A stretch of DNA of 64,000 nucleotides from an uncultured Planctomycetota bacterium (GTDB lineage: Bacteria > Planctomycetota > Planctomycetia > Isosphaerales > Isosphaeraceae), in the NCBI GenBank assembly GCA_963845755.1, contig CAWJTV010000011.1, positions 416,001 to 480,000 of the forward strand, written 5' to 3'. A program made the position numbers and the translations under genes. Below the pieces are notes generated by a model. That model worked only from the letters and a program-made list of their open reading frames with translations. It searched no databases and was not told the origin of the DNA. Shown here piece by piece: positions 1 to 64,000 of the stretch. Each line of letters begins with the position of its first letter. The first letter of the stretch is position 1.

Positions 1-1235
1 GAGAGTGGTTTTCCAGTCTGCGCTCACATTGAGCACGAGCTGGGCGCCATCTCCCGGTTGCCCGTTGATGACCGGGAACCGGCCCCCCTGGAAATCACCC
101 AGGCTGTAATTGATCGCGAGTTTTGTCGAAGCATCCACGGTGACCGGGCCCTGGGTGGCAGCCGCCACGAGCTGGAAGGTGATCGGGACGTCGTCGTCTT
201 CAACGTCGATGGCGGTGGAGCACCGGCGCCCTGGGGAGTGATGGTGAGCGTGACCGGACCCGTCGATGGGATCGGGTTGTCGGCGTTGAAGCCGCTCTCT
301 ACCTTGTTGATCTGGTCGATCAGACTGGACGCGAAAGCCGTCAGATCGGCCTTCTGAGCCGTATAGTGTTTATTAGTCGCATCCCATTTGACTCCCTTGA
401 GCGTGTACGACAGTGGGACGTTGGCCTTGCCGAAGGTCGCATCGATCTTCACGTCCACAGGGAGAGTGGTTTTCCAGTCTGCGCTCACATTGAGCACGAG
501 CTGGGCGCCATCTCCCGGTTGTCCGTTGATGACCGGGAACCGGCCGTCCTTGAAATCACCCAGGCTGTAATTGATCGCGAGTTTTGTCGAAGCATCCACG
601 GTGACCGGACCCTGAGCCGCAGCGGCGGCCGCGGCCGGCACGAGCTGGAAGGCGATGACGACGGGCGGCTTCAACGTCGATGGCCGGGCCACGCCGTCGC
701 CTTCGACGGTGATGGTGAGCGTGACCGGACTGGTCGACGGGATCGGGTTTCCGGCATTGAAATCGCGCTCTAACTTGTTGATCTGGTCGATCAAGTAGGT
801 TGCGAGACCCGCCAGGTCAGTCTTCGCAGCCGTGTATTGCTTCTTGGTCGCATCCCATTTGATCCCCTTGAGCGGATACGACAGCGGGACGTTGGCCTTG
901 CCGAAGGTCGCATCGATCTTCACATCCACGGGCCGAAAATTGGACCAGTTGGCGGCCACATTGAGTACAAGCTGGGCGCCATCCGCCGGCTGCCCATCGG
1001 TGACCGGGAACCGACCGTCCTTGAAGTCCCCCAGGTTGTAAGTGATCGTGAGTGTCGTGGAACTATCCACGCTGAATGAGTCGTAAGCGGGGGCTGCCTG
1101 GGGCGACGGAGTCGGGCCTGCCCCCTGACCCCGCGCAACCGGCGTCACCAGACCCACCGCCAGGAACACCAGGCCGCCGATCACCACCCCGCTCATCAAC
1201 CCTGACAGCGAGCGATACTCTTTCATCACACGCAT
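1..1235 (-). CDS. Secreted protein built of ~153-aa tandem repeats; runs off the window start; frameshift near 190
   Basis: Signal peptide (GLVFLAVGLVTPVARGQ). Repeat unit YNLGDFKDGRFPV...LIDQINK...PVTLTIT occurs twice in the ORF. nt 1-150 nearly duplicate 462-610 (offset 461, not a multiple of 3), giving a third copy. Confidence 0.75.
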
Positions 1236-1431
1236 CGTGAAGTCTCCCGGAGGCAGATGTGTCCCGTCGATTTGCTCGATCTATTTTCCCCAGATTATCC
1301 AACATCCCACGTTGTCATGGGTTGTCAAGCCCAAAGTGGGATTGGGGTGAGGTGCTGGCATGTCCGGCATCGGAACAGACGACCCTCGCTACGGCGCCAT
1401 TGATCCGACGCCGGGCCGATGACTGATGGCC

Positions 1432-1962
1432 TCAAGACTTGGTAGACGGTGGGGCAGGTCGCGCGTTCGTGGCCGGCTGAGCGGCGGAGGGGGCCGGCGA
1501 GGGATTCGCAGGATTCGCAGTCGCGGCAGGCGGGTTATTCCGGTTGACCGAATCCGCCGTGCTCGAACTGCCGAAGTAGAAGCCCACGATCGTCCCCAGG
1601 ATCCCGAGCACCGGCGCCAGGATCTCCTTCCCGGCGGCGACGATATTCTGCCGGGAATTGTCGTCGCCGCTAAAGATGCTGGCCAGCGTGACCACCATCA
1701 CCACGGCGACCGCGCAGGTCAGGAGCATGATCGTGATCAGGCCCCGCGTGAAGTCGCGACTTTCCAGGCTGGGACCGGTCCCCTGAGCACTGGTGTAGAC
1801 GATCATCGCGGCTCCCACGAAAAGGATCAGCATCAGCAAGATCGTGGCAATGCGCCCCAGCACCGGCCAGAACTGATCGTGCATCAGGCCCGTCGCGATC
1901 CGGGCCAGGAAACCCGGGCGCGGGTTGTTCCCACCGTTGGCCACGCCATTCCTCCTCATCAC
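1432..1962 (-). CDS. Hypothetical membrane protein with about 3 TM helices and a Pro/Ala-rich tail
   Basis: Hydrophobic segments; ...APVLGILGTIVGFYFG motif; ORF track. Confidence 0.7.
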   Translation of the reverse strand: MMRRNGVANGGNNPRPGFLARIATGLMHDQFWPVLGRIATILLMLILFVGAAMIVYTSAQGTGPSLESRDFTRGLITIMLLTCAVAVVMVVTLASIFSGDDNSRQNIVAAGKEILAPVLGILGTIVGFYFGSSSTADSVNRNNPPAATANPANPSPAPSAAQPATNARPAPPSTKS

Positions 1963-2213
1963 GCAAATCGGACTCGCGCCATCACGAGGACCCCGATTTT
2001 ATCTGATCCGTCAATCCCTCGCATCTTCTCAATACCCGATCGTGGACTCACTTCTTGTTAATCTGTGAGGATTCTGCGGCTTGAGTGCGATGCTGGCGCC
2101 GCGCGGAGCCCCGAATTCCCGGATTGAGCGATAGAATCCGAACAATCGCGACGATCTATGCCATGAGATAAATCCCCGGCATCAATCCGGGTTCTTTCAG
2201 AGAGGGAGCGACC

Positions 2214-5200
2214 ATGGCGGGTCGTCGCGGCTGCAAAGTTTGCTTCGTGTTCATCGCCGGCTCTCTCGCCCTCTTCCCGGCGGTGGCCCTCGGCCAGGAA
2301 GCCCAATGTGGCGGGGCGCCGGTTGTCATGGCTGAGCAGCCGGTTCGCGCCCGGAGCCGGTGGAACCCATGGGTTCGTCGTGCCGGACCAGCCGGGCCCG
2401 GTCCAGGGCTTCGTCCAGCGCATGTGGGGTTACGTCAACCCGGATAACGCCGAGATCATCTCGGTGCACCAACTCGGCCTGCCTGATCGACCATCTGGAC
2501 AAGTGCCTGTTCGACAAGGGCCAGGTCGTGGTCAAGGGCCCCGACGTCTGGGGGCAGAACCGGTTGACCCAGTACCGTGCCGAGTACGAAGACCAGATGA
2601 GGACTCAGCTCGGGAACTTCGAGATCATCCTCAGCTCCTACCAGCGCCGGGCGGATCTCGCCGCACTCACGAGTGCGACATCGGTCGGGGCTTCGCTCAC
2701 CCCGCAGGTCTCGAACAGCAAGAATGTCACCACGACCAATAACATCACCCCTCCGCTCCCGCGATCCCCTCGGCGCCGGGCTGGTCGGGCCGAATGGCCT
2801 CGTCGCCAACGCCAACTCCCTGATCGGAACCATGTCGCCACTGCTGATGCCGAGCAACCTTGACAGCCCTGGCCCTGGCCAATAAGGGCGCGGCCCAGGG
2901 CCTGGGCATCGAGCCCACCGTCCTGCTCGACGAGCGCTCCAATTTCTTGAACTACCTCCACCAACTCCGTCGGAACAGCATCGGCGACGACAAGACCGAT
3001 ATGCCCGGTTACAGCCTGTATCTCGTTCGCATGCCGGTCTCGATCCTCCCCGGCGATGAGTCGATCAAGGGCAAGGGGGCGATCGTCACCGTCCAGGCCA
3101 AGCATAACCTGACCGGCGACCTGCTGGCCAATACGTTCCGCAACGTCGTGCATCCTCGACACGGCCTACCAACTGATGGACGCCGTCACCCGGGGGCAAT
3201 ACCTCGCCATCGTCAGCGACCAGAGTTCGACTGCGACCATGAGATGACTCTCTCCAAGATCCCAAGCACTCGTGCCCGATCAGATCGACGGATTCCTCCG
3301 TCCGTGCGCCCGGCTAGTGCAGATCCAATCCCGAGCCAGGACTCCGACTGCAGAACCAGGACGATAGCGATACGTCTCGCAACACGACACGCTCAGTGCG
3401 GGACTCACCAGGCCGCCCAGGGTGCCGGACCCGGCTCCGAAGTCGTGCGCGATTTACGGCGCGAATAACCTGACGCGGCTGGTCGCGCCGTGAAGTCGGA
3501 CCAGGAGTCCTGGTACCGGCACGACCCGAGCGTGGTCTCCTGGCTGCTGGGCGAGCTGGGTTCGGCCCACACCTACATGCGCGAGCAGGCGCGGCTGGGC
3601 AATCCGGCCTTCCAGCCCGACGTGTTCGAGAACATCGGGCACCATCTCCTGACCGGAACTACAAGGCGCTGTGGGTCCACCGCGAGAACTGGCTGCGGGC
3701 GTCGGCCAAGGCCCGCACGACCAGGTCCGGCCGATCGACGTGCTGGCGTTCGCCCTGATGGTCCAGTCGGTCTTCGTGGACCGCCAGCTCAAGTACGACA
3801 TGCAGGTGATGGCCCAGCGCAAGGGCTGCGCCTGCGGCGACCCCTATCAGTATTGCTTCTACAATCTCTGGCCCGACGAGCCGGCGAAGCAAGCCTTCAA
3901 TGCCTACGTCGACTGCAAGTGGCCGATCCATGTCTTCTCGCTCGATCCGATCGTCGACCAGCAGAACCAGCTCGACCTGTACAGCGAGCGGACCGAGCTG
4001 CAACTGGCCCTGGCGACGGCGATCGCCACGGGCCAGGCCAGCTTCGAGAACGCGACGACGTACGCCCGCCGCCTGGAGCAGGACCTGGCGGCGATCAATC
4101 TGAATCGCACGGCGGTCGGCTTCGGTGCCGGCGACACGACCTTCGGCTGGCGATTCCGCCCGCGCATCCAGACGCCGCCCACTCAGAGCAATCCGCGGCG
4201 GATCCTGGGAATCCTCGTCAACAACGGACCCGGGCCCGACTATGCCCTGAACAACCTCCGGATCGAGCCGGGCCCGCGCGAATGCTACGCGCTGATGGTC
4301 GTGCCCAACTTCGTGCCGATGATCAAGATGACCACGGTCACGAACTGGTTCGACCTGAAGACCTGCCACCCCGACCAGGAGCTCGGACACCACCGACATG
4401 GTCGGCCTCGGCCGCAAGCTCCAGACGGCCCGCAACGCGTATCAGCGCCTGTGCGACTCGGGCCGCTACCGGCCGACGGACATCGAATCGCTCGGCGAGC
4501 GCCTCGATCAGCTCGAGGCCATGCTGCCGATCCAGTCCCATCAGGTCACGCTCCCCTTCGAGGCCGATCTGACCGGCTCGGAGATCTTCAGCTCGTACAA
4601 CGCCGGGCTCGGCCCGCGGCTCTTGACCTGGTACGGCGAGCCGAGCCAGCCCGGCGGCTCGATCTTCATCCTGGGCACCGGCTTCACCGTCCACGAGATG
4701 AAGGTCATCGTCGGCGGCCAGGTGCTCGAATGATCCGACGCACGATCCCGACGACTCCCACTCCCGGGCTCCACACCACCGCCCGGCTACGAGATCTTGA
4801 GCCGGAACGTGCTCCGGATCACCATCCCCGCGAACGCCCAGACGGTCGACACCGAGGTGATCACCTCGTATACGAAAGCGGCCGCGAAGACCGCCGATGC
4901 CGGGACTCACACCGTCCAGACCACCACGACGACGGTTGATACCACCACGTCAACGGACCGGGTACCGACTCATGTGAATGGGGAATCCACCACAAGGTCG
5001 GTCGAGAACACCAAGACGACGGGCCCCGCACCCAAGACGAGCACACCGGCGGTGGCTTCGCCGTATAATGCACTCGGGGCGACCGGCACGGCGTTCAACG
5101 CGACGACGGATAACGTGTTCCGCGGCGTCGTGGCGAACTTCCGGGACACGAACCCGTCGACGGCGACGGTCCCCGTGATGATCGATTGGGGCGACAACAC

Positions 5201-6249
5201 ACCAGCCAGCCCGGGCACGGTTTCGCTCAACGCCCAGGGCTCCCGGATCTCCGGATCGCATACTTACACCAGGACCGGTCTCTTCTCGACGCAAATCACG
5301 ATCCCACTGACTGGCGGCCCACCGCCCGTCGTCGTGTTTGGCCAGGCCAACGTCTCTGTCCCTCCGCCGCCAGCCAACCACGAATGCGATCGCCGCAAGG
5401 TCATCGATATCCACGTGGCCACATCCAATGGAATCTCGAATCACTTATTTGTTGAAGTCTCGCCCAGCTACAGGCCCACCGATCCGACGAAGGCGATGAA
5501 GACCAGCGTGACGACGCAGACGCTCGTGAACGCCACAACCGGCGAGACCACGACCAACACCGACTACACGACGACGTCGCCGGGCATCGTCCTGCCGCCG
5601 GGGACGATACTCCCGATGGGGACGAGCCTGCCGTCCGGTGGCACCTTCGTCTCCCCGGGCGCCGCGACGATCAACAACCTTCCCTCGGGCTACCAGCCCG
5701 GGACCGTGCCCAGCAATTTCTACCAGCCGATGCCGCCAACCCCCGCCCCCGCAACCGGTCCGGGCGCCATGAACGCCGCGCCGACGCCGGCGAGCGAAGC
5801 GTTGGCGGACAGGAACCGGGAGCCCGAGTTGGCCCCAATCGCGGAGAACGCGGCCCCAGCCGGCGCGGTCCTCCCAGGGGACCATCCCCGTCCCGACCGC
5901 CGCGTCGGGTCATCCTTTCGTACCAAGGGAAGCCATCCCGCCGCCGGTCTCGCGAACTTCCGTTCCGAGACCGACACCCGCCCCGCAACTCGCGGCCACG
6001 GCACCCGCCCGTGCCGCGGGCCTGGGAGGAACCTCGGGGCGCCCGAGTTCGAGGGAAGGGCGTCGAGACCCGGCCGTCGTCCCCGTGGCGACCCAGCCCC
6101 CGCTCGCGACGCGGCGGGGACCGGGACTCTTGCAACGAATGAGGTCTGCCGACAAGACCGCGGTCCCTGCCACGAGCGCCGCTCCGGCCACGACGAAGCC
6201 GCCCGCCCGGAAGTCAGTCCTGTCACGCGTCTTCGGCGGCGCGCAGTAA
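2214..6249 (+). CDS. Large secreted hypothetical protein (~1300 aa) with Ig/PKD-like domain and low-complexity C-terminus; several frameshifts
   Basis: Signal peptide at 2214. Consecutive overlapping ORFs 2360, 2860, 3490, 3671, 4398 and 4797 read as one protein. IDWGD...GSHTY PKD-like motif. Likely end RKSVLSRVFGGAQ-TAA at 6247-6249. Confidence 0.6.
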
Positions 6250-6292
6250 CCTACGCCGCGGTCGATGTCGGTTGTTGGAAGTTATTCGATTC

Positions 6293-7188
6293 TCAATATT
6301 GCGAGAAGCACCAATTCCGATGCCCTGGGACGACGGTATTGAGAGTTGGACAGCCTGTATAGACCGCCGGCAGGACATAGGCGGGTTGAGGACTGAAAGA
6401 CGGCGCGTGCCCGCAATAATAGCTCCCCCCAATGGGGGTTCCGCAGCAAGGGCAAGCCGATGTGGCCTGCCGTTTTGATGCCCGTGGAGTACGCGGGCGA
6501 AGGACGGTCCTGCCTTTCGTCTTGGCCGTGCCATCTGCGTTAAACGTGGGTTGGGTCTCCAGCCCATAAATCTCCCATTGGCCGTCGAGATCGTAATTAT
6601 CCAAGAGTCGCTGGCGCTCGTTCGGATTGTCCCACTCGAGCGTGATGACCGTGGCGCTTGGCGGCGGCGCCGGAGTCGATCCGAAAGTTGAGGTGTGCCC
6701 TGGAGCCGACAAGGCCGGCTTCGGGCGCGGGTGAGGAGTTTTGAGGGGTTAACCTCCAGAGCGGGTCGGACTGTAACAGTGGTATCGTCCTGAAGTACGG
6801 CGGTCATAGGGGCGGGATGAGGGGCACCTGGAGCAAGGAAGGGGAAAAGACTGATTTGCACGTAAGTGTCGTGTGGAAGCGTGATTTTTGTATCGTCATT
6901 GAACTTGACCTTACCATTCGGTTGGCGTATACCAGTGGCGCCACTTAGGACTGTACCCATCGTTACCCTCTCGAGCTTAACTTCGGTCTCCGGCAATAGC
7001 CAATCCTGGCCGTTGATCGTCACGCGAGTGTTGTTCGGAAGCCAGACGACTCGTTGTGCTGAGAGCGGGGCGATCTTGTCATCTGGAAGCGTAAATGGAT
7101 CTTGAGAGTGTGCTTTCGACCCCATCGAGAGTACGAGCAGTGCGGTGACGAGTGGCGCGAGCAAGTAGCGAAATCGCGGGGGTGTCAT
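6293..7188 (-). CDS. Secreted hypothetical protein, frameshift near 6730, Cys-rich tail
   Basis: Signal peptide MTPPRFRYLLAPLVTALLVLSMGSKAHSQ; continues in ORF 6293..6712. Confidence 0.55.
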
Positions 7189-7583
7189 GCAAGAAGCTCC
7201 TCATCCGATAATTCAGTAATAGGCTCGGAGGCCGCCGCGGAGCGTCGATCGGAGCGGATGGTTGCCGAACGGCGAAGACCCCACGATCTCTTGGCGGTCC
7301 GAAACCACGATGGCGCGATCATACCTCATTGCCATCGCTAACAAAATAGTCTACTCATTTTTCCAGAGCTGTGCATATCACCGAAATCTCCATCCTGCGC
7401 GGAGGCGCCCTTGGCGTCATTTCCGGCTCATTCCACGGTGCTGTGGCTCGCGTCGGTCGAGGCCGGGCACGGCGTCCGGCCACTGCCGGACCGGTCTGAT
7501 CCTTCATGAGGTTCAGGGCAGGTGTGTCGTCATCCGAAAGGGATAGGCCGCAAACCCGACTCGCATGCGGCAATGCCCGTAGG

Positions 7584-7736
7584 GGGCCTGCTTCAAGACG
7601 TTCGAAGCCAGGGTAACACTTTTCTCGGAAGACCGCGGCGTTGCTCCAGTCGCAAATAGTGACTGGACAATACTTTACCGCCAAAGCAGCCCGAGACTTT
7701 GCACCGGAAAGTGTTACCCGAGGTTGAACCAGGCCT
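7584..7736. mobile_element. MITE-like element copy 1 (153 bp, TIR GGCCTGsTTCAA/TTGAACCAGGCC)
   Basis: Terminal inverted repeats; colinear similarity to the reverse complement of 7914-8065. Confidence 0.55.
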
Positions 7737-7737
7737 C

Positions 7738-7831
7738 GTAGGGTGGGGCGACCTGCGATTCCTCGAGGCGAAGCCCACCGCATTGGCTCGGTTGGGCCAC
7801 AGGCTGCGTTGTGGCGTTCGACCCACCCTAC
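7738..7831. repeat. REP/REPIN-like element (GTAG family)
   Basis: GTAGGGTGGG at 7738 and its perfect reverse complement CCCACCCTAC at 7822-7831. Confidence 0.55.
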
Positions 7832-7913
7832 CGGCGGCTTCTCCCACACTCGTGGAGGGATGTTCATCGGCGCAATCGGGCCGTTGGCGTTGCCTCCGGT
7901 CCCGGGGAATTTT

Positions 7914-8065
7914 GGGCCTGGTTCAAACTAGGACAACACTTGGCGGCGTAAAGTCCGCCAGGGCCTCGCTGTAAAATTTTGTCCTGAAACAGATTGTGTC
8001 GGGAACATACCGGCCGCACCTTGCAACGAGCACTATCCTGGAGCCGAGCGATTTGAACCAGGCCC
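7914..8065. mobile_element. MITE-like element copy 2 (152 bp), inverted relative to copy 1
   Basis: GGGCCTGGTTCAAA...TTTGAACCAGGCCC perfect 14-bp TIR. Confidence 0.55.
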
Positions 8066-8420
8066 GCAATCCACATCGCAAATAATTTTTTCGAAATTTC
8101 TATATCACGGTGCTGTTTCAGGTTACGTCGAGAAAATGGGTGAGGACCGCCGTAGGTGCATTAACGAAATCTCAAAGTGCGGGCATCCTGATTAATAGGG
8201 GCATTCGACACGCAGGCGCGGATGTCCCCGTGACGTCTGACCGACAACCAGGAAATAACCCGATGTGCGACCACTGATACCCCACCAAGACGTGCGACCG
8301 GAGTAATCCAGCCATTCGAAACTTCTGCTACAACCCAAATCTCTTCGCATTCGGGTGGCCGGTTATCTCGCCAGGGGACTCAACGATCGTCGGATCGGAG
8401 TGAAGGCGACCCGAATCCGC

Positions 8421-8599
8421 AAAACGAGCCCAGACGCCATCGCGACGGCCCAACCGATAAAACGAACCCAGAATCCGCCCCGCGACGTGGCTCGAGTCTG
8501 CAAAACGAACCCAGAATGCCCCCGCGACGTGGCCCGATTTCGCAAAACGAACCCAGGAACGCCTGCGCGGCCCGGCCTGAAACTGGCAAAACGAACCCA
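8421..8599. repeat. Five copies of AAAACGA(A/G)CCCA spaced 38-44 bp
   Basis: Cores at 8421, 8459, 8502, 8544 and 8588. Confidence 0.8.
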
Positions 8600-8819
8600 G
8601 CCGGTCGCATAAACCACACAACCGAGAACTCTTCACGCATCGTCAAAAGAAATCGCAATCAGATCGATCCTACCTGTCGGCTCAATCCGCAAGCCCATCG
8701 CAATCGTGACAATCGATAGCCGCAAGGCTGGCTTGCATGCGACAATGTCGGAGAGGTCAGCGGCGGGGTGTCGTTCCTGGCAGGACGTGGACCTCGCGAA
8801 CCGGAGGGGAGCGCGGAGT

Positions 8820-10799
8820 ATGTGCGGCATCTGCGGCGCGGTCTGGACCGGTCCGAACGGGGCGCTGGCGGCGGAATCGCTCGAGGCCATGATGGACAGG
8901 CTCGTCCATCGCGGGCCGGACGATGCCGGCGCCTACCGCGACAACCATGCCGCGCTGGGATTTCGCCGGCTCTCGATCATCGACCTGGCCGGCGGCCATC
9001 AGCCGCTCTCGAACGAGAACGGCACCGTCTGGACGGTCTTCAACGGCGAGATCTACAACTTCCCCTCGCTGCGGCGACGGTTGGAGGCCAAGGGGCACAC
9101 GCTCCGCTCGCAGGGCGACACCGAGGTCCTCGTTCACCTCTACGAGGATGAAGGGACGCGGATGTTCCGCCTGTTGCGCGGGATGTTCGCCCTGGCGATC
9201 TGGGACGAGCCCCGCCGCACGCTGATTCTGGCCCGCGACCGCATGGGCCAGAAGCCCCTGGTCTATCGCCAGCAAGGCGGACGCCTCACCTTCGCCAGCG
9301 AGCTCAAGGCCCTGCTGGCCCTGCCCGAGGCGGACGTCCCCCGCCGGATCGATCCCCTGGCGCTGGACCATTACCTGTGCTACGGATATGTCCCGCACCC
9401 GAGGACCATCCTGGAGGGGACGAGCAAGCTACCGCCGGCCCATTACGCCGTCTGGCACGACGGCGCGCTGACGATCGAACCCTACTGGCGACCCGACTGG
9501 AATGCCGAGCGCGTGCGGCCCGTCGAGGAGGATATCGAGGAGCTGCGCACGACCCTCGGCGACGCGGTGCGCGAGCAGATGATCGCGGACGTGCCGCTGG
9601 GGGCGTTCCTCTCGGGAGGCATCGACTCGACGATCATCGTGGGCCTGATGCAGCGCGCTTCTACTCGGCCGGTGAAGACCTTCGCGATCGGCTTCCCCGA
9701 CCCGAACTACGATGAGACGCACTATGCCGAGCTGGCCGCGCGGCACCTGGGGACCGAGCACCAGACCTTCCGCGTCGAGCCCAAGGCGTGGGAGACCCTG
9801 CCGCATCTGGCCTGGCAGTTCGACGAGCCGTTCGCCGACAGCTCGGCCCTGCCGACGTGGTACGTCGCGCGCGAGACCCGGCGCGAAGTCACGGTTGCCC
9901 TGACCGGCGATGCCGGCGACGAGCTCTTCGGCGGCTACGAGCGCTATCGGGCGCTGGCCCTGACCGAGCTGTTCCACCGTATCCCCGATCGCCCGCGCCG
10001 GGTCCTCGGCGGGACCATGGTCCGCGTCCTGCCGCGTTCGGCCCGGTCGAAGACCCGGCTCCGCAAAATCCAGCGGCTTTTCGAGAACATCAACGAGCCG
10101 GCCGACGCGCGCTACCTCGGCTGGATGACGACCTTCAACGAAGACGCCCGGCTGGCGCTCTATTCCGAGGATCAACTCGACCGCCTGGCCTCGGCCGCAT
10201 CGGCGACAGTCGACCCATCCGAGTCCGACCCGTCCACCCTCCTGGGCACGGCCTTCGCCGCCGCGTCACGACGCGACCCGGTCACGCGCGCCATGGTCGC
10301 CGATATCCTCACCTACTTGCCCGGCGACCTGCTGGTCAAGGTCAACCTGGCCAGCATGGCGCACAGCCTCGAATGCCGTGGGCCGTTCCTGGATCACCGG
10401 GTCGTCGAGCTGGCCGCCGCCATGCCGCTGGAACGCAAGATCCGCCCCGGCTCGGGCCGCTCCAAGGTCGTCCTCAAGCAGGCGTTCGCCGACTTGCTCC
10501 CTCCGCCCATCCAGAAGCGGGCGAAGATGGGGTTCGGCGTCCCGATCAGCCGATGGTTCCGCGACGATCTGAAGACCGAGCTCCGAGACGTCCTGCTCGA
10601 TCCCGTCTGCCTCAATCGCGGTCTGTTCCGGCCTGAGACGATCCGTGGCCTCATCGACGAGCATGTCGAAGGGAAACGCGAGCACTCGTTCCGCCTCTGG
10701 GCGCTCTTGATGCTGGAATTGTGGTTTCGGAGGCATCTGGATGAGGATCATCCGAAGCCGGTCGAGCCGGCGACGATTCAAGGAATGGGCGTCGCCTGA
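8820..10799 (+). CDS. asnB: Asparagine synthase (glutamine-hydrolysing)
   Basis: N-terminal MCGICG, HRGPD, RRLSIID, FNGEIYN, FLSGGIDS and PFLDH motifs. Confidence 0.95.
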   Translation: MCGICGAVWTGPNGALAAESLEAMMDRLVHRGPDDAGAYRDNHAALGFRRLSIIDLAGGHQPLSNENGTVWTVFNGEIYNFPSLRRRLEAKGHTLRSQGDTEVLVHLYEDEGTRMFRLLRGMFALAIWDEPRRTLILARDRMGQKPLVYRQQGGRLTFASELKALLALPEADVPRRIDPLALDHYLCYGYVPHPRTILEGTSKLPPAHYAVWHDGALTIEPYWRPDWNAERVRPVEEDIEELRTTLGDAVREQMIADVPLGAFLSGGIDSTIIVGLMQRASTRPVKTFAIGFPDPNYDETHYAELAARHLGTEHQTFRVEPKAWETLPHLAWQFDEPFADSSALPTWYVARETRREVTVALTGDAGDELFGGYERYRALALTELFHRIPDRPRRVLGGTMVRVLPRSARSKTRLRKIQRLFENINEPADARYLGWMTTFNEDARLALYSEDQLDRLASAASATVDPSESDPSTLLGTAFAAASRRDPVTRAMVADILTYLPGDLLVKVNLASMAHSLECRGPFLDHRVVELAAAMPLERKIRPGSGRSKVVLKQAFADLLPPPIQKRAKMGFGVPISRWFRDDLKTELRDVLLDPVCLNRGLFRPETIRGLIDEHVEGKREHSFRLWALLMLELWFRRHLDEDHPKPVEPATIQGMGVA

Positions 10800-11392
10800 C
10801 AGAGCGTAAGGATCGTGTTGAGGAAGGCTTTCAATTCGGGACATGCTTGCGCGGCGATGAGCAAGTCCTTGCCCTGGAGAATGCGCGAGGCATCGAGAAT
10901 CTTGTTGTATCTTCGACCCGTTCCGGCCCGGAAGACCTCTTCGAGTCGGTAGGAGGGAGGTTTGTTGTGATTGATCCGTTCCGGGGACGACCCTGGAGTG
11001 GTGCGATTGGACTTTGCCAGCCTCTGGATGTCACTCCAGAACGGGAGTAGCCATGCTTCGAAATCGTATTGCGCAGCGTGGGGGTAGAATCTGGGATCCG
11101 AACCAACCCATTGACGCATTTTGGCTTTTGCATCAACAGCATCGACAAAGTCTGGAGGTTTGGTGCCGGTGTAAACATCCGTCAGCGCGATGACAGCATC
11201 GGCCGGCTCCTTCCCATAGGTGAGAAGCCCTTCGACGAGCCGCTTCAACGCTTCGCCCTTGGGGATTCGACCCTCCTGCGGCACGGGGTGCAACCTGGGC
11301 ATCCGGCCGGCCAATCGTGTCTTCAGACATGCTCGCAGATGAGGGAGGAAGGCTTTCTCTGTCTTGCCTTCGACGACGATGGCGATCTTCAT
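10778..11392 (-). CDS. DUF4276 family protein (TOPRIM-like)
   Basis: IVVEGKTE, FEAWLL, PERINH..PPS and CPELKAF motifs; coupled to upstream ATPase (ATGA overlap). Confidence 0.8.
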   Translation of the reverse strand: MKIAIVVEGKTEKAFLPHLRACLKTRLAGRMPRLHPVPQEGRIPKGEALKRLVEGLLTYGKEPADAVIALTDVYTGTKPPDFVDAVDAKAKMRQWVGSDPRFYPHAAQYDFEAWLLPFWSDIQRLAKSNRTTPGSSPERINHNKPPSYRLEEVFRAGTGRRYNKILDASRILQGKDLLIAAQACPELKAFLNTILTLCQATPIP

Positions 11393-12534
11393 GCACGGCC
11401 TCCCATGAGGCCCTGACTCCAGACTTCATCGAGCGTGTAGTCCTTGAGCCATTCCTTGAGATCGAGGTGGTCGCCCCAGTTGGCGCGAACCGTGCCGTCC
11501 TCATCCAGATCCATGACGATGACTTCACTGGGATCGAGAGACCGGACGAGGCGGTCGGCGTGCGTGGCGACGATTAATTGTGTCCGTGCCGAAGCCTCGC
11601 GCATCAACTCGGCCAGAATACTCAGAAGCTCGGGATGGAGGCTCACCTCCGGTTCATCCAGCATTGTGACCGGGGTCAATCCGGGACTCTGCAGGAGGGT
11701 GGCCAGCCAGAGGAAGCGCAACGTGCCTTCGGACAACTGATGCACGTAGAAAGGGGGAGTGAAATTGTTGTCTCTCCAGGCCATCCCGAGCATCCCCGCA
11801 GCGACCGGCGGGAATTCCAGTCGAACGAACCCCGGAAAGGCGACCCTCAGTGTATCCTCGATTGCCTCGAATCGATCGCGGGCCGTCTCCCTCAGATAGA
11901 ACAAGCACGAAATAAGGTCTTCGCCATCCTTCCCCGGCAGGTCAGCCGGACGCAACATCTGTGGCATCCTCACCGGCGCGAGGGGCTTGACGTCGAGTGC
12001 ATGGTAATAAGTCAAAGTAGCCAATCGGCTGCAAAACTCTGCCGGTTCTGTGAACAGACTCGGGACTTGAGATAGCGCCGTCTCAAGCGGCTTGTAGTCC
12101 CAGGTCGGGCTCACCAATTCATCCTGCTGATTGGTGTAACTGATGTGTCCAGGACGTGCGTCAATGTGCTGGTGACGCACGGGACCGTAATACTGGTACA
12201 GACTTTCCTCCGTGATCTGATAGCCGAAACCGCTGGGAGCGATTGTCAGTCCGTAGGTGAGCGGATTTACATGAGGTTGTGTTACAGTCATCATCAGCTC
12301 GAATGACAACTGTTTCGCCTTGTCAAGCGACAAGACAGATGTGAACCCCCCGAGCTCACTGAGTCGAGCGCCGAGCCGTCCGGACGCCGATGCTGCCAGT
12401 AACGAGAAGACATCCAGCAACGACGTCTTCCCGCTCCCATTAGCACCGATGAGGACATTCAACGGCCGCAATTCAAGGTCGAGGTCTAACAGACGACGGA
12501 ATCCCCGCACGTGAATCCGCTCGAACCGAGTCAT
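11389..12534 (-). CDS. AAA/ABC-type ATPase (AAA_21, COG4637-like)
   Basis: Walker A GANGSGKT, signature LSEGT, Walker B MLDEPE, H-loop ATH. Confidence 0.9.
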   Translation of the reverse strand: MTRFERIHVRGFRRLLDLDLELRPLNVLIGANGSGKTSLLDVFSLLAASASGRLGARLSELGGFTSVLSLDKAKQLSFELMMTVTQPHVNPLTYGLTIAPSGFGYQITEESLYQYYGPVRHQHIDARPGHISYTNQQDELVSPTWDYKPLETALSQVPSLFTEPAEFCSRLATLTYYHALDVKPLAPVRMPQMLRPADLPGKDGEDLISCLFYLRETARDRFEAIEDTLRVAFPGFVRLEFPPVAAGMLGMAWRDNNFTPPFYVHQLSEGTLRFLWLATLLQSPGLTPVTMLDEPEVSLHPELLSILAELMREASARTQLIVATHADRLVRSLDPSEVIVMDLDEDGTVRANWGDHLDLKEWLKDYTLDEVWSQGLMGGRA

Positions 12535-12753
12535 GAGGGACACATCCTCTCCGAACGAGCGACCGAAACGAAAACCTTGGCTCGATCGATCTTCCTTCAT
12601 CGCGCACACGAACCTGGGTGCTTTTTCCATTCTAATCCTCGCCGTCTTCCGGCGGAAGCGGTCGCGGCTTCGCCCGGCACGCCGGGCGGGGCCGGCAGCC
12701 TATGCGACGGCCGGATTCCGCAGTGGTCGGAAGGCCCGCGCCGAAGCAGCGAA

Positions 12754-14163
12754 CTACTTCTTGCGATGGTCATCCTTCTTGTGGGAATCCTTTTGGGATG
12801 TGTCACGTCCATGGGACGAATTCGGATCGGATGGGCGGGATGGGCCGGAGGCGTTCCCTTTCGAAGCCGGCTGGCCTCCGCGGGAGTCGCCGAGCCGGGC
12901 TTGATCCTTGCCAGAGGACCGGGTCGAACGATGCTCTCCAGAACGAAAACCGATTCGCCCCGCAGCGGGCCGCCGGGCCTGGTGCGAGGGGCGTGGACGG
13001 AGCCTCGGGTCGGTCAGATCATCCGGCTCCAGGGACGCCGCCACGATGGCCGACCGATCCCCCGATTCGCGAAGCGCCGCCAGAACCGACTCAGCCCACG
13101 CATGACCGACAATCGCTTGCCCTCGTTTGTTGAAATGTGTGTCGTCTTCTTGTCGGTCTCGCGGCGGGACCAGCATATTCGTGTTGGGTCCGGGAAACGC
13201 CAGAGGGTTCCGTTGAATCGCCAGGGTTTGCCCCTCCAGCACGCGGTCGATTTGCGCAGGCGGATCGTAGATCGTTGTCGCATGAGCAATAAGCCACCAC
13301 GACGCGGGATTGCTGGGGCTCCCGAGCGATCGCATCGTCCGAATGATCGTCGTCAGCTCGTCGCAGTAATCATCAGCCGAGGTGTCGTGGTGGCTGTCCG
13401 ACTCACCCTGGTCCCAGAGGACCGCCCGGAATCCACCCCATGGCCCGAAGGTTTGCACCTGCTGACCGATCCGATCGAACAGCGGCTCCGTGAAGCGAGG
13501 CAGGAACGGCTTCGCGCCCGGAAGCCAGTCGCGAACCTGCGTGCGCGCCACTCCAACGCTGATCAGTCCAATCGGCAAGGGGCTTTGATCGGCGCGTCCC
13601 AGCTCCATCGTCAATTGGTTCCCCATCACAGCCCACGTCGAGCCGCCATTGCCGTCGGCGATCGGTTGCGGATCGTTGGCGACCACCCATCCCGTCCCGG
13701 TCCAGGCCGAGACGGTGTCCAGCGCGGTGAAGTGAAACGCCCCGCTATTGGCCGAGTTCGACTGTCCCGCAGTCAAGAAGACTTCGCCGATCCCTACGCG
13801 ATTCACCGTGACGATTTCCACCATGTCACCGCGAATGGCCCTCACTTGAACGGAGTACCAGCCTCCCTGCGGGAGCGCCTCGACCGCCTGGAATTGATCG
13901 GTAGCGAACGCGATCGGCTGCCAGGGCAGGACAACGGTACTCGATCGAATGACCTGGACATCCACGCGATCCGCGCCGCCGGGGACCGTCCCCTGGATCA
14001 CGATCGAACCGGAATCTCCCCTCCGCTGGAACACCTGACGCTCCAGCGGAACCGAGAGCTGGATCTCCGGATCACCCGCAGTCTCAACTCCCCATGCCGC
14101 CGTTCCCAGCGAGACCAGGGTGGAAAAAACCAGAACCGTTACCCGAGGCAGATCCCCGGCCAT
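12754..14163 (-). CDS. Sialate O-acetylesterase / SASA (SGNH) family esterase
   Basis: GEVFLTAGQSNS, WDQGESD and DxxH (DDTH) motifs; signal peptide. Confidence 0.8.
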   Translation of the reverse strand: MAGDLPRVTVLVFSTLVSLGTAAWGVETAGDPEIQLSVPLERQVFQRRGDSGSIVIQGTVPGGADRVDVQVIRSSTVVLPWQPIAFATDQFQAVEALPQGGWYSVQVRAIRGDMVEIVTVNRVGIGEVFLTAGQSNSANSGAFHFTALDTVSAWTGTGWVVANDPQPIADGNGGSTWAVMGNQLTMELGRADQSPLPIGLISVGVARTQVRDWLPGAKPFLPRFTEPLFDRIGQQVQTFGPWGGFRAVLWDQGESDSHHDTSADDYCDELTTIIRTMRSLGSPSNPASWWLIAHATTIYDPPAQIDRVLEGQTLAIQRNPLAFPGPNTNMLVPPRDRQEDDTHFNKRGQAIVGHAWAESVLAALRESGDRSAIVAASLEPDDLTDPRLRPRPSHQARRPAAGRIGFRSGEHRSTRSSGKDQARLGDSRGGQPASKGNASGPSRPSDPNSSHGRDTSQKDSHKKDDHRKK

Positions 14164-14498
14164 CGCGAGCTCCCCATGAATTCCAGGCCGAACCATCACG
14201 GTGTCTGCTCAGAATCGCGCGACTCTGAACTGCGACGACCAGACCGCTTCCCGCGCGCGAAAACGATCCCAATATCGCACATCTTCGTGCGCGGGTTCGG
14301 CTCGGTGCGATGGCCAGCCGGGATGTCTCCGGACGGTCCGAAACCGCCTCGATCAACACGACCAGCAAGATTACCCAAACCTCCCAGATTGAACAAGAGG
14401 GTTTTCGATCCACCGGGAGCGTTCGATGCCTCGGAGGAAATCATCGTGTTCCCGAATCCGCAATTTCGAATCCGGAATCCAACGACGAGTCCGCCGGA

Positions 14499-15478
14499 TC
14501 ACCGCGTCCGAGACCGGCGTGAGGACCGCGCGGGTTCGTCATCGCCGACGGCGGCGGCGACCCGATCGACATCGTCCTGGGTGGGATGTCCGCGGCGCGC
14601 GATCGAGGGCCGAACGACGCTCCAGTTCCGGCCGTCGCTCTCGAGCGTGATCGTGCCGAGCTGGTCGGTGCGGAGCAGAGGAATGCGGCTATGCCGCAGA
14701 AGGCTGAGGGTCTCGGCATGAGGGTGGCCGAATTCGTTGTCCCGGCCCATGCTGGCCACGGCCAGCTCGGGCCGTACCGCCGCCAGCCAGCGGGCATCGG
14801 TCCCGTTGCGGCTGCCGTGGTGGGCCAGCTTGAGGATCGTGCAGTCCCGCACGAGGTCCGGGCAGTTCGCGAACCACCAATGCCGCTCGGGACCTTCGCT
14901 GTCCCCCGGCAGGAGCATCGAGAACGATCCATACGTCAACCGGATGCCGATCGAGTTATTATTCTCCTCCTTGTGATCCTCGGGGGCCTGGGGAAGGATC
15001 GTCAGCCCCACGGAGCCCAGTTCGATCTTTCGCGGTCGCGACGACGGCTGGATCGCCGTGATTCCCTGGGCTTCGACCGTCTGGAGCAGTTTGAGGTAGC
15101 TCCGGGTCGAGTGTCCGGAGTGCGACGCCAGGAAATAGCGGGGTTTCAGCGCGCGGACAACCTCCGCCATCCCCCCATAGTGGTCGCTGTGATGATGACT
15201 GATCGCTACCAGGTCGAGCCGCGTGATCCCCTTGCTCCGGAGCACGTTCAAGGCGCCTTCCTTGGTCGGCCCGGCATCGATCAGGGCCGCCTTGCCCTCG
15301 GGCGAGCGGATCAAGATCGAGTCGCCCTGGCCGATGTCGAGCACCTCGACGACGACGGGCTTTCCGCCGCCGCTGGACCACGGCCAGGACCATTGCGCCG
15401 GGCCGCCGGAGGCATCGCCGTGAAGGCCAGGCTCGCCAGGAACAATGCGAAGAGGCGGATGATCCGATGAATGTTCAC
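14499..15478 (-). CDS. Secreted ComEC/Rec2-like MBL-fold hydrolase; frameshift near 15398
   Basis: DIGQGDS, SHHHSDHYGG, NNNSI, LKLAHHGS, GHPH and RTD motifs; signal peptide from GTG 15478. Confidence 0.85.
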
Positions 15479-15726
15479 AGTTGCAAATCTCCTCCGGGAT
15501 CGCGATGGGAGAGCTTGCCCTGGACCCGCCGGGTCTCCTCGGCGAGGTTGCGGGTTGCCTCGACGTTAACCTCGAGGGAGAGGGTGAGCACGTCGCCGGG
15601 CTTTACGCCCGGTGGCAGCAGCGACCTGGGCACGTTGATGGCGTCGCCGTCGTCGGTCAGGAGGACGGCGATCGATTGGCCCTTGCCTTCAAAACGGTCT
15701 ACAGAGAGCGACGTTCGGACGGACAC
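15475..15726 (-). CDS. DUF3006 family protein
   Basis: VDRFEG..IAVL...P..LLP.G.KPGDVL pattern; RBS AAGGAG before GTG 15726. Confidence 0.8.
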   Translation of the reverse strand: MSVRTSLSVDRFEGKGQSIAVLLTDDGDAINVPRSLLPPGVKPGDVLTLSLEVNVEATRNLAEETRRVQGKLSHRDPGGDLQL

Positions 15727-15841
15727 GTCTCTTGCTCCTTCAGCCCCCAAGGGCTTGCAGGAAATACGATGCATCAGTGCACTACAAGCAAGAAAAGGAC
15801 TTGCCAAGTGGGAAAAATGCGATCGTTTCTTAAAATTGAAA

Positions 15842-16615
15842 TTATTTAATGATGATTGGACGATCGTCGGCCTGAGATTGGGCCTGGGTTGCGGGCTGTG
15901 CCGGGGATCGGTCGCCGACTCGATCCGACGCCCGGAGGTCGCCGACGCGCTGGCTCTGGAGGACGATGTTGAGGTTCCGGGGGTCGACGCGGGGATCCGG
16001 CTTCTGGGCCTCGGCTTCGAGTGGGAAGGTGCCCGGCTTGAGGGGGAATTCGAGCGGTTCGGGATCAGCAGGGGCGAGGAAGAAGCGTTTGGGCTGGGCG
16101 AAGAGGCCGGCGCGGCGATCGTAGACCTCGACGGTGAGCCGATCGCCGGGACTCCACTCCACCTGGAACGGCCGGTGGTCCCATTCCGCGATCAATTCGT
16201 CCTTGCCGGCGACGGCCAGCCGTTCGCCGAACGACCCGGTCTCCCACAGAGTCGTGATCCGGCCCTGACCGTCGCGCCTCAGCACCTTGGCCTGGATGTC
16301 GAGCGTATGCCCCGCCTTGAACAGGTTCGGATCGAGATGCACCTGTCGGATCGTGACCTGGTACGTCCCGGGCCCTCGAAAGGAATCCGCCGGCTTGAGC
16401 AAGTCGACGACGACGTCCGTCAACGAACCATCGCGATCCGAGCCGGGACGGTTCACCGGCGGGTTCCCCGTGACCAGGGTCCACACGGCCTGGACCATCG
16501 GATGGTCCTTGAACACCCAGCCGCCGACGCCTGCTCCTCCGCCCGTCAAGACCATGAGGAAGTAAACCAGCCGCCGGAACAGCGACGTCTGCCGTTTCTT
16601 GTGAGCCTTGGTCAT
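15842..16615 (-). CDS. Membrane-anchored hypothetical protein, possibly C2-like beta domain
   Basis: N-terminal TM; W.PGDRLTVEVYD motif. Confidence 0.65.
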   Translation of the reverse strand: MTKAHKKRQTSLFRRLVYFLMVLTGGGAGVGGWVFKDHPMVQAVWTLVTGNPPVNRPGSDRDGSLTDVVVDLLKPADSFRGPGTYQVTIRQVHLDPNLFKAGHTLDIQAKVLRRDGQGRITTLWETGSFGERLAVAGKDELIAEWDHRPFQVEWSPGDRLTVEVYDRRAGLFAQPKRFFLAPADPEPLEFPLKPGTFPLEAEAQKPDPRVDPRNLNIVLQSQRVGDLRASDRVGDRSPAQPATQAQSQADDRPIIIK

Positions 16616-17046
16616 GCGAATCGACCTCCGTGCGATCCCCGCGCCGTGCTCGACTCTTTGAGATTCCCGATTCTCAAAGAGACGGTTTTCTCGAATCCAG
16701 AATCCCAAAATCGAAAATCCAAGAGGACCGGGAATCGGTCGGCGCGAAATGAGGCGATGAGGGGAAGCGTTGACCTTGTAGCAAAGATCGCGAAGCAGTC
16801 AAGGGGATTCTTGCTGGGGAGGCGTGATGCCGCGCGAGGATTCCTCGGATTCCTCTATCCAGAAATTGCAATTCTGGTTCTAATTGTATTTGGTTGGTCT
16901 GACGACCGAGTAGCGCCGCTGGCTCTTCCCGATCCGGTCCCTGCTCTCCTCTCTCGCCGTTCCCACCTCGATGGGCTGCGACGGTAGCCCCTTCTTTCTC
17001 GACCCGGGAAGCCCGATGCGGGTCGTTCTGCCTTCCCAGGAGATCA

Positions 17047-17358
17047 GTGGTGAGCAAGAAATTGTATGTAGGCAACTTGACCTACAACGTCAACGAGTCC
17101 GATCTGGAGGCGCTGTTCACGCCGTTCGGGGCGGTCCAGAGCGCCCAGATCATCGTCGATCGGGACACGAACCGCTCGAAGGGGTTCGGGTTCGTCGAGA
17201 TGGATACCGATGCCCAGGCGCAGGCGGCCATTCAGGGGCTCAACGCCCACGAGCATGATGGCCGGAACTTGACGGTGAGCGAGGCCAAGCCAAGGGAACC
17301 TCGCCGCAGCGGTGGGTATGGCGGCGACGGCCAAGGTCGCGGCGGCAACCGCTACTGA
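17047..17358 (+). CDS. RRM RNA-binding protein with Gly-rich tail
   Basis: RNP2 LYVGNL, RNP1 KGFGFVEM. Confidence 0.95.
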   Translation: MVSKKLYVGNLTYNVNESDLEALFTPFGAVQSAQIIVDRDTNRSKGFGFVEMDTDAQAQAAIQGLNAHEHDGRNLTVSEAKPREPRRSGGYGGDGQGRGGNRY

Positions 17359-17630
17359 TCGATCGATCATCGAGAGCGATGTGCCTCGGCGAGCCCACTA
17401 GGGCGAACTCCGCGTCTTCCTCGACGTGGAATGCCGACTCGGGAATCCCCGTCGTGAAAAACGCCGGGGTCTCCTCTCTCGTCCAAGCGAGCCCGAAGCC
17501 ACCTCGTACGACGGACCCGAACGAGTGGTGCCGAGCATCGGGCACGACTCTGAGGAGTCGTGCTCCTATCCCCCTCCATGACCCAGGAGTCCCGCGTTGA
17601 TGGGTCACCCCTGAGGACTCGAGGCCCTCC

Positions 17631-17903
17631 GTGAACATTTTCCCTGCTGACGAACGACGGATCTCGGAAATCGAGCGAGGTCGGAGTCGCAAAGCGATTG
17701 TTCCGTTGTCCCCCGGCGAAACACTCTCAGCGGGAGACAGCATCCTTTTCGCCCTGGCTCATTCTCCGGAGGGCCAGCAGCCGGTTTACGTTCGGGGAGG
17801 AGATTCGGTTCGGGTCTTGCTGACCGATGTCGCCGATCTCCAAGCAACCGATCCCGTCACCGGCCAGGCCCTCTATCAACTCTCTTGGGTACCGCTCGGG
17901 TAG
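17631..17903 (+). CDS. Small hypothetical protein
   Basis: 90-aa ORF with globular-looking composition and GAGG upstream. Confidence 0.5.
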   Translation: MNIFPADERRISEIERGRSRKAIVPLSPGETLSAGDSILFALAHSPEGQQPVYVRGGDSVRVLLTDVADLQATDPVTGQALYQLSWVPLG

Positions 17904-18095
17904 CGCTGAACGGAGACCCGACCGTCCGTCACCACCGCCAAGCGTGTCGTAATGTCTCGTGGCTCGCAGGAGTGAGCCTCGCCGGTCATCAGTGTTGATG
18001 GACCCTGCATTCCCTCCGGGTCGATGGCCCGCCGGGAATTTCCCCTCGATGCGACTGCTGAGTCAGTCGTTCGCTCACTCACCGGACGGCCCTCG

Positions 18096-18272
18096 ATGAA
18101 CATCAGGAAACACGACCACCCCCCGCTCTCTCCCCTCTCGACCAGGGTACGCTGCCCGGTCTGCCACGAGGTTGTCTACTCGCGCGCGGGCATCCACCCC
18201 CAGTGCGCCGTCCGTCAGGCGGACCCCCCCAGGCCCAAGGGTAAGGCCGCGAAGGTGATCGAGCCGAGCTGA
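18096..18272 (+). CDS. Small putative zinc-binding protein
   Basis: CPVC-x4-YS-x2-GIHPQC. Confidence 0.65.
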   Translation: MNIRKHDHPPLSPLSTRVRCPVCHEVVYSRAGIHPQCAVRQADPPRPKGKAAKVIEPS

Positions 18273-18543
18273 CGAGTCGGCACCGAACCCGTCACGGGGC
18301 TCCGATGTGAGGATCGCAACTCTCCAATTCCTGATCCCAAATCAAGGATCTTTGGAATCTGGAATTTCTTTTGGTTTGCAGCCGAATGCCACGTTAGACT
18401 CCGTCACATAAATAATTTAAAAAACCCGAGATTTCCTGATTCAATTTGTCGGCGATCCGGATAGAATGATGAGTGTGGGATCGTGCACCTGCCCGGTTCA
18501 AGTCTCTTCAGGCGGCACCACCGCGGAATAACCGAGCCTTACC

Positions 18544-18651
18544 ATGCAAAAATTCGTGGACAAGTGGTTCCTGCCCTTCATGCTCGTCGTGGTCGGCAGC
18601 ATCATCGCGTGGACGCTTTGGCACGGATTGATGAGTTCCTCATCCATCTGA
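18544..18651 (+). CDS. Candidate 35-aa single-TM small protein
   Basis: MQKFVDKWFLPFMLVVVGSIIAWTLWHGLMSSSSI*, GC3-rich codons; below the ORF-track cutoff. Confidence 0.5.
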   Translation: MQKFVDKWFLPFMLVVVGSIIAWTLWHGLMSSSSI

Positions 18652-19443
18652 TTGCGGGCCCCGAAGATGCGGTGAGGGCACTGCTGTCGCCTTTTTCGGC
18701 TCCCCCGGAGACGACTGGAGCGCCGGGCGTCAACGACATCATCGCGAGCCTCGTGGCTTGGTGACGATCGGGTATACGGTCCCTACGCCTATCCGGGGAT
18801 TTCGTCCTGAACCCTGGGTCGTTGGTTGGGATCCTTGTCGGGGCCGCCCCTGTGCGGCGATTCACGAATCGACCGAGTCATCGACAACATCTTCTCGATG
18901 CCACGCCAAGAAAGCCCAATCGGAGACTTCTCGGCGATCACCATTACCTTCTGAGCGCCACGGGTAGGACTCGGCGCGTTCCGGAATGGTCGGGCCGGGG
19001 CTGCACGAGTTGACCGCGCGAGATTCTCTCGAATCGTGGCAGGGAGTCGCGCGGAGTGTCGCGATGGCCTCGCGCTCCGAGGACAACTCCGCTGCTGGTC
19101 GGGGTGATGATCATCGCCCCCACCGTGGAGAACTTGCGAGACGACAGCGCATGTTGAGTTCCCTTTCTAGCAGCGCATCGTCGAGCTTCAGTCGCTGCGG
19201 ACCAACAGCTTCTCGTTGGCTTTCCTGGCGGAGTATCCCCCAATCCTGAAACCCGCTCGCTCTCCCCGTTGATGCGTGCCCCTCGCCGACACTCATCGAA
19301 ACGGCAACTGGCAGTTGCCACTGGGCTTTAGCGCGGCGATGCGGTGTCGTTAGAATCACAGTCAAGAGTCGGAGAGTGACCGATCACTGGACAACGCTCC
19401 AGTCTTGCTCGACCCAACGCGCCGCCGACAGGAACTTTCGATC

Positions 19444-20457
19444 ATGCTCGTTGTGATGCAGAGCCACTCGACCCCGGCCCAGATCGACCGCGTCCTCGAG
19501 ACGATCCGACTGATGGGCCTGACGCCGCATCCGATGCCCGGCCCCACGCGGACGGCGATCGGGATCACGGGCAACACGAGCTCGGTCGATCCGAGGGCGC
19601 TCGAAGTGATGCCGGGGGTGCTCGAGCTGATCCGGGTGACGAAGCCATACAAGCTCGCCAGCCGCGAGATGCACGAGCACGACACGGTGATCCGACTGCC
19701 GCAAGGCACCTTCGGCGATCGCCGGTTCACGATCATCGCCGGGCCGTGCTCGGTCGAGGACGAGGCGATGATCCTTCGCACCGCCGACTGGCTCCTGGCG
19801 CACGGCGTGCGATTCCTCCGCGCCGGCGCATTCAAGCCCCGGACCAGTCCTTATGCCTTCCCGGGCCTCGGACTGGAGGGTCTGGAGATCCTCCACCGCG
19901 TAGGCGAGAAGACCGGCATCGGCATCGTCACCGAGTTGATGGACACCGAGAACCTCGACGCCGTCGAAGCGACGGCCGACGTGATCCAGATCGGTGCGCG
20001 AAACATGCAGAACTTCAGCCTGCTCCGCCGCGTCGCCCGGGCACGACGGCCGGTGTTGCTCAAGCGCGGGATGTCGGCCACGCTGGAGGAATGGTTGATG
20101 TCGGCCGAGTACCTGCTCTCCGGCGGCAATCCCGACGTGATCCTCTGCGAGCGGGGTGTCCGGACCTTCTCCGATCACAGTCGCAACACGCTCGACTTAT
20201 CCGTCATCCCGCCGGCCAAGATGCTGTCGCACCTGCCCATCCTGGTCGATCCCAGCCATGGCACCGGGAAGCGCGACTACGTGCCGCCGATGGCCCTGGC
20301 CGCGCTGGCCGCCGGCGCCGATGGTCTCCTGATCGAGATCCATCCGGATCCGGACCACGCCCTGTCCGACGGCGCGCAGTCGCTCGACTTCGACCGGTTC
20401 GAACGGCTCCTCGATCAGCTCCGGTCCCTGGCCGGACCGCTGGGGTGGAGCGTTTGA
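19444..20457 (+). CDS. aroF: 3-deoxy-7-phosphoheptulonate (DAHP) synthase, class I-beta with N-terminal regulatory domain
   Basis: [27 protein letters not shown] and DPSHGTG motifs. Confidence 0.95.
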
Positions 20458-20657
20458 TCGGACGCACGTCCCCCGAAGGCGCGAAGCCCGGGAGCCGGCA
20501 CGGTCTCGGATACGGCAACCAACCTCTCGCACCGCTCACGAGGGAGCAGGGGTGCGACGAGAATCACGAGAGACTCGATCCCACCGGTATGCCGTTAGCA
20601 TATGAGATCCGTGTGAGGCCGGGATGATCTACAGCGATCGAACTCAGGAGACATGCC

Positions 20658-20894
20658 ATGTCCAATCCTGCAATACCGGGGGTGTCCCGAGACCCCCAAT
20701 TGACCGGCGGCACCGGCCAGCCCGGACCGCCTCCGAGCGGTCCCGATCCCGACGAGCCGAACCCGTTCGGCCCCGATGCCCCGAACGTCCGGGAGGACGA
20801 CCCGCCGGGTGGCCAGGTTGCCCCCGAGGCCGAGCCGCCGAAACCTCCGGCTACACCCCTGGATTATGGCGATTTCGCGCCGGACGAGGGGTGA
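20658..20894 (+). CDS. Small Pro/Asp-rich hypothetical protein
   Basis: RBS AGGAGA then ATG; ORF track. Confidence 0.55.
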   Translation: MSNPAIPGVSRDPQLTGGTGQPGPPPSGPDPDEPNPFGPDAPNVREDDPPGGQVAPEAEPPKPPATPLDYGDFAPDEG

Positions 20895-20954
20895 GCAAGA
20901 GATCCTGCGCGGCGGGAACGATCCCATGACTCGAACGCGATTCGAAGAGACGTC

Positions 20955-21505
20955 ATGAGCAAAGTGATTCTCGAGCCGAGACCAATCGATCGGGAGTCTT
21001 ACCGGCATGAGGCGATGGCCCGCAACCTGGAACGGCTCGCCTGGCTAATGGACCGAGCCTTTCACATCCCCGGCACACGCATCACCGTCGGGCTCGATGC
21101 CCTGGTCGGCTTGTTGCCGATCGGTGGCGACGTGCTCACCGGCCTCGTCCAGGCGGTACTGGTACTGATCGCCCTCCGCCACTACAAGCTGCCCAAGAGC
21201 GTAGCCGCTCGGATGGCCGCCAACGTCCTCATCGATGTCGCCGTCGGCGCAATCCCTCTCCTCGGCGACCTCTTCGATATTGGATTCAAGGCGAATACCC
21301 GGAATATCCAGCTCCTCGAACCCTACCGGCACCGGGATCCGCGAGAGGTGCACGAGCCTGGCATGGCGGACCAGCCGCGAGCGATCACAGACCGTTTCGG
21401 ACTCCCTGGCGCTATATCCTGCCAATCGGCGGCATCCTCCTCATCGCGCTGGTGCTGGTGCTCATCGGGTTCATCACGGTCGTCCGCTGGTTGTTCCACT
21501 TCTGA
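20955..21505 (+). CDS. DUF4112 domain membrane protein; C-terminal frameshift near 21400
   Basis: LMDRAF.IPGT...GLDALVGLLP.GGD...GDLFD..FKAN.RN. Confidence 0.85.
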
Positions 21506-21523
21506 CCCAATGATCCGATTATT

Positions 21524-21901
21524 CTATTTCTGTTTCTTGACCCAATCGACATGCTTCCGGACGCCTTCGTGGGACATGAGGAGCTCCCGGTTGTAGTAGT
21601 TCCAGCCGAGTTCCTTCTCGTCCGGGATGAGGTCGTGGATTCCGTGATGGCACGCCCGGCAGAGCCAGAGGCCGCGGCTTCGCATCTCGGCGATGGGGAA
21701 TCGATTGCGGAACCGCTTCTTGCGATGGCAGTGGCGGGGAATCAGGTGGTGGAACGTCAGGAGCTTCCCCGGTCGTTCGCAAAGCTCACAAGGGCCGGTC
21801 TTCCGCTCCTGGCGGGTCGGAGTCTCTTCGGTCTCGTCGGACTCTCGGTCAGGACTCATCGCGCGGACGACTCCGAGACATGATGAACCCGACCGGCTCA
21901 A
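21524..21901 (-). CDS. HNH-like zinc-binding protein (YisB-like)
   Basis: CELCER..TFHHLIPR...LCRACHHGIH. Confidence 0.75.
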   Translation of the reverse strand: MSRSGSSCLGVVRAMSPDRESDETEETPTRQERKTGPCELCERPGKLLTFHHLIPRHCHRKKRFRNRFPIAEMRSRGLWLCRACHHGIHDLIPDEKELGWNYYNRELLMSHEGVRKHVDWVKKQK

Positions 21902-22599
21902 ACCCGCTCCGGGAGCTGCCAGTTGATGGGTGGCTTACCGAACGAGCGGAGGGCGCTGTTGATCGCCGAGAACGGCCGGCTGCCGAAGAATTTCTTGGCC
22001 GACAAGGGCGAGGGGTGCGCCGCCGTCAGGATCGCGTGCCGCGAGGCGTCGATCAACTTGCCCTTCTTCTGGGCATAGGCGCCCCAAAGCACGAACACGA
22101 CCGGGCTCGGCTTGTCGTTGACCGCTCGGATGATGGCGTCGGTGAACGTCTCCCAGCCCTTGTCCTTGTGCGAGTTCGGCTCGTGCACGCGCACCGTCAG
22201 TACGGCATTGAGCAGCAACACACCTTGCTCCGCCCAAGAGGCAAGGTAGCCGTGCTTGGGGATGGTGCAGCCGAGGTCATCGCGCAATTCCTTGAACATG
22301 TTCACTAGCGAAGGCGGCGGCTTGACTCCGGGCTGCACCGAGAAGCAGAGCCCGTGCGCCTGGCCGTCGTCGTGGTACGGGTCTTGACCGAGCAACAGCA
22401 CGTTCGTCCGCTCGTAGGGGGTGAGCCTCAGGGCGTTGAAGACGTCTGGCTCGGGCGGGAACACGGCGTGCGCCCGCCGCTCGGCGGCCACGAACTCCTG
22501 CAGCCGGTGAAAATAGGGCTTGTCCAGCTCGTCGGCGAGGATCGCGCGCCAATCCTCGGGCAAGTGACCGATCCCCGCAAATGCCCCCGTGCTCGACAT
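21898..22599 (-). CDS. ung: Uracil-DNA glycosylase domain, with a possible independent start at ATG 22599
   Basis: GQDPYH, GVLLLN and HPSPLS motifs; GAGGTG RBS-like site upstream of the internal ATG. Confidence 0.8.
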   Translation of the reverse strand: MSSTGAFAGIGHLPEDWRAILADELDKPYFHRLQEFVAAERRAHAVFPPEPDVFNALRLTPYERTNVLLLGQDPYHDDGQAHGLCFSVQPGVKPPPSLVNMFKELRDDLGCTIPKHGYLASWAEQGVLLLNAVLTVRVHEPNSHKDKGWETFTDAIIRAVNDKPSPVVFVLWGAYAQKKGKLIDASRHAILTAAHPSPLSAKKFFGSRPFSAINSALRSFGKPPINWQLPERV

Positions 22600-23430
22600 G
22601 GTGTTCACCTCTTCCTGGAATAAAGGGGGATCGATGAAGGAGCGAGCCGATCCGCCGCGCTGGGATGGCTCGCGTCGTACCGCGCCCTCCTCCTCGAACT
22701 CATCGTCGATCGACTCGCTCGCGAAGGCGGTCGGTCGCGATCGGGCCTGCTCATCCTCGACGAGGGTCACCCCACGCTTCGGGCAGAGGTCATCCAGGAT
22801 ACATTGAGCGCAATGCGGGTCGCGGGCCGTGCAGACGTATCGGCCGTGGAGCACGACCTCCGCGCCGAACGGGATCCAGTCGTCGCGCGGCACGAGCTTC
22901 ATCAGGTCCGCCTCGATTCGCTCTGGCTTGGTCTCGTCCGTCAGGCCGAGGCGCTGGCTGACGCGCACGACGTGGGTGTCAACGATCACGCCGCTGGCGA
23001 TCTGAAACGCGTTATTGAGCACGACGTTCGCCGTCTTGCGGGCAACGCCGGGGAGCGTGACCAGGTCGTTGATGTTTGCCGGGACACTCCCCCCGAACCG
23101 ATCGACCAGCGCCTGGCAAGCGTCGCGGACCGCCCTGGCCTTGTTGCGGTAGAAGCCGGTCGGGCGCACGGACTCCTCGAGCTCGGCGAGGTCGGCCCCG
23201 GCGAACGCCTGCGCATCGCGATACCTCGCGAACAGGGCAGGCGTCACCGCGTTGACCCGCTGGTCGGTGCACTGGGCCGCGAGGATGGTCGCGACCAGCA
23301 GTTGCAGCGGGTTCTCCCAGTCCAGTTCGTAGCGGGCGTTCGGATACGTCTCCCGGAGCTTGCGCAACAGGACGGGTAGGTTCCTCCGCACACTCTCGTC
23401 GGCCATCGCGAAACTCCCCGCACGCTCCAA
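21898..23430 (-). CDS. nth: Endonuclease III (Nth) fused in frame to family-1 uracil-DNA glycosylase (Ung)
   Basis: HhH LPGVARKTANVV, VDTHV and 4Fe-4S C-x6-C-x2-C-x5-C, followed by GQDPYH and HPSPLS. Confidence 0.9.
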   Translation of the reverse strand: MERAGSFAMADESVRRNLPVLLRKLRETYPNARYELDWENPLQLLVATILAAQCTDQRVNAVTPALFARYRDAQAFAGADLAELEESVRPTGFYRNKARAVRDACQALVDRFGGSVPANINDLVTLPGVARKTANVVLNNAFQIASGVIVDTHVVRVSQRLGLTDETKPERIEADLMKLVPRDDWIPFGAEVVLHGRYVCTARDPHCAQCILDDLCPKRGVTLVEDEQARSRPTAFASESIDDEFEEEGAVRREPSQRGGSARSFIDPPLFQEEVNTMSSTGAFAGIGHLPEDWRAILADELDKPYFHRLQEFVAAERRAHAVFPPEPDVFNALRLTPYERTNVLLLGQDPYHDDGQAHGLCFSVQPGVKPPPSLVNMFKELRDDLGCTIPKHGYLASWAEQGVLLLNAVLTVRVHEPNSHKDKGWETFTDAIIRAVNDKPSPVVFVLWGAYAQKKGKLIDASRHAILTAAHPSPLSAKKFFGSRPFSAINSALRSFGKPPINWQLPERV

Positions 23431-23659
23431 TCAGTGACCGGCGGACTTACGCCCGGACAATCCCTCCGCAATCTGATGTTGATGCGCAGTCGAGCGACAA
23501 GTCAAGCGGGCGACCCCGATACGAGAACCGATCCGAGAGGGTGTACCGGGGTAGAATGGGTCGAACGACAGGCATGCCGTGAGGCCCATCGAACGATCGC
23601 GGTGGGCCTTGTCGCGAGGAATCGCGGATCGACCCACCCCACGACACTACAGCCTGAGC

Positions 23660-24784
23660 CTACTGGCCACGGGAAACCTCTGGCACATGACTCGCGACTC
23701 GCCCCACCTCAACGCCCCGCATCATTTCCCACAATCTCACCGTCGAGTCGGATCCCCCCGAGACGAGCATTCGACCGTCCGGGGAGAAGGCCAGAGCATG
23801 AATTTCGCCCCCGCATTCCCGTAAACTGGCCCGCTCCTGGAGCGTCTCGGCATCCCACAACACGATGAGGCCACGACCGTGTCCCGTGGCGAGGGTCTTG
23901 CCGTCGGAGGCAAACGCGATCACGAAGCTGCTGTGGGAAGGGTAGTTCAAGACGCCCCGTATGCGTTGACCTGCCAGGTCCCAGAGCCGGACGATGCCGT
24001 CAGCATCCGCCGAGGCCAGGGTCATGCTGTCGGGCGCAAACGCGAGAGAGTAGATGTGAGGCATCCGACCACTGAGGTTCCTGACCGCTTGCCCCGTCTT
24101 GGCATCGCAGAGCGTGATCGTCCGGCTCCTCGAAACCGACGCGAGTGTTCGACCGTCGGGGGAGAAGGACATGTCTGTCACGACTCCGTCCTGTCCCTGG
24201 AGTCTGGACCGTACCCGGCGCGTTGACGGGTCCAGGAGGATGACCGAGTCCTCCTCGCTCACGGCGATCGTCTTGCCATCGCCGGAGAAGGCCAAAGCAC
24301 GAATACGACCGTGGGCGGAGGCGAAGAGGGTCTGTCGTTCACCGGTGGCCAGGTCCCAGAGCACGATCGTTCCATCGAGGCCGCCGGTCGCCAGAGTTCT
24401 ACCTTGGGGACCCAAAGCCTGGCTCGAGACCGGCGACGCGGGTCCTCCCATCGAAGACAGGACGCGTCGCGTCGATGTGTCCCAGAGCCAGGACTCTCCG
24501 GTCGTGTCGAGCGAAACCAGGTTTGATGTCCCACTCGCGAACGCGATCGAACGCAGGGGGCCAGAATGCTCTCCCAGGATCATCCCCCGGGCCGGATCGG
24601 CATCTCGCATCCCGCTCCGCTCGAGGACGTACGCCGTGACGGCAATCAGTCCCACGAGCAGGAACAGCCCCCACGCCCGGCGGCGCATCCGTGAGCTCGA
24701 CCGCCCGGAAAGAATCCAAGAAGGGCGGGCGGTCTCGCAGGCTTCGCCGGGATTACGTCGCACGGGGTTCAACTCGTCCATCAT
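23660..24784 (-). CDS. WD40-repeat protein with N-terminal TM anchor
   Basis: About 7 repeats of AFSPDGRTLA...LWD. Confidence 0.85.
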   Translation of the reverse strand: MMDELNPVRRNPGEACETARPSWILSGRSSSRMRRRAWGLFLLVGLIAVTAYVLERSGMRDADPARGMILGEHSGPLRSIAFASGTSNLVSLDTTGESWLWDTSTRRVLSSMGGPASPVSSQALGPQGRTLATGGLDGTIVLWDLATGERQTLFASAHGRIRALAFSGDGKTIAVSEEDSVILLDPSTRRVRSRLQGQDGVVTDMSFSPDGRTLASVSRSRTITLCDAKTGQAVRNLSGRMPHIYSLAFAPDSMTLASADADGIVRLWDLAGQRIRGVLNYPSHSSFVIAFASDGKTLATGHGRGLIVLWDAETLQERASLRECGGEIHALAFSPDGRMLVSGGSDSTVRLWEMMRGVEVGRVASHVPEVSRGQ

Positions 24785-25102
24785 CGCGGCTCCTGAACAG
24801 GCGGGGGTTCTCGATCATCGAAACCGGTCTGAGCTTCCAGAGGCCTGGTCTACGCCCGCGCGCAGGCCGAGAGTCGGAGCGGCCACCTTGAGTGTCTGGG
24901 CTCTCGCGAGGAGTCCCGCCTATTCCTCTAACCGCGCGATGCCTCCTGGACGGGACCGAAGAATTGATAAAAAAGAGACGTTCCCTGTCCCACACCGGCC
25001 CGCGTGCGCGGTTTAATGATTAGAGGCTTCGACACGATGAACCCGGCCGCCGTCAACGCGCCGGCCGGGCTGATCGAGTGAGTACATGCAATTTGGGCGC
25101 GG

Positions 25103-25747
25103 TTGATGACCGGCAATACGAGTGAAATCGACCGTCTGCTCCAGCGGGCGGCGCAAGGCGATCAGCAGGGCCTGGGTGCGCTCCTCGCACAGCATCGGGA
25201 TCGGCTGCGCCGCATGATCGCGCTGCGACTCGACCGGCGTCTGCAGGGGCGGATCGACCCCTCGGACGTCATCCAGGAGGCGTACCTGGAAGCTTCGGCG
25301 CGACTGGCCGAATACGTGCGTGACCCTTCGATGCCGTTCTTCTTGTGGCTCCGCTTCCTCACCAGCCAGAAGCTGGTGACCTTACACCGCCACCACCTCG
25401 GCGTCCAGATGCGTGACCCCGGCCAGGAGGTGGCGCTGGATCACAATCCATTCCCCGAGGCGTCCTCGGCCGCGCTGGCCGCCCATCTATTGGGTCATGA
25501 CACCCGCCCCAGCGAGGCCGCGATCCGCGCCGAGATGAAGCTCCGGGTGCAGGAGGCCCTCAATCGCATGGACCCGCTCGACCGCGAGGTCCTGGCCTTG
25601 CGGCATTTCGAGCAACTGAGCCGCGCCGAGATCGCGCGGGTGCTCGACATCTCGGAGGCCGCCGCCGGCAAGCGGTACATCCGAGCGCTGGAACGGCTCA
25701 AGAAGGACCTGTGCCACAGCGGCGGCCTGGAAGGACTGATCCCATGA
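25103..25747 (+). CDS. ECF sigma-70 factor, planctomycete type
   Basis: DPSDVIQEAY, WLR, TRPS and DREVLALRHFEQLS motifs; overlaps the kinase start. Confidence 0.92.
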   Translation: MMTGNTSEIDRLLQRAAQGDQQGLGALLAQHRDRLRRMIALRLDRRLQGRIDPSDVIQEAYLEASARLAEYVRDPSMPFFLWLRFLTSQKLVTLHRHHLGVQMRDPGQEVALDHNPFPEASSAALAAHLLGHDTRPSEAAIRAEMKLRVQEALNRMDPLDREVLALRHFEQLSRAEIARVLDISEAAAGKRYIRALERLKKDLCHSGGLEGLIP

Positions 25748-28700
25748 GCGAGCCGACTTCGGTATTCGACCCGGTCGAGCGATTGGTCGACGAGTTCCTG
25801 CAACGGCATCGCCAGGGCGAACGGCCGTCTTTGAGCGAATACACCGAGAAGTATCCCGAGATCGCCGAGCGGATTCGCGACCTCTTCCCCGCCATGCTGG
25901 TCATGGAAGAGCTCGGCTCGCGGGGCGGGAAAGCCAGCGGCCCTCAGGCGGGCCAGGTCCCCCCGGTCGCCTCGGTGCCACAGAGGTTGGGCGATTACCT
26001 GCTCCTGCGCCACGTCGGCTCCGGCGGCATGGGGGTGGTCTACGAGGCGATCCAGGAATCGTTGGGCCGGCACGTGGCCTTGAAGACGCTCCCGTTCCAC
26101 CGCCTGGGCGACGCGACCCGACTCGAGCGGTTCCGTCGCGAGGCGCGGGCCGCGGCGCGGCTGCACCATACGCACATCGTCCCGGTCTACGGGATCGGCG
26201 AGCACGACGGCCTTCACTACTACACGATGCAGTTCATCCGGGGGCATGGACTGGACACCGTGCTGCACGAAGTCAAGCGACTGCGGCACGAACCGGGCGC
26301 ACCGCCGCCGGCCGAGGCCACGGCAGAGCAGCCTCTCTCCACGACCCTGGCGCTCGGTCTTCACACCGGTCGATTTCCGGTCAACGAGAAGGGAAAAGAC
26401 GGATCGACGGCTAGTGTGGTCCCGCAGCCTCATCCCGGCCCGGCCCCGACGGCGGACGGCGATCGATCGGAGTTGTCTACCCAACCCGACGCCATCTACC
26501 TCCGTAGCGTGGCCCAGATCGGCATCGATGCCGCAGAGGCCCTGGAATACGCCCACCAGCAGGGCATTCTCCACCGCGACATCAAGCCCTCCAACCTCCT
26601 GCTCGATGCCCAGGGACAGGTCTGGATTACCGATTTCGGTCTGGCCAAGGCCCAGGACAGCGACGAGCTGACGCGCACCGGCGACATCGTCGGCACGTTG
26701 CGCTACATGGCGCCGGAGCGATTCGACGGCTGGTCCGACCCGCGGAGCGATGTCTACGCGTTGGGAGCGACCTTGTACGAGTTGCTGACGTTGCGACCCA
26801 CCTTCGAGGAGTCGGACCGGGTCAAGCTCGTCGAGCACGTGCTGCACAAGAGCCCGACGCCGCTCCGCCAACTTGACCGGCGCATTCCCCGGGACCTGGA
26901 GACGATCGTGCTCAAGGCGATAGCCAAGGAGCCGGGCGAGCGCTACCCGACGGCGGGACAGTTGGCTGACGACTTGCGGCGGTTCGTCGCGGGCAAGCCG
27001 ATCCTCGCCCGCCGATTCAGCTTGCTCGAGCGATCATGGCGCTGGAGCAAGCGCAACCCGCTGCTGGCCGTCGCGGCCGGCACCGTGGCGGCAGCACTGG
27101 TGGGCATGACCGTGACCGCCGTCTTGTACGCCGACCGGCAGTATCACTTCGCAACCGAGCAAGAGAAGGCAAACCACGAAATCACCCGGTTGAATGTCGA
27201 TCTCGGTAAGGAACACGAGAGCCTGAGGCGATCGCTGGGCGAATCGAATCGCCTGCTGGCGATCCGGAACTTCGATCGCGGGCAGGCCGCCTTCGAGAAG
27301 GACCAGGTTGGTACCGGGCTGCTCTGGATGATCGAGAGCTGGCGGTCGGCGGCCGCGGCCGGCGATCCGGCCTGGCAGCACGCCGCGCGGGCCAACCTGG
27401 CCGCCTGGCAGCCCCATCATGCTCGACTCAAAATGGTCCTTTCCCATGGAGGCCCCATCACCGCCGCGGCCTTCAGCCCCGACGGCAAGGCCGTCCTCAT
27501 CGGGGGCGACGACGGGACCGCAAGACTCTGGGACGCCGCCTCCGGCCAGCCGATCGGCCCGCCCCTCAACCATCAGGGTCCCGTCATGTCCGTGGCCTTC
27601 AGCCCCGACGACAAGGCCGTCCTCATCGGGGGCGACGACGGGACCGCAAGACTCTGGGACGCCGTCTCCGGCCAACCCCTCGGATCGCCCCTCAACCATC
27701 AGGGTCCCGTCATGTCCGTGGCCTTCAGCCCCGACGGCAGGACCATCCTCACCGGCTGCGCGGACAGGATGGCGCGGCGGTGGGACTCCGCGACCCATCG
27801 TCCCATCGGTCAGCCCTTGGTGCATCAAGACGGTGTGGGGGCCGTGTCGTTCAGCCCGGACGGCAAGGTGCTCCTGACAGTGAGCTCTGGGACGGCACGG
27901 CTTTGGGACGCCGCCACCGGAAAGCCAATCGGCTCACCCCTCAACCATCAGGGTCCGCTCCGGACCGCGGTGTATAGCCCGGACGGCAGGAGTGTCCTCA
28001 CCGCAGGAGGCGACGGGGTGGTGAAGCGGTGGGACGCCGCGACCGGAAAACCCGTCGGCGAGCCGATCCGGCATCCGCTGAAGGTCCGGGCCGTGGCCTT
28101 CAGCCCCGATAGCCGGACCATCCTGACCGGCAGCGAGGACAAGACGGCGAGGCTCTGGGACGCAGCGACGAACCAGCCCATCGGGCCGACCTTGGTCCAT
28201 CAAGGCCCGGTCGTGGCCGGTGCATTCAGCCCCGATGGCAAGACCTTCCTCACCGCCAGCAGCGACAACACCGTCCGGATCTGGGCTACCGACCCCGGCC
28301 AGCCCTCCGGGCTGATCCTCGATCGTCAAGGCGTCGGCCAGGCCGCGGCCTTCAGCCCCGATGGCCAGTGGATCGTCAGCGGACACTGGGCCGGCGCCGT
28401 CACGCGATGGGACGCGGCGACGGGTCGGATCATCGACACAACTCAGGTCCACCAGGGCCCTGCGCTGGCCCTGGCCGTCAGCACCGACGGCACACGCTTA
28501 CTCACCGAGAGTGATGACAAGACGGCACGACTCTGGGACGCCGCCACCGGCAAGCCTATCGGACCGCCCCTCCAGCACGAGGGCAACGTCACCGTCGTGG
28601 CGTTCTGTTCCGACGGCAAGACGATCATGACCGGAGGCGCGGACCGGACGGTCCGATTCTGGGACGCCGCGACCGGGAAACCCCTCGGCCAACCGCTGCC

Positions 28701-30117
28701 GCAGGCCGGTGCGGTAGACGCCGCGGCCTTCAGCCCCGATGGCAAGTCCCTCCTCGCGGGCCATGATAGCGGATCGGCACAGGTCTGGGACGTAGAGACC
28801 CGGACGTCCCGCGGCCGGCCCTTCCCGCATCCCGGTTGCATCAGCGCGGCGGCGTTCAGCCCCGACGGCAAGTCGCTCCTGACCGGGTGCGAGGATGGAG
28901 CGGCACGACTCTGGGACGTGGAATCCCGGACGCTCCGGATCGCTCCGCTGCTGCATCAAGCCTGGATCTGGACCGTCGCCTTCAGTCCCGATGGGACCCG
29001 GATCCTTACCGGCAGCCGGGACAAGACGGTGCGGCTCTGGGACGCCGCGACCGGGATGCCGCTGGGTCCACCGATCATGCATCCGGCGCAAGTGCAAACC
29101 GTGGCCTTCAGCCCCGACGGCCAGTCCTTCCTGACCGGAGCCTACGACCACGGGGCGCGGCTGTTCCGGAACGTCCCCGAGCTGCCCGACGACCTCGAGC
29201 GGATCGCCACTTGGGTGGAGGTCCTCACCGGCTTGACGCTCGATGCTGGCAAGGGCACGATCCAGGTGCTCGATAACGCGGCCTGGCTGGAGCGCCGCGA
29301 CCGGTTGGAGCAACTCGGTGGTCCGCTGCAACCGGAAAACGGACCAAGACTCGATCCTATCCCGTTCGGCATCGACCCAATGGCTCGCGGTCGCGTCTTG
29401 ATGCAGCGGGAGCAGTGGGACGAGGCCGAGGCCGCGTTCGACGAGGTCGTCCGCGCCCGGCCGTACAACGCTTCGAGCTGGATCGGGCGCAGCAGATTTC
29501 ACATCGCCCGCAGTCAGTTCGAGAGAGCCGCTGCCGACTTTGCCGGTGCGATCCAGACCCAGCCGGCGAACCTCGGGTTCCGCTACTTTCAGGTCTTGTT
29601 GCTGCTGAACCAGGGCGATCGGGCCGGCTTACAACAAGCGTGCTCCGACTTGCTGGCGCGATACGGCACTGTGACGAATCCCTTCACTGCCAACACGGTC
29701 GCCTGGTCTTGCGTGCTGGGGCCAGACTTGGTTGCCGACCGCGAGATACTGGTGCGGCTGGCTGAGGCGGCTCTGACTGTATTTCCAACGGCTCAAAAGC
29801 CCATCGTAATGAACACGCTGGGAGCCGCTCTCTACCGCGCCGGGCGGTTCGAGGAGTCCATTCACTGGCTGGAGGAAGGCATCAGGAAGCGAGGGGGCGA
29901 GAGTCTACCCCAGGACTGGGCATTCCTGGCCATAGCTCACCATCAACTCGGCCATCGCGCGGAGGCCCTCCGCTGGCTCGATCGCTTCAGGACCTACCGG
30001 GCGAACGAGAACCCCAATGCTTTCTGGAACGAGCTGGAGATTCGTGTCCTCCGCAAGGAAGCCGAGTCATTATTACTCTACGACCCGGTCTTCCCGTCCG
30101 ACCCGTTCGCCCGTTGA
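25744..30117 (+). CDS. Ser/Thr protein kinase with TM, 14 WD40 repeats and TPR tail
   Basis: GSGGMGVVY, VALK, HRDIKPSN, DFG and APE motifs; 14 FSPDG-type repeats; TPR-like C-terminus. Confidence 0.93.
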   Translation: MSEPTSVFDPVERLVDEFLQRHRQGERPSLSEYTEKYPEIAERIRDLFPAMLVMEELGSRGGKASGPQAGQVPPVASVPQRLGDYLLLRHVGSGGMGVVYEAIQESLGRHVALKTLPFHRLGDATRLERFRREARAAARLHHTHIVPVYGIGEHDGLHYYTMQFIRGHGLDTVLHEVKRLRHEPGAPPPAEATAEQPLSTTLALGLHTGRFPVNEKGKDGSTASVVPQPHPGPAPTADGDRSELSTQPDAIYLRSVAQIGIDAAEALEYAHQQGILHRDIKPSNLLLDAQGQVWITDFGLAKAQDSDELTRTGDIVGTLRYMAPERFDGWSDPRSDVYALGATLYELLTLRPTFEESDRVKLVEHVLHKSPTPLRQLDRRIPRDLETIVLKAIAKEPGERYPTAGQLADDLRRFVAGKPILARRFSLLERSWRWSKRNPLLAVAAGTVAAALVGMTVTAVLYADRQYHFATEQEKANHEITRLNVDLGKEHESLRRSLGESNRLLAIRNFDRGQAAFEKDQVGTGLLWMIESWRSAAAAGDPAWQHAARANLAAWQPHHARLKMVLSHGGPITAAAFSPDGKAVLIGGDDGTARLWDAASGQPIGPPLNHQGPVMSVAFSPDDKAVLIGGDDGTARLWDAVSGQPLGSPLNHQGPVMSVAFSPDGRTILTGCADRMARRWDSATHRPIGQPLVHQDGVGAVSFSPDGKVLLTVSSGTARLWDAATGKPIGSPLNHQGPLRTAVYSPDGRSVLTAGGDGVVKRWDAATGKPVGEPIRHPLKVRAVAFSPDSRTILTGSEDKTARLWDAATNQPIGPTLVHQGPVVAGAFSPDGKTFLTASSDNTVRIWATDPGQPSGLILDRQGVGQAAAFSPDGQWIVSGHWAGAVTRWDAATGRIIDTTQVHQGPALALAVSTDGTRLLTESDDKTARLWDAATGKPIGPPLQHEGNVTVVAFCSDGKTIMTGGADRTVRFWDAATGKPLGQPLPQAGAVDAAAFSPDGKSLLAGHDSGSAQVWDVETRTSRGRPFPHPGCISAAAFSPDGKSLLTGCEDGAARLWDVESRTLRIAPLLHQAWIWTVAFSPDGTRILTGSRDKTVRLWDAATGMPLGPPIMHPAQVQTVAFSPDGQSFLTGAYDHGARLFRNVPELPDDLERIATWVEVLTGLTLDAGKGTIQVLDNAAWLERRDRLEQLGGPLQPENGPRLDPIPFGIDPMARGRVLMQREQWDEAEAAFDEVVRARPYNASSWIGRSRFHIARSQFERAAADFAGAIQTQPANLGFRYFQVLLLLNQGDRAGLQQACSDLLARYGTVTNPFTANTVAWSCVLGPDLVADREILVRLAEAALTVFPTAQKPIVMNTLGAALYRAGRFEESIHWLEEGIRKRGGESLPQDWAFLAIAHHQLGHRAEALRWLDRFRTYRANENPNAFWNELEIRVLRKEAESLLLYDPVFPSDPFAR
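27469..27738 (+). repeat. Near-identical 126-bp tandem duplication (WD40 blades)
   Basis: Units start at 27469, 27595 and 27721 (GCCTTCAGCCCCGAC...). Confidence 0.85.
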
Positions 30118-30586
30118 TCAATGCCAGCCGGCTCGAACTCGGAGTCACCCGCGGCTCGATGGCCCTCAACACGCGAGCCGTCCAATCCGGGTCCTCCGGG
30201 CTGACCACGACGACCTCGAAGCCATACCTTCGACCCTCCTCGGCCACACCTTCCGAATCGTCGATATGCAGGCTAATGCCGAACGCGGATGGATTCTTCG
30301 AAGGCCCTCGTCGTCCCACCACACGCTCATGCCGCCGCTGATTGACCACGCCGGAAAGCGGGACGCCGAAACTGCCGAACCAGCCGCGGAGGTAACGCGA
30401 AGACCGGTAAGACGTGGTATAGATCCAGACCTGATGACGACGCGCGATCAGCTCGCGTAACAGGTCCCTCGTACCGAGGCGCAGCCGCTCCGGATAGAAC
30501 CATCGTTTCCATCTCGGCACGAACTGCTCGACCGGTACCGAGCCGTCGCAGACCAGCGTGTCGTCGATATCGAATGAGATCCGCAT
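29987..30586 (-). CDS. HAD-superfamily hydrolase-like protein
   Basis: ISFDIDDTL motif I, YTTS, K.P and HIDD; the 3' overlap with the kinase may be a frameshift artefact. Confidence 0.8.
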   Translation of the reverse strand: MRISFDIDDTLVCDGSVPVEQFVPRWKRWFYPERLRLGTRDLLRELIARRHQVWIYTTSYRSSRYLRGWFGSFGVPLSGVVNQRRHERVVGRRGPSKNPSAFGISLHIDDSEGVAEEGRRYGFEVVVVSPEDPDWTARVLRAIEPRVTPSSSRLALINGRTGRTGRPGRRVIMTRLPCGGHESPARSRKHWGSRSPGRS

Positions 30587-30636
30587 CGCGGCACCCCTCG
30601 ACCCCAAAGGCCGGGCGCGGCGGCGCGGTCCATGCC

Positions 30637-30686
30637 CTCGTTCCCACGCTCCCGCGTGGGAATGCCGCCCGGGACGCTCCGCGTCC
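30637..30686. repeat. REP-like palindromes
   Basis: TTCCCACGC-TCCC-GCGTGGGAA hairpin followed by GGACGC-TCC-GCGTCC. Confidence 0.55.
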
Positions 30687-30930
30687 TCGAACAGGGCCGA
30701 GGACCGCGACGCAGGGACGCTGACGAAATTACCGCGGCCGTTCAGGCCGTCTTCTCATGACCCTATTCACACCAAAGGGCAATTCCAAGACGCAAGACCC
30801 AGGATTGTGGATCCCGTCTCGCCCGCCCTCTGAAGTGTCACAATGCCGCACTGTAGCATTCACGCGGTTCTGGGGTTACCTTGATCGAGACGTCAATCCG
30901 TCCGAACTCGATATCTCGCTTCCCCTGGGA

Positions 30931-32379
30931 ATGACCATGACTCGGATTCCGCTTCTTGCCGTGGTCGCCATCGCCGCCACAATCTCCGCCGTGTCGAATG
31001 TCGACGCCTCCGACGAGCCGCCGTCTCTGACCATCGAGGGTTACACCGACCAGCTCAGCTATCGGCCCGGCGACGTGGTCCGCTTCCACATCTCGACCAC
31101 GGCCGCGCGTTACGGGATGGAGATCGCCCGCTTGGGCGCCGAGACCAGGTCGGTTTATCGCAAGTCCGATCTCCCCGGCGCGGCGTACCCGATCCCGGAA
31201 CATGCCTCGTCCCAAGGCTGTGACTGGCCGGTCGCCCATACCGTCATCGTGCCGGCCGAATGGCGATCGGGCTATTACAACGTCCGGCTGAGGGTCGCCG
31301 ATAACGGCGGGAAGTTCGTCGGCCGCAACCGGCGCACCGCCGAGGTCGATGTATTCTTCATCGTGCGTCCAACGGAGCCCGGCAAGGCGACGTCGATCCT
31401 GCTGGAGCTTTCGACCAATACGTACAACGCCTATAACAACTGGGGCGGCGGCAGCTTGTATGCGTATCACGGTCGGGCCAACCTCCAGGGGCACCGCGTC
31501 TCGTTCAACCGCCCGCCCGACAGTCAATTCCGCCAGTGGGAGCTGCCGTTCGTCGTCTGGGCCGAGCGCAACGGCTACACGCTCGACTACTGCGCCAACA
31601 GCGACCTCGAGTTCCGTCCCGAGCTACTCGAGCATTACAAATTGGTCTTGAGCGTCGGGCACGATGAATACTGGTCGGCCCCGATGCGCGACCATCTCGA
31701 AGCATTCATCGCGCGGGGCGGGAACGTGGCCTTCTTCAGCGGCAATACTTGCTGCTGGCAGGTGCGCAGCGAGGAGGGCGGCCGCGCGCTGACCTCTTGG
31801 AAACAGTGGTACAACATGGACCCGGTCTTCCCCACCAGCGATCACCGCACGCTCACCACAGCCTGGAGCCACCACCTGGTGAATCGGCCCGAGAACCGGC
31901 TGACGGGCGTCGGCTTTCTTCACGGCGGCTACCACCTCAGCCACGGCCAGTACATGGACGGCAAGGGGGCGTTCACCGTCCACCGCCCCGATCACTGGCT
32001 CTTCGAGGGCACGGGCTTGAAGCGAGGCGAAGACTTCGGCGGCAAACATACGGTCGTCGGCTACGAGTGCGACGGCTGCGAATTCACTCATGAAGGACGG
32101 GCTGCCGGTCCCCACCGGCCGCGACGGCACGCCGCAGATGGCTTCGTCATCCTCGCCACTTGCCCGGCCCGCTGGCATCCCGCCGACGCCCTCTGGTACG
32201 ACCGGTTCCCCCGCGATGCCGCTGGCACACCGGCGCAGGGCGCCGCGGTGCTGGGGATGTATGTCAAGGGCGGGACGGTCGTCACCACCGGCTCAACGGA
32301 CTGGGCGCACGGCCTCCGCGGCGGCGACCCGGTCGTGGAGCGGATCACCCGGAACGTGCTGGATCGGCTGTCCAAGTGA
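30931..32379 (+). CDS. N,N-dimethylformamidase beta-subunit family (DUF6605) secreted protein; local frameshifts near 32090-32140
   Basis: EGYTDQLSY.PG, TYNAYNNWGG.SLY, GHDEYWS, FFSGN and GYECD motifs. Confidence 0.85.
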   Translation: MTMTRIPLLAVVAIAATISAVSNVDASDEPPSLTIEGYTDQLSYRPGDVVRFHISTTAARYGMEIARLGAETRSVYRKSDLPGAAYPIPEHASSQGCDWPVAHTVIVPAEWRSGYYNVRLRVADNGGKFVGRNRRTAEVDVFFIVRPTEPGKATSILLELSTNTYNAYNNWGGGSLYAYHGRANLQGHRVSFNRPPDSQFRQWELPFVVWAERNGYTLDYCANSDLEFRPELLEHYKLVLSVGHDEYWSAPMRDHLEAFIARGGNVAFFSGNTCCWQVRSEEGGRALTSWKQWYNMDPVFPTSDHRTLTTAWSHHLVNRPENRLTGVGFLHGGYHLSHGQYMDGKGAFTVHRPDHWLFEGTGLKRGEDFGGKHTVVGYECDGCEFTHEGRAAGPHRPRRHAADGFVILATCPARWHPADALWYDRFPRDAAGTPAQGAAVLGMYVKGGTVVTTGSTDWAHGLRGGDPVVERITRNVLDRLSK

Positions 32380-32424
32380 TCGGACTCCGGACCGTGTGCA
32401 GTCCGATGGAGTGCCAGCCGGCCT

Positions 32425-33258
32425 GTGTCGATCAGGATGCGAGTTATGCTTGAGGAGCCGTGTCCGATGTCCGATCGCATCTCGATCTCGGACGGAGCAG
32501 AGGAGTCCGTGCGCTTCGATCGGCCGTCCTGCCTGGTCCTCCACGGTCTGGGTGGCGGGCCATACGAGCTGGACCCTCTGATCGCGGCGCTCCAGGCAGA
32601 AGGACTCGTCGTCCTGGCACCGGTTCTGCCGGGCCACGAAGGACCGGGCCCGTTGATGCCCGCATCTCGCTGGGACGACTGGTACAAGACGGCCGAGATG
32701 GGATTCGATGAGTTGGCTGCTTCAGGTCGGCCGGTGTCCGTCGTCGGTTTCTCGACGGGTGGCACTCTGGCCCTTCGCCTGGCGACTCGCCGACCTGTCG
32801 CGTGTCAGGTGCTGCTGGCCCCGTTCCTTGCGATCCGGTACAGCGGACTGATTCCTCTGCGTCCCGCGTCCTACCTGCGCCATCTCGCGCGAGTCATCGT
32901 CAACCTGCCCCGCCGCGCTCCGGCCGTCCGCGACCGAGAAATGCGACGCTGGGCCGCGCAAGCCGATCGATTCCGGACCTTCAACTTGCACGCGACTCTG
33001 AGCGCCCTGGAGCTGATCGCTGAGGTCGAGCGGGAAGTGCCCGAGATCCGCGTCCCGACCATGATCATCCAGGGCCGCCGGGATACCGTCGTGGAGCCCG
33101 CGAATGCCTCCTGGCTGCACCGGAACCTCGGAGCGACCGAGAAGAAACTCCTCATCATGGATCGATCCGACCACCTCCTGGCGCTCGATCGTGATCGCGA
33201 ACGCGTGATCGCGGAAACATTGGCATTTCTCCAAGAACGGCGCGGACCTTCATCTTGA
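32425..33258 (+). CDS. Alpha/beta hydrolase (carboxylesterase-like)
   Basis: LHGLGG, GFSTGG nucleophile elbow, D..V and SDH. Confidence 0.9.
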   Translation: MSIRMRVMLEEPCPMSDRISISDGAEESVRFDRPSCLVLHGLGGGPYELDPLIAALQAEGLVVLAPVLPGHEGPGPLMPASRWDDWYKTAEMGFDELAASGRPVSVVGFSTGGTLALRLATRRPVACQVLLAPFLAIRYSGLIPLRPASYLRHLARVIVNLPRRAPAVRDREMRRWAAQADRFRTFNLHATLSALELIAEVEREVPEIRVPTMIIQGRRDTVVEPANASWLHRNLGATEKKLLIMDRSDHLLALDRDRERVIAETLAFLQERRGPSS

Positions 33259-33303
33259 ACGAGCCCGCTTTCCTGCGGGATGGATCAACCTCGCGGTCCC
33301 GCC

Positions 33304-33765
33304 TCATGGGACCTTGTAAGATTGGTCACGAACGACAACCGTCTCGGGTGTGAACCGGATTAATGGTACGCCGGTCTCGCCATCGATGTCCTCGCGAAAC
33401 CGCGGGTCCCATCGCGTTTCGTCGGGGCCGAAATACTTCTTGAAGATCGTGCGAGCGACTGCGGTGTCGAACGGGAGCACCTCCGCCCGGCCACGCAACC
33501 CGACGTGCTGGCTGAGCCCTGTCGCCGGATTCCAGTCCACGATGCCGATGGCGCAGCGGGGTTCCCGCTTGAGGTTCTCCGGAAACGATGTGCCGCCGAT
33601 GATCCAGAGAGCCTTGCCATCCCAGTGGAACCAGACCGGCGACTCCCGCGGCCCATGCTCCGAATGGTGAGCCAGATGGGCGTACAACGGCCGCGAGAGG
33701 AACTCGTCGAGGTCGAAGATCTCGCGATCCCCGGCGGACACCTTGCTCTCGACGATCCTCATCAT
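33304..33765 (-). CDS. Pyridoxamine 5'-phosphate oxidase family protein
   Basis: P..SPVWFHW, NL.R.PR and LRGRAE motifs. Confidence 0.85.
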   Translation of the reverse strand: MMRIVESKVSAGDREIFDLDEFLSRPLYAHLAHHSEHGPRESPVWFHWDGKALWIIGGTSFPENLKREPRCAIGIVDWNPATGLSQHVGLRGRAEVLPFDTAVARTIFKKYFGPDETRWDPRFREDIDGETGVPLIRFTPETVVVRDQSYKVP

Positions 33766-33782
33766 GCCTCCTTTCCTTCGAT

Positions 33783-34382
33783 TCAGAGGGTTAAGCCGGA
33801 CTTGCTTCGTGCGATGATCTCTTCGATGACAATCGATTTGGCATCGGCATAATTCTGGACGTACTTCCAATCCTTCTGGGCCAGGGCCAGCTTGGTGCGT
33901 GCATAGAGATCGCGATCGGCGGCGTTGCGGCGCAGCCATTCCCGAAACTTCAACATGCGGTGGATTTCCGGACAGCCGGACGAGAAGACATGAAGGTTGA
34001 TGTCCGTGTCCGGCCCTTTGAGCATCCGGTGCTCGTACCAGTTGGCCTCGCGAATCCGTAGCAAGTAGCCGGCGGCCTCCATGGCCGGAACATACGTCTT
34101 CTCATCCGCCGAGTCGGCTACTACGAGGAGAATATCGATGATCGGTTTCGCAACGAGGCTCGGCACGGACGTCGATCCGACATGCTCGATCTGAAGCGAT
34201 TGGCTCCCGAGCACGGCCCGGATTCTGTCGGCCTCACGCCCAAAGAGCTCCGGCCACTGCGGATCGTAGTCCACAATCCGGATCGGGCAGGTCAATGGCT
34301 TCAGCTCTCCGATGGTGTGGGCGCGGATCTGTCCCTCGGTGAATGGAATGCGGTTATCAAATGGCTGCGCCCCTTTCGACAT
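33783..34382 (-). CDS. GrpB family (UPF0157) nucleotidyltransferase-fold protein
   Basis: YDPQWP, EHVGSTSVP.L.AKPIIDI, NLHVF and Y...K..LA motifs. Confidence 0.92.
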   Translation of the reverse strand: MSKGAQPFDNRIPFTEGQIRAHTIGELKPLTCPIRIVDYDPQWPELFGREADRIRAVLGSQSLQIEHVGSTSVPSLVAKPIIDILLVVADSADEKTYVPAMEAAGYLLRIREANWYEHRMLKGPDTDINLHVFSSGCPEIHRMLKFREWLRRNAADRDLYARTKLALAQKDWKYVQNYADAKSIVIEEIIARSKSGLTL

Positions 34383-34384
34383 GG

Positions 34385-37300
34385 TTACCTCGCCTTCTCC
34401 TCCCACCACCAAAGGCGTGGCAGCGGCTTGGGATCGGTCCAGATCCGATCGAGGGTATCGCCCTCGAACAGCTCGCCGTTCTTCATGACGTAGCGGACGG
34501 AATTCGTGTTCTGGATGTCCGCGAGCGGGTCCTTGGCGAGCACGAGGAGGTCGGCGAGCTTGCCGGTCTCGATGCTGCCAAGGTCCTGGGCGTAGCCAAT
34601 GGCCTCGGCACCGTGCAGGGTGGCGGCGCGGAGGACTTCCAGCGGCTTCCAGCCGCCACTGGCCATCGCCCACATCTCCCAGTGGTAGCCGATGCCCTGC
34701 ATCTCGCCGTGGCTGCCGATGCAGACGTGTCCGCCGGCGCGGGCGACCTTGGCCGCCGAGGCGGCGATCCTCGGGAAGACGTGCTCGTCCTTGTGGAACC
34801 ATTCCGAGCGCCGGACCTTGCCGTCGAGGATGTCGTGCGGGATGAACCGGCGGATCTTCGGGTCGTCGTGGATCGTGGTCGTCGTGAAGAAATAGGTCTC
34901 GCCGAACGGCCCGCCATAGGCGACCAGCAGCGTCGGCGTGTATGAGATCCCGGTCCGCGCGAACAGCTCGACGACATCATTGAAGAGCGGGACCACCGGC
35001 AGGCTGTGCTCGTTGCCGCTGAAGCCGTCGAGGGCGTGCGTCAGGTTCAGCTTGAGGTCGAGGCCGCCCTCGGTAGTCGGCATCACTTCGTTCTTGCGGC
35101 AGGCTTCGATCATCCACTGCCGCTGCTGTCGGTTTCCGATCATGTACGATTTCAGCGTGTTCGTGCGGTAGTACTTCTTGTACTTGGCCACGACCGCTTC
35201 CACGTCCTCGGCCGACTGGAAGTCGGTGTCGGAGAAAACCCCAGGACCGGTCGAAAACGCCCGCGGACCAACCATGTCGCCCATCTCGACGAGGTCCTGA
35301 TAGGCGAACATGTCGTTTGTACTGGTCTGAGGGTCGCGACCGGTCGTCACGCCATAAGCCAGGTTCGCGAAGAACGACCAGTTCTGCATGTCGAGGATCC
35401 CGCGGCGGATCTCGGACCAATGGGCATGGGTGTCAACGAAGCCGGGCACGATGGTCGTCCCCGACACGTCGCGGATCTTCGCGCCCTCGGGCACCTTGAC
35501 CGAGCCCTTGGGACCGACGCCCGCGATTCGATGGTCGGTGACGACGACGTCGCCGCCGTCAATCACCTCATCGCCGCGCATTGTGACGATCTTGGCCCCA
35601 CGGAGCACGATCGTCCCGCTCGGCCGGCGCCTGGGTCGCTCAACGACCACGGCGATTTCTTCGGGTTTGGGCTTCCGCGCCTTCTCCTCGGCCTCGGCCT
35701 TCTCCTTGTCCTGATCCTCGTCCATTTTGAGGGTCGTGAAGACCACGGAATCGAACGACAGGCGGAAGAAGCTGGAGCCGACCGCCCACGTGATCGTCTT
35801 GCCGCCGTCGGTCCAGGCGGCATAATCGGCACCGACGTCGGTGAGCTTCTTGAGCGGAACGGAGGGTTCGTGGACCGAGACCTTGGGTGCCTCGCCACCG
35901 AACCCGGGCAACGCCACGAGGTAGAGCTGATTTGTGACGCGGGCCAGCGCCCAACGTCCGTCGGGTCGGAGCAGGATCTCGTCGGCCGGCTCCGGCTCGC
36001 TGGGTCGGTAGGCCGTCTTGCCGGTGACACTGATATGGGTCCGCCGGTCGGTGCCATCGTATCGCATCGAGACCAGGCCCTGGGGCGTGGTGACGAAGAT
36101 GCGATCGGTCTCCTTCGCGAAGTGGGGGCGGCTGGCGCCCCGGGCGGGACGGATCAGCGTGGTATCGCCCCCCTCGGCCGGGATCCAGACGAGGTCGAGC
36201 CCGGCGGTCGGTCCGAAATCGACCGGGTTCTCGACGTGCTCGCGCCGAGGTGCGCGCAGGGCGACGATCCGCTTGCCGTCGGGAGACCAGACCGGGTCGC
36301 GATAGAACGCAGTGGCTCGCGTGAGCCGCGTGGGCTCGCCAGTGCCGTCTCCGGGCCGCTTCCAGAGATGGCCGCCCTCCGGCGCCCAGCTCACGTATGC
36401 CAGCCACTTCCCATCGGGCGACCAGCTCGGGTGGAACTCGCGTGCGCCCTCGGCCGAGAGTGGTCGCGGTTTCCCCTCAGGCAGGTCGACGACATGGAGC
36501 TGCGTGAGGGCCGAGAACGCCAGATGCTTGCCGTCGGGCGATGGCGACGGCGCCTGGATCAGCGCGCCCGCACCGGGCCGTCGTCCACGCGGAGTGGGAA
36601 ATTCAGCCGCGAGCCCACGGGTTGCGAGACCTTGGTTGAGAAAGGGATCACCGGATCGTCGCCCGTGACGATATCGATTCGATGGATCTTGCCGCCGTAG
36701 GCCGCCAGGACATTCTTCCCATCCGGCGTGAAGGCGTAGCCCGGGATCAGATCCCGGGTGAACCGCGATTCTTGCTCGTCGCGCTGGATTGGCCGTTTCA
36801 GCCATCGTTCCTCGCCGCTGGCCAGATCGCGAATCCGCAGCCCGGTCTCGTTGTCGAGGCGCGTGCCGTAGACCAGCTTCGTCCCATCCGGCGAGAGTAC
36901 GGGGCGAAAGGCGCTGCCCTGCGCCTCGGTGATCGTATCCTCATCGCCGGTAATCCGGTCGCGTCGCGCGACCTGCGAGAGCGGAAAGTCCAAGTTGTTA
37001 TAAGCGTTGAACATCTTGTTCCGCTTGGTGTAATAGAGGTGCTTGCCGTCCTTTGTGGCGACGGCGCCGATGGCGTGCACCCACTCGTCGGGCTTGGCGT
37101 CGGGCTTCGACTTGCTCTTGGTGACCGCAACGCCCGAGCCGCCACGGATATGGTACATCCACAGCTCGAAGGCACCCCAGGGAAGCTGAGGCTGTCGCGA
37201 GACGAGCAGGTAATCGCCGTCGGGCGTCCACGCCGGCGAGGCGAAGAGGCTCTGCTTATCCTTGGTCAGCGGCCGGGGATTCGATCCATCCGCCCCGGCG

Positions 37301-37735
37301 ACCCACAGGTTCTCGGCGCCGTCGCGGTCGCTGACAAATGCGATCATCTTGCCGTCCGGCGAGAAGGTTGGCTGGCTGTCGAACGCCGGATCCCGTGGTG
37401 ATCGCCTTCGCCTCTCCACCAGCGATCGGGAGGGCATACAGGTCGCCCAGTAGCTCGAAAACGATCGTCTTGCCATCGGGCGAGACGTCGAGCGAGACCC
37501 ACGTCCCTTCGTCGGTCGTGAACTCGACGGTCCGGTCCGGTTTCAGCGGCAGGCCCTGAGCCTTCTTCTTCGGCTGGTCCTTCTTCTCCTTCGAATCGGG
37601 CTTCTCCTTGTCCTTCTCCTGTGCGGCCTGCGCCCGCGTCTCATTCGGGGTGCATAGGACAACCGGCAGGACCATCATCCCGGTGAAAATGCCCAGGCAC
37701 GCGATCCGGATCAGGCGCGGGAACATCGGCGTCAT
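34385..37735 (-). CDS. Secreted amidohydrolase with N-terminal TolB-like (PD40) beta-propellers; frameshifts near 37395 and 36570-36620
   Basis: EGTWVSLDVSPDG and SPDG repeats; PGFVDTHAH, GSHG and GSIETGKLADL motifs. Confidence 0.88.
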
Positions 37736-37930
37736 GGGTGTTCCGATCCTCGGAGGTCGAAAGGAGAGAGCACTCGGTGGGCGTCGCAATGTCACCCACA
37801 ACTTTCGACCTATCCTACCGGAACGTCGACGCCATTCCAGGGTCATCAAGTTGGCGGAGATAACGAGCAGCCGGCTCACGTTGGCTCGGCGGCGCCACAT
37901 GGGATGTTACTGGCAGGACTTCACGGTTAC

Positions 37931-38624
37931 TCAGCGGCGGCCTGACGTTCGACGCGGCGGGAAGAATTCGTCGCCGGACTCTGCCTTATACGGCTGGCGG
38001 CGGATTACTTCTGCCGTCCGAACCAAAGCGTTCATGACATACCCCGCCAGGACGACCGACCAGGGACCCTCGCCCGGAATGCCATAAGCTTCACGGACCT
38101 GCGGCCTCTGCAGCAACGTTGCAAGTGCGGGATACTGCCTCGCCAACGACTCCAGAGATACGGAAGGCAGCGTTTCCGGATCCGTCTGAAGCAGGTCGAT
38201 CTCGACCTCGCGATACGCCTCGATCACCATTCCAGCGCAGCTAAATCTGCGACAGATCATTGTCCCGTCCGGCGCCTGTACAGGTCGGACATGGGGGGCG
38301 ATGATGTACTGTTTTCGGCGATCGTTTCGAATCTGCGCTGCTTCGTACTCTGATTCCAGTTCGTCGATGAATACGTCGATCTGCCGGATTTCGTTGACGG
38401 TGAGAGCCGCCGTCCCTGCGCAGTGAATCGAAGAACGCGAAGTTCCCCGTTCCAGGGGGGGCATCATGTGGACCAGCGAAATCTCGTCGGATTCTCCGAA
38501 CGAACTGATCTCCTCACCGGCAAGGCCGACATGGCCGATAAAATCCGGCGTCCCGCTCGAGTCATGTCCAGCGACGTCATATTTGCGGATTGTTACCGGA
38601 GTTCCGCCGAACCGCTGCCGGCAT
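37931..38624 (-). CDS. Putative permuted papain-like (NlpC/P60, YiiX-type) enzyme; likely start ATG 38624 with an early frameshift (ORF 37931..38743)
   Basis: His before Cys: IGHVGLA ... RFSCAGMVIEAY; GAGGA RBS before 38624. Confidence 0.6.
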
Positions 38625-38699
38625 ATCGGATTTCCTCTTTTCACGATCCTCGTCAAGCAGACCAACACTACGAAGCAACGGCGGATCTCCACCTTCAGG

Positions 38700-39869
38700 T
38701 CAGCCGGCTTCCTGTGTCGCCAATGAACCGACCAGCCCTTCAACGGATTCGAAGGAGCTTTCCTTCAGTTCATGGCGGAGACGCATCACACGGCGAGCGA
38801 GCAACTGCCTGAACCAGGGGACTTTGAGTTCCGAGACGATTTGAAGTACTTCCGCGACGTGTCGGCTTCGTAGAAGTATCAGCCCGAGGGTCGCATTGAG
38901 GGCAATCGTCCCATACTTCTCTCTCGCCAGAAGTCGCGGATTCAAATACGTCTTGGCAATCTCCCGAAGTCGATCACCCAACTCCGGCAGGGAGTCGTTC
39001 GGTTCCGGCGGATTGGCCGTGAGCTTGCGCACGATCATCTTGACCAGTTCGAGCTCGACCTCCAGGGGAACCGGCGTCCGCGAACCGGCCTCGAGTAAAT
39101 GGGCCGCATACGCGAGAGCCTCGTCGGCTTGCAATGTCGCGACGCACTTTCCGAATCGCCGCGCCAACTGCCACGATATCGTCCGGGCTGTTGCTCTCGC
39201 GGTAATCGGTGATGAAGCTCGCAGGGCCGCGTTAAGGCGGCCGAGTTGTGTGGGCCCGAAGTCGACGACCTCGGCTTCAATGATCAGTCCAAGCTGGTCC
39301 TGATGGCCCAGGGACCTGTCTTGGAGGCGATGCAGAAGCTCCTCAGACGAAAACACATTGGCATCTTCTTGAGGCTTCGCGAAGGACAACTCTTGCGGTG
39401 GCTGAAGGTCAGTCCGCCTAGAACGGCTTTCCGCGGCATACCGTAAGGACAGAGAGGCTAACGAAGGCCTCCCGCCCCGACGCTGAACTGTCGCTTTCGT
39501 ATGAATATGAAGTGGCTCGCCGGATGGCCATCCCCATTTTCCGCGTCCCCATGCTGGGTAAGATAGCCATTCGCAAACTGCTTGAGCCGCTGGCAAAGGG
39601 CAACCTTTTCTCGTTTCATCATCTTCGGCGTTCCATAGCAAAAAGGCCCCCCCCTGATTAACAACGGTCTGCATGTAGTCCCAGAATTGACCCCGCATTT
39701 CTGACTGAGCGTCGGTCGTTGAGGTTTCCGCCACCTTCTCATACTGACGAAGACCCTGGCTTGTGTTGACGTTGACGATACGCCGGACAAGCGCTGTGCA
39801 ACGCGTCTTCGAGGTACCAACCTGGTCGGGCCGATTCGACGTTGATGGCCCGTGGTCGGATCTCGACAC
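38700..39869 (-). CDS. Hypothetical protein with all-helical C-terminal half; true start may be ATG 40020; internal frameshifts
   Basis: 389-aa ORF with amphipathic Leu-rich helices; alternate-frame segment DDIVAVGAAIRK. Confidence 0.6.
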   Translation of the reverse strand: MSRSDHGPSTSNRPDQVGTSKTRCTALVRRIVNVNTSQGLRQYEKVAETSTTDAQSEMRGQFWDYMQTVVNQGGAFLLWNAEDDETRKGCPLPAAQAVCEWLSYPAWGRGKWGWPSGEPLHIHTKATVQRRGGRPSLASLSLRYAAESRSRRTDLQPPQELSFAKPQEDANVFSSEELLHRLQDRSLGHQDQLGLIIEAEVVDFGPTQLGRLNAALRASSPITARATARTISWQLARRFGKCVATLQADEALAYAAHLLEAGSRTPVPLEVELELVKMIVRKLTANPPEPNDSLPELGDRLREIAKTYLNPRLLAREKYGTIALNATLGLILLRSRHVAEVLQIVSELKVPWFRQLLARRVMRLRHELKESSFESVEGLVGSLATQEAG

Positions 39870-40020
39870 ATTCGTACGACCGTATCCACTCCAGGGAGCT
39901 GGTGGCCCTTACTTAGAGTAGCCGCACGCCAGCGGGCGAAGAAGCGGTGCCTCAAATTTTCGTCGTTCGGCTAGGGGAAGCTAGCCACATTAAATCACTC
40001 ACGGCAGACGTTACTCCCAT

Positions 40021-40729
40021 TCATTCTTCGTGCAACTCAAGAAAGCCATCCGGAATCCATTGGTCGAAGGAGTCTCGCATGATTGTCAGTTTCTGTTGAG
40101 CCTTCTCGACTTTTTCAAGAAGATCCTTCAACACATCAGCAGAGAGTAACAGTTCGATGCATCTGGTTTCCTCCGCCTGGGTTTCGTAGTCCAACTTGAG
40201 CGTCGTCAGAGAGACCAGTCCTTCAACCCGTTGTCTTGCTCGGTCGAACACGGGACGGACATCGCAAATCAGCTCAACCCGCTGGGCTTTGTTGCCTGTC
40301 AGGGTCGCGAGCCTTGGGCCTTCTGAAATCGATCCCAGGCAGGATATTCCCTGATGAGATTCGCCAATTTCTGCTGTATCGTTGCGAGAATCTCCTCTGA
40401 AACACGCTTGAGCGTTCTGTCTGCGTTGGCTCCGCGCCACTCTTGAAGAGAAGCTTAGAACGCAATCGATTCGCCCCGGCGGAATGCTGTGGATCGCGCT
40501 GATCACCGCAGACACCTGTTGCTCCTCGGGCATCACCTCCCGTACAAGGCTTTTCAGTCCCCCTTCGTTCAGGAAGCCGCCGGCTTTTTCCAAGGCGGCG
40601 ACCATGCGATCGATGATTCGCTCGGTATCCCGGCGATCACAAGCAGATCCTCAACCATCTGAGGCGGAACTAGGTGTCCGCCAAGCAGTTCGGTTGGGGA
40701 ACCTGCGAAAAGAAAACGCGGTCTGCCAT
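40021..40729 (-). CDS. Probable prokaryotic COMMD-like protein (helical N-domain plus COMM-like C-domain); frameshifted
   Basis: Reconstructed ...FQKAQRLATLTGNKAQRVELICDVRPVFD...LTTLKLDYET...IELLLSADVLKDLLEKVEKAQQKL; GAGG RBS before ATG 40729. Confidence 0.6.
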
Positions 40730-41045
40730 GGTCAACCTCGTTGGCCGCGGCCGGTTCCCGGGCTCGCCGGGGCCGCACTCGGTAGACTCTTCCTAGATCG
40801 AACTTACACAATCCCTCGCCGTTTCGCCACAGGCAACTCTTGCCCCTCGACGATTCGTCGTGGAATGGATGCCCCGTGCGCAACGCCTCCCGGACGAGTT
40901 GACCCGGCCATTGCCTCCTTATCAACGTTCTTCGGGATACTACGAAGTGAGGGCCGCAGCCGGAGACATGCGTCGCAGGTCACCACGGTCGACCCCACCG
41001 CCCAAATAAAGCATAAAGGCGGGGAAGTCAAGAGCAGTTCACGAC

Positions 41046-41534
41046 TCACGCCTCCTCGGACAGTCCCATCGCCTTGCGCTTCTCCAGGATCTGCGCGAGG
41101 TGATGCGGGACGTGCTCGACCTCGGCCTGGAGCATCTCTTCGAGCGTGATCAGCCCGCGCTCGCTGTGCACGCCGATGCGCGACCAGGCAGCCTCGGGCT
41201 GGGCGCGGAGCGTCCTGGCCATCTGCCGGCGCATGGCTTCCAGGAGGTTCAGCTCCTCTTCCAGGTTCGCGTCGTGGTAAGGAAGCGTAGCCGTGAACCG
41301 GCTCTCGTCGTAGCCGATCAACAGCGGCCGCTCCTCGGCGATGACCCGCTTCATCCGGTGGCACCACGCCTGTTCGCTGTCGACCAGGTGGCAGACCACC
41401 TCGAGCGTGCTCCACTTGCCCGGCACCGGGCGGGCACGCAAGTGTTCGGGGCTGAGGTCCCCAACCGCGCGGCGAAGTCGGGGCAGACTGGCCAGATAGG
41501 CATCGATCTGGTCGCGGTGAGAGGATTGCGGCAT
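41046..41534 (-). CDS. DinB family protein
   Basis: PGKWS..EVVCHL.D.E and H..HHL.QI motifs. Confidence 0.9.
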   Translation of the reverse strand: MPQSSHRDQIDAYLASLPRLRRAVGDLSPEHLRARPVPGKWSTLEVVCHLVDSEQAWCHRMKRVIAEERPLLIGYDESRFTATLPYHDANLEEELNLLEAMRRQMARTLRAQPEAAWSRIGVHSERGLITLEEMLQAEVEHVPHHLAQILEKRKAMGLSEEA

Positions 41535-41784
41535 CGCGAAATTCTCCGAGAAGGGACGTGTCGGTTCGACGGACCCAATTCCACCCGACACGGATCGCTC
41601 TCCAACGGTTCGCGCAGGAGCTCGGTTGGGCGGCTCGGGTATCCGCGCCGGGGATTCCATGGGTTAGACTATCCCCAGAGATGACCGGCAATCAAGCGAC
41701 TCATCGTGTAGGGCAGGGGGGACGCCTGCATCCCAGAGCTCGTCGGCATGACGCCTGGACTGGACCACAAGGACTCAACCTGTC

Positions 41785-42300
41785 GTGTCCGTCGAACTTC
41801 TGATCAGCGAATCCGAGATCCGTGACCGTCTGACGGTGATGGGCCGGCAGATTGAAGACGATTACCGGGGCAAGCCGCTCACGATCGTCGCCGTACTGAC
41901 GGGAAGCCTCATCGCCCTGTCCGACCTGGTCCGCCAGATCCGCAGCCCGCTCCGGATCGCCCTGGTGCAGGCCAGCAGCTACCGAGGCGCGACGACCACC
42001 GCGACTACCCTGATCATCAACGAAGCCTTCGCGCCGGATGTCAACGGCCGCGACGTGCTCCTGCTCGACGACATCCTCGATACCGGCCAGACGCTTTCCG
42101 CCCTGGTCCGGCATATCCGGGATCGCGGCGCCGTGACGGTCCGGACCGCCGTAATCCTCCGCAAGATCGGCAGGCAGGTGGTCCCCATCGAGCCGGACTA
42201 CTGCGGGTTCGTCATCCCGGATGTCTTCGTCGTCGGCTATGGGCTGGATTTCAATGACGAGTATCGCCACTTGCCGTACGTTGGGGTACTCCGACAGTAG
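41785..42300 (+). CDS. hpt: Hypoxanthine phosphoribosyltransferase
   Basis: VLLLDDILDTGQTL and FVVGYGLD..YRHLP motifs. Confidence 0.95.
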   Translation: MSVELLISESEIRDRLTVMGRQIEDDYRGKPLTIVAVLTGSLIALSDLVRQIRSPLRIALVQASSYRGATTTATTLIINEAFAPDVNGRDVLLLDDILDTGQTLSALVRHIRDRGAVTVRTAVILRKIGRQVVPIEPDYCGFVIPDVFVVGYGLDFNDEYRHLPYVGVLRQ

Positions 42301-42464
42301 GAAGTAGGTAGTAGGCAGTTGAATACAAAGAAGGATGACGGAGCACACTCGAGGTCTCTCATGTACTCCTTGCTATCACTCTGGTACAGACGAGGGTTCA
42401 GGGGTGACTGCGGGTCACACTCTCTCTTCGCTACCGACGGCCTACTGCCTACCGCCTACTGCCC
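42295..42464. repeat. Inverted heptamer arrays (NAGTAGG)n and (CTACYGC)n
   Basis: Arrays at 42295-42319 and 42431-42464. Confidence 0.6.
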
Positions 42465-43766
42465 ATGAAACTTGCCCTGGTGACGCGCCGGTATCCGCCG
42501 CTGATCGGCGGCGCGGAGAAGGTCTTGAGCTACCTGGCCGCGGCGCTGGCGGCCGAAGGCGCCGAGGTGACGGTGCTTACGTCGCGGATGCCGGGGTCCG
42601 GTTTGGCGGAACGGGAGGAGGTGCCGCTCGAGACCGCACGAGGAGGGCGTCGGGTGGAAGGAACCTCGCGCGGCCGGTTGATCGTGGTGTGGCTGCCGAC
42701 CTCTCGGCTGCGATTCTGGGGGACATGGCTTTATATGCGGAACCTCCGCCATTGGTTCGAGCAGAACCCGGTCGACGTGGCGTATGTGTCGATGCTCAAG
42801 CACGATGCCTATGTCACGATCGGGGCGGGGCGGCGGCTGGGCTTCCCGGTCGTCCTCAGGCCCGAAGGCGCCGGCGCGACGGGCGACATCGCCTGGCAAT
42901 CCTGGGGCAACTTCGGCCGGAGGATCGGACGGCGGTGTCGCCAGGCGTCGGCGTTCGTGGCCATCTCGAAGGCCGTCGAGGATGAGCTGCGGGCGGCCTG
43001 GCTTGGCGGGACCTTGCGCGAATCGGCGATCGATCGGATGTGGCATCGCCCGCCGTCGCAACCGCGGATCGTGGCGTTGCCCAACGGGGTCCCGATCCCG
43101 GAACGGCCCTGGCAGCGGCGCCCCGACTGGCACGCGGCACCTCGGGCGGCCTTCGTCGGGCGGCTGGCACCCGAGAAGGGGCTGGATTCGCTGGTCGACG
43201 CGTGGCCCGCGGTCCGGTCCGTTCATCCCGGTGCCCGGCTGACCCTCTTCGGCGAAGGACCCGAGCGGCCCGCCCTCGAGGCCAGGATCGAGGCGCGTGG
43301 CTTGACACTCGGGCCGGATCAGGCCGTCGAGCTGCCCGGCACCGTCGCCGATGTGACCACCGCGCTCTGCGACGTCGACCTGTTCGTCTTCCCCTCGCGC
43401 GAGGAAGGTATGAGCATCGCGCTGCTCGAGGCCATGGCCCTCGGCGTGCCGATCGTCGCCTCGTCGATCCCCGGGAATCGCCGACTCGTCGCCGACTTCA
43501 AGCACGGCCGACTCGCTCCGCCCGACGATCCCGAAGGCCTGGCGCGCATCATCAATGAACAGTGGTCGGATTACGACCGAGCCGTCCACATGGGCCTCGC
43601 CGCGCGGAGCCGCGTCGAACAGGAGTTCTCGATCCGGATCGTCGCGCGCCGGCATCTGGAATTATTCCAGGAGCTAGTCGGTAGTAGGCAGAATAGCAAG
43701 GAAAGGACAGGTCTCACGCGGAGACGCGGAGACCGCGGAGAAGAGAAAACGGACCGATCCAATTGA
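42465..43766 (+). CDS. Glycosyltransferase family 4
   Basis: PP.IGGAE, GRL.PEKG and PS.EEG....LEAMA motifs. Confidence 0.92.
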   Translation: MKLALVTRRYPPLIGGAEKVLSYLAAALAAEGAEVTVLTSRMPGSGLAEREEVPLETARGGRRVEGTSRGRLIVVWLPTSRLRFWGTWLYMRNLRHWFEQNPVDVAYVSMLKHDAYVTIGAGRRLGFPVVLRPEGAGATGDIAWQSWGNFGRRIGRRCRQASAFVAISKAVEDELRAAWLGGTLRESAIDRMWHRPPSQPRIVALPNGVPIPERPWQRRPDWHAAPRAAFVGRLAPEKGLDSLVDAWPAVRSVHPGARLTLFGEGPERPALEARIEARGLTLGPDQAVELPGTVADVTTALCDVDLFVFPSREEGMSIALLEAMALGVPIVASSIPGNRRLVADFKHGRLAPPDDPEGLARIINEQWSDYDRAVHMGLAARSRVEQEFSIRIVARRHLELFQELVGSRQNSKERTGLTRRRGDRGEEKTDRSN

Positions 43767-43788
43767 TTCTCTCCGCGTCTCCGCGTGA
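43713..43788. repeat. Inverted repeat (TCACGCGGAGACGCGGAGA / TCTCCGCGTCTCCGCGTGA)
   Basis: 19-bp inverted repeat at the end of the GT gene. Confidence 0.65.
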
Positions 43789-43816
43789 AATCTGTCTCCT
43801 GTTGTCTTGAAGGATC

Positions 43817-44939
43817 GTGATCGTGCTCAAGGTGCTGCAACTGATCCCGACGCTGGACCGTTCGGCGCCGAGAAGCAGATGGTGATGCTGGCCAAGGGGC
43901 TGCCGCGCGACCGGTTCCGGGTCGAGGTCGCGGCGCTGACGCGCTCGGGCCCCCTCGAGTCCGAGCTGAACGCCGCGGGGATTCCCGTCACGGTGATCGG
44001 CAAGCCGTTGAAGCTGGACCCGATCGCGCTGATCCGCCTGGCGCGGTTCCTCAAGTCAGGGGAATTCGACGTGGTCCAGAGCTGGATCTTCGCGGCGAAC
44101 GCGTATGGGCGGGTCGCGGCGCGACTGGCGGGGGTCCCGGTCGTGGTCGTGGCGGAGATGGCCGTGGACCTGTGGAAGGGGCGGTTCGATCGGCTCGTCG
44201 ACCGCCGGCTGGCGACGTGGTGCGATCGCCTGGTCGGCAACTCGCAGGCGGTCGTCGATTTCTATCGAGGGCTAGGAGTGCCCGGCGACCGGCTGGCGAT
44301 GATCTATTCGGGGATCGGCGACGAGGAGCCGCCGGCCGACGACCCGCGCACCGTCCGCTCCGAGCTGGGATTCGCACCCGAGGCGCCGATGGTCCTGTTC
44401 GCCGGCCGGCTGGCCGAGCAGAAGCGCGTGGACGACCTCCTGAAGGCGCTCGACCTGCTCCAGCACGTGCAGGCCGGCGTCTGTACGGTCATCGCCGGCG
44501 ACGGCCCGCTGCGGGGACGACTGGAAGCGACCGCACACGCCTATCAACTCGACGGCCGGGTCCGGTTCCTGGGCCATCGCGATGACGTCCCGCGGCTGAT
44601 GGCCGCCGCCGACATCCTCGTCTTGCCCAGCGCCTACGAGGGGCTGCCGAACGTGGTGCTCGAGGCGATGCGGTTCCGCAAGCCGGTCGTCGCCACTGCC
44701 GCGCCAGGGACCACCGAAGTCGTCGTCGACGGCGAGACCGGGATCCTGGTCCCCATCGGCGACGTGATCGTCCTGACCCGGGCGATCCGCGACCTGATCC
44801 GCGACCCCGCCCGGCGCGCCGCCTGGGCGAGGCCGGCCGAGCCCGTGCCGAGACCCACTTCGGCGCCGAGGCCATGGTCGCCCACTTCGCCGAGCTGTAC
44901 GAGCAGCTCGCGCGTTCGAAGGGGATCGGTGGAATGTAG
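43817..44939 (+). CDS. Glycosyltransferase family 4; frameshifts near 43862 and 44815-44840
   Basis: KVLQLIPTL..GAEKQ, GRL.EQK and PSAYEGLPNVVLEAM motifs. Confidence 0.88.
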
Positions 44940-45169
44940 AGCGCTTAACTTTTGCATAGCGCACGCCCTGAGGCGCTGCGAACTCACCCCCTTTTCGCAA
45001 GAGGGGTTCAGGGGGATTCTTCGGGAGCAGGCTTCGAGTGTCTGCCACCCAACTGTGGGGTGCTCTAGCGTGGTTTCGGGGAATGGATTGCATGAATCGC
45101 GTTGGCAGCCGCACAGGTTGGCTTCAGAATTACTGAGTGGTTCGTGTCGATCATCCGGAGCCGAACCTG

Positions 45170-45403
45170 ATGGAATCCATTAAAGAGTTGGCCGATGACA
45201 TTTACCGGGAACGCGTGCTGCGCGCCCGGCGGACGCCAATCGAGCAAAAGATCTCGGCAGGTGGTGAATTGTTCGAGGGCGTTTGCGAGAGGATGGCCGC
45301 AGGATTGCGCGATGAGAATCCGGGAGCCGATGAGGCGATGATCCAGGAACTCCTTAGGCGCCGACTGGCCTTGGTTCGCCGCCTGGAGTATCCCTCGCGA
45401 TGA
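45170..45403 (+). CDS. Small helical protein of the type found upstream of nucleotidyltransferase genes (antitoxin-like)
   Basis: DDIYRERVLRAR..P.EQK...G.ELF...C....AG.R...P; ATGA overlap with the next gene. Confidence 0.65.
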   Translation: MESIKELADDIYRERVLRARRTPIEQKISAGGELFEGVCERMAAGLRDENPGADEAMIQELLRRRLALVRRLEYPSR

Positions 45404-45727
45404 ACAACGAAGCGACAGTCGCCTTCGTCGAAGCACTCATCGCGTTCTTCCTCCTCAACGATGACCCTCACAATCAGGAACGGTTCCGTCGGCGTCGGCA
45501 GGCGACCCTGATGAATCGACAGGTCTGGAGACCGACGGTTGAGGACGTGATCATCACCAAGCTCCACTGGGCACTGCTGGGCAATCGATCCAAGGACCGA
45601 GATGACGTCCGCGACGTGATCGCCGTGCAGGGCGATCGGATCGACTGGGATTACGTCCACCGCTGGTGCGAGCAGCATGGCACCCGCGCTCCTGGACGAG
45701 TTCCGCGCCTCGATCCCGCCGATCTGA
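45400..45727 (+). pseudogene. Nucleotidyltransferase-family gene lacking its catalytic core
   Basis: C-terminal PT.EDVIITKL..W...RSKD..DV and DW.Y..RWC retained; no GS...DxD segment. Confidence 0.55.
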
Positions 45728-47675
45728 GCCGGAGCGCGTCACGTCCGCGCCACCGTCTCGCCGGACGGGCTCGGCTTGGGTGCGAACGTGGCGGGGCGCG
45801 GAGCGATTCGATCAGCGAGGTATACGCGAGCGTCAACTGGCGGCGGCTGAGCAGGCCGATGAGGTGCGTCGGGTCCTTGGGATCGACGACGGGCAGCTCG
45901 TCGATATTCAGTTCGGTCATCCGCCGCAAGGCCGTGTGCAGGTTGTCCTCGGGCGTGACCGTGAGCACCGGGCGATGCGCCAGGTCGTCGGCCAGGACCA
46001 GGGGTCCCCAGTCGGAACCGACCAGGGCAATCCGCAGGTCGCGGAGCGTGAAGATCCCCGTGAGCCGCCCGTCGCGGTCGATCACGGGAAAGAGCGTCTC
46101 GGCCGACCGGGCCACCAGGTGGATCAGTTCGCGGAACGGCGTGGCGGCGGCGACCGTCTCGATGCCCTGGGTCCGGACGCCCACTTCGCCAACACTGAGC
46201 TGCTCCAGCACGTCGACCACGAAGTCGCCCTGGTGTGCCGGGCTGTCGATGGGGGTCGGCACCTGCTCCTCGTAGATCGTCCATCGTCGCGAGATCGCCA
46301 TGTTCAGCCCGCACGCCAGCATCAACGGGACGAGCAGGCTGTACGAGCCGGTCATCTCGCTGACCATGACGATCGAGGTCAACGGCGTCTTGGAGACCCC
46401 GGCGAAGAAGCCGCCCATGCCGACGAGCACGAACGCCGCCGGTTCGATGTGGGCATTGGGCATCCAGTAATCCAGGAACTGGCCACACGCCCCGCCCAGC
46501 ATGCCGCCGATCAGCATCGACGGGCCGAATACGCCGCCGCTGCCGCCGGAGCTGATCGTCAATCCGGTCGCCACGATCTTCAGGATCGCCAGGATCATCA
46601 GCAGCCTCATGCCCATCTGGGGGACAAAGGGCGTCTCGCCAGGCATGGACAGTTCGGGGGGCATGCCGATCGCGCCCCACTGGACCCACCCGTAGCCGCC
46701 GGTCATGACCTCGGGATACGCCAGGGCCAGCAGGCCCAGCAGCAATCCGCCCACCGCCGGCTTGATGTGCCGAGGGATCGGCATCGGCTTGAAGATCCAG
46801 TCGCGCATCCCGTAAAAGACGCGGACGTAGAGCCAGCCCACCGCCGCACACGCCAGCGTAAGGATGATGAACAGCGGCAGGTCGCGGAGACCGTGAAAGG
46901 TCATGTTGTCGGGCAGCAGGAAGATCGGCCGGGGCGTGATGAACAGCGCGAACGTGGAATAGGCAACGATCGAGCTGGCCAGGCAGGGCAAGAGGGCCGC
47001 CGATTCGAAGGCGGTGGAGGCATAAAGGACCTCGCCGGCGAACAGGGCACCTCCCAGCGGTGCCCGGAAGATGGCGCCCACGCCCCCGGCGGCGCCGGCG
47101 AGCATCAACAGCCGACGATCGGTCGGCGGCAGCTTCAAGAGCCCGCCGAGCATCGAGCCGAACCCGGCCCCGATCTGCGCGATGGGGCCCTCCTGTCCCG
47201 CCGAGCCGCCGGTGCCCATCGTGATGATCGAGGCGACCGACTTGATCCACGGCACCCGGGCACGGATCTTCCCGCCGCCCCGATGAAACGCCCGGATCAT
47301 GGCGTCGGTCCCATGGCCCTCCGCCTCGGGGGCCAGCGCGAAGACCAGCGCGCCCGAGATCAGCCCGCCCACCGTCGGTATCAGCACCACCAGCCACGCG
47401 GGATAGGGATAGGTGACCTCATGCGGCTCCTCCTCGACCGTTGACGGCCTCTGGAAATGGAGCAGTCCACCCAGGACCTCCTTGTAGGTGAACTGGAGGG
47501 CCAGCAGGAAGACCACGGCTCCCAGGCCCGCCACCAGGCCGACCACCGGACTGCAAATCGCGACCCGCCCGACCCTCGGCGCCGACCAGAGTGCCGCCAG
47601 CCGTTCGAACCCATCGCGAAGCCATCCGATCCCATTACCGGAACCCGCGGGAGGTGAATCCTTGGACTGCTGCAT
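45651..47675 (-). CDS. ClC chloride channel/antiporter with CBS domains (true stop probably 45739)
   Basis: GHGTD, GSAGQEGP and GGSGGVFGP motifs; C-terminal CBS pair. Confidence 0.93.
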   Translation of the reverse strand: MQQSKDSPPAGSGNGIGWLRDGFERLAALWSAPRVGRVAICSPVVGLVAGLGAVVFLLALQFTYKEVLGGLLHFQRPSTVEEEPHEVTYPYPAWLVVLIPTVGGLISGALVFALAPEAEGHGTDAMIRAFHRGGGKIRARVPWIKSVASIITMGTGGSAGQEGPIAQIGAGFGSMLGGLLKLPPTDRRLLMLAGAAGGVGAIFRAPLGGALFAGEVLYASTAFESAALLPCLASSIVAYSTFALFITPRPIFLLPDNMTFHGLRDLPLFIILTLACAAVGWLYVRVFYGMRDWIFKPMPIPRHIKPAVGGLLLGLLALAYPEVMTGGYGWVQWGAIGMPPELSMPGETPFVPQMGMRLLMILAILKIVATGLTISSGGSGGVFGPSMLIGGMLGGACGQFLDYWMPNAHIEPAAFVLVGMGGFFAGVSKTPLTSIVMVSEMTGSYSLLVPLMLACGLNMAISRRWTIYEEQVPTPIDSPAHQGDFVVDVLEQLSVGEVGVRTQGIETVAAATPFRELIHLVARSAETLFPVIDRDGRLTGIFTLRDLRIALVGSDWGPLVLADDLAHRPVLTVTPEDNLHTALRRMTELNIDELPVVDPKDPTHLIGLLSRRQLTLAYTSLIESLRAPPRSHPSRARPARRWRGRDALRLRSAGSRRGTRPGARVPCCSHQRWT

Positions 47676-48041
47676 CGTTAGGTGATCCTGGACGTGGCGG
47701 GAAAACGGGGCCTGGGCTCAGCGGGAGTGTCTCGGGTCCTCATCTGGCCGCCTGCCCGATCCGAACGGCCATCGACCCATTCCAGCCGATTGCCCCTCCA
47801 ACGTCCAGGACATTTCCACGGAGGTGCGGTTACAATACGGGGCGATCGCGAAGGGATCGGTCCGATTCTCAGCATCGAGATCGGCGATCGCGCCTCCCGA
47901 TTCAGGGCGCACCAGAAGCCACCGATTTCTCCGAAGGTAGACAAATCACCATAGCGTCGTCACGATGGTATTCGGCGAGCCCAGGGCGAACCCTCCTTTT
48001 CCCACGCTGGTGGATCGACTGACAGCCGGGAGAATCCCGCG

Positions 48042-48824
48042 ATGCCATCTCCTTTCCCCGAAATGAATCCCTACCTGGAACAGGAAGACGTCTGGCAGGA
48101 CTTTCACGAGCGGTTCATTCCCCTGGTGGCGACCCTCCTGGGAGGTCAGTTACGGCCACGGTACATCGTCAAGATCGACGAACACATCTACGTCCACGAG
48201 TTGGGGGAGGAGTCGCGTCGCTGGGTGGGTCGGGCCGACGTCTCCGTGGGAGTCGGTACTCCGGAGGCCGCGCACGAGCCGGTTCCCGGGGCTGCCACGG
48301 GGCTCCTCGAAGCCCCGGCGCGGGTCCGGCTCCCCGCTGTGGATCGCGAACGTATGAGCTATGTGGAGATCCGCGACCGTCGCGACCGGGAGCTGGTCAC
48401 GGTGATTGAATTGTTGAGTCCCTCGAACAAGTATATAGGACCCGATCGGGAGCAATACCTGGCCAAGCTCATGGAGATCCTCAACGGGCCGGCTCATCTG
48501 ATCGAGATCGACCTGCAGCGCGGAGGGCCTCCCTTGCCGGCAGCCGACCGGCCCGATTGCTCCTATTCGATCCTCGTCAGCCGGGTCGAGCGCCGCCCCC
48601 ACGCCGAGTTCTGGCCCGTCGCCCTCCGCGATCGATTGCCGGTGATCCCCGTCCCGGTCCGCGCTCCGGATCCCGACGCCCAACTTGATTTGCAAGCGGC
48701 CCTTGACCGCATCTACGACGACGCGGGCTATGCTGACTACATCTACGAGGGAAACCCACGCCCGCGCCTCGACGGCGACGACGCAGTCTGGACTCGACGG
48801 TTATTCCCACAGCCACCATCGTGA
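48042..48824 (+). CDS. DUF4058 family protein
   Basis: MPSPFP.MNPYLE...W.DFH, VTVIELLSPSNK and EIDL.R.G motifs. Confidence 0.92.
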   Translation: MPSPFPEMNPYLEQEDVWQDFHERFIPLVATLLGGQLRPRYIVKIDEHIYVHELGEESRRWVGRADVSVGVGTPEAAHEPVPGAATGLLEAPARVRLPAVDRERMSYVEIRDRRDRELVTVIELLSPSNKYIGPDREQYLAKLMEILNGPAHLIEIDLQRGGPPLPAADRPDCSYSILVSRVERRPHAEFWPVALRDRLPVIPVPVRAPDPDAQLDLQAALDRIYDDAGYADYIYEGNPRPRLDGDDAVWTRRLFPQPPS

Positions 48825-48864
48825 AGGGGCTCGAGGCGCCCGTCTTGCTGCCGATCCCGGTGGC

Positions 48865-49887
48865 TCAGAACGCATCGCCCGACACGACCTCCCCGCCGGC
48901 GCGGGTGGAAAGCGCCCGCCACGTCGCGGGGTTCACGGTGTCCTTCACGAAGGCGGCGTGTCCGTCGCAGAAGAGCAGGTTCACTCCGCCGGGGTGGTAG
49001 CTCCGCGCGGCCTTCCAGCCGGGGTTGTGATAGACCGTGCAATCGGGCCGGTTGGCATTGGGCATGAGGTAGTGGTTATACAAGGTATTTTGATAATTGC
49101 CGTCCCACCAGCTCGACCCTTTGTTGAGCAGCCAGCCGTCGGGCGCCGCGGCGCAGGCGGCGTCGGAGAGCGGGGCCGCGGCCACGCGGGCCATGGCCCG
49201 GCTCCAGGGCAAGGGGATGGGCGTCGGCGCGGGCTGCGAGTAAGGCCCAGCGATCCCGAGCGACTGCTCGGAAGCCGCGGCCGTCGCGCTGGTGCCGTCG
49301 ATCACGCTGGCGACGGACAGGGACAGACCGAGGATGAACGTGCCGTCGGCATTGGTCGCGTCGCCGCCGTTGGAGCCGTCCCCGGTGCAGAAGGCGTAGT
49401 TGGTCGGACCGGTGCCGACGGCGGGTGGCGGCGCGCCGTCGCTCGGGCAGAGGAAGAACGAGATGTTGGTCGCCATCGCCGTCGTGTTGGCTGGGAAGTA
49501 GGGCCAGAACAACGCGCCGCTGCCTGTCGGTTGGTGGGCGATTGGGAAGTCGAAGTTGAGCGCGTTGAACACGCTGGCCTGCTCCATGCAGGGAGCCATC
49601 TGCGCCAGCACCGACCACCGATACTGCGAAGGGGATGAGTTCGCCAATACCCCATGATAGGCATAAAGGAACCCCACGGGGAACCCATTCCATGAGGCGT
49701 GGTAGTTGTGCAGGGCCAGGCCGAACTGCTTGAAGTTGTTGGTGCACTGAATCCGCCGCGCCGCCTCGCGCGCCGATTGCACCGCGGGGAGCAACAGCGC
49801 AATCAACACGCTGATGATCGCAATCACCACCAGGAGCTCGATCAACGTGAATCCGGTCCGCCGCTGATCTTCCGCACGAACGTCCAT
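48865..49887 (-). CDS. DUF1559 prepilin-type N-terminal cleavage / H-X9-DG protein
   Basis: GFTLIELLVVIAII..L.ALLLPAVQ.AREAARR and S.HPGGVN.LFCDG motifs. Confidence 0.95.
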   Translation of the reverse strand: MDVRAEDQRRTGFTLIELLVVIAIISVLIALLLPAVQSAREAARRIQCTNNFKQFGLALHNYHASWNGFPVGFLYAYHGVLANSSPSQYRWSVLAQMAPCMEQASVFNALNFDFPIAHQPTGSGALFWPYFPANTTAMATNISFFLCPSDGAPPPAVGTGPTNYAFCTGDGSNGGDATNADGTFILGLSLSVASVIDGTSATAAASEQSLGIAGPYSQPAPTPIPLPWSRAMARVAAAPLSDAACAAAPDGWLLNKGSSWWDGNYQNTLYNHYLMPNANRPDCTVYHNPGWKAARSYHPGGVNLLFCDGHAAFVKDTVNPATWRALSTRAGGEVVSGDAF

Positions 49888-50497
49888 CGGCCTTATCCTC
49901 CAGGCTCGGCGAAGTCACAAGGTCGCTTCGCTCCCGCTTTCCGTTCTCAGTGGATCCACCATTTATTAACTGAACACTGAACGCTATAACGAGATACGCG
50001 GACCGCTTCGGAATGGTATCTTACGTCTGATCCGTCCTCGCCTTCAAGCGGATCGGCTCCTGTTCGAACGTTTCAGTCGAAGTCGATGGTTCGGCGAACT
50101 CCGCTGCCGCCATGAGGATTCTTCAGAAAAGCTGGACCAAACGAACGCCCTGGCGGACTTCCTGGATCAAGAGCCGGCTGGCGCGAGGGCGGGAGCAACT
50201 GAGGGTGCGGTTGACCCGTCATGGCCTGGCGGTGCCCGCAGGCTTGCCGCCCGAGTCAGGTGTCCGCGAGGGGAGCCCGGCGCCCGTGGCGCTGTTCCGC
50301 GCAGGAAGCCGGTAAAATGAGCAGGACTGAAGTCGTGCCGAAGTAACCCAGCCCGGCGGATACTCGATCGATCTTGGGAAGGCATGAACTGGCAGGACCG
50401 CGGCGATGAGTGGATGATCATTGAGCATATGCAAACTGCCGAAGAAGAACGTCGGGAGGCCGCCCTCTCCGCCCAGCATCCGGGAGCATAGCCGATC

Positions 50498-51853
50498 ATG
50501 GCACGTCCACCTATCAACCCTGTCCAGGAGATCCGGGACATGATCGGCCAGGCTGTTCCGCTCCCTCCAGAAGCCGGAGCCCCGTTGACCCAGAGGACAG
50601 AGATCTCCCGGCGGCATTTCCTGCGATCCCTCGGCTTCATGCCCGCGGCCGCCCTGATGGCGGGCTACGATGCTCTGGCTGCACCGGAGCGCGGGAAGGC
50701 CAGGATCCGCGACATCCGGGTGATGGTGCTCCAGGGTCCGAGGACGTACACGCTGGTCAGAGTGGAGAGCGACGCCGGCCTTTACGGCATCGGCGAGGCT
50801 TACGGGAGTCCCGGCGTGGGGGTCAAGGAGCAGGTCCTCGCGCTCGGGCCGGAGTTGATCGGCAAGGATCCGCTGGGTATCGATGCCTTGATCACCGGCT
50901 TAGGGACGCGGATCGACGGCTCGGCGCACATGCTGCTGAGGGCAGTCAGCGGCGTCGAGATGGCCCTCTGGGATCTGGCGGGAAAGACCCTCGGCGTCCC
51001 GACGACCACACTGCTCGGCGGTAAGTTCCGCGACCGCGTGCGGATGTACGACCACTCGGCTCCGCGCGACATGATGGACCCCTCTTCGTGCCGGGAGTGG
51101 GCCGATCGCGTCAAGTCCGACCCGAGCGGCTTCACCGCCCACAAGTTCGGCTTCCCCCACACCGACCCGCGTCGGGACCCCGCTCGCGACCGATCCAACC
51201 GCGTGCTCACGACGACGGAGCTCATCCAGATCCGCCGGGGGTTCGAGAACTGCCGCGAGGCGATCGGCTGGGACCACGACATCATGGTCCATTGCCACTG
51301 GGAGTACGACCTGCGGACCTCGATCCAGCTCGCCGAGTCGATCGAGCCGATCAAGCCGCTCTGGCTGGAAGACCCCTTGCCCCCCGACTATACCGAAGGC
51401 TGGCGACGGCTCGCCGCCGCGTCGAAGGTCCCCATCTGCACGGGTGAGAACCTCGCCCGTAGGCAAGGATTCAAGGATTTCCTCATCAATCAGGGTTGTG
51501 ACATCTTGCACCCTGACCTGCGCAACACGGGCGGGTTCCTCGAGACCAAGCGGATCGCCGACCTCGCCGACGTCTTCGCCTTGCCCATGGCGACTCACAA
51601 CACGGGCAGCCTGATCCACACCATCGCGACGGCCCACTGGGCCAGCACCATTCGCGACTTCCTGGCCTCGGAGACCGTCGTCGGCCAAGGAGGCTGGATG
51701 GACGATGTCGTCATCCACGACGGACCGGTCATCAAGAAGGGCTTCATCGAACCCTCCGATCGGCCCGGGCTCGGCCTGGAACTGAACCCCGACGTCGTCA
51801 AGGCCCACCTGGCACCCGGCGAGTCTTACTGGCCCGTGGTCCGTGGTCAGTAG
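50498..51853 (+). CDS. Mandelate racemase/muconate lactonising (enolase superfamily) enzyme with Tat-like signal
   Basis: ISRRHFL, SGVEMALWDL.GK, WLEDP and GEN motifs. Confidence 0.9.
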   Translation: MARPPINPVQEIRDMIGQAVPLPPEAGAPLTQRTEISRRHFLRSLGFMPAAALMAGYDALAAPERGKARIRDIRVMVLQGPRTYTLVRVESDAGLYGIGEAYGSPGVGVKEQVLALGPELIGKDPLGIDALITGLGTRIDGSAHMLLRAVSGVEMALWDLAGKTLGVPTTTLLGGKFRDRVRMYDHSAPRDMMDPSSCREWADRVKSDPSGFTAHKFGFPHTDPRRDPARDRSNRVLTTTELIQIRRGFENCREAIGWDHDIMVHCHWEYDLRTSIQLAESIEPIKPLWLEDPLPPDYTEGWRRLAAASKVPICTGENLARRQGFKDFLINQGCDILHPDLRNTGGFLETKRIADLADVFALPMATHNTGSLIHTIATAHWASTIRDFLASETVVGQGGWMDDVVIHDGPVIKKGFIEPSDRPGLGLELNPDVVKAHLAPGESYWPVVRGQ

Positions 51854-52292
51854 TCCATGGTTCGTGGTGAGGAGCGGCCGATCTCGATGGTGGTCGCGGC
51901 CGTATCGTGGAGGCCACCTCTGCACGATACCAGAGCGGCACTCTTGCCCTGAAACAAGATGGAAATCCGGATAATATGCATCGGAAAAGAACGATCACAA
52001 AATCAAATGAATCAGAAACGATGATTCCCGAGGATGCGATGGCGGATCTGGAGCGGGCGGTTGATAACCTCATGACGGTCGGCGTGACGAGGAGTTCTGG
52101 GCCGGTCCACCGGGATGAACAGTCCTTTGCCGTGCGCGGACCGCTTCATCTCCCGCTTCCTGACGCCCGCCAACCCTCGATCCTTGACTGCCCGAGCACT
52201 CGGAGTATGATGAGCCCTTGGCTGGGTCGGCCAGAGAGTCTTCGTCTCGATTTCTCATGAACTCGGGTTCCTTAACGCTCCGGGAGGCGCCT

Positions 52293-54150
52293 GTGAGCGC
52301 GTTCATCTCCTCACCTCGTGCCGTTGCAGGTCAAGGCATACGCGGTCTGGTGTTCCTCACGATGCTGGGGTTCGCCGCCTGGCTGGGGCTGGGAGGCTGG
52401 AGGCCCCGCGCCACCGCCCTCGCGCTGGAGCTGGCCGCGACGACTCAACAGGCTCCGGCCGAGCCGGTCGGGCCCGTCGATGACGAGGACCTCTTGAAAG
52501 CCGATTCGAATCAATCGAACTGGCTGCTCTATGGTCGCACGTACGACGGTCACCGCTACAGCCCGCTCAAGCAGATCAACACCGAGAACGTCTCGCGGCT
52601 GATCCCGGTCTGGACGTTCCAGACCGGCGTGCTCGACGGCTTCGAATGCACGCCGCTGGTGATCGACGGCATCATGTACGTAACCACGCCCTGGAACCAC
52701 GCCTACGCGATCGACGCCAAGACCGGCGATCAGCTCTGGCACTATCAGAAGTCGCTGCCCGAGAACCTGGCCCTCTGCTGCGATGCCGTCAACCGGGGCT
52801 TCGCCGCGTCGGGCGAGCGACTCTACATGGCGACCCTCGATGCCCACCTCGTCTGCCTCGACCGCAACACCGGCGCGGAGATCTGGGATATCCCGATCAC
52901 GGTTCCCGGCGCCGACGGCAAGGAGACGGGCGACATCTACAAGATGGCCTACAGCGCGACTCTGGCCCCGCTGGTCATCAAGGGGCAAAGTGATCATCGG
53001 CATCAGCGGCGCGGAATACGGCATCCGCGGCTTCATCGACGCCTACGACGCCCAAGACGGCAAGCGGCTCTGGCGGTTCTACACCGTGCCCGGCGCCGAG
53101 GACAAGTCCGAGCACGCCCAGAAAGCCCTGAAAAGCTGGGAGGGCAATTCCTGGCTCACCGGCGGCGGCTCCGCCTGGGTGACCGGCACGTACGACCCCG
53201 AGCTCAATACCCTTTACTGGGGCATCGGCAACCCCTCGCCCGACTTCAACGGCGAGGTCCGCAAGGGCGATAACCTCTACACCTGCTCCATCCTCGCCCT
53301 CAACCCGGACGACGGCACTTACAAATGGCACTTCCAGAACAGCCCCCACGACGTCTGGGATTATGACGGCGTCAACGAGCCCATGCTGGTCAACATCAAC
53401 CGGGACGGCCAGAAAATCAAGGCACTCGTCCAGGCGCACCGGAACGGGTACTTCTACTGCCTGAACCGGGAGAACGGCCAGTTCCTCTACGGCAAGCCGT
53501 TCTGCGAGGTCACCTGGACCGACCGCACCAAGGGTGCCGACGGCCTCGATCCCAAGACGGGGCGACCGTTCGTCAACCCGGCGGCGCTGCCGACGGCGGC
53601 GGGCGTCCGCGTCTGTCCCGGCGCGGCCGGAGGCAAGGAATGGAACCCAATGGCCTATGATGAAGCCAACGGTCTGGCCTTCGTGTCGGTAATCAACAAC
53701 TGCGCCAAATTTACATCGGGCAAAGCCTTCTTCATCAAGGGCCAGCCGTACTGGGGCAGTTCGCTGACCTTGATCGACAACCAGGCGTCCGGCGCGTTCA
53801 AGGCCATCGACGTGACGACCGGCGCGATCCAGTGGGAGAAGGCCGCGCGGTCGCCGATGGTCGCCGGCGTGCTGGCCACCGGCGGCGGACTGGTCTTCAC
53901 CGGCGATGCCGAGGGTTACTTCACCGCCTATGACTCCAAGACCGGCAAGGACCTCTGGACATTCCAGTGCGGCTCGGGGCACCACTCCGGTCCGATCACG
54001 TATTCCCTGGACAGCCGGCAGTATATTGCGGTCTGCGCCGGCTGGGGCGGCTGGACGGCCGGATTCGCCGGTGACGGTGCCCCCTGGCTCCGCAACGCCC
54101 GGCGCGGGAATACCCTGTTCGTGTTTGCCTTGCCGGAGGACAAGAAATAG
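52293..54150 (+). CDS. PQQ-dependent alcohol dehydrogenase (methanol/ethanol family), lanthanide-type motif; frameshift near 52985
   Basis: Vicinal CC (LCCDAVNRG), EYGIRG, GNPSP and PHDVWDYDGVNE motifs. Confidence 0.9.
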
Positions 54151-54255
54151 ATCGACGATACCGCGTTCGTCGCGGGTCTCTGGGCGCCCGAAGGGTCGCC
54201 GCCGGTTGCTGGATCGAGGGTCTCCCATCCAGGGGTTCGTCGCGAAAGGTCTCCC

Positions 54256-56596
54256 ATGATGTCTTCGGTCCGAGCGGGCCTGGTGTCGATCCTCTGTGGT
54301 ACCCTCGGCTTGATCGCGATCGGCGCGTCGGGCGATGAGCCGGATCAAGGCCGCGCCGTCGGACCGGCCCCGAAGTCGTTGATCGTGTGTGCCGTACCGG
54401 CCTCGATGCCGCGGACGGGGAAAGCTCCGGACGGGAAGCCGATGGGCCTGGATACGGCCGTGGCCGAGCGGGTGGGTCGCGTACTGGGCCGGCCGGTTGA
54501 GTTCCACTGGTGCGCCAGCGCCGCCTGTTCCTGGCATTGTCTCCCCGAAGGGCGATGTGACGTCGTCGCCGGTCAGCCGGCCGACTCCGCGCCGCCGCGC
54601 ACGGCAGCCTGGAGCGTACCCTATGCCGGCGCCCAGTTCGGGCTGGTCGTGCCCAGCGACGATCGGGGCATTCGCGCGCTGGCCGACCTCCGCGGCAAGC
54701 GGGTCGGGATCGTGGCCGGCACCGTCGCACTCTCGGAGAAGGATCACGCGATCGTCCGGTTTCGATCGCGCGAGGAGTTGCTCGATCAGTTCGCGCCGAC
54801 AAAACTGGACGCCGCATTCCTCGACGCCGACTTCGCCGCCTGGTACCTGCGCGACCACCCCAAGCTCGCGCTGCGGCTCGTCGCGGAGTATATGCCTCGC
54901 GAGCGCTGGAATATGGCGCTGGCGGTCCGGCCCACGGATGCACAGCTCCTGGTGGACCTCAACCGGGCGCTGGCCCATCTTGCCGAGTCGGGCGAGCTGC
55001 GGAAGATCTACGCCGAGCACGGTGTGCCGTTCCGTCCCCCGTACACAGGGACCGGCCGCCAGAAGGATGTCTCCCCGGACACCTGGCGACGCGTCCGCGA
55101 ACGCGGCGAGCTGGTCGTGAGCATGGACCCCGCCAATCTGCCCTACTCGAGTGCCAAGGACGATCGCCCGGGTTTCGATGTCGAGCTGGCGCGGGCCCTG
55201 GCCGATCGGCTTCACCTCAAGCTCCGGATCGAATGGCTGGACATTCATCACGAAACCCCGGTGGGTGAGCTGATCCAGGACCGTTGCGACCTCGTCTTCG
55301 GCGAGGCCATCGACACCAACGCCGTCGCCGACGACGAGCCGCTGGCCGGCAAGGTCCTCTATTCGCGGCCCTATTATCGGACCGGCTACGTCCTCGTCCG
55401 CCGCAAGGATGGCCCGCGTGCCGGTTCGCTGGCCGAACTCAAGGGAGCGCAGGTCGCAGCGTCTGGGCACCGAGGCCGGCTCGATCGCCGATTACCAGCT
55501 TCGCCAGCGGGGCTATCTGCGCCGCCTCTACCGCAACCAGTTGGCCGTCCTCACGGCGCTGGGCGACGGCGACATCGACTTCGCCTACCTCTGGGCCAAT
55601 GCCGGCTGGACCTTGCACGTCTCGCCGGACCTGAGAGGGAAGCTGGAGATCGTCCCGGGCTTCGAGGCGGTGGACTGCTGGAACATCGCGGTCGCCATGC
55701 GCCGGGGAGACGACGAACTGAAGCGCCAGGTCGACGCGGCACTCGGCGGGCTGATCGCCGACGGTACCATAGCCCGCACCCTGGCCCACTACCACGTGCC
55801 GCACCAGCCGCCCCCCGGAGAGCCCGCGATCGAACACGGAGCGACCAGCCGGGGCCGCGAGCCGGACATGCGGAAGATCCAGACGTCCAAGCATCCGTAT
55901 TCCACAATGGCTCGGATCCACTCGGCGGGCGCACTGGTCGTCGGCCTGGACCAGAACAACCTGCCGTTCTCGACGGCCCACCCCGCGCCCGCGGGCCTCG
56001 ACTACGAGATCGCCGGCCTGCTCGCCGGGCAGCTCGGCGTCTCGCTCCGGGTGTACTGGGCGTATTCCGCGCACGACTCGTATCCGTCGAAGCTGGCGGC
56101 CAAGCAGCTCTGTGACGTGATCCTCGGCATCATGCCCGACGACCGCTTCGCGGAGCGCGTCCTCTACTCGCGGCCGTATCATGTCGCGCGCTACCGGCTG
56201 GCCATTCGATCCGGCGAAAAACCGCCCACGGCCCAGACCCCGCTGGCGGTCGAGGAGGGGATCGCGGTTCGCGGGCTCGCGGGACGCACGGTCCATCGCT
56301 ATCCTAGCACCGAGGTACTCCTGGATGCCGTCGCGACCGGTCGCGAGCCCGCGGGCTACGTCATCGCGACCCGCGGGCCCTGGCTGGCCCACCAACGCTG
56401 GCCGGGTAGGCTGGAATTCCTCCCCGCACCCGATTCGCCCGACGCGTTCCCCATCACCGCGGCGGTCCGCAAGTCGGATCGCGAGCTGAAGGACGCCATC
56501 GACCGAGCCTGGGACGAGCTGGATCGTACGGGGCGGTTGGCCAAGGTGTTTGCGCGCTGGCACGTGCCCTACGAGCGGCCGGCGGGTGGCGAGTGA
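54256..56596 (+). CDS. MxaJ/XoxJ-like periplasmic binding protein with three tandem SBP domains; frameshift near 55450
   Basis: Three repeats of V..(D)P.(N)LP(F/Y)S...G(F/L)D.E.A..LA..L....W ... CD.V.G ... (R)PY. Confidence 0.8.
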
Positions 56597-56626
56597 CGGC
56601 GGGAAATCGAGGAAAGAGTCATCGTC

Positions 56627-57484
56627 GTGAAACGATCTGCACCCAGGCAGGCGGGACATCCCTGGTCCGCGGTAGGAGCCAGCTTGCTGCTCGGGGCCGG
56701 GATGTTCGCCCTCGCCGGCACCGGTCAGATTCCCGGAGCGGCCCAGCCGACGGGCGCCGTCGCCCCGACAACCCCCGACCCGGCAGCATTGGCGGAGGGT
56801 CAAGCGCTCTTCCGTGGCCTGTGCAGCGGCTGCCACGGCGGCGCCGGCCGTGGCGGCAAGGGGCCCGACCTGACCGATGACAAGTGGCTCCATGGCGGCA
56901 GCGACGCCGAGATTGTCCGCACGATCCAGAACGGCGTGCCCAATACCACCATGAAGAAGCTCGGCGACGCGCTCAAGCCGGACCAGATCCACAAGGTGAT
57001 CCTCTACATCCGCAGCCTGGCCCGTTCGCCTTCGGAGTCCACCTGGAAGCCGTACCTCTCCGGCGATCCGAAGGCGGGCCGGAAGCTCTTCTTCGACCTC
57101 CAGGGGAAGGCCCAGTGTGCCCGGTGCCATGTCATCGGCGGCGAGGGCGGACGCATCGGGCCAGGACTCGACCGCATCGCCGGCCGGCGCGCCCCCGAGT
57201 ACATCATGGAATCGATCCTCGAGCCCTCCAAGGACATCGCCCCGGAGTACGAGGCCGTCGCCGTGGCCACAAAGGAGGGCCGCGTCATCACTGGAATCCG
57301 GATCAACGAGACGAACTTCGGCATCCAGCTTCGCGAGGAGAACGGCCGGTTCCACTCGCTTCGCAAACGCGACCTCGACGAAGTCCAGGTCATGAAGAAG
57401 TCGCTGATGCCTGAGAACCTCGCCGAGTTGCTGACCGTCAAGGAGCTGCATGATCTGTTCGCCTATCTGATGACATTGGAATAG
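56627..57484 (+). CDS. Diheme c-type cytochrome
   Basis: CSGCH and CARCH; GP.LD, SILEPS..I.P.Y and SLMP..L motifs. Confidence 0.9.
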   Translation: MKRSAPRQAGHPWSAVGASLLLGAGMFALAGTGQIPGAAQPTGAVAPTTPDPAALAEGQALFRGLCSGCHGGAGRGGKGPDLTDDKWLHGGSDAEIVRTIQNGVPNTTMKKLGDALKPDQIHKVILYIRSLARSPSESTWKPYLSGDPKAGRKLFFDLQGKAQCARCHVIGGEGGRIGPGLDRIAGRRAPEYIMESILEPSKDIAPEYEAVAVATKEGRVITGIRINETNFGIQLREENGRFHSLRKRDLDEVQVMKKSLMPENLAELLTVKELHDLFAYLMTLE

Positions 57485-57493
57485 GCCCATTTC

Positions 57494-57898
57494 TCATGCC
57501 GGCTGGGTGGAGACCTGGCGCCAGACGGCCAGCCAACGGTTATCCCGCTTCTCAAGGACAAAGACGTCGCGGCCGGTCTCCCTATTGACCTTGCCCTCGA
57601 TCGTGTACTCGATCTCGAAGGGATAACTCACCACAGCTACTGTCTCGTAGACGTCAACTTGCGGGTCCGATTCCCGGTAAGACGCCACGGATGCGTACTC
57701 GCAGAAACCTCGATAACTGGCCACACACTTCTCCTTCCCTTCCACGAATCGTCGGCCGTCGGGGCCGATGATGACCATGCGGTCGTGGAACAGTTCGGAG
57801 AGCTGTTCCGGTTGTCCCTCGCGCCAGGCGGCGTTGATCCGTCGCACAACATCCCAGGCTTCCTTCTGGGCCGCGGTCTTCAGGTCATCCATCGCCAT
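57494..57898 (-). CDS. NTF2-like / DUF4440 protein
   Basis: SnoaL-like pattern ending ...GRDVFVL.K....W.AVWR. Confidence 0.8.
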   Translation of the reverse strand: MAMDDLKTAAQKEAWDVVRRINAAWREGQPEQLSELFHDRMVIIGPDGRRFVEGKEKCVASYRGFCEYASVASYRESDPQVDVYETVAVVSYPFEIEYTIEGKVNRETGRDVFVLEKRDNRWLAVWRQVSTQPA

Positions 57899-57948
57899 TG
57901 CTCCTCCAAGTCAACAAGGACACGTGGTGAGTCCGGCCGGCTCCTGGC

Positions 57949-59224
57949 CTACTGCCTCGGCCCGCGCAGATTCGCTTCGAACTCGATCGCCTGTCCCGGC
58001 ACGAGGCGGTCGCATGCGATGGTGAGCTTCGGCGCGGTGCCGCCGGCCGGGATCTCGTCCGTCCGGGATTCACCGGGGAACAGTCCCTTGAGCGACCGCT
58101 CGGCGCGGACGCCGTCGACCGCGAGATAGGCGTCGTGATAGATCGGGGCGACGCCCGAGTTGGTGACGGTGACGCGCGACCGCGACGCACCGGCCTCGAA
58201 CTTCAGGATGCGGAACTTGTAGCCGCAGGCCAGCCCCGCCTCGCGGATGCGGTCCAGCTTCTGATACTTCGGCTGGTCGTTGGCGATCATGAAGGTGATG
58301 TGGAAGTCCGCCGCGGCCTTCTCGAAGGGGATGCCGTGCGGGCCGTCGGCCGCCAGCGCCTGCTTCTGATCGCGAGTCGTGTAGTAACTGATCTCGCCAC
58401 CGGCCGGCGCGCGCCTCCACCGATCGCGCCCCAGGACATTCCAGTTCGGCTCGTTCTCCTCCGCATGTTGCTGGCACAGGAACGAATCATCGAAGACGCC
58501 GAATGGGATCTTCAGGAGTTCCGGATTCGTGGCGAACGGCGCCCGCGACGCGGCGGCCGCGTCAACCGAGATCATCCAGGGCGTCTTCCGGAAGACCCGG
58601 CCCAGGTGGCGGGCGAAGGCAGACTGGAACGACTTGTCCGGAAAAGTCTTTCCCAGCATCATCGGCCCGCTGTAGATGTGATACTCGGCCCAGAGTCCAA
58701 ACCCCGTCTCGACGAAGGCCAGTCGGGGATCGTTGTCGTACCGCGCCGCCAGCTTCTCGTAGAACTCGAGCGTGAATTCCTGGAGTCCCCGGTGCGACCA
58801 GTCCGGAAAGGTGGTCGGCTTCTCCTCGCTCCGACCGCGCGTCTCGTGATAGTCGGGGAGGGCCTTGATGTAGCCGGGGACCGTCGTCGGATTCCCGGGG
58901 TAGACGAAGTAGAACCGCACGATGGCCTGGTGCCTCCGCGGCGACCCGCTCCAGCAGCCGGTCCATCACGCTCCAGTCATATTGGCCGCGCTCGGTCACG
59001 ATGTCGCCGTATTTCATGTAACGGTACTCGAGCTGGATCGAGGCCGTGCGGTTGTGCTCCGACGTGCTCCAGAACACGAGCCCCGTCATCGGCTGTACGT
59101 GGGTGATCCGGCTGATCAGTGGCACGGGTGCGAACCGTTCCTGGGCCCGGCAGTCCCGCGAGATGAACAGGCTGGCGAGGAACAGGATCGACGCAGGAAT
59201 GGCGATGGTGTTGATACGTCTCAT
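57949..59224 (-). CDS. DUF4832 domain secreted protein (glycoside hydrolase-like); frameshift near 58935
   Basis: QPMTGLV.W, GFGLWAEYH, GGEISYY, CGY.F and N.GVAPIY.DA motifs. Confidence 0.75.
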
Positions 59225-59401
59225 CGTGTTATCCATCCGAGTGTGAAGTCGCGTTAAGACGCCGCGATGGGGCCTTTCGCTCCTGTTCGACAGCCGACGA
59301 GGCTGATAGAATCCAGTTCGACCCAGGGGGAATTCCCGCCGGATTGTACCCTGGCTGTCCGGCTGGGGCCGAGACCACCGTTTTTCCGATTGAGTCGCAC
59401 C

Positions 59402-60169
59402 ATGAGCAGCGTCTTCTTGATTCCGATGGGTGTGGGCGAGGCATTCTCGGCCCGGCACTACACTTCGTGCCTGGCGCTGGGGATCGACGACCATTGGCTG
59501 TTGATCGATTGCCCGCATCCAGTGCGGAAGATGCTGCGCGAGGGGTCGATGACGGCCGGTCTCTCGACACCGCTGGACCTCGACCGGATCGACGCCGCCG
59601 TGGTCACCCACCTGCACGCCGATCACTCCTGCGGCCTGGAGGACTTCGGTTATTTTACCTGGCTTGCGATGGGCCGGCGGGCGAAGCTGCTGATGCATCC
59701 CGCGGCCTCGGACCGCCTCTGGGATGGCTTGCTGGGCGCCGGGATGGAGCATTCCCAGGTGAACCCCGATGCGCCGCCGATCCGGAAGCAACTGGCTGAT
59801 TTCTTCGAGCTGATCGACCTGGACGCGTCGCGACCGGTAACGTGCGGGCCGTTCGCGATCGAGTGCCGCCGGACCATCCACAGCGTGCCGACCTTTGCCA
59901 TGCGAATCGCGGCCGGAGGGCGCGTGCTCGGCTTCAGCGCCGATACGGCTTATGACCCGGGACTGATCGAATGGCTCTCCGCCGCCGACCTGATCGTCCA
60001 TGAGGCGACGACGCTCTCCCAATCCCCCGTGCACACCCCTTATGAGAAGCTGGCCGCGCTGCCGGGATCGCTCCGCGCGAAGATGCGGATCACCCATCTC
60101 CCCGACGATTTCGACGCGGATTCCAGCGCGATCGAAGTCCTCCGCGAGGGACGAATATACGAAGTTTGA
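59402..60169 (+). CDS. MBL-fold hydrolase, RNase Z-like
   Basis: G.GEAFS, THLHADH, H.VPT, SADT and HEA motifs. Confidence 0.88.
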
Positions 60170-60216
60170 CTCAAAGGGGATCACCACGACGATCAATCTC
60201 CAAAGGAACTCGTATC

Positions 60217-60936
60217 ATGGGCCTGGATACCGTCGAGCTTGTCATGACCGTCGAAGAAGCCTTTGACATCACCATCCCCGACGCGGATGCCGAGCGGATC
60301 CTCACGGTGGAGAACTTGTATCATTACATCCTGTTCACGTTGCGAGGAGAGGACCAGGAAACGGGGCACTGTCTCAGCGCCGCGACGTACTACCGATTGC
60401 GGCGCGCCGTGATGCGGAGTTTCCGCATCCCTCGACGCACGGTTCGACCCGACAGCCCGATGGAGAGTCTCATCCCGGTGCACGATCGAAAATCGGAGTG
60501 GAAGCGGCTGGGCGAGAGCCTCGGCTGGGAGCTGCCGGGGCTGGTCCGGCCCGGCTGGGTCGCGTACGCGTTCATCGGACTCCTCGTCGTCTGGTTGGGA
60601 ATCGTGTGGCTCGCCTGGGCCCGGCTAGCGGATTCCGACATCGGTGCTATCCTTCCCATGGGCGTCGGTTTCGTCATCGGCGCCGTGCTATGGGGTTTCG
60701 TGGTCCTCGAGCTCACGAAGCCGTTCGCCGTCCACGTCCAGCCGGCCACGGTGAGGGACATGGTTCCACTGATCCTGAGGACGAATTTCGGGAGGATCAG
60801 CGGCGACGATCCCCCAGGCTGGAACCGAGGCGACGTCTGGGGAGTCCTCAAGGCCATCGTCGCCGAGCAAGCGGGCGTATCCGCCGAGCGGATCACCGAA
60901 TCGACCAGATTCGTGGACGACCTGGGGATGGATTGA
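60217..60936 (+). CDS. Circularly permuted acyl-carrier-protein-like protein with TM hairpin
   Basis: Starts [22 protein letters not shown]; ends [11 protein letters not shown]...I...[10 protein letters not shown]; two TM helices in between. Confidence 0.75.
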
Positions 60937-61031
60937 GCGATGTCGCCCCGGATCTGCGCAGGACGCCCACGACAGATCGATAGATATGGGTCTACATGGG
61001 ATTTTAATTTATATATCCGATGGGAATCATA

Positions 61032-62831
61032 ATGAATGGAAATATCGACATGCACATGGTCGTGACGCTGGCCGTGCTGGCCGGGTTGCTCTATGGGCTG
61101 GTGAAGGACAAGCCCGCCGACGTGCTGTTCGTGGGGGCGGTGGTGTTCCTGGCGGCGTTCGGGGTAATCGGGCCAGAGGAGGCATTCGCCGGGTTCGCCA
61201 ACTCGGGGATGCTGATCGTGGCCGCGTTGTTCGTCGTGGCAGCGGGGCTGCGCGAGACGGGCGTGATGGAATACGTCGGCGACCGGTTCCTGGGCAAGGT
61301 CGAGACCGAGGGCACGGCCTTGCTCCTGATGGCGATCGTGCTGATCCCGTCGGCCATGGTGCTGAACAATACGCCGAAGGTGGCGCTCTTGGTCCCGGTG
61401 CTGATCACCTGGTGCCGCAAGCGCCGGATCTCCCCGTCGCGGCTCCTGATGCCGCTGTCGTTCCTGTCGATCCTGGGAGGCACCTGCTCGCTGATCGGCA
61501 CGAGCACGAACCTGGTCGTCCAGGGGCTCCTGATCAAGAGCCATCTTCGACCGATGGGATTCTTCGAGATCGGGGCGGTGGGCCTGCCGTGCGCACTGCT
61601 CGGTGCCATCTATCTCCTGACCCTGGGCCGTAAACTCCTGCCGGACCGCAAGGACCTGATCGAGCAGCTCGAGGAGACCCGTCGGGAGTACCTGGTCGAG
61701 ATGATGGTGCAGCCGGGATGTCGACTGGTGGGCAAGACGATCGCGGATGCGGGCCTGCGGCACCTGCCGGGCCTGTTCCTGATCGAGATCGACCGCGACG
61801 GGGATGTCATCGGACCGGCCGGGCCGGAGGAGGTGGTCCAGGCCAACGACCGGCTGGTCTTCACCGGGGTCGTGGGCACGATCGTCAACCTGGAGAAGAT
61901 CCCCGGCCTGGTGCCGGCAGTCGATGCCCGATATGAGGTCTCGCCGGTCGAGCAGCGCGGCCGTCAGCTCTGCGAGGCGGTCATCAGCCCGAGCTCGCCC
62001 CTGCTCGGCAAGGCGGTGCGCGACGCCGACTTCCGCGCCCTGTATGATGCGGCGATCGTGGCGGTACACCGCAACGGGTCGCGGCTGACCAACAAGGTCG
62101 GCGACATCCGCCTGCACGCCGGCGACACGCTGCTCCTGCAAGTGGGCCCGGATTTCACCCGGGCCTTCCGGAACAACCCGGACTTCTATCTGGTCAGCGA
62201 CGTCGAGGACTCGCGTCCGATCCGCTATGACCGGGCCTGGCTCGCCGCGGGCATCTTCCTGATCATGATCACGGCGTTCGTCAGCGGTCGGGCGAACATC
62301 ATGCTGGCGGCCTTCCTGGCCGCCGGGGCGATGATCGCCGCCCGCTGCATCTCGCCCGCCGATGCGCGGCGGTCGGTCGACCTGCCTGTCTTGATCGCGA
62401 TCGCCGCATCGTTCGGCGTCGGCAAGGCGCTCGAGCAGTCCGGCGTGGCCAGGCTGTTCGCCGGGATGCTCGTGGAGGCCACACAGGCTTGGGGACCCAC
62501 GGCGACCCTGGCGGCGATCTACTTCGGCACCATGGTCCTCAACGAGCTGATCAGCAACAATGCGGCGGCGGCGCTGTCGTTCCCGTTCTGCCTCGAGTCG
62601 GCCAAGCTGATGGGCGTCAGCGAGCGTCCATTCATCATGGCCGTGACCCTGGCCGCCTCGTACGCGTTCGCCTCGCCGATCGGCTATCAGACCCACATGA
62701 TGGTCTTCGGGCCCGGCGGCTATCGCTTCACCGACTTCATGCGCGTCGGCATCCCCCTGAACCTCCTCATGTGCATCGTCGCCGTGGTGCTCATTCCCTG
62801 GATCTGGCCGTTTCATGTGTCGGTCCCATAA
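61032..62831 (+). CDS. SLC13 family permease with two TrkA-C domains
   Basis: GFAN, NNTP, GGTCSLIGTSTN and SPIGYQT...V.GPGGYRF.DF motifs. Confidence 0.93.
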   Translation: MNGNIDMHMVVTLAVLAGLLYGLVKDKPADVLFVGAVVFLAAFGVIGPEEAFAGFANSGMLIVAALFVVAAGLRETGVMEYVGDRFLGKVETEGTALLLMAIVLIPSAMVLNNTPKVALLVPVLITWCRKRRISPSRLLMPLSFLSILGGTCSLIGTSTNLVVQGLLIKSHLRPMGFFEIGAVGLPCALLGAIYLLTLGRKLLPDRKDLIEQLEETRREYLVEMMVQPGCRLVGKTIADAGLRHLPGLFLIEIDRDGDVIGPAGPEEVVQANDRLVFTGVVGTIVNLEKIPGLVPAVDARYEVSPVEQRGRQLCEAVISPSSPLLGKAVRDADFRALYDAAIVAVHRNGSRLTNKVGDIRLHAGDTLLLQVGPDFTRAFRNNPDFYLVSDVEDSRPIRYDRAWLAAGIFLIMITAFVSGRANIMLAAFLAAGAMIAARCISPADARRSVDLPVLIAIAASFGVGKALEQSGVARLFAGMLVEATQAWGPTATLAAIYFGTMVLNELISNNAAAALSFPFCLESAKLMGVSERPFIMAVTLAASYAFASPIGYQTHMMVFGPGGYRFTDFMRVGIPLNLLMCIVAVVLIPWIWPFHVSVP

Positions 62832-62861
62832 GATCACTTTACCTGATATCAGGCGACAACC

Positions 62862-63317
62862 ATGCGCCGACTCCATCTTGCCGTGGGACTGATTGCACTG
62901 GGGGCGTTCCTCGCCAGCGGCTTTTATCTCCGCTGGGGCCCCGATCAGGTGCCGACGCTCGACGACGCAACGCGCCTGTTGTTTCGCTCGTCCCATATCT
63001 ACCTGCTGTTCTCCGCACTGTTGAATGTGGTGCTCGGGTTGTATAGCGAGCCGGCTCCGGGTGGTTGGCGGTTGTGGCTGCGTCGGGCGGGATCTCTGCT
63101 GGTGCTGGTGGCTCCCGTGCTCCTGGGGATGGCGTTCCTCCGCGAGCCCTGGCTGACGGGCCTGGCCCGGCCGTACGCGAAGACCGCGGTCGTCGGCAGC
63201 GTCGTCGGGGTGCTCTGCCACCTGGCGAGCCAGACGCGCGCCGGTCCTCGGCCGTCAACGTCGAGTCCTACGCTCGTCGCTCCTGCAGGAGGGGACCCCG
63301 AGCATGACGTCGGCTAG
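62862..63317 (+). CDS. Hypothetical 4-TM membrane protein
   Basis: RR.HL..G, RS.HIYLL motif; hydrophobic helices. Confidence 0.75.
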   Translation: MRRLHLAVGLIALGAFLASGFYLRWGPDQVPTLDDATRLLFRSSHIYLLFSALLNVVLGLYSEPAPGGWRLWLRRAGSLLVLVAPVLLGMAFLREPWLTGLARPYAKTAVVGSVVGVLCHLASQTRAGPRPSTSSPTLVAPAGGDPEHDVG

Positions 63318-64000
63318 CCGCGATCGAACCGCACGCCTCTCATGGCGTTGCTCGGGCCGCCGCCAGGCCGAGCGACGAACGCCGCATGTTCGGGCGTGGC
63401 GCAGCCGAGGTCGACCACGGCGCGAAGCCGCTTTCTGTCGCCCGCCAGGAGCGCGACTGGGTCGAGCCAAAGGCCGGGGAAGACCTCCGAGCGATAGATG
63501 CCGTCAGTGCCGGGCTCCAGGTCGTCGAAGCGACCGTTACGAAGGACAAACCAGAAGACCTCGTCCGGCTCGACGGCGCGAACGATGTATTCCAGCACCC
63601 CAGCCCGCTCATAGTCCTCCAGCTTCGGTCCCAGGTTGACGTACCGGGTCGCCTTCGAGACCTCGACAACCAGCTCCGGCGCGTCGTGGATGTAGCCCTT
63701 GCTGTCGCGGCTCCGGCCGCCGTACTCCGGCAGGATGCGCAACTGCACATCGGGCTGGGGCTCGCTCCGGAAGCTCAGGATCGTCGAGGTATCGATCAGT
63801 GTCTCGATACCAGGGGTGTTCTCCGAATAATAGTCGAGCCAGCCATATGCGGGACCATGGGCACGACCGTGCTCGAGACGCACAGGGCTGGGCATATAGA
63901 CGACTCCATTGATCAGCTCGGCCCGGGTGCCGGGCGGCATCGCCTCGTAGCGCGCGTGGAACGTGGGCTGATCGAGCCGCTGGCCTTCGATCAGAGGCGG
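63314..64000 (-). CDS. Uma2 family endonuclease; 5' end outside the window
   Basis: AELINGVV.M.SP, PQPD, APELVVEVS, K..DYE.AGV.EY and S.VFPGLWLD motifs. Confidence 0.92.
   Translation of the reverse strand, partial: PPLIEGQRLDQPTFHARYEAMPPGTRAELINGVVYMPSPVRLEHGRAHGPAYGWLDYYSENTPGIETLIDTSTILSFRSEPQPDVQLRILPEYGGRSRDSKGYIHDAPELVVEVSKATRYVNLGPKLEDYERAGVLEYIVRAVEPDEVFWFVLRNGRFDDLEPGTDGIYRSEVFPGLWLDPVALLAGDRKRLRAVVDLGCATPEHAAFVARPGGGPSNAMRGVRFDRG

Follow-up and report, generated by a model that had tools for sequence, protein, structure and literature searches.

Among the closest described systems, a prokaryotic COMMD-like protein, MBK5214510 from a Flavobacteriaceae bacterium, has been solved (PDB 9q6a, 9q6c and 9q6d) and forms octamers and decamers (Liu et al., Nat Commun 2026, PMC13392464). 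The same authors describe the function of prokaryotic COMMD-like proteins as unknown, and report that no complex with neighbouring proteins was predicted in the clusters examined in Myxococcota, Chlamydia and Haloarcula. In the eukaryotic complex, HN domains engage separate partner proteins, as stated in a preprint (10.64898/2026.02.02.703414). For permuted NlpC/P60 enzymes, which are relevant to the last gene of the operon considered here, PMC3142127 gives the sequence order His/polar/Tyr/Cys for the conserved residues.

In the locus described here, a COMMD-like gene (gene 1) precedes the genes of a partner protein (gene 2) and of a permuted papain-like cysteine enzyme (gene 3). The invariant core of the module is the C-terminal domain of gene 2 together with gene 3, with the COMMD-like gene being a frequent, dispensable third part. 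The sequence belongs to an uncultured Planctomycetota bacterium (Isosphaeraceae; assembly GCA_963845755.1, contig CAWJTV010000011.1, positions 416,001-480,000), and this whole stretch of 64 kb is referred to as the window. The three genes span positions 40729-37931 on the minus strand, and as read their reading frames cover 40021-40605, 38700-39869 and 37931-38743. All three are frameshifted, with about 14 indels in 2.8 kb, and the true extents were set by homologues and not by the raw reading frames, with gene 1 beginning MADRVFF at ATG 40729 and gene 3 beginning MPA at ATG 38624. The features, all on the minus strand, are as follows.

40021..40729, minus strand: gene 1, COMMD-like protein (helical HN domain and COMM domain), intact homologues about 235 aa long
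38700..40020, minus strand: gene 2, partner protein, about 373 aa in intact homologues, start at ATG 40020 or GTG 40002
38700..39330, minus strand: C-terminal domain of gene 2 (approximate limits), conserved in every related locus, predicted contact with gene 3
38625..38699, minus strand: spacer between gene 2 and gene 3, 75 nt, longer than in related loci
37931..38624, minus strand: gene 3, permuted papain-like cysteine enzyme (NlpC/P60 superfamily, YaeF/YiiX-like topology), about 230 aa
38531..38533, minus strand: codon CAT of His32 in gene 3 (P0004 numbering), invariant in 53/53 sequences, candidate catalytic His on a beta-strand
38468..38470, minus strand: codon CAC of His53 in gene 3, at least 90% conserved, candidate third, polar member of the triad
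38237..38239, minus strand: codon TGC of Cys130 in gene 3, at least 90% conserved, candidate nucleophile, located where helix 130-139 begins
near 40707, 40615, 40455, 40423, 40407 and 40315, minus strand: 6 indels in gene 1, from a frameshift-aware alignment
near 39217 and 39150, minus strand: pair of indels in the well-aligned C-terminal domain of gene 2, which has at least 7 in total
codons 3-4, just after the start of gene 3, minus strand: 1 indel, the remainder of the gene being open

The first-pass annotation of this DNA, made from the letters alone, had placed three co-oriented minus-strand genes between host-like neighbours, and the reading frames and homologue-based extents agree with this arrangement, with DinB_2 and PD40/amidohydrolase genes as the flanks. 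As had been claimed, gene 1 ends (TGA, 40023-40021) directly beside the ATG at 40020. Homologues favour a different start for gene 2, an in-frame GTG that lies 18 nt further downstream at 40002, and the related locus L004 has this same spacing. Between the end of gene 2 at 38700 and the ATG of gene 3 lie 75 nt (about 76 nt had been given), while the median in 31 related loci is 14 nt, with a range from -26 to 63. The lower GC content noticed earlier is also real: positions 37931-40729 have a GC of 0.571 against a genome mean of 0.644 (SD 0.026), a value this low occurs in 0.67% of 10,118 same-size windows of the genome, and no other stretch of this size within the window is lower. The "atypical codon use" ascribed to the three genes was examined as GC and GC3 only. 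Scans of the locus for promoters and terminators performed no better than shuffles, and no Rfam matches, tRNA or convincing flanking repeats were found there.

In regard to gene 1, its proposed COMMD-like nature is borne out by profile, model and fold comparison alike, and the gene is a bacterial COMMD-like protein. Frame-corrected, it is 82% identical to its homologue P0001 over 232 codons without a stop codon in the frameshift-aware alignment. A profile built from 120 members of the family, which counts roughly 441 representatives, matched PDB 9q6a, the COMMD-like protein MBK5214510, over nearly its full length (E 4.5e-14), and also 9za1 (E 0.024). The AlphaFold2 (AF2) model of P0001 (pLDDT 93) consists of helices (12-143), then three strands (147-161, 168-182, 188-194) and a long helix (197-224), thus holding both the HN and the COMM domain by which prokaryotic COMMD-like proteins are recognised. 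Searched with Foldseek, the same model resembled the solved bacterial protein (9q6a/9q6c; E 8e-8 to 6e-7, TM 0.61-0.73) as well as chains of the human COMMD ring (E 7e-6 to 1e-4, probability 1.0), so that similarity to solved COMMD and COMMD-like proteins is found both by profile and by structure. By homology to the solved bacterial protein, the product of gene 1 would assemble into a ring of 8 to 10 subunits.

The reading of gene 3 as a permuted papain-like Cys-His enzyme likewise holds, on the grounds of conserved residues, the model of the homologue P0004 and structural matches. The search found 58 homologues, and conservation was taken from 53 sequences; Tyr107 is conserved in at least 90% of them, and the copy in the window retains His32, His53, Tyr107 and Cys130, in the His/polar/Tyr/Cys order. 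The AF2 model of P0004 (pLDDT 91.6) has strands within 11-71 and 113-128 followed by the helix that starts with Cys130, that is, a permuted papain-like core in which the beta-sheet subdomain comes first and the helical subdomain bearing the nucleophile second. When the model was compared by VIA, 7 of the 8 best rows were permuted or related papain-like enzymes. The best two were 2if6_B, which is YiiX (Z 9.4, rmsd 4.2, 150 aligned; a Z only modestly above the 7-8 typical of unmatched models for this tool) and 3kw0_A (Z 8.5, rmsd 3.9, 137 aligned). Below them stood 6v98_A (Z 6.7, rmsd 4.2, 124 aligned), 5xn7_B (Z 5.0, rmsd 3.9, 115 aligned), 2wp7_A (Z 5.0, rmsd 6.1, 113 aligned), 7zot_A (Z 4.3, rmsd 3.4, 91 aligned) and 7zv6_B (Z 3.4, rmsd 4.0, 98 aligned), the proteins in these lower rows being TseH, RID, DeSI-1, PLAAT4 and Aichivirus 2A. 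The Foldseek match to 2if6 was weak (probability 0.57-0.63). Pfam searches with the ORF of the window and with P0004, P0007 and P0056 gave no match to any family, Peptidase_C92, LRAT and NLPC_P60 included, at E up to 1, and a PDB profile search did not yield such a curated family either; because of this lack of a sequence match to any curated family, we file gene 3 as a new family of the NlpC/P60 superfamily, outside C92. The alignments of gene 3 and of gene 2 show neither a signal peptide nor a membrane segment, and with its length of about 230 aa gene 3 holds no extra N-terminal delivery domain.

Gene 2 appears, from sequence comparisons, to be an undescribed protein family. It gave no match in Pfam, PADLOC, NCBIfam or Atlas (Atlas scores up to 0.85), and its profile found no PDB sequence at E up to 10. 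At the level of sequence, the HEAT/ARM-like label given to it earlier found no counterpart, with no tandem repeat family in Pfam at E up to 1 and the PDB profile and Atlas searches empty. The possibility of a hidden COMMD paralogue was rejected, as an hhalign comparison with gene 1 reached a probability of 2%. An alignment of 20 homologues divides the protein into a variable N-terminal and a conserved C-terminal domain. Of the 44 loci in which 800 bp or more of sequence precede gene 3, 42 encode this C-terminal domain immediately upstream of that gene. Pairwise complex prediction, which had been suggested for the pairs of the unit, gave for this C-terminal domain and gene 3 a score (ipSAE) of 0.83, while the best of 3 controls reached 0.00; the mark used for this score is one that 116 of 157 solved complexes and 2 of 215 mismatched pairs attain, counts that apply only roughly because the alignments were our own. 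At least 58% of contacts are shared between runs, and pLDDT is at least 81 for the partner and only 64-65 for gene 2 itself. The C-terminal domain of gene 2 is thus predicted to bind gene 3, with an interface in residues 174-340 of the homologue P0063. On the side of gene 2, this predicted interface contains the best-conserved motifs of the protein (mean identity 0.66 vs 0.52 elsewhere), while the side of gene 3 is no more conserved than its remainder (0.46 vs 0.56). Since the residues named at the interface do not include His32, His53 or Cys130, inhibition by occlusion would go beyond what the model shows.

The three genes also occur together elsewhere, as the first-pass annotation required of a genuine unit. 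Among related metagenome loci, collected with gene 3 as the anchor, 32 were informative, having at least 2200 bp of upstream sequence, and 20 of these carry the complete operon. Gene 1 is absent from 11 of the 32, and the pair of gene 2 and gene 3 can thus be kept without the ring. Presence of gene 1 goes along with a longer partner: in each of the 22 loci that have it, the ORF of gene 2 reaches 325 aa or more, against 221-361 aa in loci without it (complete ORFs only), where matches to the gene 2 HMM begin at profile positions around 120-150. A natural fusion, P0076, joins an HN domain (E 2.9e-30 to the profile of gene 1) to the C-terminal domain of gene 2. In L016 and L017, two loci from Polyangiales, the pair follows genes for a GAF histidine kinase and a receiver protein, and gene 3 has a homologue of gene 2 upstream of it (hhalign probability 97.1%, E 7e-11). 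Across 20 non-redundant triads, the pairwise distances of each protein correlate with those of the others (r 0.79-0.92), which speaks for inheritance as a unit and not for contact. Decayed copies were seen in L029, L064 and L066, along with deletion and fusion derivatives, and a second gene 2-gene 3 pair is present in the genome of the window itself. The third genes of two remote COMMD-like operons, L075 and L078, hold a His...His...Cys motif like that of gene 3, which makes them a lead; hhalign against single sequences was not significant (probability 1-2%), and the L075 protein falls among unnamed Atlas clusters.

Within the phylum, the module is rare. Of 401 genomes (G000 included), 2 carry gene 3 and 6 carry gene 1, and in a census of 400 genomes centred on gene 1 and performed with HMMs, the five other genomes hold remote relatives of gene 1 without gene 2 or gene 3. 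The flanking genes differ among loci, no conserved fourth gene was found, and in many related loci GC3 is below that of the flanks. For the three proteins of the module, the viral and plasmid collections gave no relatives, and PHROGs, Pfam, PADLOC and NCBIfam nothing significant. The earlier suggestion that the operon was acquired is upheld in part: low GC and patchy distribution favour it, but the same flanking genes surround the module in a related Isosphaeraceae MAG, which means that it did not enter just this genome in recent times.

The explanation that we prefer, and to which we would give about an even chance, is that of a self-contained, patchily inherited, mobile and regulated effector module, with a COMMD-like ring as the input platform of an enzyme-partner pair. 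Its observed basis is made up of gene order, joint inheritance, the variants described above and the folds of the gene 1 and gene 3 proteins; the binding of gene 2 to gene 3 is predicted, and from all this we infer ring formation, a contact between genes 1 and 2, the chemistry and the cellular role. Gene 3 would be a cytoplasmic cysteine enzyme with His32, His53, Tyr107 and Cys130 as candidate catalytic residues, held by the C-terminal domain of gene 2 on a helix-and-hairpin face beside the nucleophile. In most copies the ring gene precedes the pair and gene 2 then bears the extra N-terminal domain, which could tether the enzyme-partner pair to the ring; by analogy with the eukaryotic complex, the HN domain of gene 1 may be what engages the partner. 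The ring, whose gene occupies the place taken in Polyangiales by the GAF histidine kinase and receiver, could then act as an input or regulatory platform, with gene 2 possibly controlling access to the enzyme or its activity. The enzyme would most likely hydrolyse or transfer an acyl (lipid-type) group, like its nearest structural relatives. In its biology, such a module looks more like an accessory conflict or toxin-antitoxin-like element than a housekeeping pathway.

Several other functions could be considered for the same three genes. An anti-phage abortive infection system, where the ring senses infection and frees or activates the papain-like enzyme, which then damages the cell, would fit a patchy, low-GC module with variable flanks, decayed copies and a swappable upstream input part. 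The defence role put forward earlier was nevertheless not borne out: none of the three proteins matches a PADLOC defence model (the best hit being that of P0001 to Csx1, E 0.0015, with nothing for the homologues of genes 2 and 3), defence genes are not enriched nearby, the flanks giving PADLOC hits in 5 of 79 ORFs, all through generic domains (kinase, HTH, ATPase), the viral and plasmid collections hold no relatives, and the literature search found no paper joining COMMD and anti-phage. As defence islands of Planctomycetota are poorly charted, this negative evidence is weak, and we regard abortive infection as unlikely. Immunity genes placed upstream of the effector are an unusual order for effector-immunity pairs, and such would be the order of the putative immunity gene here, which speaks against a secreted type VI pair for which the COMMD-like protein would be the chaperone or adaptor. 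The resemblance of gene 3 to the effector TseH, the TssC genes on contig C20 of the window's genome and, in L017, a DUF2169 gene at a distance of about 5.7 kb from the pair point towards secretion, but a Pfam search of the flank ORFs of the Planctomycetota loci L004-L014 found no VgrG, PAAR, Hcp or DUF2169 and gene 3 lacks a delivery domain, making this the least probable of the functions considered, and a very improbable one. A housekeeping role in the metabolism of the envelope or of lipoproteins is also conceivable, the module then being an acyl hydrolase or transferase of two subunits with a structural scaffold. According to PMC3142127, the active site of YiiX held a fatty acid and YiiX and a related B. 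cereus enzyme were proposed to be N-acyl amidases; two-component NlpC/P60-type acyltransferase systems (LnsAB) are also described. Against this stand the rarity of genes 1 and 3 in the phylum, the lack of a signal peptide or membrane segment in the alignments, the varying flanks and the low GC, and together they leave a housekeeping function distinctly unlikely, ranking between the two preceding ones.

A different kind of objection is that, whatever intact copies do, the unit in this genome is a dead remnant of three idle pseudogenes. The frameshifts are real features of this sequence, and their density is high: rpoB, rpoC, secA and gyrA together show 6 breaks in about 13.4 kb, which makes for a roughly eleven-fold excess in the module, and homopolymer content (0.045 vs 0.039) does not explain it. 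The decayed copies in other loci point in the same direction. However, the fact that these essential genes are broken as well means that the assembly itself makes indels; the frame-corrected genes are free of stop codons over 232, 209 and 234 codons, and their dN/dS values against L004 (0.18, 0.25 and 0.15) are in the same range as those of the flanking genes (0.13-0.23). The indels are thus probably for the most part assembly errors, and decay of this copy, although it deserves more weight than any of the alternative functions, seems to us doubtful.

No named system of this composition was found in Pfam, PADLOC, NCBIfam or the literature, in accordance with what the first-pass annotation had stated. 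The operon supplies compact and repeatedly conserved candidate partners for the prokaryotic COMMD-like ring, and the fusion of an HN domain to the partner, together with the two-component variant in the place of the ring, offers a concrete lead to the role of bacterial COMMD rings. Two protein families without a Pfam, NCBIfam or PADLOC model are defined in addition, one of them a new branch of permuted papain-like enzymes. Compared with MBK5214510, gene 1 is similar in size (about 235 vs 240 aa) and in how an HN domain is followed by a COMM domain made up of three strands plus a long helix. The reported context of such proteins, according to PMC13392464, is that of T6SS-like genes in Myxococcota, whereas here it is a compact operon with a partner and a cysteine enzyme; natural fusions linking a gene 1-type HN domain to the partner are a further difference from the proteins of that report. 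With the YiiX-type enzymes, as presented in PMC3142127, gene 3 shares the His/polar beta-sheet subdomain ahead of the Cys-bearing helical subdomain and a Tyr upstream of the Cys, but identity in structural alignments is only 11-15%, the third triad position is His here and Glu there, and a dedicated partner gene invariably accompanies gene 3. The papain-like NlpC/P60-type fold of gene 3 is shared by TseH of Vibrio cholerae (PDB 6v98); this effector differs in that no secretion-system genes lie beside the Planctomycetota loci and that gene order and a cytoplasmic partner set the present module apart.

Type II and tripartite toxin-antitoxin systems are characterised by linked genes, an upstream binding partner, an optional third gene, patchy distribution, multiple copies and decayed remnants. 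The module shows a linked pair, an upstream partner, an optional third gene, patchiness, more than one copy per genome and remnants likewise, and gene 2 and gene 3 are co-oriented neighbours with products that are predicted to bind. It differs by a partner of about 230-370 aa in which Pfam recognises no DNA-binding domain, and in having no match to a known toxin or antitoxin family.

On a wider scale, COMMD-like rings could be the sensing or organising hub of a class of prokaryotic conflict modules that has gone unrecognised and whose effectors can be exchanged, with an adaptor-held papain-like acyl hydrolase in the effector role here, and the eukaryotic Commander core might descend from such an effector-docking scaffold, its HN domain already partner-binding; this is a speculative proposal which we hold to be rather unlikely. 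The CCC core of Commander (the COMMD1-10 ring with CCDC22 and CCDC93; PDB 8f2r, 8p0w) has the COMMD fold in common with gene 1. Its ring is a heterodecamer of ten paralogues that acts in endosomal sorting, whereas the bacterial operon relies on a single COMMD-like gene, without a CCDC-like partner and with an enzyme as the likely cargo.

The mechanical ORF listing of the window placed minus-strand frames at 40021-40605, 38700-39869 and 37931-38743, and the homologue alignment indicated that the true genes exceed these ORFs and are spread over several frames. The extents obtained from this alignment are:

40729 to 40021, minus strand: gene 1, COMMD-like protein, start ATG 40729 (MADRVFF...), end TGA 40023-40021
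40020 or 40002 to 38700, minus strand: gene 2, putative partner protein, start ATG 40020 or in-frame GTG 40002 (homologue-like start), end 38700
38624 to 37931, minus strand: gene 3, permuted papain-like enzyme, start ATG 38624 (MPA...), end 37931

The first-pass annotation had the coordinates and spacings of this triad right, as well as its flanks, an amidohydrolase (here PD40/amidohydrolase) and a DinB (here DinB_2) gene. The lower GC that it described was also confirmed, at 0.571 for the region against a genome mean of 0.644 (SD 0.026), a value as low being found in only 0.67% of 10,118 same-size genome windows.

The reading of gene 1 as COMMD-like is borne out by profile, model and structural comparison. 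Word-indexed search recovered 3 relatives, against 441 representatives in a full HMMER pass (E up to 0.001), and a profile built from 120 of these matched 9q6a, the solved bacterial COMMD-like protein MBK5214510, over nearly its full length (E 4.5e-14), and 9za1 with E 0.024. In the AF2 model of the homologue P0001 (pLDDT 93), a helical N-domain leads into three long strands and then a helix; in Foldseek this model matched 9q6a/9q6c (E 8e-8 to 6e-7, TM 0.61-0.73) and also grouped with human COMMD ring chains. According to Liu et al. (PMC13392464), bacterial COMMD-like proteins form octameric and decameric rings, their function is unclear, none of their neighbours was predicted to bind, and in Myxococcota their genes are associated with T6SS-like genes. 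The gene 1 family is present in 6 of the 401 genomes of the phylum sample, including the window's own. The five other Planctomycetota relatives are each the first gene of a small co-oriented operon with low GC3 whose partners are other, uncharacterised proteins:

L075:5974-8090, remote COMMD-like operon
L078:4355-6651, remote COMMD-like operon
L076:5650-7307, remote COMMD-like operon
L077:5232-6636, remote COMMD-like operon
L079:2438-4115, remote COMMD-like operon

In L075 and L078 the third gene shows a His...His...Cys pattern resembling gene 3, with hhalign to gene 3 not significant, and that of L076 is a DUF7689 gene with a Cys motif at the N-terminus.

In regard to gene 3, found in two of the same 401 genomes (again counting the window's own), none of its 58 relatives carries a Pfam domain. 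The model of its homologue P0004, based on a 53-sequence alignment, reached pLDDT 91.6 and matched YiiX weakly in Foldseek (probability 0.57-0.63). Exhaustive VIA search, a tool that warns of Z values of 7-8 being often reached by unmatched models, put these structures at the top:

YiiX 2if6_B (top rank): Z 9.4, rmsd 4.2, 150 aligned
B. cereus 3kw0_A: Z 8.5, rmsd 3.9, 137 aligned
TseH: Z 6.7
MARTX RID: Z 5.0
DeSI-1: Z 5.0
PLAAT4: Z 4.3
Aichivirus 2A: Z 3.4

Given that level for unmatched models, the fold call rests on the consistency of this list together with the conserved residues. His32 is invariant, and His53, Tyr107 and Cys130, the last at the start of helix 130-139, are at least 90% conserved. 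The same His/polar/Tyr/Cys order is described for permuted NlpC/P60 enzymes in PMC3142127, where a fatty acid occupied the YiiX pocket and N-acyl amidase activity was proposed for both YiiX and the related enzyme of B. cereus. Fold and residues thus bear out the first-pass identification of a permuted papain-like enzyme. Because no curated family takes its sequence (Pfam and a PDB profile search), gene 3 would represent a new family of the NlpC/P60-type superfamily.

For gene 2, which has twenty relatives, searches of Pfam, PADLOC, NCBIfam, PDB and Atlas gave no match. Conservation is strong across the C-terminal half of the protein, and the N-terminal half varies. Comparison with gene 1 found no relation between the two. 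Complex prediction of gene 2 with gene 3 (alignments of 24 and 53 rows, respectively), one of the pairs proposed for such a check at first pass, scored 0.83 against 0.00 for the best of three controls, with contact agreement between runs of at least 58% and partner pLDDT of at least 81. The model supports binding without demonstrating it. Of 157 solved complexes, 116 attained this score mark, as did 2 of 215 mismatched pairs, counts that are only a rough guide here because our own alignments were fed in. On gene 2 the predicted interface spans residues 174-340; on gene 3 it takes in residues 77-102, 105, 116-125, 140 and 142, the long helix and the hairpin just before Cys130, with the catalytic residues themselves outside. 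The best-conserved motifs of gene 2 fall within the interface (mean identity 0.66 vs 0.52), and the gene 3 side shows no special conservation (0.46 vs 0.56).

Gene 3-centred pattern scans yielded 64 loci, 14 of them in species genomes and 50 in metagenomes, with at least four duplicate pairs among them (L026/27, L032/33, L040/41, L055/56). Among the 44 loci whose upstream sequence reaches at least 800 bp, the initial HMMs detected gene 2 in 32. In Polyangiales, the gene preceding gene 3 proved to be a remote gene 2 homologue (hhalign probability 97.1%, E 7e-11), and after one HMM iteration on these loci the gene 2 C-domain lay directly upstream of gene 3 in 42 of the 44. The two exceptions are decayed metagenomic copies, one with gene 3 truncated at its 5' end (L029:2456-2851) and the other a deletion remnant in which the beginning of gene 1 runs straight into the end of gene 3 (L066:5803-6186). 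A further decayed metagenomic copy, L064:5331-6274, has an internally deleted gene 3. The triad recurs: where at least 2200 bp lie upstream (32 loci), 20 loci have the full triad, 11 the pair (gene 2 C-domain plus gene 3) without gene 1, and one is the deletion remnant. The spacer between genes 2 and 3 has a median of 14 nt, and genes 1 and 2 overlap by 4-14 nt in several loci. Protein distances in a set of 20 non-redundant triads correlate (genes 2/3, r 0.92; genes 1/2, r 0.83; genes 1/3, r 0.79), which would indicate only inheritance as one unit.

Furthermore, the form of gene 2 varies with the genes upstream. It is long (325-438 aa) in all 22 loci with gene 1; in loci without gene 1, complete ORFs measure 221-361 aa, several being the C-domain alone, and short forms such as P0069 retain the gene 1-like MADRV start. 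P0076, a 385-aa protein standing for a cluster of 8 sequences, fuses the gene 1 HN domain to the gene 2 C-domain and has neither the COMM domain nor the gene 2 N-domain, and in L023 and L024 an eroded fusion of this type precedes gene 3. Two Polyangiales loci place a GAF histidine kinase and a receiver protein upstream of the pair, and the window's own genome has a second copy of the pair, lacking gene 1, near 915-917 kb of contig C11, its gene 3 being about 36% identical:

L016:3661-8558 and L017:3571-8603: GAF histidine kinase, 140-aa receiver-type protein, gene 2 homologue (375-402 aa), gene 3 homologue
G000:C11:909458-922042 (L081), locus coordinates 5932-7566, minus strand: gene 2-like and gene 3-like

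The L017 operon is followed, some 5.7 kb downstream, by a DUF2169 gene (T6SS-associated), and the second pair has a patatin-like phospholipase two genes downstream and an M14 carboxypeptidase upstream. As the pair persists across variants with differing upstream genes, it is the stable unit, and the upstream part looks like an exchangeable input.

The triad itself is broken in the window. Frameshift-aware alignment placed six indels in gene 1 (82% identity to P0001 over 232 codons once frame-corrected), at least seven in gene 2, two of them with confidence and both in the C-domain, and a single one at codons 3-4 of gene 3. The assembly is indel-rich and error-prone, which probably also depresses its completeness estimate (87.9%), and other genes are split in it:

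C34:79366-83015, rpoB, 1 break
C34:567489-571586, rpoC, 2 breaks
C25:256019-259175, one secA copy, 1 break
C11:955025-957483, gyrA, 2 breaks
C20:681422-682349, one TssC copy, 1 break

We consider assembly error a fairly probable source of most triad breaks, and very recent real decay a less likely alternative. The triad has about 14 breaks in 2.8 kb, or roughly eleven times the essential-gene background (6 in ~13.4 kb, ~0.45 per kb, for rpoB, rpoC, secA and gyrA), an excess that homopolymer content does not explain. Against decay, besides the split genes elsewhere, the corrected frames contain no stop codons, and dN/dS relative to L004, a locus in a related Isosphaeraceae MAG, is close to that of the flanking genes (0.13-0.23): gene 1 has 0.18, the gene 2 C-domain 0.25 and gene 3 0.15. 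If assembly error is the source, accessory regions perhaps polish poorly, with a higher error rate at the triad. Elsewhere in the window, the PD40/amidohydrolase gene 3'-ward of gene 3 (34385-37900, minus strand) lies in three overlapping frames (34385-36805, 36559-37476, 37256-37900) and thus has two frameshifts, the second GT4 glycosyltransferase departs from the frame of its L004 orthologue close to the 3' end (44800-44933), and a frame change near 58945 affects the gene at 57991-59200.

Flanks vary between loci (glycosyltransferases, gyrB, thiC, AdoHcy hydrolase, transporters), with no conserved fourth gene among them. The defence role suggested at first pass found no signal: PADLOC matched 5 of 79 flank ORFs, every one via generic domains, and the viral and plasmid collections yielded no relatives. 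The notion of an acquired unit stands in part. Low GC and patchy occurrence agree with it, but the L004 triad adjoins the same chloride-channel and glycosyltransferase genes, so the unit predates this genome; synonymous divergence between the two is 0.74-1.5 for the triad, above the 0.42-0.58 of the flanks. Two genes that follow gene 3 in L004 (a DUF4440/SnoaL-like gene and a 437-aa ORF, L004:8784-10593) have their window counterparts at 57500-59200, about 19.6 kb away and in opposite relative orientation, which places a rearrangement breakpoint right after gene 3. On a Phycisphaerales chromosome, terminase large-subunit-like and HTH/S24 repressor-like genes lie 2.4-7.5 kb downstream of the triad (L012:11051-16493) and may be a prophage remnant.

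Taken as a whole, the triad is best read as a regulated effector module of three parts. Gene 3 would be the effector, a candidate cysteine acyl hydrolase or transferase, and gene 2 the partner dedicated to binding it; the full form would add a COMMD-like ring, contacted via the N-domain of the partner and acting as input or organising platform. A conflict element fits the accessory, toxin-antitoxin-like behaviour of such a module better than a housekeeping function, because the module is patchy, low in GC, present in several copies per genome and found as remnants, and because the pair outlives loss of the ring. The triad cannot be assigned to any named system, as the first-pass annotation had also held, and our literature search agrees, having found no paper joining COMMD to anti-phage defence, nor to NlpC, YiiX or permuted papain. 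In its working layout, the triad is similar to sensor-adaptor-effector modules and to toxin-antitoxin modules with a third gene.
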